A stretch of 63,998 nt of DNA, counting the filler, from Ionaspis alba (lineage: Eukaryota): NCBI GenBank assembly GCA_964255285.1. It is 9 parts of 9 records of this genome, joined end to end, with 100 filler letters (N's around TTAATTAATTAA, not from the genome) between each part and the next. Parts side by side here need not be neighbours in the genome. Positions count along the whole stretch, not along the records: positions 51,007 to 58,125 come from CAXUUL010000852.1; 8 more parts are not named here. One strand, given 5' to 3'. Positions within the stretch are counted from its first letter, which is position 1; each line of letters opens with the position of its first letter. A program made the translations under genes and the position numbers. Shown here one piece after another: positions 1 to 63,998 of this stretch. A model generated the notes under the pieces. The model did not search any database, was not told where the DNA came from, and saw only the letters and a list, made by a program, of their open reading frames with translations.

Positions 1-600
1 CTTGGAGGCTTTTTTGGTTTTCTTTGGAGGGGGCTTGGGAGACGAGGGGAGTTCCCATTTTACAAGAGTCATGTCTTTGGAGACAGTATAGACGTAGGGA
101 GGACATACGGCCACGGAAGTTGTACAGAGTGTGTCGGCGCGGAAGTTGCATTTTGATGCTTGGGCGAAGGAGAAATCCAAGGCTATGCGTCGGTAGAGGC
201 GGCCTTTGATTTCGGCAACATCTTCCTTCAACCTCTCGGCGATGAGATCTCGATCGATCTGCTCAGCGTCAAAACCGTCCTCGTCTACTTCGCCCTTGAC
301 GTTTTGTAGATAGCGTTCAGCTAGTCGTAGTCGTCGTTCTGCGCCTGTTTCGTCTTCGACACCCGACTCGCTACTTTCTCCAACATCGTCCCCATCCTCC
401 CCCACTCCCCGCCTCACGCCCTCTTCGTCCGAATCACTGCCCGATATTGAATCATCTCTTTGTGGTTTCTTCGCCTTCACGGCCTTTGAGGTCAGAGTCG
501 AACCGGTGGTCTGAGCTCTTCTCTTGGATGATACGTTGGGAACCTGGTCCTCTCTCTTTCGCTTCCTCTGCGATGTAGAAAGGGTGAAGAAGGAGGACAT
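1..600 (-). CDS. RRP9: U3 snoRNP-associated protein Rrp9, 5' part (runs off the window start)
   Basis: Manual translation from ATG at 600 gives MSSFFTLSTSQRKRKRED...ETGAERRLRLAERYLQNVKGEVDEDGFDAEQIDRDLIAERLKEDVAEIKGRLYR, the typical fungal Rrp9 N-terminus. It is absent from the ORF track because it has no stop in the window. Confidence 0.88.
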   Translation of the reverse strand, partial: MSSFFTLSTSQRKRKREDQVPNVSSKRRAQTTGSTLTSKAVKAKKPQRDDSISGSDSDEEGVRRGVGEDGDDVGESSESGVEDETGAERRLRLAERYLQNVKGEVDEDGFDAEQIDRDLIAERLKEDVAEIKGRLYRRIALDFSFAQASKCNFRADTLCTTSVAVCPPYVYTVSKDMTLVKWELPSSPKPPPKKTKKASK

Positions 601-2529
601 GGTAGATTATGTAGAGACATCGAAACGCAGGATGCTGTTTGGTTGTGCATATCCAAAAAACTTTTGAGTTGTGGACCGTGCAGTAGCGAAATCTTGGCGC
701 CGGAGACTACAAGCCTCCACAGTACGGTCAAAGCTCCCGCCGGGGATAATTTCTGTCTCGAACTACTACTCTCGCTCCACGCCATCTTCCAGCTACGCAA
801 TGGGTCCTCGTCTCCGCAAGCAGTTCCTTATTACAAACGTCAAGCCTTTGGTCCGCCATGTTATTTTTTAGCATGTAAAAGTTCATTCCTACATGATCAA
901 TGTCTTTGGTCACTATATCCCTGTGTACTAAAGCTCTGGTCCAATTCAATCAATCATGATCTTAATAGCTATTTTGTGTATCTATTCTCCCATCGTAAGG
1001 AATGCTTGGAATCCCTCTTGAGCAAATCTATTGGTACTCACAATGCTCACATTACATTTCAATTTGTTCTCCGCTTTTTTCTGTACCTTCATCTAGCGGG
1101 ATAAGAATTCCATACAGATATGTAGGCTCAACCTGAGCTTAGTTCACGTTCAAGGTGGTCATTGAGATAATTCCTCATTTTATGAAGTACCCTTCTTTAT
1201 AACAAGAATTATTTCCACTTTGACTTAAATATGCCACACAGAGCAATCTGGGTATAGCGGAAAGGCATAGCATGTGAATATCGCACGATAGAGAAGATCT
1301 ACGCTCCTCATGGAGGCCAATCCACCGACTGGGTAATTTACAGCGGGATCACGCAGCAGATATCAAGCATTACTTCCCCCGCATGAAAGACATAGTTCCA
1401 GACTATGACTCTTGTGGAGTAACCATCTCCGCAGGCCTCGATTCAATCTTCCGGATGGCAGACGTTGTCGCCGGAACTATCTCCACTTCCATCGCCGGCA
1501 GATCGGCCTGGCGCAAATATCAAGACTTGATAACTGCTTCAGTCAGCGTCACGGTTATTGTGCCTGAGTGTGTGATGCTGCTGGAGTATTTCACGACCGG
1601 CACCGCCATTGTCAATCTTTGCAGTACCCTCAACTTACCGTTCCTGTAGGCTCCTGGCAACCTGACGCGGTTCTTATCTGGAGAGGAGCCTCCTTAATCG
1701 AACCTGCTTGCTATTCACCCGCGAGAGCAACTGGGTGACAAAGTAAGTCCATACACCCACCAAGCTCGCTTTCGAGGTTTGGTGGAGCAGCCCCCAAGTC
1801 TTAGTGGCGACCTTCCAACTTAGGGGCTCTTCCCGCTAATGCTACTTTGGTGCACGTATATCTTATTGCCTGCGTGCCGTGGTCGGCAAGTACATAGTAG
1901 ACAACTGTTTCTAGGTCTACACCGACATAATGAAAGGACAAGTCGTGACGTGTGGGCATGGGACCGAGCGTCTGCGCGTTTTGTGCACACAATGCAATAT
2001 AGGACGTCAATATCGATATCCCAGGTAAGGGACCGACATGGGCGTTGAAGGAGCCCCTGTCTTTGGATACTATGCTCAAGGTTCTAAACTGGGTAATCGC
2101 GAACTATGGGGATCCCGCGATGCCCAATATTGGACATGTGAGACGAGAAAATGGGGTTCCTGAGTCGAGCAAGGCCTGGTTTGTTGAAGGTAGAGATGAG
2201 TTCAGAATGATTGGACTCCAGAGTAAAGAAAGCCGAACGTATGAAATATAGTCGAGTATTCTCGTGAATGAATGATCTCCCCTTCACAGACTCACGGCCT
2301 GACAAGGTGTATGTTATCCGCCTTCTGATACACTGAATATCCCGAGCTCGCTCTAAAGACCGACCCGATGTTCGAAAGTTAGTAGATTTCACAGGTCTTG
2401 GCGCTGATGTTGAAGTTCGGTTAAACTTGTGAGCTCTGGAAAGGCATCAATCTACAACGCGTTCCTCATACCTACTACCACTACTAGCTGCAACTTCGTA
2501 CATCCAGCTTAACATTATACCCTTTCAAG

Positions 2530-3378
2530 ATGTGAGTATTGCACCTTCTAAGCTATATCAAAGCTCATACTTCTCAGGGAGGTCCTACTAGGCATTACCG
2601 GCAAGGACTTCACCATCGTCGCCTGCTCCAAAGCCGCCATGAGAGGCGCGACCATCCTGAAAGCCTCCGACGACAAGACGAAGGAACTCAATAAGCACAC
2701 CTTGATGGCGTTCTCAGGTGAAGCCGGAGACACAGGTCTTTTACCCCTCCTACACCATCTCAAACCCATCACTAACAGCAACTTTTCGTAGTCCAATTCG
2801 CCGAATACATCCAAGCGAACATCAAGCTCTACTCGATGCGCAACGACACCGATCTCGGTCCCTCCGCCGTCGCAAACTTCGTTCGTGGAGAGCTGGCGAG
2901 GAGTCTAAGGTCAAGGAAACCGTATACAGTGAACTTGCTTCTAGGAGGAATGGATCCCATCACCAAGAAGCCGAGTCTGTATTGGCTGGACTATCTAGCG
3001 GCCCTGGCACATGTTCCTTATGCGGCGCATGGGTATGCACAGTAAGTCTATGTCTGAGGGCCGGTAGCTTAGTGTCTGGAGACTATCGTCCGGACGTAGC
3101 GGTGGCTGATGTTGGCCGATTAGATACTACTGCCTCTCTATCCTCGATAAACACCACCACCCTGACATCACCTACGAGCAAGGTCTGAAGATCCTGCGGA
3201 TGTGTACGGATGAGCTGAAAAGGAGATTACCGATCGATTTCAAAGGCGTAAGACATACGAAATGACTACTACTATACGTCAGCTAACCTGCGTTATTTAG
3301 ATGCTGGTGAAAGTGGTCGATAAAGATGGAATTAGAGAGATAGAGTATGATGACAGTAAACCTGTTGCAAGTGCGTGA
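2530..3378 (+). CDS. PRE1: 20S proteasome subunit beta-4 (beta type-2), multi-exon
   Basis: The spliced product reads [34 protein letters not shown]...[26 protein letters not shown]...[12 protein letters not shown]...[18 protein letters not shown]...[12 protein letters not shown]. The first intron is 2532-2577 (GTGAGT...CAG) and the stop is TGA at 3376-3378. Confidence 0.95.
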
Positions 3379-4060
3379 TCGTCTTGATTTGTCATAGATC
3401 TGGTGGCTAAGGCGTCTGTATGGCCGTTGGGAATGGCATCATAGCATGATATCTTGGTCTCAAAAATTCAAACCATGTGTTCGTCAGCTTGAACAAATAC
3501 AGGGGGATAATCGGCTTCTAATCGTGCGTACTACATTCGAGGGCCTCAGATCATTGAGAATGGCTTCATCCACATACAGAACGTTTGAACAATCTCGAAT
3601 GTACGTAAGATTTGTATTATTGCGGTTGCTATCTGGAGCATGGCACTTTTGGGGACAATGACAGTAAAGATTAGCCCTCGGACGCGCATAACCACGACAA
3701 TAGCAACCAAATAGATCCTCATAACCAAAAAAAAATTGCAAGTCATATCATGTGCTCGTTTGCCGCGATAACCCTGATGCTCAGTAGGATTATATGGAGG
3801 AGATCAGCAGGCGCCATCCATCGTCTTATCCACTTTCAAATGCCTTCGAAACGAGCGTGCACACATGCAAAGTTAACCCACCGCTCTCGACCCACGACAC
3901 TGGCCTTCCTCCTCACTCGACAATTCAAGTCTTCCTTTGTGTGAAGACCCTGCACATCTTCAACCATCCTCCACACCACTCGTTTTTAACCGACCTCCGC
4001 ATCCTCATACGTGCATCGCTCACAGCCTTGTTCCACTTCTCTCCTCTCATCCCTCCACCC

Positions 4061-7058
4061 TCACAAATCCTCCACAAACCGACTATCCCGAACAGGGCTC
4101 CCCGCAGCCCCCTGTCTCCCTTGCGCTGCAAAACTCGGTGCCGGCAATGGCAAAGTCTCCGCATCAAAATGATCCCTCGCCTCCTCAAACTCCTCCACAC
4201 TGCCCTCTTCCGTCGTGCTGGTCGTAGTTTCCTGTTTCAGTGCCGGCGGACTAAGCGCCGAGGAAGCTTGGGCAGAGGTCGAGGGATGGATGCGTTGGTC
4301 GCGACTGCGACCGCGAGTAGGAACGAAGGTGCTGGGAGGATGCGTCGGCTCGTCGCTGGAGAGGGAGGATATGGAGGTTGAGCGAGAGCGGGGAGGGTGT
4401 GAGGATAGGGCGAGGGGTTGGGGGGAGGTGGCGCCATCGGTGGGAACTGCGATGGTGGCGGTGGTGGCTTCGGGATAGGAGGTTGTCGTTGGTGTCGACA
4501 CCGGGGGTGTTTCGGCTTCAATGGGGCCGGCGGGGATGATTACTGTGCTAGGTGTGTTGGCTGTGGGCTTGGGTTCGGGAGCAGAGATTGTTTCTTTGGG
4601 TGCGTCGGATTGCTTGACCGACTTGCTACCGTGGCGTGAGAATTTGGTTTTCAGCCATGAGGAGAGCTTTCCTTGGTCGCCTTTCGGGGAGGTGGGAACG
4701 TTGTCTGCTGTAGTGGCTGTTTTGCTGCTTGAGGCCGGCGCAATACCTGTCGATATTGGCTCAATGTTTCTGGATTTCGTGAGAGTGGTCTCTTTTGCTT
4801 CAGAAGTCTCCGCTGATGGAACGGTAGATTCCTGTGTTTTCGGTTCGACCGGTCGCTCTTCCGATTCGACAGGTTGTACGTCCGCCACATTGGGGGTGAC
4901 GACAGGATTAACGAGGATGATTGGTGAGTTGGGTTCACTGGTAGGAAGAAGTCCCGTTGTCTCAGGATTGAGGTCTGTGATCGGTGGAGTATCGACAATG
5001 GTTAGAGGTGCGAGTTGGGGAATCGAGTCCAAAACAGGTGAGGTAGGTGAAGCTGACGTCGTTGGCTCTTCCTTGCTCGTCTCAGCGACCACGACAGGTG
5101 CGACTGCTTTCGGCTTGTGCTTTTCCTCATCACGACGCCGTTTCTCCTCAGCCTTTTTGGCCCTCTCCTCCTCTTTCTTAGCTCTTTCTTCTCGTTTCTC
5201 CTCTTCTACCGGATTGTCAGCATGCTTAAACAACTGTCATTCGAGGAACAACTTACCTTTAAACCGCTTCCACTCTTCTTTGGTTTTAGTACTTCTCTCC
5301 CTTTCAAGTCTCGCCTTCTCTTCTGCTATTTGCCGCTGTTCTTCTGCTTGTCGTCTCAGTTCTTCATCCCTGGCTCGCTGCGCCTCAGCCTTCTCCGTAA
5401 TCTCATCAAGTGTCGGTTGCACTCTTGCGGCTGCAATAGCGTCGACCTCAGACTGATCCATGAATTTCCCACCTCCAATGTTGACCTTTCCGTGGTTGAC
5501 CATTCTAGCACCACTCTCCGCTTCGGCTCGTGCTTTGGCTTTGGCTTCCCATTCGGACATCATCGCAGGTGAGACCTTGCCTGTCTCTGCGAACAATTTC
5601 TCATCCATTCCATGCATGCTTTTAGTAACATTTCGTTGAGCTGCAGCCATCAAGGCTTCCCTATCCTTCTGGCGCTTCTTCGCATCAACTTGGGCTACTT
5701 TGCTATTGAAAATGGACATCTGAGATCGAATCTGTTGCGAGCGTTCTTCATCAGACTCTGGAAGTTGGCCGTCACTCGATGCTCGTCTTCTCATACGCCC
5801 TCGAACGGAGAGACGGGATTGAACCGGCGCGTTTGTACCGTAATAATTCCTATATGCGGCGTTCTCATCATGGAGCTTGGCAAGTCGCTCCGCCGCTAGC
5901 TTTTGGGCAGCCTCTTGGAGGTTGGCGTACTGCGGTGAAGGCTCATATGGCGCATCTACCGACGACGTCATAGAGGACCGCCGCTTATGGACAGAGGTAG
6001 CTGCGTAGTGGCTATCAGAACGCTGGACTCCAGCTTGCGACTCGAGCGTTTTCTGTTGGACATCATACATCTGCTTAGCCATAGAAATGGCAGCAGCTCG
6101 CAGACCCGCTTGGCGATTCTTTTCCTCGACCTCAGGAGCAACGGGTGGGTGGGAAGTATACATCTCTCGGCCGAGATTTGTTATTGCTGCGTTGTGAATA
6201 CGAGTAGCGTCTTGGGAAGAGAGCCCGGGCAAGTCAGTCGGAGCCGTCCGAGGATTTGCGCTTTTCATGGAAGGTCGGTTTGCAATTGTCGCTGCGTTCA
6301 ATGCGTTGGCCGCAGCATTGCTCGAATCAGGATAGAGACTGCCAACAACAGGAGATGAGCCAGACCGTGACCTGCCCGACATTGCACCAGTGGCTGCCAT
6401 GAGGGCACGACTGCTGCCATCTGCAGTGTATCCATAATCTACAGAAGGGCTCAGATTCTTCATCCTCATAGCCTGACCTGCTGCTGAATTTCCTTCGGCG
6501 GATGGATCGGGTCTCCATATGTCAACCTTTCCGCCATGATTTGCAGCGATAAGTGCAGCTTTCGAACCCGCCGCACTCATTTCCGGATGCCACAATGGTG
6601 CCACCTTGTAGTCTTTGGCAAGCATCGCGGCCTTACTTGCAGGTGCAGATTCGCCTGGCTTCCAATACTCAAATGACTTGTGATGCTGATTTGCTAGACT
6701 TGCAGCTGCACCAGCTGACGAGTCCTTGTTTGTGATGCCGACAGAAGGGAAGGACGGTAGATCACGGGGATTTGCATATTTCAGCGAGGTCGCGGCTCCT
6801 GGGGAAACATTGTAAGCGGAAGCAGCTGTATTAGTGCCGACATCGTCCTTACCTGCGGACGATAGCTTGTTATCTGCGTCCAACGGAAATTTGCTGTCTT
6901 TCGACTTTCGGTCGACATTCGTCACATAGAGTGCAGCGGTCGCAGCTGTCACGAGTTAGTCCCAACTACCATGAGAATGAGCAGTATCGAAATGCTTGTT
7001 TACCCTGGTCTTGTAGTTTCTCGACCTTCGCCCCTTGAGTTTGGGTCGCAGCATCCAT
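4061..7058 (-). CDS. Eisosome protein 1 (Eis1/Seg-family), multi-exon
   Basis: ORFs 5237-6952 and 4061-5233 join through short introns, with a first exon MDAATQTQGAKVEKLQDQ from ATG 7058. Family motifs include AATAALY, SSAGAATSLKYA, NLQEAAQKLAAERL, GKVNIGGGKFMDQSEVDAIAAARVQPTLDEI and C-terminal RDSRFVEDL. Confidence 0.8.
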
Positions 7059-7234
7059 GATCAACTGTTGGCCTGTGCTTTTGACTATGAAGAGAACCCG
7101 ATAGCGAATATGAACTCAAGAGCGAGGCGTATTGTTGATGAAAAAGAGGTGAAGGGGAGACGCGGTGGAGGTGAGCAGCCGGAGCTGTCCAGACTCAAGG
7201 AACGCCTCAAAAGGTCGATCGACGTCAGTGACGT

Positions 7235-7335
7235 ANNNNNNNNNNNNNNNNNNNNNNNNNNNNNNNNNNNNNNNNNNNNTTAATTAATTAANNNNNNNNN
7301 NNNNNNNNNNNNNNNNNNNNNNNNNNNNNNNNNNN
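7235..7335. other. Artificial scaffold-joining linker (N-run + TTAATTAATTAA + N-run)
   Basis: The six-frame-stop 12-mer lies at 7280-7291. Identical linkers occur at 14610, 21901, 29190, 36457, 43705, 50951 and 58170. Confidence 0.98.
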
Positions 7336-10300
7336 GTGCCCACCGAGCCCGTACTAGATTCTTTCGAAGCAGGTATTGTGGAAAGTGCTTTCAATTCCAA
7401 TGGAACAGCTGCCATTGCCTTTGCGTGCAAGCTCGTCCACGATAACAGTCGTTCACTCTCGAGAAGAGGATATCAACCCATATCACTTCGCTTTCTGACA
7501 AAAGGGAAGAAAGGGTTGCCATGTACTGCCACCAGCAACGAAACGTGCAAAATGCCCTATGATCGTAGGAGCAGTCTTCCGTAGGAGATGAAAGCAACAC
7601 CTATCTGACATGCCAAGTGCTATCAACGGTCAATCTCCCGTCTTTGTAGCATCAGCATCAAGACACCTCGTCCCCACACTTACCACAATCTCGATCTCGA
7701 TCTCGCGTAGCACAGATGCCATCACCCAGTAAAGAAAGCGGTGACATCCTTCTGCACACAACGCGATCCAGCTGCAATGCCGTTTGCCATCCCCCGCAGC
7801 CCTCGCAACCGCATGCATAACGCACGCAAGCCAGCAAGCAGCAGAGATGAAGTGGCAATGACAGCTGCCGTGTCCCAGCCTAGCCACAGAATGCAAGTCA
7901 CTGCTTTCTGCAAGGGAGAGGCATCCAATTCTACGGTGTACACAGCACGGGAAAGCCTCCGTCTCGTGCCCGAGAAATCATTCTTTGGTCCAGTTAGGTG
8001 GGTAAAGGGGGAGCGGACGGGTAAGTGCTGGTTTTGACGTGATGCAAGATACCTAGTGCAGGTGGAAGTTGTTGTTGGTGGGCTGGGATCGGGGGGCCAT
8101 GTGGGAAGCATGCGGGTTTTGCATGGTTAGTGTGTCCTCTTTGGTTTTGTTTGTGATACGCAAGAAAGAATTTTGGGTCGTGAGTGAGGTTTTGAGGGAC
8201 GGGTAGTGCTGCAAGGAATGAAAGAAGGAAGTAGGGGCGGTGTGTGATGCTCTGTTTGTTGGATTAAATGCAATCATTGTGATGGACATGGTGGTAGAGC
8301 TGTGGTATCAATTGCAGCACCCGACGATGATAAAATTGTTGGGTACATTTATTGCGGCGGATTGTGCAAGTACAAATATTCTCGTGAGGCTCGAAAGGAA
8401 ACCAGTGGTTCGTTAATCCCAGATTTCGTGGCTTTTAGACTTGCACCACAATTACTAGAAGGAGGGAAATGAGGTAATGCATCCCGAAGTCCGGAGTTAC
8501 TCCGAGTTCCGTCTTCTTGCGCCATTGTGCGGTGCATGGGAGCTGAAAATAGATTATTCAATCGAATCGAATCAAATCTCCGCCGGCAATAAACAAAATT
8601 TTAAGTCATATCTCCAGATCTGTTATTTACGATCGATCAATTGATCTGGGTTGGTTTTCTAGGTCCTTTCTGGGCCTCTCCTTACTCTCTGCATATTGAT
8701 CAAAGGCCAAATCGAGGGCAAAAGGGTCAAAGATCCCTCCAGATTGTTTCTTGGCCTGCTGTGGCTGCCCTCCACATGCAACACTGAGCTGGGGATGAAC
8801 CCTTGATCGTCGTTGCATGCCGGGCCAGATTTCCCTTTCCTTGTTTTCTTTTCTTTCCCCAATTTCGACAATAATAAATCAGACCTTGGATTCGGTGAGA
8901 CTAAGTAAGACCCCATTTTTGTCAGCCGGTCTTCCTTTACCAGACCAAAGAGCCCTTGCATGGCCGAGAGGAAGAGCCCGTACCGTGTCCGGCATGGTTC
9001 CGGCCCTTCGTCATCATGATTGCGTCTTAATCCCTTCTCCTCTTGCAGCTTGATTAGTGCTGAAGCGATTGATAGAAAGTAAACTTTCCACCATTTTTTT
9101 GCTTCTCCTCCTCCTTCTCTTCCCACCAAATTGTGCCGAACGTGTCAGAAGTCACGCAATACTTCAACGGTCGACTCCTGTTCCTGCGCTGAGGGAGAGA
9201 CACTCCTAACCAACGGTCGCAGTCGACCAACCGAAAGGCCCCCACTCCAGGTCTCAAAGCACAGGCAATTGGCTCTCTATCTATATCCCTTCCCGTCATG
9301 TATGATGGAGTGCCGTGCGAATGATAGGAGGTCGGAGCTTCCATCGCCTCTTGAGACGGCATCTAAGCGACCGCAAGCTATGCACCGTCAGGGCCACAAC
9401 CCGGTCCCGTTTTGCTTCTTAGCCCACAATCCTACACACTACGGCTGAGACTTTTGGGAGAAGCGAATGGATGATGGATGATGATACGTCGAGGGGCAGT
9501 GGATGCCTGCTCAACCTATGGCCACTTCAGTGGGTTAATTAGCTTCGACATGCACCCCGTTTCCCAGTCATGACATGACGCTTCATTTGCTCCCTCTCTG
9601 CCGGAATGATGCCTCACAGCTGCTTCCAGCCTTGCCGTTCACCAGGTCGGATTGGTTGGATTTCAATGCACAACGGCGAATACTAAAATCAGTCTGCCGT
9701 TGTCGATGATAGCGAGTAGGAACAAAATTGATCGAGAAAGTACATACTCTAAAGATTTTGCACACATCGAATGTAGGTACAGGTAGAAGAAAGCTGTAGA
9801 TGCTTCTAGGCGTGGTGTTTGTCGCGTGTCCGGCAAATTCATGATTCAAGGCAATTGCAGTACCAAGGCACCTCCGACTATTCCAACTGCCTGTCGCGTC
9901 CGCACGCGAAACCCAATTGACTCGTAGAAGCTTCGGTGCCCACGTTGTCATGGAGCGGGGTTCGACGGTCCTATTGATGGAATTGGAGATGAATCGGTCT
10001 TAGCATTTCCTCGCTGCCAGGTTTGACGTTGTTCCAACGTGGAAGTATGAGCAAAATGAGGTAAGGTGAAAGAAGCAACAGATATGCTGACTTCGTAAGC
10101 ACACACTCTTCAGACGCAAGTTACCTGTCTGAAGGATCTCGACTCTGTTCACACCTTGCTTTCAAACCAAACTCGGAACGAGATCTTACAGTGCCGCATG
10201 CCAATCATGGCCGGCTGTAATCATCCCAGAAACAAAAGCAACTCACTCCTTCGACCGATTTATTCCTCTTCTTCGACTCTCCGTTTCCGCGGGTGCAGAC

Positions 10301-11124
10301 ACGGTCATCGTCACACAACATTCGAGCAGCATCCTACGACGAGTTGTCTATGTTAGCCCCCCGAGACAGACTTCTATTCGAGAGTATGTAGCCAGGTAGA
10401 TCGTAGGAGAAATCCGTACATTAGGCATAGGTGTAGGCATAATACACTGTCAATCGCTTGAATCTGCTGTGAGGAACATGAGAGAGACGGAGTTTACTAT
10501 TTATTCAGATTGATGGTGCTGCGTTGCGCCATTGGATTGATGGGGCCGATCGGTGTTTGATGAGCAGCTGCGGCTAGAAGGCAAATCCTAGCGCGCTACT
10601 ACGCTGGCTGCCCTTCCCCCATGGCGCCCTCGTCTCTGGTGGTACCGGGGGTTAATAGTGGGCTGAACAGTGAGTGGTCCACTGGCCAAATCTCGTGGTA
10701 GACGAGGAACGAGCAACGAGTAGCAATGAACGAACCCTTTGCTTGCTACAGTGCCTGACCTGAACCACTCTTCCAAAATCCCCCCCATCCAAGGTCACCA
10801 CCCTCAACAAGCTTCCTTCTCCCCCTCAAACTCCGGGTCCAATCACGCTGACCCACGGGACTACCTCTGAACCTTTTCAATTCGAATCATACGCTTCATG
10901 TAACGGCCTTTCCAAGATCTCCTACTGTACAACATCCACGTTCGTTGCGTCGAATTCATGCACGCTGGCCGGCTCTTCTTCCATCAACCTTAGAACGAAA
11001 CTTGGACCACCGTCCCGACCTTCAATTCATGCTTTTACCGCCCACTTTATTCGGACCTGTTTTGTCTGAGCTCAGATGTTTCCATAGCTATTGTCACGCG
11101 GCCGGTTGGTGAGGATAGTGATCG

Positions 11125-14100
11125 ATGGAGGTCGTACCATCGGTTTGTCTCCCTCTACGTTCTCATACGTTCTCATACTTCATTCCGCCCCCCGATCCTA
11201 TCTCTCTATAACATGGCTTGTGCGACAGAACCAGAGCATTCTATTCCTCTCCATAGCTTCTTGCGGTCGCATATTTCAGAACTTGTTCATTCTAACGTTC
11301 GCCATCCGTACAGCTCTGTGCAACAGGTACCCTCGGTGTTGCGGCACTAGGCTACGCGTTCGGTCGACCTGAGACTACGAGCACAAGACCTCAATCAAAC
11401 AAGAGAAAAGTTGGATTGAGGGCAGACAATGGTTTCCGGTCACTGTCCGAACCTCTTACACCTGTCACAAATGCCCAGTCCATCTCAGCTCCTGCCACTC
11501 AAGCTCCCAAGCCGAGAGTTCTACGCCGCCCACAATCGGCCTCCTTTGCTAGCAACATCTCGGGACCAGAAGACGCTGGATATAATCGTGCAAGCTTACA
11601 AGAGAGGGATGACTGGAGGGCATCACTGTTCAACAGAAGGGAGGATTCTAGCAGTAATTATGGATCACTCGACCCTCCTGGAAGCGCAATGGGTACGGCC
11701 AAATCTTCTTGGTTGAAGCGTATGTCAACCTTTACATCGTCGCAGGGTGACAGTCCTATTTCAACTCCCCGGCCAAGCACACCATCAATCTCCTTCTCCA
11801 ATGGATCAAGTGCCCCATTCATCCCCACCGACTCCTCACCCATGACACCGCGGAACAAGTTGGTCAAGCGTTCCACCTCGCATCGAATGTTGCATAGCAG
11901 CAACACACCCCAGTCCGGTCAGTCTAGATCCCAGTTGCCCATGTTACGGAGGCCGGCAACGAGCTACCAGCGCTCTGCGAGTCTTCAACAGCAATACGTC
12001 CAGAACGAAGTCGATCATATGCAGGAACCATCGAGACCGTCCTATCAAGCACTCGATGATGCGACAATGATCGAGGATGTCAACCCTAGCGGTAGCAACA
12101 AGCTAGTTTGGAGACCATACTTTTACTCTCGAGCAACAAAAGTTTCGCGAGACACTTTTTCGAGAAACGGAGGATCCATTAAGCCCAGTCGTAACGATAC
12201 ACTGAGATCAATCGCCTCGACGAATGGAGATTTACCAACTCTGTTAAAGGCGACTTCGATCTCCAGTTCCGCAGCGGACAAAGCGCTGGAAAACCAAGTC
12301 AATTCCAAGATCCCCAGTAGACCGCTTACACCTGCGGCAATAAACCCGGTCATAACGCCTTCCACGGACTCCACTCAGGCCGAACGCAACAACGATAAGG
12401 ACTCGAAGCGTAGAACTTCCTTCTCGATAAGCGATATCTTTCCGTCACCATCGCCCTCAATGTGGAAAATGCCTCGTACCGGCAGTTTGAGACGGAAGAA
12501 GGGTTCAGAAAGTATTGCTTCCGGAAGGCGAATAGTATCAGCTCCTCAGGCTTCTTCCGGAGGACGTCGAGCTCCTTCTCATAGCCAGACTGGCTCTACT
12601 TCTGGTCTTCGTCAATCTGGCAAAAGACTCGACTCAAGTCACGTATCAGCGTCTCATAACCAATTTGAGCCGCAAGACCCAAGCATTAGATCACCGTCAT
12701 CTCCACTTCCGCCACTCGATCGATTGTCAACCTTTGAGATCAACCTCCCATACTCTGCACCGTCGTACCCTACCAGCCCTCATCCACAACCTTTGTCATC
12801 ACCGTCGTCCCAGATAAGCACAGGCGCCTTTCCTCCTTCCCATCCAGTTGGGCAGACATCATCAAGATTAAGGTCTCATCGTCCGTCTGGCGTTCATTCG
12901 GACCATGCTTCGACAGTGGCAGGCTCAGACAACGACAATAGTCGGGTTTTCACCGTGGACGGAGACGAGACGGATTATCGGAGCGAAACCGTCTACGATT
13001 CTTTGCGGACGGACGCAACTGGAAGCAGCCATTCTGGAGTTCGTGGTCCACGAATCGAGAATGTCTTTGATGCATCAGCACCTCACTCCGAACTCTTGAA
13101 GAAAAACCTTACGGATTTGCAAGAAAAGCTTACGAACCACAACAATACACATTTCACTCCAACCGTACACAACGATTTCATTGCAGAAGAGGAGGAAAGC
13201 GTACATACTCCAGTTGGCATTTCACGGCACATTAAGGAGAATATACAAACTCCATCACGGTACCCCACCGAGATCACGTCGTCACCTGATCTGCCTTCTT
13301 CCCCTCCCGTTGGTCTGGCGATAAAACGAAGAGAAGAGGATAGATACGATTTTGACGAGAATCATCTTGATGAGGGATGGTCTTTTGATGAAAATGAGTT
13401 ACATTCGTCCAATACACATGACCTTACGAACACGCTTGGTCTCCATGACCGTTCAATTACTCTCCCTTCAAAACAACAACTATCGCCTGCAATTCTCAAT
13501 GGACATAGTCTAAGCCTGGAAGAGGTCGAAGATGACGACTCTCGTACGACATCTAATGTATTTGATTGGTCGGAGCGGCATTTGGTGGAGAAAGCTAGCC
13601 AGCAAGGCTCATCACCACGGCCCAAGACTGTCCATGGAAATCAGGGTAAAGAGCGGGGGAGTCGTACTTCTGGTCGTCGAGGTGCCAGTGCGTTACACCT
13701 GAGGAGTCAAAGTGTCCCACTACCACCAGACAGTCTTGGTCCTCGAGGGCTCAACAATACATCTAAATTAGATGCGTGGATGCTAGGAGGTAAAGGTGTC
13801 AGTGAAGATTGGGACAGCGACTTCGAGTTTGAAGAATCCAACCAACCTCCCACTCAGGATGTGCATGGTGAAGTCAAAGCAGAACCACGTGATTCGAATA
13901 GGATGCTCGTGCCAAGGTCCATAATGGAAAGACAAGCCAGCGTTCATGGACAGTTCGGTCAGGTGAAGGAGTTGACTTTACTAGTGGAAGAACTTAAGCA
14001 CCTCCGACATCAGGCCAGCGTCTACGATCTCGTTCAGGGTCAATCTTCTGAACTATGGAAGGAAGCCGAAGGCATCATCAACCTCGCAACTGTCGATGAG

Positions 14101-14565
14101 GAAGACCAAGACTTCTTACCATCTCGCTCCCCTCGTTCGCCGAGTTTCGATTTTGATGCATTTGACGAAGACTCTCCAGCCAGCCAACGACGTCGCACAT
14201 CCAGTTTCACACCACCTCGGGACGAATCAGCCCTCGATACAGGTCACACCACTCCCCTCGAAGTCTCCACCAACTCCTCTCCCGCAGCCACAAAACTTGC
14301 AACCCCAACTCGCTCTGCCCGCCCCCGTAAAGAGTCGGTAGCAAAAGCCAAGTTCGTCCTCGAGAACATCCACCAACAACGTAGCACCCTCGACCCACCT
14401 CTCACCGATGTCAAGACCCCACAAAAGAAACTCCCCTTCGACACCACGTCCCTACGCGACCTCGTCACCCGCGCTGGCGTTGTCACCCGCGCTCTCAAGG
14501 AAATTGTCCGAAGAGCCGAAAACGTCGACAACAGCATTTTCCCTCCAACCCCTGAACAGCCCCGC
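11125..14565 (+). CDS. Large Ser/Pro/Arg-rich hypothetical fungal protein (3' end truncated at scaffold end)
   Basis: The ORF exceeds 1000 aa. Probable exon 1 is 11125-11142 (MEVVPS), then intron GTTTGT...TCTAAC...TACAG ending at 11313, then in-frame LCATGTLGVAALGYAFGR. Ordered-looking blocks include EDWDSDFEF, ERQASVHGQFGQVKELTLLVEELK and LPFDTTSLRDLV. Confidence 0.8.
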
Positions 14566-14665
14566 NNNNNNNNNNNNNNNNNNNNNNNNNNNNNNNNNNN
14601 NNNNNNNNNTTAATTAATTAANNNNNNNNNNNNNNNNNNNNNNNNNNNNNNNNNNNNNNNNNNNN

Positions 14666-15631
14666 GATTGGGAAGACTTGCGGCGCTGGATTGTGGGGCG
14701 CCGCTTGGATGATGTAGAGCTGGCGACGAAGGAGGGTTTTTTCTTGGTGGTGGGTTTGCTTGTTGAGCCGGATTTGGCTTGTGAAGGGGAAGAGTTGGGG
14801 GATTGAGAGGTTGAATTGGGAGGAGCATCATCGTCGTGGGACTCGAGTTCGGTGGATTTGGGTAGGGAGACGGTTTCGATTGAGGGGAAGCCTTCTTCGT
14901 CGTTGTCGAGTCTGGATCGGGCCGAGGTTGAGAGGGGGTCGTCGTCGTCGGGATCCCGCTTGCTTGTTTTCCATGTGGGTGTTAGTATCCTTGCGGTTTT
15001 GGACTGTTGGTTTGATGACTCGGTCCTCGGCTTTTTGAGAATGGGAGGTGGACGAGATGATCCTCTTCGTCGGCCTTTCTCTTCTTCTATCGATGGCGGT
15101 TGGGGTAGTCCATCTCCGAGGTTCTCGTTGCGGATGACGGCTTTGCCCTTATTGGCTCGTGAAGACGTCGCCGCTGCTGCATTACCTTCCTCAGCTTCTG
15201 CTAGATGTTCGAGCTGTGCTGCTGATAGGTTTTGATCTCCGCTGATACTGCCCCTCAATCCTGTGATGAGCCGACTCGACCGCGGAGATGCTGTGGGTGT
15301 TGTTCGGATGATGCCTCCTTCGGATATTCTGCTGAATATCTGGGCAACCTGACTGCCACGGATGTTGTCCCGAATTCGCCCGTTGCTCCATATTCGCCAG
15401 AAGAAATTCTCGAGTCTTCGACCGACATCATTGGCAAGGAGGTTTCGATTGGTCGTGTAGACTGAGATAGAACTGTGAGCTCCAGGTAGATGATACAATC
15501 GTTCAGTGAGACAGAAGTATACCTCTCCATAATTGTGTGATGTCTTCAACCGCAACATGGTCCACCCGCTCAATCTCCTCAGTAATGCCTTCACTATTAG
15601 TTACCAGGCCTTCAGGAAGTCCTTCTGCCAT
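14666..15631 (-). CDS. DUF1752 (AreA N-terminal-like, PF08550) domain protein, 3' truncated
   Basis: The spliced N-terminus reads MAEGLPEGLVTNSEGITEEIERVDHVAVEDITQLWR|VYTTNRNLLANDVGRRLENFFWRIWS, containing the RLEN..WR motif. It is followed by low-complexity sequence including PPPILKK. Confidence 0.8.
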
Positions 15632-16200
15632 GTCTAACATATTACCACTCACGATGCGAGCGCAGATACATTTGCTAAGTAATGAACATCTTCAACATTT
15701 GCCCCAAGCAACCGGTTTTGAGGCCGTGACTATGACGATATCCTGAACGATCGAGATTGACTTCCCACCGAGCGAGTCACGGTATATTTATTTACTTTTT
15801 GCCCTTGACGGCCACTACGACAAGCGCAAAAGCCTAAAGTTGCTTCCTTCCCTGCAGCTGGAAAACGTGGGTAGATTCTGGACAATCAGGGACATTTGAA
15901 GATCAGCAGCAAAAAAAAAAAGAAAGGGCCCAGGCTAGGATGTTTCACAAAGACATCAAGGTTGGGGAAGGATTGAACAAAGGGGGGTTGGTGGGGAAGG
16001 GAATGCAACGAGTTTTGTGGAGAGTGAAAGAAAGCTACGATCCTTTTGTTGACGTAGGTGATCAGAAAAGCATGGCAGGAAGGAAAGGGAGGAAGGTAGG
16101 AAGACAAGGCGAGGCAAAGAAAACAAGTCACTCGTGCATAGGTCTGTGAGGGATATGGAGAGTCGAGAAGCACAGCAGCCGCAAGCAGTAGCCAGCAGCT

Positions 16201-16235
16201 TTTACCATTTACCATTTGCCATTTGCCATTTACCA
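16201..16235. repeat. Short tandem 7-mer array (TTT[A/G]CCA)x5
   Basis: The sequence reads tttacca tttacca tttgcca tttgcca tttacca. Confidence 0.85.
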
Positions 16236-18287
16236 GGGGTGTGTGGGTTTGGGGCTCTCCGAGTCCGCGGTCATGGTCAGGTGGTGTATGGACCTGACGG
16301 GCTGTCATGGATCAGCCGCGAATGAAGTGTCGCGCAAGGAAGCGTGGGTGGATGGGGAGCCTGTCACGCCGGTGAACTTGATGGGCAAAGCCAGGGTGCA
16401 GCTGTTGTTTGCCGGGAAGCAAAAAAGCTGATCGTCAGGCCTCTCTGCGCGCAGGCTGCGCATGTGCCCTCCAGGGAAAAAAGAACAAGGACCGGAAGGA
16501 GAAAGGGCAAAAAGGAACTCCAGGTGTGTTCTAGCTGGTCGGACAAGGCAGAAACCCCTTGCATGATGGGGGGACCCTGTAGCGCTGGCTTTAGAAGGCT
16601 TCGAAGGTTCCATTGGTGGGCTGCCCGCTATTTTGGGGGCGTCCCCTGCCAAAGTCGCATGGACGGCACTGGTGAAAGGCAGAGAGATGGCAGAGTGTGT
16701 GTGATGGAGGCATATCCAGTAGAGAGAGAAAAACGTGCGAGTCCGTGCCGGTAAGATGCTTATGCGGTAGGTGGCACTGCAGCCTACCGTATCCGGGTCC
16801 TGGTCTGGGGAGGAGTGAATGTGACCGATTTGCTACTGGGAGTCTAGTCGTTGTCGTCGTCTTCTTGCGACTCCTTCGGTAAGATTGATAGGATATGGCC
16901 GAGAAAATGCGAGATTGTGATAGCGGTCGGGCCCGTCATACCGGAGACGGACAGCAAAAAGGGTAGAGGAAGTTGCGTGAGGATGGACCGATGCCAGAAT
17001 CATTGGACAGGTCAAAGATCGAGGGATTATCCTACTTTTGCTACTCTACGGAGTCTCCTCATGGGCGGATGTGAGGTCGTTCAACGGAAGAATCTCGAGT
17101 TTCGAGGTTCGAGGTGTTGCACGACAGGATGAAAAATGTCGCACGTGGCTTGCCGCTCGGTGTGGGAGTGCCCCGGTTTACGGGACGTTTGGGTAGCAAG
17201 CATACATCCCTCCTGCCATCCATCACGAGACTGCACTCGCTTTTTGGGCCATTTGCTTTTTTTCTTTTCGCTTTGCCTTGCCACCATGGCGGTCAACGTC
17301 TGACCTCCTGATGTTGGTTGCAGCTCTCGGAGCTCGAAGCATTGGAATTCCAAATCCGTAAATTCAAGGGATGCTGACCGGAAAGCATGAGCCAATTATT
17401 ATTTCTTGCCACCCGCCTTTCTCTACCATCTCGCCACCAATCTCAGACATCGCCGTAGTTCTCGAGATGAGTTTTCTACCTATCGTCGAAGGATTCCAAG
17501 AATAATAATCAGCCGTGGGCACGTCCCGTCCCGTCACAGCGGGACGCAGCGATCATCGCTGCGTGAGCAGGATTGATAATGATGTAACCTCCACCCATCG
17601 AATCTCGGTTTCAACATGCTGTCCTTCAACGATTATTTCCTCCGACGGTAATCATAACCAGCAGTGCCTGTCCATGAAACATGTGTAGATCCAAGTGACG
17701 CTGCGGCAGCGGCCCTATGATATCGAAGGACCGTTTTCTGACCGGGGGACAATTTTCCAAGGAACGGAATACCTTTAATGATTACTTTAGCTGGGAATCC
17801 TCCTGGCGGCAATCGGGCCCTGAAGATCGGGTGGATGAGCTAACCCCTGTAATTCTTACGTTTTGCGGACTTTTGAATCGTACCGGATGTGTGAGCTGGA
17901 ACTGGGAATGATCCTTAAGCATGATATCGCCACGAATCCAAGGGACGACGCAGCTGAGACAAACGAATAGGTGCTTCCAGGCCTTGCCCTTGGCAGCCAG
18001 TCAGATCGGGGATGACATGGAGGCAAGCATGGAATTTGTATTATGCTGGCCAGACAATTCGATGTGTACATCGATCGAACATCTTACAAGCACAAAGGCC
18101 AGGAATCCATAGTAAACAATATATTTCAGCACCTCCCAGACCTATATACCCGAATCGAACCAATCCAGAACTCCGATATCCATCAAAGCGAATTCAGCCA
18201 ATCCAACCAGCATCCAGCTAGTCCTCGCTTGTACAAGCCACACGACTAGTCCTTCACAGCCCTCTCCCTCCTCCTCCTACAAAACCC

Positions 18288-19635
18288 CTAAGTAACAGTA
18301 TACCCCCCATCAACCCTCAAATCCGCCCCAGTAATATACCCCGCCGACTCCGACAACAAGAACGTCACCGGCCCCATCAAATCCTCCGGATGTCCCATAT
18401 GCCCCTGCGGAATCAGCGACGTCCACTGCTTCTGCAAATCCGGATTATCATCCATAATCTTCTTCGTCCTACACCCTCAAAATTAGCCCANNNNNNNNNN
18501 NNNNNNNNNNNNNNNNNNNNNNNNNNNNNNNNNNNNNNNNNNNNNNNNNNNNNNNNNNNNNNNNNNNNNNNNNNNNNNNNNNNNNNNNNNCGCAGCGCAG
18601 AAAGGGAACTTACAGTGCCGTGAGCATATACCCCGGACTAATACAATTAACCCTAATACCCGCATGGGCCCACTCGACCGCCAAACTCGCCGCCAGATGC
18701 CTAACCGCCGCTTTCGCGGCATTATAAGGCGCCTGTGGCTGGGGCACGTTGACGACGGCCCCGGACATGGACCCGATCATGACGATGCTGCCAGGGGCTT
18801 TGCGCTCCATGAGGTGGCGCGCCACGCCCACGGCGAAGAGATAGGTGCCGTCGACGTTGACGCCCCAGAGTTTTTTCATCCGGTCGTAGGGGTAGGAGAT
18901 GGCGTCGTAGTTTTCGGTGAAGCCGGCCGAGGTGATGAGGTTGTCGATTTTGCCGTGTGAGGCGAGGATTTCGGCGATGGCGCTGTTGACGGAGGTGGGG
19001 TTTGAGACGTCGGCGTAGTGGGCGGTTACTTTGGGGGTTCTGGAGGTTGATTAGTGGAGGAGTTGGGATGGGAGGGAAGGTGGGGGGCAAGAATACTTCT
19101 CGGCGCCGGGGTTTTCTTGGACAAAGTGCTTCACTAGATCTTTTGCTTGGCGCTCGCCTTCTTCCTCTGCAGAAAGCTATGAGCACACTTGCCAATTAAG
19201 GTGGCAATAGGTAGACGTACTGTTCAGGTCGACAATGGCTACATCTGCGCCACTGACTACCAATGCCTGGGACATGACCAGTCCTAATCCTCTCGCTCCA
19301 CCGGTTACCACACCAACATTGCCTTCCAGTGAGAAGGAAGCCAGCGTTCTTCTGAAGTGCATTCCGCCTCTGCCCTGAACGGGCTTACTTCTGGGCAATT
19401 CGCCTTCTTCTGGGTATTCGACACGGACATCTTTATCCGTACGAGCAAAAGAGCCTTGGTGCTCTGGATCAGTCTGGTTGCCCGTACGCTTGTCCTCTTT
19501 GTACAACTTCGTCGAACAGGTCAATGGACGACGAATGTGTATTGGCTTGTAAGTGATGGTGATCTGAGAGGTGGTGCGAGGGGTGGAGGATGTGATGAGG
19601 CGAGAAGTCTGGCGGAATGCTCGGAAGCCAATCAT
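18288..19635 (-). CDS. Short-chain dehydrogenase/reductase, D-arabinitol 2-dehydrogenase-like, with mitochondrial-type presequence
   Basis: It has the TGGARGLG cofactor motif, SMSG...PQPQAPYNAAK (YxxxK), VNCISPGY and C-terminal GADLRVDGGYTVT. The N-terminus MIGFRAFRQTSRL is Arg/Ser/Thr-rich. Several introns are present, and one spans a 100-N gap. Confidence 0.88.
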
Positions 19636-20918
19636 TGTGGAAAGGTGAATGGTGGTATAATATTGATGGGTCAATGTGGTATTGTAGACAGGAAGTCGAA
19701 GTGGCAGTTAAGGTGGCGGTTAATGTTGTGAGGTGTTTGAGAAGTTAGGAGCCTTTCTGGCGGTTCCCGTTCTCAGGGCTCAAAGTGTTGATCTATTAGC
19801 GGCGGGCTGTCAGCACAGCTGAGTAGATTGAGTTGAGCATGAAGCAACAATTTAGGACTGCAAATGTGAACAAGTGAATCGGTGACTTACTTCGTATGGT
19901 AGAATTATGTATGGGAGGTTAGGTTCTTCAATTGTTCAGAGTTCTCGAGTCGTAACGCCCCCTCAATGCAACTGTTGAGAAAACCCCGTGCCACGATGAT
20001 GTGGTGTGCAACGGAGCTTTACCTCCGGTGCATCCACAAAGCTCCAATTCTTTGGGATCTGCATGCAGCTCAGGGTCATAGCTCCCCGCTAAGATGTGCT
20101 GTATCTGGAACNNNNNNNNNNNNNNNNNNNNNNNNNNNNNNNNNNNNNNNNNNNNNNNNNNNNNNNNNNNNNNNNNNNNNNNNNNNNNNNNNNNNNNNNN
20201 NNNNNNNNNNNAAGATGTTTGTCTGCTGCATAAGGTTTTGCACACCTCCAGCACTTTCTGGCACCACATCAGATCAGGAACAGAGAAGCATCTTCAAGAT
20301 GCCAGTAAGATAGCACACCAGGTTCACGACATACTCGCAGTAGCTATAAGCAACAGTATTAAGCATCAATTGGAAGCCTAGGCATCGCATAAGAGCTCGA
20401 GAACCACGCATGTTAAACTCTCATGATCAACAAGGTAGCACTGGCTAACAAAGGAAGGTAGACTAATTGGGATCGGAGAAACACAGTAGCATATTGATGC
20501 CCTCGTAGTATTCCTCATCTTGTAATTGGAAGCAGTTGGGTTGATCCCATAGAAGACTAATACCAATAGCAGGGTATTAACAAAATGGTTGCGAGTCCAT
20601 AGGTTGGTTTAGAATGTTGATATTCATACTGTCCATCAACTTGATATGCTGATGGTGGGTCTCTATCGTTCTCGTGAGTCCATACCTTCTAGAGGAGACA
20701 TTGTCAGTATGCTAATCTTAACGTGACATGAGCCTTGCCGTACCCAGAATGACACACTCTCTTATGAAAGGGCTGTAATCCACCACAAGCTCTGCTAAGA
20801 GCTGAGCTTCTTCGATGTCCCTGAGACTCGTGAGGAAATCTAATCACAAGCCAGGCACTCTGTTCTTGTTTTTCTGTCGCTGAAGATAAAGCGAAATTGG
20901 CGATCCAGTGATGTTGCT

Positions 20919-21788
20919 TCAGGAATTCCTGCGGTGTCTGTGCTCGCGTCGAGGACTTCGTTCTCTGTCTCGACCATGTCTGTCCTCCTCTCTTCGCGAT
21001 CGATGCCTATCCTCGTCTCTGTTTCTCCACTCCTCTCTTGGCGGTTCATGACCGCCCTCCTCTTTGCCATCATGGTCCCCTCGCCGAGAGCGATGTCGAT
21101 GGTGATGATGATGCTTGGACTTAGTGCCATCCGATAATCGTTTGCTCCCCTGCTTCAGCTTTGCCAACGCAGCGGCAACTTCCTCCTTCTTCTCCTGAAC
21201 CAAATATTCCTTCATCGGATCATCCTCGTCGTGGTTGCGGATCAGATCTGCCAGCTCCCGCTCCTCCTCCAACATTGGTCTCTTTTCTTCCTCGGAGCTA
21301 GACCCGCCATCGGCCTTCTTCTTCCCATTGCCCTGGACCCCGTTCATGGGGGCATTCCCTGTCCCTCCGTCCTCCTCTTCATCTTTCCGCTTGTACCGCG
21401 TGTGGTCCACCTTTAGCACTCTTCCCAGAACTGTGGCACCACCAAGATTATCGACCGCTAGGTCCGTACTCCTCTGATCCTCGTACTTCAGAAAAGCGAA
21501 TCCCTTGCTCTTGCCAGTGTCTTTGTCTCGGATGAGATTCACGAAAACGGGTTCCCCAAATTGTGAGAATATCGCGATGACGTCGCCTTCCGTCAGATCA
21601 AATGAGAGTCCGCCTATGTAGATGTAGGCTGTATCACGATAGTCCGCATGCCAGGAGGCTGAGGGAGAGCTGTTGACACGATAAAAATCAGTGGTCTGAA
21701 GAAGCAGGAACTGCGGTCAAACGAAAACTCACACGCCATTTTCTAGCTCCCGCTTATTGAGGGCCTGAATCTCACGGATTGTATTCAT
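20919..21788 (-). CDS. IST3: RES complex / U2 snRNP RRM protein Ist3/Snu17 (RBMX2)
   Basis: The product reads MNTIREIQALNKRELENGV|SPSASWHADYRDTAYIYIGGL...RDKDTGKSKGFAFLKYEDQRSTDLAVDNLGG. It has one intron and an R/E/H-rich tail. Confidence 0.93.
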
Positions 21789-21956
21789 CGTAGGTTTGGA
21801 AGCTCATAAGTGCTTCAAGCTCATACTCGGCGCCATGGTGAGAGTCATGTTGTTGANNNNNNNNNNNNNNNNNNNNNNNNNNNNNNNNNNNNNNNNNNNN
21901 TTAATTAATTAANNNNNNNNNNNNNNNNNNNNNNNNNNNNNNNNNNNNNNNNNNNN

Positions 21957-22384
21957 TAGCATTGCTGAAAGATTGGAGGGAGCGCTTCAAAGGTCTCATC
22001 AAGCGCGAAGACGATAATAGTGCCGGCGCTATACAACATCGAAGCCCTTCGCGAAAGGGTATCGCATCACATCCTGCTGGCAGGCACGAAAATAATAAAG
22101 TCAATGGTACCAAGTCCAGGAAGCGACCGCCAGAGCCGGAAGAGGTAGGCGAGGTTCAGGAGCAGCGAAAGCAGCGGACCGCCAAAGTGGAAATACCCTT
22201 GGAGGCTTTGACTACCACAAGCAGACCAAAAGCCAGAAGCAAGAAGAGGAAGGCGGACCAGGTCTCAGATACGGAAAGTGCTGGAAAGGCACAGACACTT
22301 AAGGCAAAGGACGGCTCAAGTGCAGCGGAACATAGTCGCGGACAGCCTCCTGTCAGGAGAAGTAAGCGTGCAAAGCCTGATTAG
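21957..22384 (+). CDS. 3' end of an unidentified protein with a basic low-complexity tail
   Basis: The frame is open from the scaffold start to the stop at 22384. It is K/R-rich (KSRKRPP, RSKKRKAD, VRRSKRAK), resembling NLS-containing tails. Confidence 0.55.
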
Positions 22385-22794
22385 TTTGTGGAATGGAACT
22401 GTGCAGAGCACCAGTTAACATGGCGCATTGGTACGTTGATACATTCGATAGTGGTGTAAAGACTTACACACAAGAGGTGGGATTGTCAAAGAACCCTAAC
22501 CCCGGTCACGAGCACAAGCTACCTACGAAGACTTGGAAGCTTCCACGATGTACTTATGAAACGAACATGTGTTGAGTGATACTTGTGATGCTCACTTGGA
22601 TTCATCATGAATGATTCACATCCCAGAGCTATCGTGGACGCGGTCTCCAAGTACAGACGACGGAAGTAATTAGTAGAACATTTTCAACAGCGCTATGCTA
22701 ACAGAGCCGAGCAGCGAGTGATATGATGCATCAAGTGGTATCATGCAAAAATCGCTTCAAAAACGCTCCAGAACAAAACCAACCAGTGCACGTC

Positions 22795-23334
22795 TCAAAC
22801 ATTGGCTCGTCCTGTATGCAGCGACTTTCGGTTCCTGTTCTTGAAGAACAGGGCTGCGGCGTAGAGTGTGCTGATGAACCAAAGCAACATGTTGGTCAAG
22901 TCAACCCAGACCGCATTCTTCATCCTCTGAACGCCAGAGTCGCCCTCAGCATTTTCCTTGATGTACATCTTTCCAAACACGCCGAAGACTGCAACCCATA
23001 AAATACTAATCATGCCATTAGCCCAGTTCGCAAGAACATCACCAAAAGCAGATAAGACTTACAAGAGCACGGCATCCCAGCCAAAGGCAATGTGGCTCTT
23101 GACAAAAGGCACCATGTACACCAGAGCCGTCACAGCAGCCAGCGCTGCGACTACCTCAGCAAATACCCATTTCGAGTCTGCGCCGACACCAGCTTTGCGC
23201 GCGTTGTTCAGGTCGGTGCCGTAAAGGCCGCAGACAGTGAGAGCAAGGACGAATTGAAAGAAGCGGATGAAGGTGTGGATGACGAAGAATATGAAACCGC
23301 CTTGGTTGGAGGTGGCGCGTTCTTGCCAGGCCAT
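22795..23334 (-). CDS. MARVEL-domain membrane protein (2 exons)
   Basis: ORFs 23059-23334 and 22795-23013 join through a GTAAGT intron. There are four hydrophobic helices, with motifs RFFQFVLALTVCGLYG, ILWVAVFGVFGKMY and MKNAVWVDL. Confidence 0.85.
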
Positions 23335-24146
23335 CTTGGTGGACGGAGATTGATTGTGAAGAAGCTGAGTGAGTTAGGTGATTGAGATGAAGTTGGGATG
23401 GAGAGAAAGAGATAATGTGATGGCCGGAGAGTATGTCAGAATAATTTTGTGTCTGATGGAGAGTTTGTGGGTATGGTCGAGCTTTTATGAAGAGTTGTTG
23501 GAGAAGTTATATGGGAAAGTTTTTAGTAACGCGAGGGCGACAACGCAGGGATGTTAGACTCTCCTGGAGGTGCTTATGACCAATGACGTAGACGTTGTCG
23601 ATCTTGGAATGCTCGCCGTGAAGCGAGCGCCTTCCTCAGCCAAACTCGGCGCTAATGTATGATTGGATCATAGCAGCTTGAGCCAACATTCGAGACGTTT
23701 GGTTTCGAGAATAGCATTGTGATTGTTTGAAGACACGCTGAAGCGCGGGTTCAGTATGGACTACACATTGAGATGTTCTGTAAGAAAAAGGCTCCTTAAT
23801 CCTTGGTGAAACAGTTTGAATATGCTTGATGTTCTGTTTATCAACTGGTGGGGGGCTCTACAAAAGACCCTGCTAGGCAAAACCATAAGCTGCGTGTAGA
23901 ATCCTTATCCTCCCTTCAGAAATCCATCATTTGCCCAAAGCATTATTGTAGAGGTAATTCTTCGCACTTGGAGGAAGTGACGAGCAGCAGGGTGGTCCCC
24001 GGTAATTTGTACCTGGCCAAAACATTGTCCGGGTTAGTTTTCAAGATCTTGTGGAATCTCAGACCAGAACTCAACATGGTCAGTTGGATGACACCAATAG
24101 ATACGTTCCTAGATCTCGACAGCAGAGAGCTCATAGAGCCACAAAA

Positions 24147-25568
24147 ATGGACACACTCAATCCTTTGATCATCACATTCAACTGCGCACGTCGGCTCGTC
24201 CAGCCGGAAGTCTTCGCCCATCATATCGTCAATTCCCTATCCAGTATCAATCGCCCAGACATTCTCGTGTTCTCCCTTCAGGAGATTGCTCCTATCGCTG
24301 ATGCCTTCATCGGTAGCTCATACCTCGTGGAGTATTTCGATAGGTTGCACCTCACTGCTGACCTGGTAGCTAAGGCATGGGGGATTGGCTATATTAACCT
24401 TGTTACAAGACATGTAGGGATGACTGCTATCATGGCCTTTGTCAGGAAAGATCACTCGGGTCGGATACGATGGATGGAGACAGGAGGTGTTGGAGTTGGA
24501 TTGTACGAGATGGGGAATAAAGGCGCAGTGGGTTTCCGCATTGGATATGCTGTTGACGAAGACACCATAGAGATGACATTCATCGCTGTCCATCTGGCAC
24601 CCATGGAAGATGCATTGGAGCGGAGAAACGAAGATTGGGAGCAGATCGTCAGGCGGCTGGTGTTTACAGCACGGGATAGAAAGGTCCACGGCATATCTAC
24701 GAGAAGAAAGGGGAAACAAACCAGTCCGAGTGAGCCGGGTGGTGAAGAAGAACCTCTCCTGCCTGGACCAGCAGACAACAACACCAAGCCTATATCTGGG
24801 ATCTATACTCCGTCCTCCTACTTGTTCGTAGCCGGAGACTTGAACTACCGGACCTCGTCTACCAAGCCCGTTCCTGCAGATGTGCCACTATATCCTCAAC
24901 CATCCAATATCAACGACCCCAAACACTACTCCAATTTGCTGAGCTCCGATCAGCTGATACCTGAGCTTGAAGCTGGAAGAACCTGTCACGGTCTGACCGA
25001 GCCTGCCATCTCATTTCCACCCACTTACAAATACTCCGACAAAGCACGTGCCGCCCTCAAAGCAGAAGAGCAAAGAATCCAAGCTTCCAACCACGAAAGA
25101 GGTGACTCCGGTGAAGAAAGCACACAAGAGACATGGGGATGGGCTCCCCACCGCTGGCCCAGCTGGTGCGATCGCATCCTCTATCTCGACCTCCCCGAAT
25201 GGATGAAATCCCAGAAGCCGAGCGCCAAGATCCAAGTGCATGAATATAAAGCCCTCCCCTTGATGTCAAGCTCCGACCATCGTGCTGTAGCATTATCGCT
25301 GTCGATACCCTTATTGCCTATTCCGCCGCCAGATGACGAGGTCCCTGCTGATGACGTGCGGATGCACCCACCCTTTGAGATCGACCCTCGCTGGCGAGAA
25401 AAGCGGGCGGCGGCCAGGAGATGGGAGATAGCCGTTGGGATTCTGGCGTACTTGGGCTTGACGTGGGAAGGGAATGGGATAATTCTTGCTATTGTAGTGG
25501 GTGTGTTGGCAGGATGGGGTTTTGTGTCCAGTATGCTAAATGCTAAGCTATCCGACCTTCCGCATTGA
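24147..25568 (+). CDS. Inositol polyphosphate 5-phosphatase (EEP fold) with C-terminal membrane anchor, Inp54-like
   Basis: Motifs are ITFNC, LQEI, MGNKGAVG, HLAP, GDLNYR, PPTYKY, PSWCDRILY and SDHRAV. The C-terminal tail is hydrophobic. ATG is at 24147. Confidence 0.9.
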   Translation: MDTLNPLIITFNCARRLVQPEVFAHHIVNSLSSINRPDILVFSLQEIAPIADAFIGSSYLVEYFDRLHLTADLVAKAWGIGYINLVTRHVGMTAIMAFVRKDHSGRIRWMETGGVGVGLYEMGNKGAVGFRIGYAVDEDTIEMTFIAVHLAPMEDALERRNEDWEQIVRRLVFTARDRKVHGISTRRKGKQTSPSEPGGEEEPLLPGPADNNTKPISGIYTPSSYLFVAGDLNYRTSSTKPVPADVPLYPQPSNINDPKHYSNLLSSDQLIPELEAGRTCHGLTEPAISFPPTYKYSDKARAALKAEEQRIQASNHERGDSGEESTQETWGWAPHRWPSWCDRILYLDLPEWMKSQKPSAKIQVHEYKALPLMSSSDHRAVALSLSIPLLPIPPPDDEVPADDVRMHPPFEIDPRWREKRAAARRWEIAVGILAYLGLTWEGNGIILAIVVGVLAGWGFVSSMLNAKLSDLPH

Positions 25569-26352
25569 AGGCTTAGGGAGGTGCTTTGGTATGCAGTAGT
25601 CATGGTCAATGCAATGTTATGTTGTTCTGATGCATGTTCCGCTCTATGGATATCTTGGTCTTTCCTTGGTGCAAATGCCTAGCGTAGCCTGTTCTAGTGG
25701 CGGAGGCTGTCTCCGACTTTTTTACCTCCCATCATCCGTCATTGTTTACCCTTTGAATCGTACTGCTGGAGCTGCTGTATACTGAACAGAACCTCTGCGA
25801 GATTTACTTAGGGAATCTTAAATGATAAATGTAGGATTTCAGGGGTTAGAATCACGTGGACGCTAGTGTGTATATAATCTGAATCTTCCTTATGATACAA
25901 GCTTAGTCCTCTTGTCCTATACAAGTACGCTTAATGTCAAAAGAGCCATGCGCCTACCTCGATTCTACATCAATAAGTCGCATATGGAAACTGCGGTCCT
26001 GTGATTAAGATATTGAAGTTTGTCCAAACACAATAGAGAAGTAGACTGTGATGGCCTCGCAATAAGTTATCTGTCTGCCGCTTTGGCACCACGAATCTAT
26101 TGGGGCTTGATGAATTTTTATGTGTTTGTTGAGATTACTCTGGCTAGAATTTGTCTTGAAGTTGCAGGGGTTATTATCTTTATTATATCCTCGTGTTGAA
26201 TTTTTTTGTGGTTTTGCACTGAATGTCATCGCATGACGTCTTGTTGTTATATGAGGTATATGACATATTTGTTCACGTACGGAATAGCTCACGCAAATCT
26301 CTCTAGAAATAACTATATTATATCGCCAATTATATCCAATCTGTTCTAGGCA

Positions 26353-27010
26353 ATGGCTACACGAAAGATGTAAGTTGTGACACCCACCTCAGGCATCATG
26401 CCATGTCAGCAGACATTACCAATTTTGCCTATCAAGCCGGTCTAGCACTACATCCTCGAACGACGTCTCCTAGTCTAGATACGGCGTTTGAGGCAGCCAC
26501 ATCCACCACAATAGAGACAACAGAAGCCACAAGCAACAAAGCAACGAAGAGGAAAGCCACCGACTTAGGTGAAGACCAGACTGGTGTCAATACTGTGGTA
26601 TCTTCGAAAGCTGGAGAACCCGTTGGTCAGTCATCCCTATTTTCCTTTGCTTTGGGACCTCATGCACGCCTTGGACATACGTCGGGGAACCAAAGACAGG
26701 CTACAGCCAATGCTACGGCGCTGTTTGACTGGAAACGGCAGTTCAAGGAATGATCACTCCGTTACACAGTGAGACTTGATTAGGCTAGATCTATGATTAT
26801 TGCAAACAGAAAAGCCCGGAAGAAGATGTCAAATGTAGAGGCTGCCAGACTGAACGTCTAATCCAGCTGGAACCACAGTCTCTATATTCTCGATCTTGGA
26901 TCTGCGAATGATGCAACTTAGAAAATCCAGATAGACTCGCCAAATGTTCGGCTTGCCAACTCGAACGCCATCCTACTCCACCTCAGCCTTGGAATATCTA
27001 GATGCGATGT
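26353..27010 (+). pseudogene. Possible degenerate gene fragment
   Basis: There is an ATG followed by a GTAAGT donor and a short protein-like ORF (KATKRKATDL). Downstream frames have many stops in AT-rich flanks. No family was recognised. Confidence 0.2.
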
Positions 27011-27404
27011 AATAAAGCTATTTATAATTTCATTACCGGCCATTTCAAAAATGTTTCGTGGCTTGGATTGCTTTCTTGCTTATTCAATTGGAACTAAATT
27101 TGTGTACTAGCTTTCCTAGCCTCTAGGTTATCTCCATACTTAGCTAAAATGTAATGAGTTAGGGCTATCTTCAAGTCTATCACGTCAAGTAGTTGTAAGA
27201 CTGCCTGTTCGGCTGTTGATTTGATCCAAAAATGCCAAAACAGAAAATATTTACACCTGTCGGAAGTCGAATCCTAAATAAATCTTATTCGATTATTTAG
27301 AAATGCCACAGGGTTTTGCCGAACCCTCTGATTGGTTTAGTATAACACTGGAAGTAAAAAACGAGATAATCAAAAAGATAGATCCCTCAAAACAACAGAA
27401 CGTA

Positions 27405-27494
27405 TACACTAGTCGTGAATCGAACACGAACCTCTTGCTTGGCACGCTTGGAAAGCTTGGAAGGCAAGAATCCTAACCATTGGACCACTAGTGT
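27405..27494 (-). tRNA. tRNA-Gly(TCC) with 18-nt intron (27440-27457)
   Basis: On the minus strand: acceptor ACACTAG/CTAGTGT+A, D-arm GTCC/GGAT, anticodon arm CTTGC-CTTCCA[intron]A-GCAAG, T-arm TCGTG-TTCGATT-CACGA. A TTTT run lies downstream. Confidence 0.9.
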
Positions 27495-27559
27495 TAACTG
27501 ATATGATCGAACTTCATAATATACTATATCAATTCTGCATCAAAGGCACAAGAAGAATT

Positions 27560-29070
27560 TGTGGAACTTAATGATTCAGCGTGGAGTCAGCAGAATGACT
27601 TATTTCTTCAATGAATGTACCGACAAGGAATCAGTTGATCAGAGATCGTCCGCGTCGGAACGAAAGCGAAGACGGGATTATATGAGAAATATATATTTGG
27701 CATACGAATCCTCCTCTGTTCACGCAAGGAGAGCAATTTTGCAAAAATCAGCAATTCCAAATGGGAGCTTTTACATCACTTTCTAAAGGTCGGTCCCGAC
27801 ACTTGTCAATTTCGAGACCTCTGTACAGCGATAAGTCCAATAACGCCTGCCGGTTTCGAAGCATATGGCTTTTCACCTCCCGCCGATGTCCGACGATATC
27901 CGCAGGGTTTCCAGGACATTATTCCTCTTATCATTAATCCGCCACAATTGACAGTTGAAGATCTACTCCAAAGCAACCGTCAAGAATATTTGGTATAGCT
28001 TGTAAATCAATATCCAGCGAGCCCATACAAGGGCTTTGGCAAGTTCAGGGCTTGCCCTGGAGCTGTTGCCGTTCGGCGACTATTCCGTACAAAATGGTTG
28101 TGAGAAGATACTATCCTCAGTCTGGAGGCCGAAACTATGCTGCCTGGAATATAAATCAAAACTCCAATTATTGTAGGGAGAACTTCCCTATGTACATTGT
28201 GTCCAAGCCACGAGAAGAACTATAGTTGTAGAACTCTACGATCTTACTAAAATCTATGGCCACTCCAAGGCTTTATTCATTGGGAGAGTTCCAGCTTCTA
28301 TCTTCTCAATGATATTGAGCAGTATAAAGGTCCTGCATGGTAATGATGGTTATGTTCTTTGATCTTATTGAAAGAATTACCAGGCAACTCATCTACAACC
28401 AGGGAGTCCTCACAGTGGTACAGAAAAGCCATCTTGAGTACCACAATAAGCATCTCCAGGTTGCAGCTTACTCATGGCCTGTATTGGAAAATGGTCAATG
28501 AACTGCGGGATATTTTGGAAATCGAGGGTGGAAGATTATGCGAGACACTCCAGTGAGCACATATTGTTGAAAGGGTCGTGGATCTGTCTTGGCTGTCTGT
28601 GCTTGTTGATTATGCAGGATACCGAGGATGGGAAAAAGCAACTGTCGGAGTATTTCCGCCGGCAATTGGAATCCATTGCATGCGAGTAGTACTTCAATTC
28701 TACGCGTCTAGCTTGCGCTATCTGCGCTCGGACGTTTCTTCATTTCGTGACTGTGATACTGGCGGCCCCGCCCTCGCCGAAGTCATTGACAATCAGACGA
28801 TCTACTTTATACCTCGTCGTTGTAGCCCGATTATGCCTTCCGCGTTGTCTCCAGCCACGAATTGTGAGTTACAGCGGACGAGATCGCGAAAGCATCAGCG
28901 GTGAACCACACAATTTGTTTGACACATACCCCAGTAGCGCTGTTTCCCTCCAACTGCCTCGTACAAGAATCATGTTCCTGCAGACGCAAGTTCATGCCAT
29001 CTCTTGCGGTCGTCACAAATCGCTTCAGGAGATAAAGCAAGTGCTCATGGATCTAGAGCCGCACAACTAG
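27560..29070 (+). pseudogene. Degenerate protein-coding remnant, possibly the winged-helix/C-terminal part of a NACHT-type NLR
   Basis: Protein-like fragments are interrupted by stops and frameshifts. Near 27975, GCAACCGTCAAGAATATTTG reads ATVK(E)YL with a 1-nt shift, similar to the H.TVKEYL motif. CCLEY and NYCRENFPMY segments follow. Confidence 0.3.
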
Positions 29071-29434
29071 ATCTGCTATGATCGCGATTAAATCCTTCCA
29101 ATTCTGCAGATCTTGCGCACGTCCATTCATCCCCATGTTCACGAANNNNNNNNNNNNNNNNNNNNNNNNNNNNNNNNNNNNNNNNNNNNTTAATTAATTA
29201 ANNNNNNNNNNNNNNNNNNNNNNNNNNNNNNNNNNNNNNNNNNNNTGTTGGGCTGGAGCCATTTCGCAATTTTAATATGATTCTGTAGCTAGCATTATTT
29301 TCGCGAATAGAGAATGTGCGCTTTAGGCCTTGTCAATGCGTTTTATCTGTCTTAAGTTCCAATACACCAAGTGGCCTAAGTTCGGTATAACGAGCTCCGT
29401 CTATACTCCCATCGCTTTTGGTTCCTTTCCCCTC

Positions 29435-30415
29435 TCACTTTCGGGCTCTCGATAGCTCGATGTCAACTAACCACGGCCTCTGCACCGGAATATCCCCACT
29501 ACCAGAAATAGACGCATTAACGAATAGAGTTTGCTTGTCATGTTCGAGAGGATGCTCATCTCCAGTGCAATGGCTGGTTATACAACATCTGTCCAGATTG
29601 TACCGTTCCAATTTCTTCAATCTCTGCTCGGCGTCCTCTTGTGTGTCGAATTTGGACGGCCTTAGGCATGCGAGCTTTTCTATCAGAGGTGATCTATCGT
29701 TGTCGATAGCTGTGAAATGGGTCGGTTGTTCGCCATGATCGTCTCGCCAGGTTACCAGTTTTGCGCCCCAACCTTCGTGGATATGCCCGAAGCAGTGCAA
29801 TTGTGGTCTGGCTCGGGCGACAGCTGCGAAGAGATCTGGACATCCTGCCCTTTCTCGGCCATAAGTGTAATCCATGATGCCTTTTGGTGGCCCATGGGTG
29901 ATGGCGACGTCGACGACTTCTCTCTTGATAGAGAATTTGTGTCCTTGTTCCGGATGGTACTGGAATCCCCATGCGCCCAAAGCAGGTGTGTAGGGACTGG
30001 CATAGACTGTTAGTAGCGCTCCGTTTTCGAGCGTGAATTGGTGAGTCCCTTCGTCGAGCAACATTATGCCTGCGTCTTTCGCATCTTCAAACAATTGTCT
30101 GGCCTCTCCTGGGGTACCGTATTCTTTCGCAACGAGCTCTGGGTCCAGTGGTGGCGTTACTTCTGCGATCTTCCTTTCGAACGCTGGAAGGTCCATGGTA
30201 AAATCGTGATTACCCGCGATGGCCAGCTTAAGAGGTGCATTAATGTCTTTGAGGAGTTGAATGGCGGTCTGAAACTCTTCTAGCTTAGAGCCGTCAGTAA
30301 GATCGCCGCAATGAATTGCGACGTCTGCGCGTTGAAGGGGCCTATCTGCAGGGTTGAAGTCCATGCCGTGTGTGTCTGAAATGATGAGGAGGCGAGTGTT
30401 GATCTTTGAATCCAT
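29435..30415 (-). CDS. Calcineurin-like metallophosphoesterase (MPPED-type), intronless
   Basis: Motifs are IISDTHG, HCGDLT, IAGNHD, THGPP, FGHIHEG and FVNAS. ATG is at 30415. Confidence 0.92.
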   Translation of the reverse strand: MDSKINTRLLIISDTHGMDFNPADRPLQRADVAIHCGDLTDGSKLEEFQTAIQLLKDINAPLKLAIAGNHDFTMDLPAFERKIAEVTPPLDPELVAKEYGTPGEARQLFEDAKDAGIMLLDEGTHQFTLENGALLTVYASPYTPALGAWGFQYHPEQGHKFSIKREVVDVAITHGPPKGIMDYTYGRERAGCPDLFAAVARARPQLHCFGHIHEGWGAKLVTWRDDHGEQPTHFTAIDNDRSPLIEKLACLRPSKFDTQEDAEQRLKKLERYNLDRCCITSHCTGDEHPLEHDKQTLFVNASISGSGDIPVQRPWLVDIELSRARK

Positions 30416-32234
30416 ACTGCTGAAGTGTATGTGGTCAATCAAATTATTAGTGATATATAAAGATGTATGATCAGCGACCGATCCAATAGGGAGAAGTTTG
30501 TCGGTGCCAGGAGATTCTGTACCGTGATTTAGGGGATATGCTTGGAAATATTTAAGAACGGTGATAGTATGCAGGAAGGGGAATGCAAGAATTATATATT
30601 GCTTGCAATGGAATCAGGAGGGTAACATATGCAGAAATGACTTTCAAAGAAGACAACTCGTGGACCTGGAGCTATATATACGTGGTGAGAGTAGGAAGTG
30701 ATAGCATTCGATATTGAAATGCCAATTCAGACTGNNNNNNNNNNNNNNNNNNNNNNNNNNNNNNNNNNNNNNNNNNNNNNNNNNNNNNNNNNNNNNNNNN
30801 NNNNNNNNNNNNNNNNNNNNNNNNNNNNNNNNNNCTGATTTACTACTGGTCTAAGCGAAAGTTTGTTATACTGAACCACTAGTGTGGTTATGTGATCCCC
30901 TGGAGCCGACTATTTCCTACACCTGTGGCGTCAGTTTAACTTTCTTGCCATAGGCATTTCCCCTGCTCCTATGAGGTACAGAGAGTCGCAAACATGGTAA
31001 GCCAAGAATATTCGAAAAAAATCAGATTTAAATTTAATCTGTCAATTGAAGTTTGATTGAGGAGATGATCTCCTTGCGATCTGATTCGGAGAACGTTTCT
31101 TGAGACTATGACATATCATGCAAGCACAAACCGTGTACCTATTCAATCGATATGATTGTCACCGTACTTGTAAATGGCCCATGAAAGGGAAGTATCTATT
31201 GCGCCTATAAGAATCCATTAACCGCACTGTAGGCCACGGCTCCGGTAGTGTATCCCTGGTCGACAGTCCACACTGGATATACAATACTCTCTCTATCGAT
31301 GCTTAGATCGTAGTAGTATAAAGGATCATATATCTTGATGGTCTGTCCTCTAAGTGGTCAAGATGTGTGACAGAATCGTAACTTGTTACACTTACCAAGC
31401 TCATTGAACTCGTTGCGATTGCCGTAACGACGGTTTTGAGGAGCTGGAGGAGGCGGGGCATCGCGAGAAATCTATGACTATAATCATACCAAGTATGGAG
31501 TAGCCGACTTTTCCATATAGCCTTCTATGATTGAATGCTCTGGCACAATGTATCTTGCTAGACGTATCACTTTTTAAACGTTGATTGCCCCAGCACACTA
31601 GTAGAACTTGGAAGTGTACCTGTATCGGTCTCGGATGCTAGCACAATGCACAACGAAGGTCTCCCGGGTCGTTGAAGAAGGTCGGCATAATTCGGGCTGT
31701 ACATGATTATACATTATTCACGTGAGAATATAGTTACATCGTAAGGTTGTGGCTCTCCTTAGCCAAAATTAGATCCAACGGTCGCGCGTGTGCCTTGCGG
31801 GAAATTGCGCTGACGAGATTGCGGGTAAGTGTAGGCTCGATACACCAGGAACCCCTTATCGATGGATCTGACACGCCCCTGGCTGCTCACTCTACTCTTC
31901 GATTGTATACTCAGATTCCCTCTCTACCATCCTACGTAGACTTTTCCCTCATCCGTCCAGCCTTTCTATCTTATTGTAATACTAGATACTACTACTAATA
32001 ATCTTCTTTCGTTCCAATCGCTTCTCTCTTTAATCCATCCCAATTTTGTCTTTTCGATACTAACGCTCAAATACTGGTGGCCCTCCTTATTCTTGACCAC
32101 TCCTCGCTGCCCGTTAGCCTACCAATCAACTCGAACAAAACTTTCCATCGTCTCAATTCCTACTCTCAGGAGCTCTCAGTGGATGCACAAAAGCTCAGAG
32201 CAGCCTCGTCCACCACGTAACCGCAACAACGGCT

Positions 32235-33830
32235 TTGATACTTCCACCGATCATTCAGGGGACGTCGTCCGTCGACCCGTCCCTTCGACTGCCCTCGCCA
32301 CACATGATTCGCACGTTACCCACCTTCAGTATGGCTCCATCGGCGGACGAGAGAGCCCCATCACCACTTCCGCCACTGGGACATGACATTTCAAGACCAT
32401 CGTCAACGTCAACCCAGAGCGATGTACGTCAGCAGCAGCAACAGCAGCAATACGCGCATGGACAAAATAGCCTCAACGTTGCCCTTCCGGGACTGTCAGC
32501 TTTAGCATCAGTCGCGTCAGCTCCGTCAGAGCAGCTCAGGTATGTGGTTTGCGGTCTCCCACGTGTAAGACCACGGTGGCCCGTTGTTTGGTCGCGCAGC
32601 GAAAGCCGAGGTCTCCCACGACAATGCTGTTTCGTGGACTACAGTGCAAGTAACTAAGGCTGACCACTGTTTCTGATTTCTGGCAGAGGATTCAGCAGTA
32701 TTGGCCAGAATGTGACCTATTCCACAGCGTCGCCTACTCCGACTTCAGTTAGTGGTCAGGGAAACACTCCTGTGAGTTGCACCAAGTTTCGCGTTGCAAT
32801 TCTTATCGGCTCGCAAAAACTCTCCTTCCACCATCCAAATCCTTATCGCGACACAACCCAAAATATCCAAGAAAGTCCATCGATCATTCTGTCCCCTTTT
32901 TCTTGGTCATGGCGACCCTCACTGACAGTGATCATGGAAATTTACAGCCCGTATGCCAAAATTGCACGACCTCCACGACGCCTCTCTGGAGAAGGGATGA
33001 GATCGGTTCGGTCCTATGCAACGCTTGCGGCTTATTCCTGAAGCTACATGGCCGGCCTCGTCCGATAAGCTTGAAGACCGATGTCATCAAGAGCAGAAAT
33101 CGTGTTAAAAGCGCTGCTCAGGGTCAAAAGAAAAAGGTATGGGATTTGCGCAACTGTCCCGTATAACCATATCGAGAGGCTAATAATCCTTGCATAGTCT
33201 TTATTTGACAGCAGTGGTGTTCCAATATCGCGGTCGGAGGCCGGTACTCCCCCGCCAGGTCACCAACCCCATCGTCGAGCATCGCAGAAGAACTCCTCTG
33301 GTGGCTCGGATCGCTCCAACTCTCCAATCTCCCGCACGAACACACCTTCTCTCCAACATCCCCCAAACATCGCACCACAACACATGTTCGACCATGCCTC
33401 CCTGCCCGACCACGCCTTCACGCACTCTCCATCCCTACCCGCCCTGAACCTGCGACACCCATCCCCAGGCTCAACCACCTCTCTCAACGACCGACACCTC
33501 GAACCATCACAATCCTACGAAGCTCTCCAGCAATCCAACACAACTCTCAAAACCCGCGTCAGCGAACTAGAAGTCATCAACGAGCTATACCGAGGTCGCG
33601 TGCAGCAACTCGAGCAGAACGACCGACGCCAAGAGATGGTCCATACCCAGCTGCGACAGGCTCTGGAGCAGTCGCAGCAGCGCGAGAACGACTTGAAGCG
33701 GAGATTCGACGACCTCGAGCAGGAGGTGGCCGACTTGCGGGACTCGGACTTGCCTCATTCCAAGAAATCTCGCCTTTCTGATCCTTCGGAATACCCAGAT
33801 CCGCCCCAATCTACACCGCATGCTCGCTAG
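32235..33830 (+). CDS. areB: GATA transcription factor AreB/ASD-4 (GATA zinc finger + leucine zipper), 4 exons, alternative starts
   Basis: The zinc finger is [50 protein letters not shown] and the zipper is [19 protein letters not shown]. Introns are 32540-32686, 32772-32947 and 33137-33197. In-frame starts are TTG 32235, ATG 32304, ATG 32331 and intronic ATG 32909. Confidence 0.92.
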
Positions 33831-34327
33831 CCAGACGCTCTTCGAGCGTCTTGAGGCAGGTTTCCTTTTGTTTGACTGTGCTTGATGATACCATAATTAC
33901 GACTGTTTCATGTCTGCATCTTACAATGGCTACAATGCCAGTAATTAATCTAATGGAAGGATAGTCCCTGTCTAGGTCGTCGCCTTTGGGAGGAGGTCAC
34001 AATCAGGATAGTGCTCAGACAAAAAGTTGAAATTGAAAAAAATTTGAATTTCAATTTGAATTTGAATTTTGTTACGGCTAGCTCAATCACTGCTTATGGA
34101 GGCCTAGAACCATTTCATTGAGTGAGCTATTTGAACCTTGAAAAAGGACGAGGAAAGAACCAGGATATTATGGTAGAAGGGGCGAAGGACCCGTAGTTTA
34201 CTAGTATGTAGTTTACTAGTATATAGCCTCCTTTTTGGAGGATAATGAATGGACAACTTTACACACACAGTCAATCTGACCCTGTTGATTGTTTAGACTA
34301 CGACGGTGTCTTCTGCCACTACATTAT

Positions 34328-35677
34328 TGTAGCTACCCGGCCAAAAATCGTTTATAAGAGTCGTACAAGACTCTGCCAACATCAACCCACGCGTTGCACA
34401 GGAAACGGAGGGAGCAGTCGCATGGAAATTATCCCCCCTGCCAAGACGCGCTAGTCTCGATCCAGCCTTGTATATAACGTCCTATGGGACGGCCGCCACA
34501 TTACCCCTTTATAGACAGCAGATCTGTTTTCAGACCTCGAGGAACCACTTGTGCAAACGATTCAGCTTTTCCTCCGAGATTTTCGCTCGGTACATTTCTT
34601 CGCAGCCAGATTATCCTCCCCGTAAGGCTCCAAATCCGTACCTGACTTGTAAGTCTTCAACCACGCTTATAGGCGTAGGGATGGTCTGTTTTTTCATGAT
34701 ACGCGTTGTAGTAGTCTTTGATTCGCTGTGAGACACCTATAAAACCATTTGCGTCATACCATGCAGAATCAGCATCGTAACCTTCCCATGGAACTTGATG
34801 TTATAGGATGTCGTTATAGATTCGACTCGCTAGTATGCCTTCGGTCGTGTATCCAAGCTCCCATTAATCTCAATAAAAGAATCAAGTTTTCGCATTTGCT
34901 TAAGACGAGGGTCGTCCGCAGCCCTTTCTCAATCGATCAGTATAAAAACCCTTGTCCATTTTCATATACTTGGACTGGTCTATGACGTAGAAATTGCCTT
35001 TTATAACGGAGACTCGAGAGCGACCTGCTGCTTGATAATCGAGCTTCAGGTTTAAATGTTCCGTGGTCCAACCGTTACGTGTAACGTATGCCCAATCATT
35101 GACTCCAAAATCTGGCTCTTTGACAATTCGAAAATTTCGTGAGCTCTATTCGCGAACATCTAAACCTCCTCTTTTATATATTGTTCTTTAACCGTTTTTG
35201 AGGTCCGCGCGCGTTCTCGCCATTGAAATACAGACAAGGCTTTTGACCGAGTTTCAATTCGTATAATAACATTCCTACAAACGAATAGGGGAGCATTGCT
35301 CGCGCGAAATTTGTAGCTGGCAACAGATCTAACCAATTATCCTGATAGTCAATATATTGATTAGATCTTTCAATATCCTCGTCGGTTTGTAAATGATAGG
35401 CCGTTGACAATTTTTATTTGACGTCTACGAGTTCGCACAGCTCGTCTATAAATATCGAGATAAATTGTAATCCGCGATCTGACGTAGCGACTTCGGGAAT
35501 TCTTCAAATATAGCACAGTCACTCGGTAAACCGGGCCAATAACACTGTACTGTTGCAGCTTGGCTGTTTTGGTTTTCTTCTGAAGGGGCTGTAACAGGCG
35601 TCGAGTGAGCTTTATTTACACCAATGTAGCTACTCGGCAAAAGATCGTTCATAGGAGTCGTACAAACTCTGCCAACA
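34328..35677. repeat. Imperfect ~54-bp direct repeat pair (34328-34381 and 35625-35677) in a degenerate region
   Basis: The copies are tgtagctacccggccaaaaatcgtttataagagtcgtacaagactctgccaaca and tgtagctactcggcaaaagatcgttcataggagtcgtacaaactctgccaaca. Confidence 0.85.
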
Positions 35678-36512
35678 ACGTCGTGTAGGAAGTTCTCCGG
35701 TTTTAATAGTGTTATATCCTTTTTTTTGCTCGCAGTGTTAGGTTGGCAAGTTCCCGAGTGAGGTTGCGCGCGTAATTAAAAAACTGATCATGAACTTGCG
35801 GGTCTGGGCCGACGAGTTCCTCCTAACAGCTTTTTCTATAGTCTCGTTCCTCTTCAGGATCTTGGTGGGGTGAAGGCGTAGTTGCTGCATGCAGTTTGTC
35901 TCGCCGTTTAGCATCTGTATAGGGCTGTGTAAGGTATCTGCGCAGGGTACGGTGGCTTTGGTCACTGCGTGGCGATAGTCAAATGATAGAAGAGTTGCAA
36001 CAGTATGAATTACTATTATAAATTACTATTAACTATCTAAAGGGTTGGCGATGTCGGATTTATTCTTATGAAAACTTGACGCTAATTTGCGATAGGTTTA
36101 GGAGCCTCGCGATCTTATCAAACCGAACACATTACCGTACCGGGGAGGCTTGGCATACTTCCGGGGAGACCGGGTAACTCGATTGACCCTGGTCATCGAC
36201 CCAAGCAAGAAAACTCTAAATAAGGGCAGCCGCGTGTGTGTTCTAATATGCGTTCATTCAAACCACGCTGAACCTATTCGGCCTTACGGAGCCGTACATT
36301 ATAAGTCTTGTCAGTACGCTAAAAATGCCTTTTACAAAGGCTTGTCTTGGCGAGGTAGATTGATTATATTAAATATTTAATTAATTATTATACAGATTGT
36401 TTAATTGAATCTNNNNNNNNNNNNNNNNNNNNNNNNNNNNNNNNNNNNNNNNNNNNTTAATTAATTAANNNNNNNNNNNNNNNNNNNNNNNNNNNNNNNN
36501 NNNNNNNNNNNN

Positions 36513-39500
36513 CTCCCAGCGTCTCCCCCTCCCCCAACACCCCAACCTCTGTTAGCCGTCTTCTCCGCAATCCTTACATCCCGATCCAACACCTCCACCA
36601 GCCCCTCTGCGAATTTCTCGCGAACAGGGTCTCCACTGAGAACTCTCTTCTTACTCAAATCCATGAAAGCGCCGCTCAACAACCTCTCAAGCCCCTTTCT
36701 AAATTCTATGATGGTCTTCGCAGCTCGTCGGTCATCGCTCTTGACATAAAAGGGCAGCCAATCGTCCATCTGCAGCAAGCGCACGCTACTGCTCGATTCG
36801 TACAGGCGGCCACCAAACAGCGTGGCCATCAGGGGTGTGGTTTCCGTGGTGTCACGCAGGAAGATGGAGCGCCCATCGTTAGATTTTGCCATCGTGCTGT
36901 AGGAGAGCAGAGAACCATAGGCAAAGCTGGCAGGGCCGTCAGGACCGCTGCCACGCGTAGCGTTGCAGGACGATGGGTGGACGATGGTATTTCTCTCGCC
37001 TGGAGTGCGGAAAGTGGGGCCGCCTGTGGCGACGGCAAGGTTGGGGTGGAAGCCTGCTAGGGCGAGGGCTTTGATGACGTGACCTTTTGAGGAGTTCTCA
37101 TTGAGAGAGGGATCACCGTACTGATGGTTCATGCGATCACGGGGAGCTGTGTAGGGGATGAGGCCTGCTTGAACGAGAAGCTCCTCTATTTGCTGAACAG
37201 TGCCGTCGATCGATCGGAATGCGCCCATGTGAAGGAAGTTGCGGTGGCAGAACTCCCAGAATTGGTGTTGTCCACTGGTTTCGCGGATCCGGCGGGCTTC
37301 CCGGAATGCGTTGAGAATCGCAATGTGATCACTTCCGGAGCCTTGGACAAATGCCATGCGTGCCTCAGTAGCAGCGCGACGATTTTCGAGGGGGTTGATG
37401 AAGAGAGTACGCTCTTCCGCTGCGGCACCAAGTATGAGCATAGGGTCGAGGCAGCGGAAGATTACGCCGAGAACAATCATCTTGCCGAGCGCCGGATGGA
37501 CTGGCAGGGAGGCTAGAAGGCGACCAAGAGGAGTAAGCTTTTCGTCTTCGGTCAAGGCATCAAGCGCTTGTAAGTTGTTGACCGCTGCGTCAACGGCCTT
37601 CGGCGACGGAGATTCTATTGCTTCTGCTAGGAATTCTCGTATAGGTGATTGGAAAGCTTGAGCCTTTATATCAAGACAAGTCTCCTGAAGGTCTGCTCTA
37701 AGAATTTCGGGCAGACCAACAGCTCTCATCGCCTGGTGGCGAGACTTCGAGAACAGAGCGTAGTAATGACCATTCTGTACCCGACCCGCTCGACCTGCTC
37801 GCTGCTTTGAGTTTGACTTGCTCACCCATGTGCACTGAAGTGAAGTAATACGCTTCATCTGATCATACTGTTTCTCTCGACGCTTTCCTGTGTCAACGAC
37901 GTATTGAACATCTGGAATCGTAATCGATGTCTCAGCGATGTTAGTACCTAAAATGATCTTTCGGCAGCCCTCTGGGACAGGATCGAAGACTTCTGTCTGT
38001 GCGGTTGCAATCGAAGAGTGGAGCATATAGATCCTGTACTTCTCGCTGTTGCCGAAGTCTACATCTAGAGGTTTCTCAGTTCGAAGAAGCTCATCCACTT
38101 TGACGATCTCGTCGAGTCCTGGGAAGAAAACAAGAATGGCACCTTCTTTGGTCGTCTTGGCCAGATGCGCGATGGTAGTTGCCGTGAGTCCCAGAGGCAC
38201 TAAAGCATCTTCCTTTTCATTTGATGCCGTAACCTCGCCGTCTGATGAGACCATCCTCTCTTTCTTCCAGTCGATGATGAAATCATCGTCTTGCGTTTGT
38301 GGTGCGCCGGGCGTCTGTCCCGCTGTCAGTGGATTTTCTTTTGCAAATCTTCTTTCCACCTCGAAATAGTCTCGAGTCGATGGATCAGAGTACATGAGCT
38401 GCAGGTTTTTGGCTCCGTACTGCTGATCTAGCGTGTCCAGGACAGATTCGAGATACTGTTCTTTGACCGGAAAGGTTCGACCTGGTACACTCAGAGTTGG
38501 ACAGTCCTGGGGACCAGAATCGGTGATGTTTTTAAAATAGGAAGAAAAGAGATCGGCATCCATGGTTGCACTCATGAGTACGACTTTGGGAACAGATTTC
38601 CCGAGCTTTATTCTTTCGGCCATCACTTTTTTGACAATGATCAGGAGGAAATCGATGAGCATGTCGCGCTCATGGACTTCATCTATAATGAGATGAGTAG
38701 TGTTGTCCAACACATCATCTGGCTCATGTTGTAGCTGCTGCAGTAGAATACCTGTGGTACAGTAGACTACACTTCCTCCAGGTTGAGGTAATTTAGCATC
38801 AAAGCGAACATGATACCCAACGGTGTCTTGCAGCTTCTCCGCTCTCTCGGCTGCAACGCGTCGAGCAACTGATGTGGCTGCGATCCTTCGAGGTTGGGTA
38901 CAAACAATGTTACAAGCCCCACCAATGCCCTTTCGAATCGCTTGATCAAGCAAGATCTGAGGGACCTGAGTGGTTTTTCCACTGCCTGTAGCTCCAATGA
39001 TGATACTGTACGTATTTCCATTCACTATGTCCAGCACCTGCGCCTGGTATTGATTCATGGGAAGGTCCTCTCTTTTCTTGCGGAGCTCAGCCAGGGCTGG
39101 ATCTTTCACATACTGTTCAGCAGCTTTTTCAAGATGAATGGACCTCTTCTCACGTTCCACTAGCCCTAGGGTACGTCTTGCCCTCGGCCGCCTTGCATCC
39201 GAGCTTTGATCGAAGGTCATGTCTTCTGGCTCGTCCCGAAGACCAGACCTTCGAGCCGAAAGAAGGGTGTCGCGCATCAGGAGCACACAGTCTTCATCGA
39301 TCGGCATATCGATGGGCCTGACTTGTCTGAGTATGTCACCTGTACTGGAACGGCTGGCTTGGAAAAAACCACGTAGGAGTTCGTCGTTGTCCTTGCAGAG
39401 TGCTAGCGCTGCAGACAAATAGGCCAGGTCTTCAGCCCGCTTCTTGTTCCTCATATCAGCTTTTTCACCCACCGGTTCACCATCGATAAGCACTTGAACT

Positions 39501-40761
39501 TGCTTGCCAGAGACACCGACATTTCGGTATGCTTGCATTTCATTGACCTCGATTGACACATTAGCGCTCGGCATAACCATTTTGTAAAAGTCAAAGAATG
39601 ATCGGCTGTTATCGGCATTGAGTGTCGAAGAGTCCTTGACGACCAACGAGTCGGTACCTTGGGCGGCATGGTACCTTTCCGCCTCTTGTTTGAACTTGAT
39701 AGAAGCAGAAATCTCTGCCTCAACGAGATTGGACGCCTGGCCAGAAACCTTGATATTCTGTTCAGGTAGTTCCACAATTACTTCCACGATCATGCGACTT
39801 CCGCTACGATTGCTTCGACCTCGTGATCTGGCACGAAGAGCCGTGGCTTTGTGCCGCTGTATAGTGAACTTTGGAACACACCCATACAGAGCCGCATAAT
39901 TATAGATATCGACCTTGGCCTCCCGCTCTTGTTTGATTGTATCGTTGTCAAGCCGCTCTAGCTCCTCTTTACCAAACATTTCTCTCATCACACCAACTTC
40001 CTTTAGTTTTGCGATGAGATGTAGATATGCTGCCTTCTCTGCCTCTTTCCCACTTCGCCCGTCACCTACAGCCTCAATAGCGTCACGACCTCGTAGTGTG
40101 CAGGTGACGCTGCACCGTAGAAGATTGGACCGTAACGCAGAGTGTCTCGAAGTCAGTCGTGCCGTTCCCTGGATTGCGTCGTGAAGGACCGTCTTTGGCT
40201 GGTCGAGGAGTCCTTGTGGTAAACGAGGGAACTCAGTCTCAGTGGGGAGATCCATTGTGTGCCGGATGTGAGCTTCGTCAAACTCGATTGCTGATGATGT
40301 TGTCCGCTGTCGGTGTGGTGGCCGAGCTTGGAGATGTGTGCTTGCTTTCCGCTTTCCATAATTCCGGGAATCAGAGACCAGCTCACTCTGTATACCTGTT
40401 CGAGATGCATGATGACTGCCATCAGTAGAGTTTCTAGAGCCTGACCCATCTTGCTCTTTTTGTGACGAGCCACCAGAACGCTTTGTTGAATGCTCAGGTG
40501 TCTGAGCATTTTGTTCCTGCTTGAAGTCCTTTCTCATCAAGGGAGGCGGGAGATTATCTCTTGACCACAAACGAGAGTCTTGAGTCGTCGAATGTCCGCG
40601 GTACATCTGTGGTTTCCGATGTCGCCATGACGATAATGAATTGACATCCCGATTACGGACTGCGGAAGGCATGAGTCTCGACCGGAGCGCCTGTTGAGAA
40701 GTCAGTGCCAGTGCAAAAAGCTCTCTTCTTCAACATGAGTACTTACCAGCGCTCGTATCAT
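36513..40761 (-). CDS. DEAH/RHA-family RNA helicase, DHX30/DHX36-like with dsRBD-like N-terminal region; probable mitochondrial presequence; 3' end truncated
   Basis: Motifs are GATGSGKTTQVPQ, CTQPRRIAA, DEVHER, MSAT, TNIAETSITI and QRAGRAGR, followed by an HA2 region. A short upstream exon MIRAL (40761-40747) splices in frame through intron 40746-40691. Confidence 0.9.
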
Positions 40762-41003
40762 CGCGATTTGTTCTGAGAGATGGAATAAGGAACTTCCTAA
40801 TGAACGAACTGATGTTGGAGATAAAGGAAGGGAACGAAGAAGTTCTCATTACAATATTTGTCTCCAATACCTCCTCGAAGATAATGCACCGAGATTATTT
40901 CAACGCTAATTTTCGAGCACAAGAAAAAGTTGCTAGCGCATTTCTGCCATCGTCAATTTTGAGAGACATCATATTATTAATTAGCTCATATTCTCAGTTA
41001 TTC

Positions 41004-41093
41004 GGGCGAATGGTTTAGGGGTATAATGCTCGTTTCGCACGCTCCAGAGTACGAATGTACGAGAGGTCGTGGGTTCGATTCCCACTTCGTCCA
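41004..41093 (+). tRNA. tRNA-Ala(CGC) with 18-nt intron (41040-41057)
   Basis: The acceptor GGGCGAA/TTCGTCC+A has the G3:U70 Ala identity pair. The anticodon arm is CTCGT-TTCGCA[intron]T-ACGAG and the T-arm is GTGGG-TTCGATT-CCCAC. Confidence 0.93.
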
Positions 41094-41455
41094 CACTATT
41101 CCTGTCTATCGTAATAGACAGGCATGGCATTATTTTTGGAGATAGAGCAATAGTCTCTTTGTGGCGCAAAAGATGAGCGAAGGCTGTACAAATGTGTATT
41201 ACGCTCAGGAAATATAAATACTGTCCCTGCATGCACAAAAAGTTGTGTGCCAAATGTCGAGCAATATCGCGCCTGAGCACTACACCGATCTCAAGTACAA
41301 GGACCGTCATGCCTCTGCCCTAAAAATATATACAGCTGTGGCCAGCGATGATCCAAAATAATTCAGAATATTCATCTGACTATGTCGATTGCCTTGTTGT
41401 TGTTGAATGTCCCATCCTCATATCAAATTTTGTGCGAGCCATTGACCCTTGCGTC

Positions 41456-43068
41456 TCATAGAACCATGCAGATCAGTAAAATTGTCAATATCATGGCACA
41501 GATAGTGAACTCTCTCCTGGATGTGACTGAAACACTCCCACCTTGGAGAACCTCACTTGCTCCGTTGGTAGCCGTCGTGAGGGCAGGTGTCGTGGCAACA
41601 GCCATACCAGCACTCGCGCCGTCAGTAGGTGCTGGAGCTTTCGTTAACACTCCACTCGCCTCAGAACTGGCGGTCCTAGACAGCATTATCGTACTACTAC
41701 CCAAAACTAACGAGATCGCTGTCCTATCCAAGGTGACGGCTTGCCCAGGCAGAACGGTCGTACCAGTGACAAGGAGTCCGTTGCCACTTGGAGCTACAGT
41801 AAAGGTCTTGCCGCCTGTAGTATACACTGAAGATGGGCCCAATATTATAGGGGCCGCTGTACCGATGACAAGACCTGAAGGACCAAGAGAAACAGGTGTT
41901 CCAGAAAGCGTGATACCTGGACCACCTTTGACTAGTGTGATACCATCGAGTGCAAAAGCAGTCGGATTCGGGATGAACGTCTCACCAGCAATCGTAAGGC
42001 TGGCGCCAGCAGGTAGAAAGGCCGGTGCTGGAGTAGGCACTGCATATGTCTGTGTACCGACAACGAGACCGGATGAGCCAAGCAATATAGGTGTATTTGA
42101 AAAAGTGATGACTGGTCCGTTAGGTAACAGAGTCTTTTGTTCGATGATGAAGCCTCCATTTGGATTTGCGCTTAGAGTAACAGAGCCGGCAGCGAATAGA
42201 GACGGCTGAAATACTGAGGGATACCTGGCCTGTGGAAGCGCGATGGTAGATGTGCCCACCACGAGGTTTGATGCTCTTAGATCAAGGGAGACTGGTGTAC
42301 CAGCGATTGTGATAGGAGGCTCTCCCGCCTCAATTGTTTGGGACCCGATCATGACGGCAGAAGAAGCTACCCAGGCAGTCTGACCGCCGATGACGATCGG
42401 CGGAGAGACTGATGAAATTGGCAGAGGAAGAGGAGTCAAGCTAGGTAACGAGTTCAGTCCAACTCCTGGACCATAATGAGCTTCGATAGCCACAGAATTC
42501 TGAGCTTGCGGATTCTGCAAGGACGCTTCTTGGCTGAGTACATTTATTAAATGTGCATAATCAGTAGACATGCTGTGCGCAGCTGGAGGTTCGGTGGGAT
42601 GGAGGGGTGAGCCTATCAAACCTCCAGGAGCCAACCCGATGGCTGTTAGGGCCGGAAAATTCTGACCGGGTCTATCTTGAAGCACAGACGACGTAGGAAC
42701 ACTGAAGAAGGCATCAGTGTTTGGTGATCCAAGGCGTGCATGAGGATGTGTGTGGACTATGGCTGGCAAGCCAATCCATCTCCGTATACTTGAGACTGAG
42801 ACGATCGTAGTGTTCCCTTGTGGACAGCTCACCCCAGTGGCTATATTTACCACCTTCGGTTGCAAGAATACCGTGCTGCTAATGAAAAGTACAGCAGTGA
42901 AAGTAGTGGAAATTGTAGTGATTGTTCTTGATGAGTTGTTGTGAGGTAAAAATACTGTGACTTAGATTTAGTGGACAAGTTCCCATCGCACAGAAATCTG
43001 TGCCTTTATGACTAACCACTTGCACATGGCACTGTCAATACGTGAAGAATAAATAGCAGTTTATGCAT
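41456..43068 (-). CDS. Secreted, probably GPI-anchored mucin-like cell-wall protein with Gly/Thr beta-strand repeats
   Basis: A signal-like first exon MHKLLFILHVLTVPCAS splices (GTTAGT...CACAG) in frame to the 469-aa ORF. Repeats such as ITIAGTPVSL / ITLSGTPVSLGPSGLVIG are present, and the C-terminus is hydrophobic. Confidence 0.72.
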
Positions 43069-43760
43069 AGGCAATGGAACCATCGCCATCATTATAAGAA
43101 GAAACGGGTGCTTAGACGTCGTCTAAGTCCTACAAGAATGAAAGAAATGGATTTCAAGCTTCAGAGCACATCTAGAAGCCTGTCTTCAATACTGATGAAT
43201 CCAACCGTGAGATACAAGAAACATAACGAGATACGGGCCGTTGCGCATATACAAAGACCGTGGCAGTAGCTGAATATGAAGTCAATGGTCATGTACCAGC
43301 ATGGAAAGGCAGTAAGGAAGAACCAGCACTGCCAGCTTCAGCTGCAGATTGATGGAGCTAACGGTGACATCGTCGAATGGTATCATCATGATTATCCAGC
43401 TGAGCTTTCACCAAATGTTGGACATCTCTTGCCGTTCTCGACTTTCAAATCACTCAGAGACAGATAGGGCCAGTTCCGAATGCCCATTGGATCAGAAGAA
43501 TCCTCGCAATCTCCCAATAGCCCCCTGCTAGTGGTGCGCAGCTGATACTAGTAAGCCCCCTTTCTCATAGTAGACCTAGGCAGTGGGGGCGAGATCAAAT
43601 CGTTGAATGACGCTAACTAGGCTCTCTCTGTTTTGCCCTGGGATTTAGAAAGATCGGTACNNNNNNNNNNNNNNNNNNNNNNNNNNNNNNNNNNNNNNNN
43701 NNNNTTAATTAATTAANNNNNNNNNNNNNNNNNNNNNNNNNNNNNNNNNNNNNNNNNNNN

Positions 43761-44335
43761 TCCCCAGCCTTATCCACCGCCCCACCCGCCGTATTCTGCA
43801 CAAGTTCCCCAGCGCCATCCACCGTCTCCCCTACCTCATCTAACTGCTCTAGGGGTCCCCCGCCAGAAGTCCCATTCGCCTGTTTCTGAGCCGTCTTCTT
43901 ACGACGGTTGCGTCGTCCACCGGTGGCTTCGGGCTCCGAGCGCGCGATCGATTCCGTGTCCGACTCTGTGGGCGGCTTACTGCGGCCGCGACCACGGCTT
44001 TGGCGGCGAGGTTTGGATGGAGCGCGGGAGGCGGGTTGGGAGGGCTCGCCGTTTTGTTTAGGGGCGGATTCTCCGCCCTCTCCTTCTTTCTGTTCGGCTG
44101 AACCGTTCTCTTCTGGAGCGTCTTCTTTGGTATCGCCACCGCCGCCTTCTTTTTGCTGCTCTTGTTGCTGCTGTTGCTTTTTGGGGAGCTTGGGCGGGGT
44201 CCGTTTGCTGGATTGGCTTTGCTTCTGAGAGGAGGAGGCGTTGATCCCACCGCTTCCGGCTGCGGAGGCGGATCCGGAGGCGGAGGCACCGGCTTGATTG
44301 GTGGTTTCTTCGGTTTTGGTTTGTTCGTCTGCCAT
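43761..44335 (-). CDS. Hydrophilic, disordered LEA/hydrophilin-like protein (3' truncated)
   Basis: It is G/Q/E/K/S-rich and lacks aromatic and Cys residues. It ends in the amphipathic segment LDEVGETVDGAGELVQNTAGGAVDKAG at the scaffold edge. Confidence 0.75.
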
Positions 44336-45405
44336 TCTTGCGGAGGAGCGATATGTCGGATCGATAGAAGGGGACTTTTGCTTTTTGTTATGTGATTGAG
44401 ATGGATACCAAAATATGTGGTTTTCTCTCTTTCTTTTTTAGCAACGAGAAAGCGATGCGCAAGTCAATGAATCAGTGAAGTATGCAGGAGTGTAAGCACA
44501 ATCGAAGAGTGTAGGTCAAGAGATCATCCATGGGTCTGGCAGGAAACGGGAGGATCGAAGCAGGTCTCTGTCGCAATTTTGCGTCATAGGGTCAGAGCCG
44601 GAAGACGAGGTTGGAGTGTGCAGGGGCAGAACAGGCAGATTAGAGGGTCCCATGCCGAATTGAGGAGTAACAGGGGAAATTGAAGCCGAATTGGGGGGCC
44701 GGGAGTAATTGTAAGTGGCAAAGGCTGAAGGGGAGGATAGGACATGAACAGGGGAGATTGCCAACTTCCCAGTCGTCGGCATCGGTTCTCTTCCGACTTG
44801 AGTGGCACGAGTGGCTGGTCACAGGGGGGCACAGAAATCAGACGGACAAATTGGTTGCTCGATGAAAGGCAAAATGTACATGAAGGGATAACTGTAGTGG
44901 TGGTTCGTATATATTACTATATAATCTAGAACATGTTGAGGTAAGGGATTTGGCGAAGTTCTTAGACCGCGACTCCGACTGTCAGGACTTCTTGTTCTTG
45001 GGACTGAGAATCCCAACGACGAGGCCTCGAGAGTTGTGGCGTGAACTATCGAATGAAGGCCGCTAAAACCGGTAACATGGTTCAGATCAACCAGGAGCGC
45101 CACTGGAGTATGCGCGCTGTTGGTCCCCGACTTCCCTGCCCCCTATGATGAAATCGTGCGACGCGAAGCCTGTTCCCGCCTTCGAAGGACGAGTCCACAA
45201 GTCCAAGGAGGTCAGGGACATTGGGACGCATTGCACACGAATGTTCCTCTTTCTCCATCATCTCTAATTATACGATCCATCTTCATCCCATCGTGGGTCT
45301 CATCATCTCTATCCAGCCGTAATCACAAATCGCATAATCCTCTCTCCTATCTAGATCAATATATCCTCTTCTCCTGCGTCCCACTCACGCCCCATCCGCC
45401 AAACC
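44336..45405. promoter_or_regulatory. Bidirectional promoter with 7 STRE-like AGGGG/CCCCT motifs
   Basis: AGGGG occurs at 44369, 44622, 44672, 44729, 44750 and 44823, and CCCCT at ~45140. The region lies between two divergent ATGs. Confidence 0.45.
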
Positions 45406-45882
45406 ATGTCTTCCTCCGAACAAACTCCCAAAAAAGCTCGTCAAACAACCACGGTCTCCGACTCCGAAGAAACCGACCCAGGCTACCGCTCACGCTCCCA
45501 ATCGCGCCGCGCTCGCCGCAAGAAGCAAGTCCAAACCAAGCAAAAACAGTCCATGCCCTCCGTTCCCGAAGCCTCCTCCGAAGCCCAAGCCTCCCAGCAA
45601 CCTCCTCCTGAACAACAGCAACAGCAACAGCAAGCATCCGCGCAGTCATCATCTGAAGCGCAACGAAATATGCCTCCTCAGCAAGCCCAACAACAGGACA
45701 ATGCCATGCAACCCTTCGAGTGGATCGGGCCTGACAGTACATCTATGGATGGACCGGTCACATATGCGAGGGCACAAAGGGGCGAGATACCCATGCGGCC
45801 TGGGAATCCGAATCAGAAGCTCGAGACGGCCGGTGGGAAGGGGGAGAGTAAGATGATGGATCAGGATGGGTTGAAGTTGCGG
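45406..45882 (+). CDS. Small Q/S-rich hydrophilic protein; C-terminus (…QDGLKLR) runs into a 100-N gap
   Basis: ATG 45406 is in a CCAAACC context and opens a Q-rich ORF. The 339-aa fusion with UreG in the ORF track is a gap artefact. Confidence 0.72.
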
Positions 45883-46152
45883 NNNNNNNNNNNNNNNNNN
45901 NNNNNNNNNNNNNNNNNNNNNNNNNNNNNNNNNNNNNNNNNNNNNNNNNNNNNNNNNNNNNNNNNNNNNNNNNNNNNNNNNNTTCTTCGAGTTCTGGCAG
46001 TGAATCAAGCCCTGCATATTATTTGCATAACTTCAATACTATCAGCGCGAGAGGGTGGGGCAACCCCCACCTTGTCCGTTAGGCAATTGATAAACACATC
46101 CTGTACATTAACCGTTCCTCCTCTCTACAAGATCAAACAACATCCCTATATC

Positions 46153-47267
46153 ATGGCAGAGGTATCCAGTCATTCTCATGACGGCCTCGCGCCCCACACT
46201 CACGACCACAATGGATTCAATACCGCCGAGCACGGCCACTCCCACGAGATCCTCGATGGGCCCGGCTCGTACATGGGGCGAGAGATGCCAATTGTCGAGG
46301 GAAGAGATTGGCGTGATAGAGCCTTTACAGTAGGAATTGGTGGGTATGCCCTCCTCCCTATCAGTCTGGCAATAATCACCGATTTTTTCTGTTCTGTCTT
46401 CCTAGAGAATTCCTGCTGTAACTGATATTCCCAATCAATCGCTAATGAACGTTTGATTTCCCCACAGGCCCGTTGGTTCTGGCAAAACAGCCCTGATGCT
46501 TCAACTATGCCTCAAATTGCGCGCCGAGTATAGCATTGCAGCTGTAACAAACGACATCTTCACTCGGTACTCCACCTTTTCCCTCTAAACGCTAGACTAC
46601 AAAAGTCCTGCTTCCTAATGGTCCTCCAGCGAAGACGCTGAATTCTTAACCCGCAACGCCGCCCTCCCCGCCCCACGCATCCAAGCCATCGAAACAGGAG
46701 GCTGTCCACACGCCGCCGTCCGCGAAGACATCTCCGCCAATCTTCTCGCGCTACAGACACTGCACCAGCGCTTCGCAACCGACATCTTATTGATTGAAAG
46801 CGGAGGTGATAATCTAGCCGCCAATTATAGCCGTGAGCTGGCGGATTTCATCATCTATGTGATTGATGTGGCGGGCGGAGATAAGGTGCCGAGGAAGGGC
46901 GGGCCGGGCATCACAGGGAGTGATTTGTTGGTTGTGAACAAGGTGAGTTGAGGTGACAAAGGCAGCGTCGGGAGATGTAGCTGATGTGGGAGGGTAGATT
47001 GATTTGGCGCAGGCGGTTGGAGCCGATTTAGGGGTTATGGAAAGGGATGCTGGACGGATGAGGTACGTCCTGTGGATTCTGAGCGCTTTCTGTGTGCTGA
47101 TTTGATATAGGGAGGGCGGACCCACCATTTTTGCAAACGTCAAACATGGCGTCGGTGTGGATAACATAGTGGGCTTGATCAAGAGTGCTTGGAAGAGCAG
47201 CGGAGCTCAAGACGTATGCTTGGAGAAATGGAAGATGCATGGAAAGAAGGGCTCTGGAGAGGTGTGA
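46153..47267 (+). CDS. ureG: Urease accessory GTPase UreG (multi-exon)
   Basis: It has a His-rich N-terminus ([19 protein letters not shown]). Motifs are [30 protein letters not shown] and [16 protein letters not shown] is at 47265-47267. Confidence 0.95.
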
Positions 47268-47817
47268 CCTGTTCACTAGAGCAAAAAGACCGGTTCTTAG
47301 TGAAATTTGTCGAGAGCATTGGAAATGCCTGTTGAGTATCTGGATCTTTTGGCTGAAGAGAATTGGCATGATATATAAGGCATCTATTCTGTGGTTGGGA
47401 GTCCATCAAACATGGCCTGAATTCGAGCTGCGATCTTCTCACAGCACTGAAGCCTGTCTGCGGATGACTGACTTTGTACGGAGCTATGACATGGGCTATT
47501 GTGCTTTTCGTCTCCGACAGGCTTGCCCGTGTGCTCTTCGTGAGTCTGCCACAATGTCGTAACGTTTCTGTAAAGCAGAATGAAACCCTTATCGACAAGA
47601 TCCTGATATGATAAGTAGATAGAACGAATAGTGACCTTGGCTCTGAACCTACGTCCCGATCAAACATGGTTGCGATGCCCCTTGTTCTCCTACTCTTCAA
47701 CAATGGTACTGGGATGCGGCGAGTGTTGAGGAAACGTGGCACAGGTGCATCCTATGCAGAGCACGACCACACCATCTTAACTGCAATATCCTCCTTTTCT
47801 TGACTCTATCCTCTTAC

Positions 47818-49037
47818 TTAGCTCCCGATCCTCCCTCTTCCCCTTCCACCAGCCGGGAAGTTCTTGGCACTGAGCAAGGCGCCTTTGAATCCTTTGATCT
47901 CCGTCTTGACCTTTGCAATCTCGTCCTCAACCATAGCTATACCAGCAACGCCTGATCCAGCCCCATGTACTAGACTATCGGGCGCGGATCGCAGGCGACC
48001 ATACCGCACGTCATCAAGATAGTTCAGCAAGTCCTTCATGCTCTGTTTTAGGCTTTCGTCAGACTCAGTGACAGAAGACGACGAGTCCAGAGTCGAAGCA
48101 AGGTGTGTATGAATGGCATGCAGGGAGTGTTGGTGGTTAGCGGTCGGTGTTGCTGGCTCTGCGCCGTCAAGCGCTGGATGGGAAGATGAAGAGGATAGGG
48201 CTGGGGAGGGAGGCGGAGACGTTTGTGTACCTGTGTCACGATGGAAAAGCTCTGTTGGGTCCGAAAATATGGAGTCTATATCCTCTGAAGCTTCGCCGTC
48301 TCTGGTGAGATTCAAACCGTGAGAGTGTGGAGGTGGTAGGACGGAGACAACGCCGGAGAGTTTCTCGTTCAGCATGTGAAGGTTCGATAAAGCGGTCTCG
48401 AATAGTGATTGCCGAGCTTCTGTTAGGGAGTCGAGCATTGGTGTGAGGATATAAGTCGACGCTGTGTACATTGCAGCTGAGGTTGCGAGAGTGGCGTAGA
48501 GGGACTTGAGGAGGACGGGAGTGGTGAGGAGGGGTGGTGGGGGCAAAGGGCGGAGGAATTCCGGGTATGTGATAATTGGAGGGATTGATGAGGGCTCTGG
48601 CGAGGAGGAAGACGACGAAGTCGTAGACTCAGAGGAAGCGGTAGACGGCGAAGATGCTGGCTATAATGGGGTAAACTTTGGAATCGAAGTGAAGTGAGAA
48701 CGATATCTACCTTGGCTCCGGGAAGGGTCGGTGGTGGAGGAGTAGTTGAGGCTTCGATGTTCTTAGATACACCAAGGAGGCTGTGGATCTCTTCATTCGT
48801 CAGGCCTTTGGTTTCGAGAAAAAAGATCTTGCGGTCAGCAGATGCATCTCGTATACTTTCGTCTTGAAGAAATTTGGAAGCTTGGTCGATCAAGGTGGCT
48901 CTGGAGCTACTGGCGTCCTCAGAAGGTTTCGGGTCTTCAATGCTTGCGCCAGTCGTTCGATTTGGAGGTTCTTCGGAGCCTTCTGCGATCCCTTGACGCT
49001 GCCATTGGGGTATTGATGTGCTCTTTGAGTCTACCAT
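47818..49037 (-). CDS. Peroxin Pex14/17 (Pex33)-like protein with Pex14 N-terminal domain (2 exons)
   Basis: Motifs are LIDQASKFLQDESIRDASADRKIFFLETKGLTNEEI, PPIITYPEFL, DPTELFHRDTGTQT and C-terminal KTEIKGFKGALLSAKNFP. Confidence 0.82.
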
Positions 49038-49680
49038 TGCTGTGGTTGAAGTATGAAGCTCTAGAATCGGTTGTCATTGATTCAGCATCATCAATTGCAA
49101 AAGATGCCTCGGCTCGAAGACTTGGCGACGACATCTCAAGACTTGTGAGAACTTGACCAATCAGGATTGCAGTTGAACCAGGACAAGCATTCCCTGCAAT
49201 CTAGCACCTTTGTTAGCAAACACATACATTGTACCAGTGGAGGATAGAGGAGTCGCGTAAGCAACGCCGCAGCCTCAGCAGATTAGGAGTACCACCGCGA
49301 TCAAACGTGCACGATTGGACTAGGCAGAACCGCAATAGTAGGGGATTGGCTAATATGTATGTTAAGGAATTTACTTGATATTTGACTGCAATGTTCTAAG
49401 TGGTGCCTTCCATTCTGCCATTATTTCCTGAATTTCCACCTTGAGGTCAAGAATGACAAAGGTCTCTTGTATACACCACATTTCAGTGCCTGTAATTCCA
49501 AGCGGCGGCCGCCTGCATCACCAGCATGCTTGACCGAACGCGATTCCTTTATCTTCCATCCACCTAATCCTCCAACATTTGAGCGTAAATTTTCTCAATT
49601 TGCCTACAACATGCAACATCTGTTCTCGATATAGTCATCAAGTATTTAACTACTTACGATTTGATCACATCCCTGTTGTC

Positions 49681-50906
49681 ATGCCTCCAAGTCGTACTCT
49701 CCGTACTCGCGCCTCTCTGACAGCAGCATCCAGCGCTCCTTCCTCTTTGCCGATTATGTCTCGGCCCCGTCGAGCTGCATCCGGAAACGCAAGCCCGGCT
49801 ATCACAGTCGCTCGCGTCCCATCACCTGACTCCTCCAAAAAGTCGATCCACCTGACTGTCAAAATGCCTTCCAGTAAACTCCGAGAGGCTACTTCAGGAG
49901 CGACCTCGAAAAATGTGACCGTCAATTCGCGAGACTCTTTTGAGAAAGGCGAAATAATCCACGGACCAAGAGGTAGTAGAGCGAAGCGAAGCGTTGTGAT
50001 TGAAAGCGGAAGCGAAGACGAAGACGACGAAGAGGTAGAGGAGGAGGAAGAGGAGATAGACCAGAGGGCGGCTCTGAGTGATGAAGACGATGAGGATGAG
50101 GAAGAAGAAGCGGAAGAGGAGGAAGAAGAGGAGGAAGATGCGGAGGGCGAAGATGATGACGAAGGTGCCGAAGAAATTGACGATAACGACGAGGATGAGG
50201 AGGAAGAAGAAGATGCATCCGGCCCCAGTGATGTGGACGCTGACGGAGACACTCCAATGCCAGATCCCACACCCCCTGCACCCAAGATTCGCATGAAAGG
50301 TCCTTCCGCCGCGACCACTACAACAGCCCCAAGCTTAGTCGTCACACCCGCTCCAGCGCAACCCAACAGAAGCGGAACATCCAAACCAAAATCTGGCCTC
50401 AGTAAACCAACCCAACCACCACCGACCCCGTCCGACGACGACGAAGACCTCTCCGACCTCGACTCCGCCGAAGAAGACGCCTCGGGCGAAGCCGATGCCG
50501 AAGGTGAAGACGTTCCTGACGAAGACCAAGAAATGGGCGACGACATCTCGAACGACTCCGAGACCACCGCAACACCGGCCTCGGGCTCGCGCGGCAGCAC
50601 GCCCGACATCAGCAAAATGACCAAGCGTCAGCGCAGCCGGCTGGACCAGGTCATCGGCAACGATTTTTTGCAGCTGCCTATGGAGCCGCAGATCAAGAAG
50701 CACTTGACGGCCGAAGAGCACGCGATGCGCCGTGCGGAGATGGCGAGGCGTAGGAAGAATCTTAGCGAGAAGAGGAATGAAGAGGAGAAGATGGATACGA
50801 TCAATCGGCTATTGAAGAAACAGGCGCCGAAGAGGAGGGGAAAGATCAGTGGGGCGGAGTTGGCGGCGCAGGCGGGAACGCCGGCGGAGAGGGAGGAGGG
50901 AGAGAT
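49681..50906 (+). CDS. IES2: INO80 complex subunit Ies2 (PAPA-1 domain), 3' truncated
   Basis: An acidic tract is followed by KMTKRQR...LTAEEHAMRRAEMARRRKNLSEKRNEEEKMDTINRLLKKQAPK. Confidence 0.9.
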
Positions 50907-52738
50907 NNNNNNNNNNNNNNNNNNNNNNNNNNNNNNNNNNNNNNNNNNNNTTAATTAATTAANNNNNNNNNNNNNNNNNNNNNNNNNNNNNNNNNNNNNN
51001 NNNNNNGAGAAGGGAGTTCGGTGGATGCTGAAAGGGTTCGAGGGCTTGTTTCATGAAATGCAAACACACCTGGCACTGGGCGCTTTTCCTTCCATCTCCG
51101 GATGTCGGTGGAGTATTGACTCCCCCTGACAGGACCAGCAGGAAAAATTATTATTGACGCGTCACTTCTGCTCTACTCATACAGGTATTCCTTCGGTCGA
51201 AGTCAGCCGAAGAGTCTCGGCTACGTGAAGGATCGAGGCTTGTTATACGGACCTTCTTTCTCTTATGGACAGGCAGTCACTTAATTTCTTCGATGAAGTC
51301 ACGTTGTCTACCATTCATGCAGGTGAAGAATAGATTAGGAGTATCATATCCAGCCGTTATCTGATGCACGAGCACTATAGAATATGCGGTGGAATGAATT
51401 CTTCACTGTTAGTTTACCAGCAGACTTTGATCGGCGACCGTGCTCGACTGCGATGCCGGCATCATCCCAAATACAATCACAGAAGCATCCCTTTAGTGCT
51501 TGAGCCTACAAGCTACTAAAACCATCTGACGCGCACTCTGCATTCCGCTTTTCAGGGTTTTATATCTCACATGGGCCAGCGCTTCCGTTTGTGCTGTTCC
51601 ATCGTAATTTACATCTCATCCAGCACTCCGATAGTATGGATCCTATCCCCATTGGTCACACGTGAAACGCACCATTTATACAGAGAAACATGACAGCTTC
51701 GATGAAGTTTCTCGGGATGAACACATCACCATTCACTCAAGTTACTCCAAACTTAATCTATGCGCTCCATCTCTTTTCCCTCCATCTCTTTTCCCAAATG
51801 TTTGACAGAACCCCTCGTGCATGCACGTGCCCCGCACCCATCTACCGTTGCACGACGAAACAAGAGCAGGCTACGCAACATGAATCCAAGAGCTAGGACC
51901 TCGAGTTCCTGCATGGGTCCAAAGACCTCTTCACTCTATTTATATTGTGTAGTTGCACAAGAGCTCCACTCAGATCCTCACGATTATTGGAAAGTCGACC
52001 ATTACCGGAAGATTCAAGGTTGTTGTGCGTTGGCGACCTCAATGTCGCGGTCTTTTGATCCTGTTCATTGTCTGCTGCTGCGATTTCTCGCATTGTTTCA
52101 TCTTACAACAGTTAAGGAAACCGTCCTTGACCGGACCTTCAGATCTCTGGTGTCGGTTGTAGAGGACACAAGTTCGGTGCATCAGCCAATCACAGTCATT
52201 CAGTGTTGAGTCGTCAAATAAGGGCACAGCAAGTGAGCAGATATCAGTCTGACATATTAGTCACGCGTCCATCACTTTGAAGTCGTCGAAACTAGGCAGG
52301 ATCAAGTGACAGGGTCAACTATAACCAAACTGACAACCCCGCCATGCACGGTAGAAAATACATTGCCTGAATGCCGCTCATACATTAAAGCACAGACGTC
52401 TTCATGGATTCCCCAGAGAGTGAATCCTAACTTCTCTAAGCGCCATGCAGAAAAGTCGAAGACGACTATGGGCCTTGCAATCGCTCAGGCTATATCCCGT
52501 CTTTATGCCCTGACTGCGTGAGACCATATTGAATTCCTCAGAAGAATACGTAGCTAGAAGCACGACAGAGGCTTGATGATGCAGTCTCGACGTTAATCTG
52601 GCTTCCCATCTCTTCGATAGTTCTTAAATACTGTCGATTTTGAAGATCCGATCAGGACTGGCCAAGCTGTAGCCATATCACGAGGAAGGCTAACGAAGCA
52701 GGCGACCTTCATCAAGTCCTACCTTCTCCTGCAAAACC

Positions 52739-54490
52739 TCATTTCCTCTCCTCGTTCCTCCTTTCTATGACCCTCAGGACATCAACTGCACTATTCTTAT
52801 CCCCCTTCTTCTTTCCCCCTCTCTTCCGCTTCTTCCCGTCCTTTCCCCCAATTGCCTCGTTCTCTTCCCCCTCATCATTCCCGCCCTTCCAAACAGAAAG
52901 CTTGACTCTCTTCGCACCATCTTCTTCCTCTTCTTGTGCATCCTCAAAACGACTGCTTCCAAACCCGAGATCCATGTCTTCGGCATCCCGGTCATGGGAC
53001 TCTAGCATTTTTCTGCGGCGAGCAAGCTTCGCAGCTTCGGCTGATGCTTCATTGGGGGTGTTGGTGGAGGATGAAAGGGGTGAAATGGTAGAAGCCTTCT
53101 TAAGAGCGGCGAGAATGGTAGGGTCAGTTAATGGGTTGGTGCTTTCGACTGAGTGGTTGTCCTTGGGCTGAGAAGGATCATTGAAATAGTTGCGAGAGGT
53201 TTGCGTCAAAGTTGGTGGAGGAGGTGGCATGTCGGCCTGATGGTCTTCAATATCAGGAGCAGATTCGGGTGTTGTAAAGTCTTTAGTCGGCGCAGGTGGG
53301 GTACCATCGTTCTCCGTTGTATCCTGCTTCACAACGCCGTCTTCGTCCGAGTTCTCGTCTTCATCTTCATCCTCTATACTTCCAAGCGGGTCGTAATCTG
53401 CACCAACACCCTCAAAGATATCTCCATCCCCCTTTTCCAAATCGACTACCGGCGCGGTTTTCAATACAGGTGCATCCATGCCCAATGGCGCAACATCCTT
53501 GTCCGGCATCAACAATCCATTACCATTTACACCACTTGTATTCTCTTCCGGCCCTTCGACTTTCACCTTTCTAACCTTCTTCTTTGTCCTCCCCTCCGCA
53601 TCGACCGTAACCAATAACTCCCTTCCTTTCTCATCCCTCTCAATGTGTGCTCCCGGCATCTTCTCGCCCAGCTTCCGAAATTTGGGTCCCAGCGCTGGTG
53701 TTTTTGCTTTCTTCTCCTCTACTGCCTTTGCCCTCGCGGCTTTCAACTCACGTAGAATGTCATTCCTGTTCCGTTTCTTGCCCGCGATCGGCGCAGGAGG
53801 TGCCATCTTCCCCTGCTTCATGCGCTCCTCTTTGACGACAGGTTTGACCTTCTGCTTTTCCACATCCTCCAAACCGGCCTCCACATCCATCTGCATTTCC
53901 TCTTCCTCAGTCTCTCCCTTTGCAGCTGCCCCTGGCTCTCCCAGAACATCTACTCTCTCACCCCTCCTCACCCTTTGCAGAAGGCCCCAATCCAGTCCCT
54001 TGACCAAATGCACATCCCTGACCTCCCCTCCCACAATCTCATCTCTCAATTTCTCAAAGGTTTCCCTCTCCATTTGGCCTAGCTTCACCATCTCCTCCAA
54101 CGCCTGTATCCTTGACGCCTTATCATCTTCCTCCGTAGAGGTGCGCGTCCGCGTGCGGTCGGTGTAGCCAGCAGCGAGTTTGCTGCCTTTAGGAGCGGCC
54201 GAGGAACGGAACTTCTTCGTTGGCTGGGAGGTGGCATTTTGAGCGGCGAGTTGAGAAGCGAAGGATGAAGAGCCGGAGGTGCCAGTTACGGATCGGCTTT
54301 GAATATTGTCAGTGAACGGAGGAGGTAGCTAGAAGAAGTGTTCGCGGACATACGGGGTCATGGGGATATTGGCGCGGAGTCGAGAGCCCAAGGTTTTGGA
54401 AGCGGAGACATCGGGTCGAGAGCCAGGAGTGGTATTGGAGGGGTGGGAGGGAGTATCGAGGACTAGGCGGCGGAACTGTCGATTATTCAT
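52739..54490 (-). CDS. RED-like (RED_N domain) spliceosomal protein
   Basis: It starts MNNRQFRRLVLDTP with an intron near 54300-54350. Motifs are KKFRSSAAPKGSKLAAGYTDR, HLVKGLDWGLLQRVR, DIFEGVGADYDPL and DLGFGSSRFED. Confidence 0.85.
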
Positions 54491-56465
54491 TGTCGAGGAG
54501 TCTTAAAATTATAAAATCACGGAAGAGAAAGCAACGCTGGCATTTTTGCTGCCTGGCTTGTACACCTGCGGAGAACTCGACAGTTGAGAAGCATCATGTT
54601 GGAATCAACCGGTGATGAAATCCAGGATCAACCAGGCTCAGTTAGAGTTTCGGCACTAAGCAATATTTGAAAACTGAATTATTTCGGATTTCGGATGGTC
54701 AAACTTGTGAGAGTCCCCCTTCCACTAAGTTGTTATACATGATGATAAGGTTGATTCGTTTAATAAACGTGAAAATCATAGTTTTAGCATGATCGGCGAT
54801 GCGGTTGGGCTGTAGGATTTCCAAAGGTCTAACCAAAGCAGCTCCCCTCTATATCCGATGGATGTCGCCGACACCAGCCAGCCTTGTGATGACATTTCAG
54901 CAATTGCTCACACAGTTTCGATAGATGTGTCATTCTCGTCGACTGGTAAGATGATAGTAGTCCATACGGTTGAGGGTCCCGAAATCGTGAATCTGGTTTC
55001 GTTCTTGTCGTCCCTAATTCCTGCATCGCAAATATTCGCCGACAAGGCTGCTATTCAAAGGTTGACGCCCTAACTCCTTGTTGAGCCGAGTTGGGCTTCA
55101 AGGTATATCAAGATGTCGAAGGAAGCTCCTAAGTCTGGCCGGATGCATCAGGCTCGTGTCTCCATCTCAAAAGTTTGGCAGCGACTGAACGTATCGCGTG
55201 ATCCTCGCCATACTTCCATCGAATCTGCAATCGACTCAATACCTCCGGTCACCACCACAAGCTTTGCGCACGGCGCAGATGTCCATACAGAAGAATTCGC
55301 ACAAGGTTCCTCAAAGCCTGAGTCAGAATCAAGGCAGCGACGCATAAGATTCGCGGCGGATGTGAAGAAGCCTAAATCTAGCTCAAGTCAGCAGCATGTC
55401 AGATACGAGGAAGAAAACTCTTTTGACAGCCGAGTCTACTGGGCTGGCTTTTGCAAGCTCTGTGCTGGGATTTCCAGAGAGGCGTTGGAAAGTGATGGAG
55501 GCTACGCTCATGTTGCTGATGCTTTGAATCTACGTGCTTCGGGATTGAATTGCGACCTTTGCTTTCTGTTAGAGATGGCGCTGTTCGTATCAGCGAGGAG
55601 GTATGCATCCGATGAAGAAATACCGGACGTTGAGACAGCTGTTGAGATGCTGCCTACGCTTATTCAAAAAGACGGATACGTCCTGAAAACACCATGTCCG
55701 ATCATCCTTGCTTTATATCCCGGGTCAATGTTCAGGCCTCGCGAGCTTCACATAGGGACCAGGATCCAGGAGAAAGCTGGAGGTTTATCACAAACCACCC
55801 AAAGCCTTGCAATGGATATCAGTCTCGGTAAGCTCCTCTTTCATGGCGAGAAGGAGCCAGTCCCTTTACTGCCACGGCTTCCAAATCGCGACCTCTTCAA
55901 GCGTTTTGGAGAGCAGCTGTGGGAAAGAAGCGACAACTCGGAGGCAAGAGAGAACGTTCCTCTTCCGACTCTCGTTCTAGATATGGGAAACCCTCTTCGT
56001 AAGAAACATAATTACGTGGACGATGATGTGAACCTCGCATTTGGATCTGGTCGTGAAGGCGAGTATGCCGCCTTGAGCTATTGCTGGGGCGGTTATCGAG
56101 GATTTTTGACAGAGCGGGCATCACTTCGAGACCGGTGCTCAGGCATTAACTTCGATGATCTTCCCAAACTTTTCCAAGATGCCGTAATCGTCACCAGGAG
56201 TCTGGGTATCAGGTACCTTTGGATTGATGCTTTATGTATCATACAAGATGATAAAGACGATTGGGATCGAGAGTCGTCTCGAATGGCATCCATCTATCGC
56301 AATTGCAAAGTAAGAATAGCCGCAACGGCTGCCAAAGACCCTACGAAAAATTTTTTCCCTCCAAAATCGATTGTGTCTTCCGTGAGAATCATGCACTTGG
56401 AAGACACGGAAGGCAACAGCCCTGACGATTCGGACTCCTGGGGAACTGAGTTTTTGAGTTCCGAA

Positions 56466-56561
56466 GACAGCGAACACAGCGGAGACCATCGTCTTTCTAT
56501 AGAGGTTGGTTCTGATAGTGAACGCAGCGGAGACCATAGTCTCTCTGTAGAGGTCGGTTCT
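56466..56561 (+). repeat. 48-bp tandem duplication inside the HET domain
   Basis: The two units encode DSEHSGDHRLSIEVGS and DSERSGDHSLSVEVGS. Confidence 0.9.
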
Positions 56562-57300
56562 CTCGAGCATGGAAGGGCCAATAAACGCTTCATTACCCTA
56601 CCTAAGTACTATGCAGAAGATGTCGACAAGGCGCGGCTGAACACCCGTGCATGGGTCTTGCAAGAACGTCTATTAGCTCCAGACACCATTCACTTCTGCT
56701 AAGACCATATCTATACAGAAAATTCTGCCGGTGTTTTTGGCGAGGACGACCAGGCTCAGCTTTTTGGCTTCACAAGTTGCATTGAGAAGAGCAGAGTGGG
56801 GCCCTCCAGATTACTACACTCCGATGACGACCAGGGACATAGGACTAGTCAATCGTTCGATACCAGCAACTCCAGGCTCCAGATTGTTGAAATATATTCT
56901 GATTGCAAGATCACTTATGCTACAGATAAGCTTATGGCCATTGCGGGCTTGGCTGAGGATAGACGTATACGTGGTGAATACCCATATCGTGGTTCGAGAT
57001 ACTATTTGGGAATGTGGGAAAAGTCCTTACTTCAAGACCTCCTATGGACATCCCGCGGCCCCCAGAGACGGAAGTTCCTTGATCAATTGCGCCTTCCGTC
57101 CTGGGCATGGGCTGCATATGAAGGTTCTCTCACATTCCTCAAGCCGGACGAACCCCATCTTAAGAGGGTGGAGTATCGTAGAACAATACTCGTTGCTGAA
57201 GTTGAGGTTTTTGAGCTGGTAGGTCTCAGCGGGTCCGCACAGCTTCCGCTGCAAAGTACTGTGACAATGTCAGCTCGCTTGAGGCTTTCCGAGATCTCGC

Positions 57301-57471
57301 CACGGGGGTGACAAAAAAGTTGGCAAACCAAAAATAAGCTTCCCCCCACTAAAAGCCAACACCACATACAGTTTCTATGGGAACAAGGCTCAACTTGTTT
57401 GTCTATAGTCATAATTCATAGCAGGGGGGTAACCTTATTTTTGGTTTGCCAACTTTTTTGTCACCCGCGTG
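57301..57471. mobile_element. 171-bp MITE with 38-bp TIRs (CACG[G/C]GGGTGACAAAAAAGTTGGCAAACCAAAAATAAG) and 5-bp TSD (CTCGC/CCCGC)
   Basis: TIRs at 57301-57338 and 57434-57471 differ at one base. Flanks are 57296-57300 and 57472-57476. Excising the element plus one TSD restores the HET reading frame. Confidence 0.93.
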
Positions 57472-57925
57472 CCCGCATATTGGACTTAGAGTCAGCAGGC
57501 TACAAGATACCCTAGGCTATCAAGACGCTTTCGATGCTTCACCATTTCAACACATTCAGTGGCTATACAGGAACAGAAGACCTGTCGCATTCGCTGCATA
57601 TAATGACTGTTTCAAGTTGCGCAATGAAGGTGATAAATTACTTGGTTACCTGTCAATGGACACTATGGAGGTCCCGCCTTCTGCCGAGCTCTGGTGTGCG
57701 CATATTGTTACTCTTTGTAACAAAACATACCAAGGTCCACGACAGCGTGTATATTTACCAGGTCCAAAAATATGGACTGATGCTCCAGGCGTGCATAATC
57801 CCGGCGTGCAGAAGGAGCCTCAGGAAATTACGGAATTACATATTTTGGCTTACTGTCTTGTGCTTGCGTCAACACCCGACCAAAAGAATGAATATCGAAG
57901 GGTTGATATTACGGAAATCCTAATA

Positions 57926-58125
57926 TTAGATCGCCGCGGTCTCGCACGCGATTTCAATAAAACTCGGAAATTGATTGGTTCGGTTAAGATTTTTGTCGCG
58001 CGGTACTAGTTAGGTTTCGCACGTAATATTAATTATTTTATTATTTTATTGTAAATAATTAAGATTACGTGTAAATAATTATATTCGAACCGTTTCGTCG
58101 AATATATTTTAACACGCCCCTTTTT
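57926..58125. mobile_element. AT/TpA-rich probable repeat relic at scaffold end
   Basis: Just after the HET EYRRV motif the sequence shifts to TAA/TTA-rich composition. The scaffold breaks here. Confidence 0.35.
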
Positions 58126-58682
58126 NNNNNNNNNNNNNNNNNNNNNNNNNNNNNNNNNNNNNNNNNNNNTTAATTAATTAANNNNNNNNNNNNNNNNNNN
58201 NNNNNNNNNNNNNNNNNNNNNNNNNAGGTATAACGGGGTGCGTGGTTGGGTGGGTATTGAGTGGGGTGGTGTGGTAATGTGGAGGGAAGATGCGTGGTAT
58301 TTGAGGACGCTTTGACCCCGGCGTGTTCATCGGAACTGTTTGTCAAGATGGGGAGTATTCGTCGTTTGTTGGACATGGTCGAGGCGTTTGGGATGGCAAG
58401 GAGTCGATCGATTGGTTATACCCCTTTCAAAGAAGATATCCGCCACGAAACTAATTAATGCTTTTGAAATCGATACCGTTGTTATCGTGGGCTATGCACA
58501 TTTAGGACTTTGGTTCAATATCATAAACAAGCGCAACAGGCCCAAGCCTTGAGTCCCCCCTCCAGTCTCGACCGAGTCCTGAAAGCTCCATTGGTATCAA
58601 CCACTACTCCACAGCGCCTGTAATTGAGGTTGTTCCTCAAACCTCCGTGTTCTATAATACAGTAGTAGCTCTCATCGTATGC

Positions 58683-60122
58683 TCATTCCTCCTCTGCATC
58701 TTCTATCCTCACCTTTTTACCACTCCCCTCGTCCTCGTCCTCCTCAATGGCACTGATTTTCCTCTTCCCATTAACAGTCACTGGTTCTGCTTTAGGAGGA
58801 TCTTCCTCATGACTTGGAGACCGTTTCTTCCTTTTCACCAAATTCGTCAAGTCATTGGCTCCTTTCGATGCTTCTTCCAGTCGTTTCTTCTGTGCCTCTG
58901 GAGATTCCCCAAGTATTGAGCCGAGTATACCGCTTAACGGCGTTGAGCCATCCAAGGTACCTGTCCCCGTAGGATCACTGACAGAAACCGGTGGCTGTCG
59001 AAGCTCGATGACCTGCTCAATCGTTAGACAATTCTCGTTTCCGGAGGAAAGTTTACGCACTCTTTGCTCCATATCTTGAACCATCTCTTTCACATCGTCT
59101 ATGCTTTCTCTCGTGACCTTTGCTTTCTTATCGTCGTGCGGTAGACTTGGTCCCTCTGCCAAAGCCTTCTCTTCTTTCTTTATTCTTGCCTTACAGCTCG
59201 CAATGGCAGCCTCCATCTCCCTTGCAGCCTCTTCCCGCATCGCCTCATCAACATGTCCTCCCTTCGTCGAATTAGCCTCTCCATTCGCATCCTTCTGCTG
59301 TGTCACAGATGAAAACTCCAGAGCTAGCGCGAGCTTGTAGTGGGCTTCAGCCAGCATACTCGACTCAGGCGGAAATAGCTCTTGCTTCAGCTCCAATGCA
59401 GCTTTCAAATCGACCACAGCATTTGGGAATTGCTCTCCCTCGAGTGAGATCTCGGCTTGCAGGTCGTAAGTATCTGCTAGCCGCTCCTTCAGCTGCCTGA
59501 CCTTCTCCGATCCACCTTCTGCTTGCTCGGAAGAGGGCTTCTCCTCTTCTGAGACTTCCTCCAACCTCCGTTGGAGTAGTAACCGTGCTAGATCTAGAAC
59601 CTCGAAGGCGTTCGAGAAATCATCATCTTCCCCTTCTGCTTCTGCTTCCTCTTTCTCACCACCACCGGCTTCTTCCTCGTCGGACTCTGCGTAGTTCTCG
59701 TCACCCGTGAACTGAAAGTATGGTTTCCCTCCCGTAGTAGGGTCATCATGCTTGACGCTATCCTTCTCTTCGACGACGGATGCCACAACCTCTTCTGCTA
59801 GCCTCTCCTCCCCATTGCTCTCCAATACTTCCTTTTTCGCCGACTCTTTTGCTTGCTTAGGCGCAGGCTTCTCGCCTGCGACCTTGGTGCCCAGAACATC
59901 GCTGTTACTGACTGCAACATGATATAAGCATCGACCATAGGAATAGAGGAGATCGGCGTTCTTTGGCGACATTTCTCCATTGAGCTCTGCTTGTAACTCT
60001 GTAGCGCGCGAGTATAGTTCCGCGGCCGCAGCGTAGTCTTTGATTGCATACTTTGCTGTGGCTTGGGCTATGAGATCGCCGAGGCGTGATTCTGAGGTGG
60101 GTTCTGAAGTGGAGTCTGCCAT
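58683..60122 (-). CDS. HIF1: NASP/Hif1/Sim3 histone chaperone (SHNi-TPR)
   Basis: The product reads MADSTSEP...YAAAAELYSRATELQAELNGEMSPKNADLLYSYGRCLY, FQFTGDEN, DDFSNAFEVLDLAR, LADTYDLQAEISLEGEQF and ANDLTNLVKRK. There is one short intron near 59013-59060. Confidence 0.9.
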   Translation of the reverse strand: MADSTSEPTSESRLGDLIAQATAKYAIKDYAAAAELYSRATELQAELNGEMSPKNADLLYSYGRCLYHVAVSNSDVLGTKVAGEKPAPKQAKESAKKEVLESNGEERLAEEVVASVVEEKDSVKHDDPTTGGKPYFQFTGDENYAESDEEEAGGGEKEEAEAEGEDDDFSNAFEVLDLARLLLQRRLEEVSEEEKPSSEQAEGGSEKVRQLKERLADTYDLQAEISLEGEQFPNAVVDLKAALELKQELFPPESSMLAEAHYKLALALEFSSVTQQKDANGEANSTKGGHVDEAMREEAAREMEAAIASCKARIKKEEKALAEGPSLPHDDKKAKVTRESIDDVKEMVQDMEQRVRKLSSGNENCLTIEQVIELRQPPVSVSDPTGTGTLDGSTPLSGILGSILGESPEAQKKRLEEASKGANDLTNLVKRKKRSPSHEEDPPKAEPVTVNGKRKISAIEEDEDEGSGKKVRIEDAEEE

Positions 60123-60416
60123 GGTGCAAAGTATTGAATTGAACGAGGATAACTTGCTGGGAATGTGATCCGGGTGAACGTTTCGCGAATGGTCAACTCG
60201 ACATGTGGTGGGAGATGCGGTTGTGCATAGAGTATGTGTGTACGCAGAAGTTAACCATGGAGATTGAAGTACACAAACTGCCGCGTCGCGAGAAAACCAC
60301 TTTACGCCGACGCGATGTAGGTCGGCACAAGGCACCCAACTTCTACAGCGAGTATTGCAGCAAAAACTATGTTTTGTTCTTTCGAGCCTGGTGAGTAGGA
60401 CTGCTCTGACTACCAA
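60123..60416. promoter_or_regulatory. Short bidirectional promoter with MCB/SCB-like CGCG elements
   Basis: TTTCGCG is at 60181, CGCGTCGCG at 60282 and GACGCGA at 60309, between divergent HIF1 and DPB2. Confidence 0.55.
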
Positions 60417-62822
60417 ATGGAAGGGCAATCCAAGACTCTACCCTCAAGGGCAGCTCCTTTCTTTCGCCCAGTAGCCGGTCCGAACACTACGAACCCAATT
60501 CCCTCCTCGTCTCCAGCTTTCGGTACTCCTGTACACCCTTTACGCTTGCCAAATCCTTCGATACAGCAGACTAAGCCCACGATACTCCCTATACTACTAC
60601 CGCCAGCGACATTACGGCCATTAGCATTCCGGACTTTCACGAAAAAACACAATCTCACTCTCACGTCTACTGCCCTACAGGCTTTAGCTACGTTCATTGG
60701 AAAGTTTTGCGGGTCGGGATGGAGGGAAGAGGGGCTTGCGGAGAAGGTGCTCGAGGAGACGGCGAAGAGTTGGAAGAAGGGAGGAGGCGGGCTGATCGTG
60801 GATGCAGCAGGAAATGAGTTGCAAATGATATTGAAGAGCTTGGAGGGGTCGATGAGCGGTGGTAGATTGGTACAACAAGGTGGACTGAGCCGTCACAGCA
60901 GCTTGAGCGTTCGAAGTCCTCAGGAGGACGTGAACAATGCCGCCACGAATGGGCTGAGAACAAGCCTTGACCGATCAGACACCCAGACAACCGATGACTT
61001 CTTCGGAGAGATTGCCAATGGGGAAGAGGACGAAGCCCAGGGTAAAGATCCTAGGCAATGGTTGAAGGTGGTCGGAGCCTTCGACCAACCCAGACTCTCC
61101 TACAATATGGAAAAAAAGCATTTCGAGAAAGTGCCCACTCCACCTTCGCTCTTCCCAGATCCTTCGCACAAAACACACCTTTTCCGGCACCGCTACACTT
61201 TGATACACCAGAGACTTCTACGGAATGAGTCCTTCCAAGCACCCACGATTTCACTCTCTCGAATCCCATCACTGCAGCGCTCCTCGTCTACCATTACTAC
61301 GACTCAGCAAGCGTACAAATTGACGCCAATCGCCAATCTACTTGGTCGAAGCGGGAGCAATCATATCTTACTAGGGCTCCTCACCATTTCTCCTACAGGG
61401 ACACTAGCCATCAGTGATCTGACTGGTAGCATTGCCCTCGATCTCCGTCATGCAAGGTCAATTCCAGAAAACGGAGCTTGGTTTACCCCTGGCATGATAG
61501 TAATCGTGGATGGCCTTTACGAGGAAGAAGGATCGACGGCAGGAGCTAGTCTCGGAGGTGGAGGCGGAATCGGCGGTACTATCGGTGGAAAATTCATCGG
61601 CTGGTCAGTTGGAGGTCCGCCGAGTGAGCGTCGGGAAGTCACTCTCGGGATCAGTAACCCTCACCGCGGTGGTGATACAAGCACTGGAGGTGGTTTTGGC
61701 TGGGTAGACTTCCTGGGCGTTGGGAGCGAGAGAGCTACAGGCGCCAGGATGAGGAAACAAGAGAAGAGGCTCTTTGGGAAATTACCTGGGCAAGCAGATT
61801 CAGTAAGCCGAAGCAAGGTGGTCATCCTGGGAGAAGTCAATCTCGACAACCCCAAAACTATACAGGCAGTGAGGAAGATCTTAGGTCGGTATGCTGCGCA
61901 GGCGGCAGAAGACATGCCTATGACGTTCATACTCATCGGTAACTTCGTGCAATACGCCGTCATGGCTGGTGGTGGAAGCGGTGGCAGTATAGAATACAAG
62001 GAATACTTCAACTCTCTCGCATCAGCATTGTCGGACTATCCCTCCGTCCTGCAGGCTGCCACGTTTGTTTTCGTTCCCGGCGACAATGACCCTTGGGCAT
62101 CTGCTTTCTCTGCAGGTGGTGCAACGGTCTTGCCAAGGAAGAGCATACCGGAGCTGCTCACGTCTAGAATCAGGAAAGCATTCGCAACGGCCAATGGGGA
62201 AGTCGAGAAGTCTCCATGCTCGAACTTAAATGGTGAAGCACTATGGACCACCAACCCGAGCCGCCTAGCTCTCTTTGGATCTACACAAGAGATCGTTGTC
62301 TTCCGCGACGATGTCTCAGGTCGGCTTCGACGAAGCGCTCTCGGTTTTCAGCCACTCAACTCGTCAGAAGCAGCAGACGGTGAAGATCAAGAGCCGGCTT
62401 CAGACATGCCGCCTGCGGAACGGCAAAACGGTGACTCCATGGAAGTTGACCAAGCCCTCGTAGCCGCCGAATCACACATCCCAACCTCCAAAGGGACGAA
62501 ATCCTCATCTTCCATCACTTCCGAGGACGTCCTCTCGGCACGAAAGCTAGTCAAGACCATTCTCGACCAGGGTTATCTTTCCCCATTCCCACTTTCCATC
62601 CGGCCAGTGCTTTGGGACTACGCGGGTGCTTTGCAACTCTATCCATTGCCGACAGCACTGGTCCTCATGGACCCAGAAGCGCCACCTTTTGCGGTCACAT
62701 ATGAGGGATGCCATGCTATGAATCCAGGTCGGCTTGTTGCTGAGGAGAGGAAGGGTTTGGCTAGGTGGATGGAATATGATGCTGCGACCAGAAGAGGAAA
62801 GACGAGGGAGGTGAATTTTTGA
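60417..62822 (+). CDS. DPB2: DNA polymerase epsilon subunit B
   Basis: Motifs are LPPATLRPLAFRTFTKKHNL, QRLLRNESF, LTPIANLLGR, FVPGDNDPW and KTILDQGYLSPFP...LYPLPTALVL. It is an intronless 801-aa ORF. Confidence 0.96.
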   Translation: MEGQSKTLPSRAAPFFRPVAGPNTTNPIPSSSPAFGTPVHPLRLPNPSIQQTKPTILPILLPPATLRPLAFRTFTKKHNLTLTSTALQALATFIGKFCGSGWREEGLAEKVLEETAKSWKKGGGGLIVDAAGNELQMILKSLEGSMSGGRLVQQGGLSRHSSLSVRSPQEDVNNAATNGLRTSLDRSDTQTTDDFFGEIANGEEDEAQGKDPRQWLKVVGAFDQPRLSYNMEKKHFEKVPTPPSLFPDPSHKTHLFRHRYTLIHQRLLRNESFQAPTISLSRIPSLQRSSSTITTTQQAYKLTPIANLLGRSGSNHILLGLLTISPTGTLAISDLTGSIALDLRHARSIPENGAWFTPGMIVIVDGLYEEEGSTAGASLGGGGGIGGTIGGKFIGWSVGGPPSERREVTLGISNPHRGGDTSTGGGFGWVDFLGVGSERATGARMRKQEKRLFGKLPGQADSVSRSKVVILGEVNLDNPKTIQAVRKILGRYAAQAAEDMPMTFILIGNFVQYAVMAGGGSGGSIEYKEYFNSLASALSDYPSVLQAATFVFVPGDNDPWASAFSAGGATVLPRKSIPELLTSRIRKAFATANGEVEKSPCSNLNGEALWTTNPSRLALFGSTQEIVVFRDDVSGRLRRSALGFQPLNSSEAADGEDQEPASDMPPAERQNGDSMEVDQALVAAESHIPTSKGTKSSSSITSEDVLSARKLVKTILDQGYLSPFPLSIRPVLWDYAGALQLYPLPTALVLMDPEAPPFAVTYEGCHAMNPGRLVAEERKGLARWMEYDAATRRGKTREVNF

Positions 62823-63078
62823 NNNNNNNNNNNNNNNNNNNNNNNNNNNNNNNNNNNNNNNNNNNNNNNNNNNNNNNNNNNNNNNNNNNNNNNNNNNNNN
62901 NNNNNNNNNNNNNNNNNNNNNNATGCCCAGACCCATAATATCCACAGACGAAGTCCAAAATAGGTCCACGGAAGATATCCTCCATAGAACATCGCCGACA
63001 TATTCGGTTCAGAAAACGCCGCCTAGATCAACCCAAATATTGACCTCAAACCCTCTATAAAATAATTCCCCCAACGGT

Positions 63079-63998
63079 CTAAGCCCAGCACCAAAACACA
63101 GCCATAACAACCATCAAACTCGACCCCGCAAAAGCTGCCAACCCACTCGCCGACGAGCTCTGCGGCACATTCCCCGTCGCCGAGCCACCCAGATACCAGC
63201 TCCCAATATCAGTGAGCTTACCATCCTGCGTCAACATCGCGGCATTAGGTCCCACATTCGAGACATCGCTTCTAAACGAGCCAAAGTAGGAATACCTCTC
63301 CACATATCTGAGCCTTCATATTAGTGCCACGACCAAAATTCACCACTCAAGAAGAAAGGGGGAAAAAACTCACGGCAACCGATCAAAATACTCCGCGCTA
63401 ATGTTATAAAACGCCTGACTCTGCGCCAAATCCACCCCCGCCGCCGCATACTCCGTCACCCAAACCGTCATATTGGGATACGTCCCCCTCACCTGACCCA
63501 AATGACTCGCCAACCCCTCGAAATTGCCATACCAGTGCACGGGGATGAAATCGACGCTGCAGCCACCATCGCACGCTTTAAAGAAATTCGCCAACCAGGT
63601 AAATCCCGTGGTCGCGCCCGTGACCGCCGGAGCGCCGAGTTTAATCCCGAGCTTCTTGAGGGGTTCGATCTCGCGCTTCCAGATCTGGGCGGCGGTTTCG
63701 GAGGGGATGGTGGATCCGCCGGTGGAGGAGGAGCCGTCGGGTTCGTTGAAGGTGAGCACGTGCGTGATGTTTGCGCCGTCTTTTTTTTGCTGCGTCACGC
63801 TGTCCAGGAAGGTGGTGTCGGTGGTGCTGGGGGGCGCGCCCCAGAGCATGGGGACGAATTGGAAGTTTGGGGCCGATTTGAAGGAGGCGGAGGGGGTGAA
63901 GCCGTAGTTGTAGTACCAGGTTAGGTCTGAGGTTACGGAGTCCCAGATTGTGTCGTCTGAGCTGTGTTTGGAGGGGATGTAGACGAGACCGCGTTTGG
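63079..63998 (-). CDS. Glycoside hydrolase family 128 (Asl1-like beta-1,3-glucanase), probably GPI-anchored; 5' end beyond window
   Basis: Motifs are KRGLVY, WYYNY, FVPMLWG, LTFNEPD, DFIPVHWYG, WVTEY and VERYSYFG. The C-terminus is hydrophobic and there is one intron near 63310-63372. Confidence 0.9.

Follow-up and report, generated by a model that had tools for sequence, protein, structure and literature searches.

A Candidate CMCT-Type Miniature Element with a 5-bp G/C Target-Site Duplication in a HET-Domain Gene of Ionaspis alba

Described Elements with Comparable Ends

The mimp, Vader and other Tc1/pogo-derived MITEs of fungi are small, have long near-perfect terminal inverted repeats (TIRs), insert into genes and are bordered by TA duplications. 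Elements of a different group, CACTA/Mirage/Chapaev (CMC), differ in the length of the target-site duplication (TSD), which is 2 bp for Mirage and 4 bp for Chapaev. The wider CACTA/Mirage/Chapaev/Transib (CMCT) clade has been described as having 'CA..TG termini in most cases' and '2 to 5 bp TSDs', and the CACTA duplication of the fungal EnSpm families as being 3 bp long (PMC12730594). According to Kapitonov and Jurka, Transib is the only superfamily with 5-bp duplications; it prefers G/C-rich targets, and in its 38-bp TIR a CAC heptamer is followed by a spacer and then by an A-rich nonamer (PMC1131882). With respect to fungi, the survey of Muszewska et al. lists Transib as 'Absent' (PMC5751038), Kapitonov and Jurka place fungal Transib in soybean rust only (PMC1131882), and in an automated table (PMC9281073) one Sporothrix genome is credited with 'CMC-Transib 2' and three with CMC-EnSpm. 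Statements taken from these and the other cited articles refer to excerpts of their texts.

The DNA analyzed here is a stretch of 63,998 nucleotides from Ionaspis alba, referred to below as the window. It includes a 171-bp element that has the small size, the long near-perfect TIRs and the genic insertion of the mimp/Vader-type MITEs. However, the TA duplication of those MITEs is missing at its flanks. The element is probably a non-autonomous, MITE-like cut-and-paste transposon located in the C-terminal coding region of a HET-domain gene, and the features of its ends suggest that the responsible transposase was of the CMCT clade, with Transib as the nearest relative. Narrow text searches of the literature returned no match for a 16-nt string of the TIR, which is no proof of an undescribed family, and none for a fungal MITE with a 5-bp TSD or for CMC-Transib in Pezizomycotina.

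Genomic Context and Structure of the Element

The window is a pseudomolecule of small contigs chained in size order and does not represent one locus. Linkers of 100 nt each, composed of N44-TTAATTAATTAA-N44, are located at 7236-7335, 14566-14665, 21857-21956, 29146-29245, 36413-36512, 43661-43760, 50907-51006 and 58126-58225, with a spacing of 7.2-7.3 kb, and the size of the pieces between them falls steadily from about 7230 to 7119 bp. Adjacency across the linkers therefore carries no meaning, and the real context of the element is the contig at 51007-58125 (7119 bp) only. A SHNi-TPR gene that appears just downstream in the window is on another contig and, consequently, is not a neighbor of the element. 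Five more runs of 100 N's, at 18491, 20112, 30735, 45883 and 62823, are scaffold gaps.

Other contigs of the window include the genes coding for Eisosome1 (5240-6955, minus strand) and a GATA/Asd-4-like factor (32753-33827, plus strand). Genes for Pex14 (48426-49073, minus strand), a RED-like protein (52742-54328, minus strand) and DNA polymerase epsilon subunit B (60399-62819, plus strand) were also recognized. The gene set on the other contigs is that of ordinary fungal housekeeping, with no transposases among the scanned ORFs. The housekeeping genes and the HET domain point to a filamentous ascomycete as the source of the DNA.

The coordinates of the element, its flanks and its host gene are collected in Table 1.

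Table 1. Features of the contig that carries the element (positions along the whole window)
Feature	Position	Strand	Remarks
Artificial contig linker	58126..58225	.	twin at 50907-51006 bounds other side of the 7119-bp contig
HET-domain gene, apparent pseudogene	55113..58009	+	first in-frame ATG at 55113; present stop at 58007-58009; Pfam and tblastn
In-frame TAA	56700..56702	+	inside conserved coding sequence TIHFC*DHIY
Left TSD copy	57296..57300	+	now CTCGC; apparent C to T at 57297, putative ancestral Pro codon CCG to TCG
Left terminal inverted repeat	57301..57338	+	38 bp, starts CACGGGG; imperfect extension to 57347
Internal part of element	57339..57433	.	coding capacity: none of note
Right terminal inverted repeat	57434..57471	-	38 bp; reverse complement starts CACGCGG; imperfect inward extension to 57424
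Right TSD copy	57472..57476	+	CCCGC; putative ancestral Pro codon CCG kept at 57473-57475
Unrelated tail	57920..58125	+	stands in for the last residues of the gene; reaches contig end

The element occupies positions 57301-57471. Its left arm starts with CACGGGGGTGAC and its right arm, read inward, with CACGCGGGTGAC. The two 38-bp TIRs are identical at 37 of the 38 positions, the sole mismatch being a G/C at position 5, and they are flush at their CAC/GTG tips. When aligned by blastn, the arms extend over 48 columns with 93.75% identity by way of one further mismatch and one indel. A 171-bp element with near-perfect 38-bp TIRs that extend imperfectly to about 48 bp had been described in the initial annotation, and both coordinates and sequence are as reported there. 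A search of the window with a 22-nt core of the TIR, at up to 3 mismatches, found the two arms alone, and two matches were obtained in none of 100 shuffles. The single-stranded DNA of the element folds with an energy of -53.7 kcal/mol versus -18.1 +/- 3.07 for 200 shuffles (z = -11.6), and none of the 200 shuffled sequences folded as well as the element. The inverted repeat is well beyond chance.

The upstream reading frame terminates at 57309-57311 with a TGA that is part of the GTGA of the left arm. One frame, of 53 codons (57312-57471), is open across the interior of the element, and no relatives sharing words with it were found among proteins of 36-118 amino acids. An Rfam scan of the contig at E values up to 1 produced no match. 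With its 171 bp, the element lacks the length needed for a protein-coding gene.

Searches of the 64-kb window with the TIR core (at most 3 mismatches), by blastn at a word size of 7 and by a self-blast of its whole length detected no second copy. Exact-pattern scans (31 and 24 nt) of a collection of bacterial and archaeal genomes gave 0 matches, a result that is nearly uninformative because fungal DNA is hardly to be expected in that collection. Pfam recognized no transposase family in 96 of the 100 ORFs of at least 110 amino acids present in the window; the remaining four lie across the HET locus in different frames.

The Interrupted HET-Domain Gene and Its Ancestral Site

The HET domain of the host gene is located at about 56064-56666 (residues 331-531 of the frame 55074-56699), where it matches the full profile (1-146) of Pfam PF06985 with 103.7 bits (curated cut-off 22.5) and E = 1.4e-29. 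This match bears out the earlier statement that the insertion is in a HET gene, to which we add that the host appears to have been a pseudogene already. The frame 55074-56699 carries on past the TAA at 56700-56702, 600 bp upstream of the element, and homologues run straight through this position, where they have K (TIHFCKDHIY in P0001), E or L. For the TAA, two origins are conceivable, a nonsense mutation and a sequencing error. The 3′ end of the gene is also lost. The tblastn alignments of P0001, P0003, P0005 and P0008 (4/4) all end at 57919, and no frame past this point continues the C-terminus of the homologues. The G+C content of the tail that follows is 0.16-0.26, with A+T rising toward its end, and this segment may mark the border of a further repeat that interrupted the assembly. 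An imperfect palindrome of 53 nt (58020-58071, 79%) is found in the tail. Considering the in-frame TAA and the loss of homology after 57919, the HET gene has at least two inactivating lesions apart from the insertion and, judged from them, would be a pseudogene whichever lesion came first.

The region of the HET domain at about 56385-56590 includes some 55-65 extra residues that are absent from P0001 and P0008. Within them, at about 56460-56561, there are two similar 15-residue units, SEHSGDHRLSIEVGS and SERSGDHSLSVEVGS, which Tandem Repeats Finder did not call at a score of 40. Bacterial-style ORF calls from this contig were also found in protein collections. They are P0026 (171 amino acids, GTG start; 56796-57311), listed without a source, and the unannotated P0004 (72 amino acids; 57794-58009), the start and origin of the latter being deduced from its near-identity to the window. 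The longest contig given for P0026, 7119, agrees with the size of the contig described above. Pieces of the HET pseudogene thus circulate as 'proteins'.

In another reading, the element is spliced out as an intron, in the manner of an introner, leaving the gene uninterrupted by it. There are 29 GT...AG pairs around the element that fuse both frames without a stop, for example GT 57308-AG 57489 (182 nt). However, none of the 29 pairs is at the ends of the element, which are CA...TG, and the donor GTGACA is poor. Moreover, splicing at GT 57308-AG 57489 removes HIGLR, a segment conserved as HVGLR in P0003, and the TAA at 56700 within conserved coding sequence remains in place. Removal of the element as an intron is, therefore, scarcely credible.

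The flanks CTCGC and CCCGC are present around the element as originally annotated. They are identical at 4/5 positions, the best value for flank lengths of 2-10; the matches at the other lengths were 1/2, 2/3, 1/4, 1/6, 2/7, 0/8, 1/9 and 1/10 (lengths 2, 3, 4 and 6-10, respectively). By itself, a 4/5 match is weak (p = 0.016 analytically), and it was seen at 1067 of 61222 window positions (1.7%). For this reason, the duplication rests on a protein-level test of the empty site, which was judged from homologous proteins that span the insertion point. Eighteen of 26 proteins were compared across the site; those omitted were P0004 and P0026, which are the window's own, and the short matches P0013, P0014, P0016, P0018, P0019 and P0020.

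The closest homologue, P0003 (231 amino acids), is about 70% identical to the window (68% in both tblastn segments, up to 71%) and is uninterrupted at the site, where it reads ...MSARLRLSKIPHVGLRVSKL.... Its tblastn alignment covers 57129-57308 and then resumes from 57473 on. While the window reads ...SEI(S)[element]PHIGLRVS..., the homologue reads ...SKI-PHVGLRVS.... The left piece of the window ends in ...MSARLRLSEIS, where S is the TCG at 57297-99, the right piece starts with PHIGLRVSRL, where P is the CCG at 57473-75, and the single Pro of P0003 (residue 61) pairs with both codons. When the S codon is left out, the end of the left piece and the start of the right piece fall on consecutive residues, n and n+1, without a gap in six of the 18 homologues (P0003, P0005, P0009, P0011, P0012 and P0024). 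By script, 10 of the 18 homologues were scored as having Pro directly after the left piece, and P0010 adds RIPRV by eye; the remaining seven have another residue at the place of the Pro or align poorly.

These comparisons indicate that the ancestral uninterrupted sequence was probably ...GAG ATC CCG CAT ATT..., and a DNA-level uninterrupted allele would read ...GAGATCCCGCATATT.... On the evidence of the homologues, the insertion comprises exactly 171 + 5 bp (176 nt), with CCCGC as the duplicated target and a left copy that probably changed from C to T after insertion. The duplication is exactly 5 bp because the left flank is not extendable past 57300 and the right flank not before 57472. The 5-bp GC-rich TSD proposed earlier, which is made of G and C only, is in this way independently backed by collinear homologues, beyond the arithmetic of the frames. 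The ORFs at 56796-57311 and 57446-58009 exist, and a 176-nt deletion fuses both in frame, as had been noted. The ancestral join, given previously as EISHIGL, is more likely to have been EIPHIGL, as the homologues carry Pro.

A single copy, in a fragmented draft and on a contig as short as 7.1 kb, is what might be seen if the structure were not a transposon at all, that is, if it were a one-off palindromic filler left by double-strand-break repair or a foldback artefact of the assembly. Nevertheless, flush inverted repeats accompanied by a duplicated 5-mer that overlaps a conserved Pro codon are canonical for a transposon, and neither process predicts a flush duplication of 5 bp. In addition, one substitution and one indel distinguish the two arms, which is unexpected for the foldback of a chimeric read. 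We consider an origin as filler or artefact very unlikely.

Affiliation of the Element and Its Significance

The element and Transib have in common the 5-bp duplication and the CAC start on both arms, and the all-G/C 5-mer, the length of 38 bp of these arms and the A-rich block at their inner end may point the same way. The duplicated target is G/C at 5/5 positions, while the G+C content of the surrounding 35 bp is 0.49, the same as the contig average. There are also differences. The heptamers of the element, CACGGGG and CACGCGG, match the Transib CACAATG at 4/7 positions, and positions 34-35 of the TIR are AT, where Transib has a critical AA. With a spacer of 22, the nonamer AAAAATAAG agrees with that of Transib at 6/9 positions and has AT at positions 5-6, and with a spacer of 23 the left arm agrees at 7/9 and has TA at positions 5-6; both comparisons, and with them the loose likeness to the RSS nonamer noted initially, are of low power, since the TIR is 47% A and matches to an A-rich nonamer are cheap. 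The host of the element is a filamentous ascomycete, whereas the excerpts cited above report Transib as absent from fungi (PMC5751038) or, among them, as limited to soybean rust (PMC1131882).

CMC elements such as CACTA/EnSpm, Mirage and Chapaev share the CAC...GTG termini with the element, CAC tips being common among them (PMC12730594), and are present in Pezizomycotina. The CMC element Sly1-1 is known in Neurospora, has homologues in Chaetomium and Coccidioides, and likewise shows a C to T substitution in one copy of its duplication (PMC4592977); the automated annotation of three Sporothrix genomes as carrying CMC-EnSpm (PMC9281073) goes in the same direction. A CACTA/EnSpm-type element could have generated a 3-bp TSD, CGC (57298-57300) and CGC (57474-57476), with the CC at 57472-57473 being part of the element or filler. 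The CGC...CGC is a perfect direct repeat, and removal of 173 + 3 nt yields a join identical to that obtained with 171 + 5 bp. However, under this arrangement the right arm would gain two unpaired bases outside the inverted repeat, and it would be a coincidence that the 'extra' CC rebuilds the ancestral C-CCG context with the conserved Pro. The flush 3-mers are CGC and CCC (2/3), and at the lengths of the CMC duplications, 2-4 bp, the flush flanks match at 1/2, 2/3 and 1/4 positions, so that the 3-bp version needs the two extra bases. Furthermore, the terminal pentamers are CACGG and CACGC, not CACTA. A CACTA/EnSpm-type origin with a 3-bp duplication is, on balance, unlikely.

The 5-bp duplication is also compatible with hAT elements of the rare hAT5 kind, as hAT families with duplications of this length exist (PMC12730594) and hAT elements are common in fungi (PMC5751038). 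According to the legend of Figure S7 in PMC1131882, though, hAT ends invariably have G as their third terminal base, which in the element is C. Moreover, hAT5 belongs to an animal lineage (PMC12730594), and the 8-bp flanks agree at 0/8 positions. We regard a hAT5 assignment as highly improbable.

Several other superfamilies were considered and rejected. A standard hAT element does not agree with the 8-bp flanks (0/8) or with C as the third terminal base. For a Tc1/mariner/pogo MITE there is no TA duplication, the flanks being ...CGC and CCC..., and for Mutator the 9-bp flanks match at 1/9. In the case of PIF, the flush 3-bp flanks match at 2/3, the Harbinger duplication being 3 bp (PMC12730594).

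The preferred reading is thus that of a non-autonomous CMCT-type transposon. In this reaction, a DDE transposase supplied in trans would bind the 38-bp TIRs, cut at the CAC/GTG tips and attack the target with a 5-bp stagger. Repair of the gaps would then double CCCGC, and the left copy would later mutate to CTCGC. The element would add an in-frame TGA and a frameshift to the gene, leading to a truncated protein.

The present data show the TIRs, the exact insertion of 171 + 5 bp, a duplication made of G and C only, and a host gene that is broken. The likeness to Transib within the clade is inferred from three features, namely the duplication length of 5 bp, the CAC at the tips and the A-rich block in the distal part of the 38-bp arms. 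The element is therefore filed as CMCT-type and Transib-like, and not as a proven Transib. Of the initial assignment to a Transib/CMC-type family, what stands is that the CAC...GTG ends and the 5-bp duplication fit Transib in the CMCT clade. The stronger statement, that a Transib-type non-autonomous element was moved by a RAG1-core-like transposase that is, or recently was, present in a filamentous ascomycete, is tentative and less likely than not. The description of the family as recently active was unsupported, because arm-to-arm identity within one copy is no measure of age; a substitution is present in one TSD copy, two further lesions affect the gene, and there is no second copy in the window.

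As it stands, the insertion is an ordinary event, the arrival of a small DNA transposon in an already decaying HET-domain gene, and the most fitting description of the element is that of a new family within a known kind of transposon. Its value is as a lead, since CAC ends together with a 5-bp all-G/C duplication are the signature of Transib. If the Transib reading is true, the RAG1/Transib lineage would include Pezizomycotina, whether through descent or through horizontal transfer. If more copies and a long partner exist, they would represent either a fungal RAG1/Transib branch or a CACTA-like lineage that makes 5-bp duplications, and either outcome would refine the classification of transposons by terminal sequence and duplication length.
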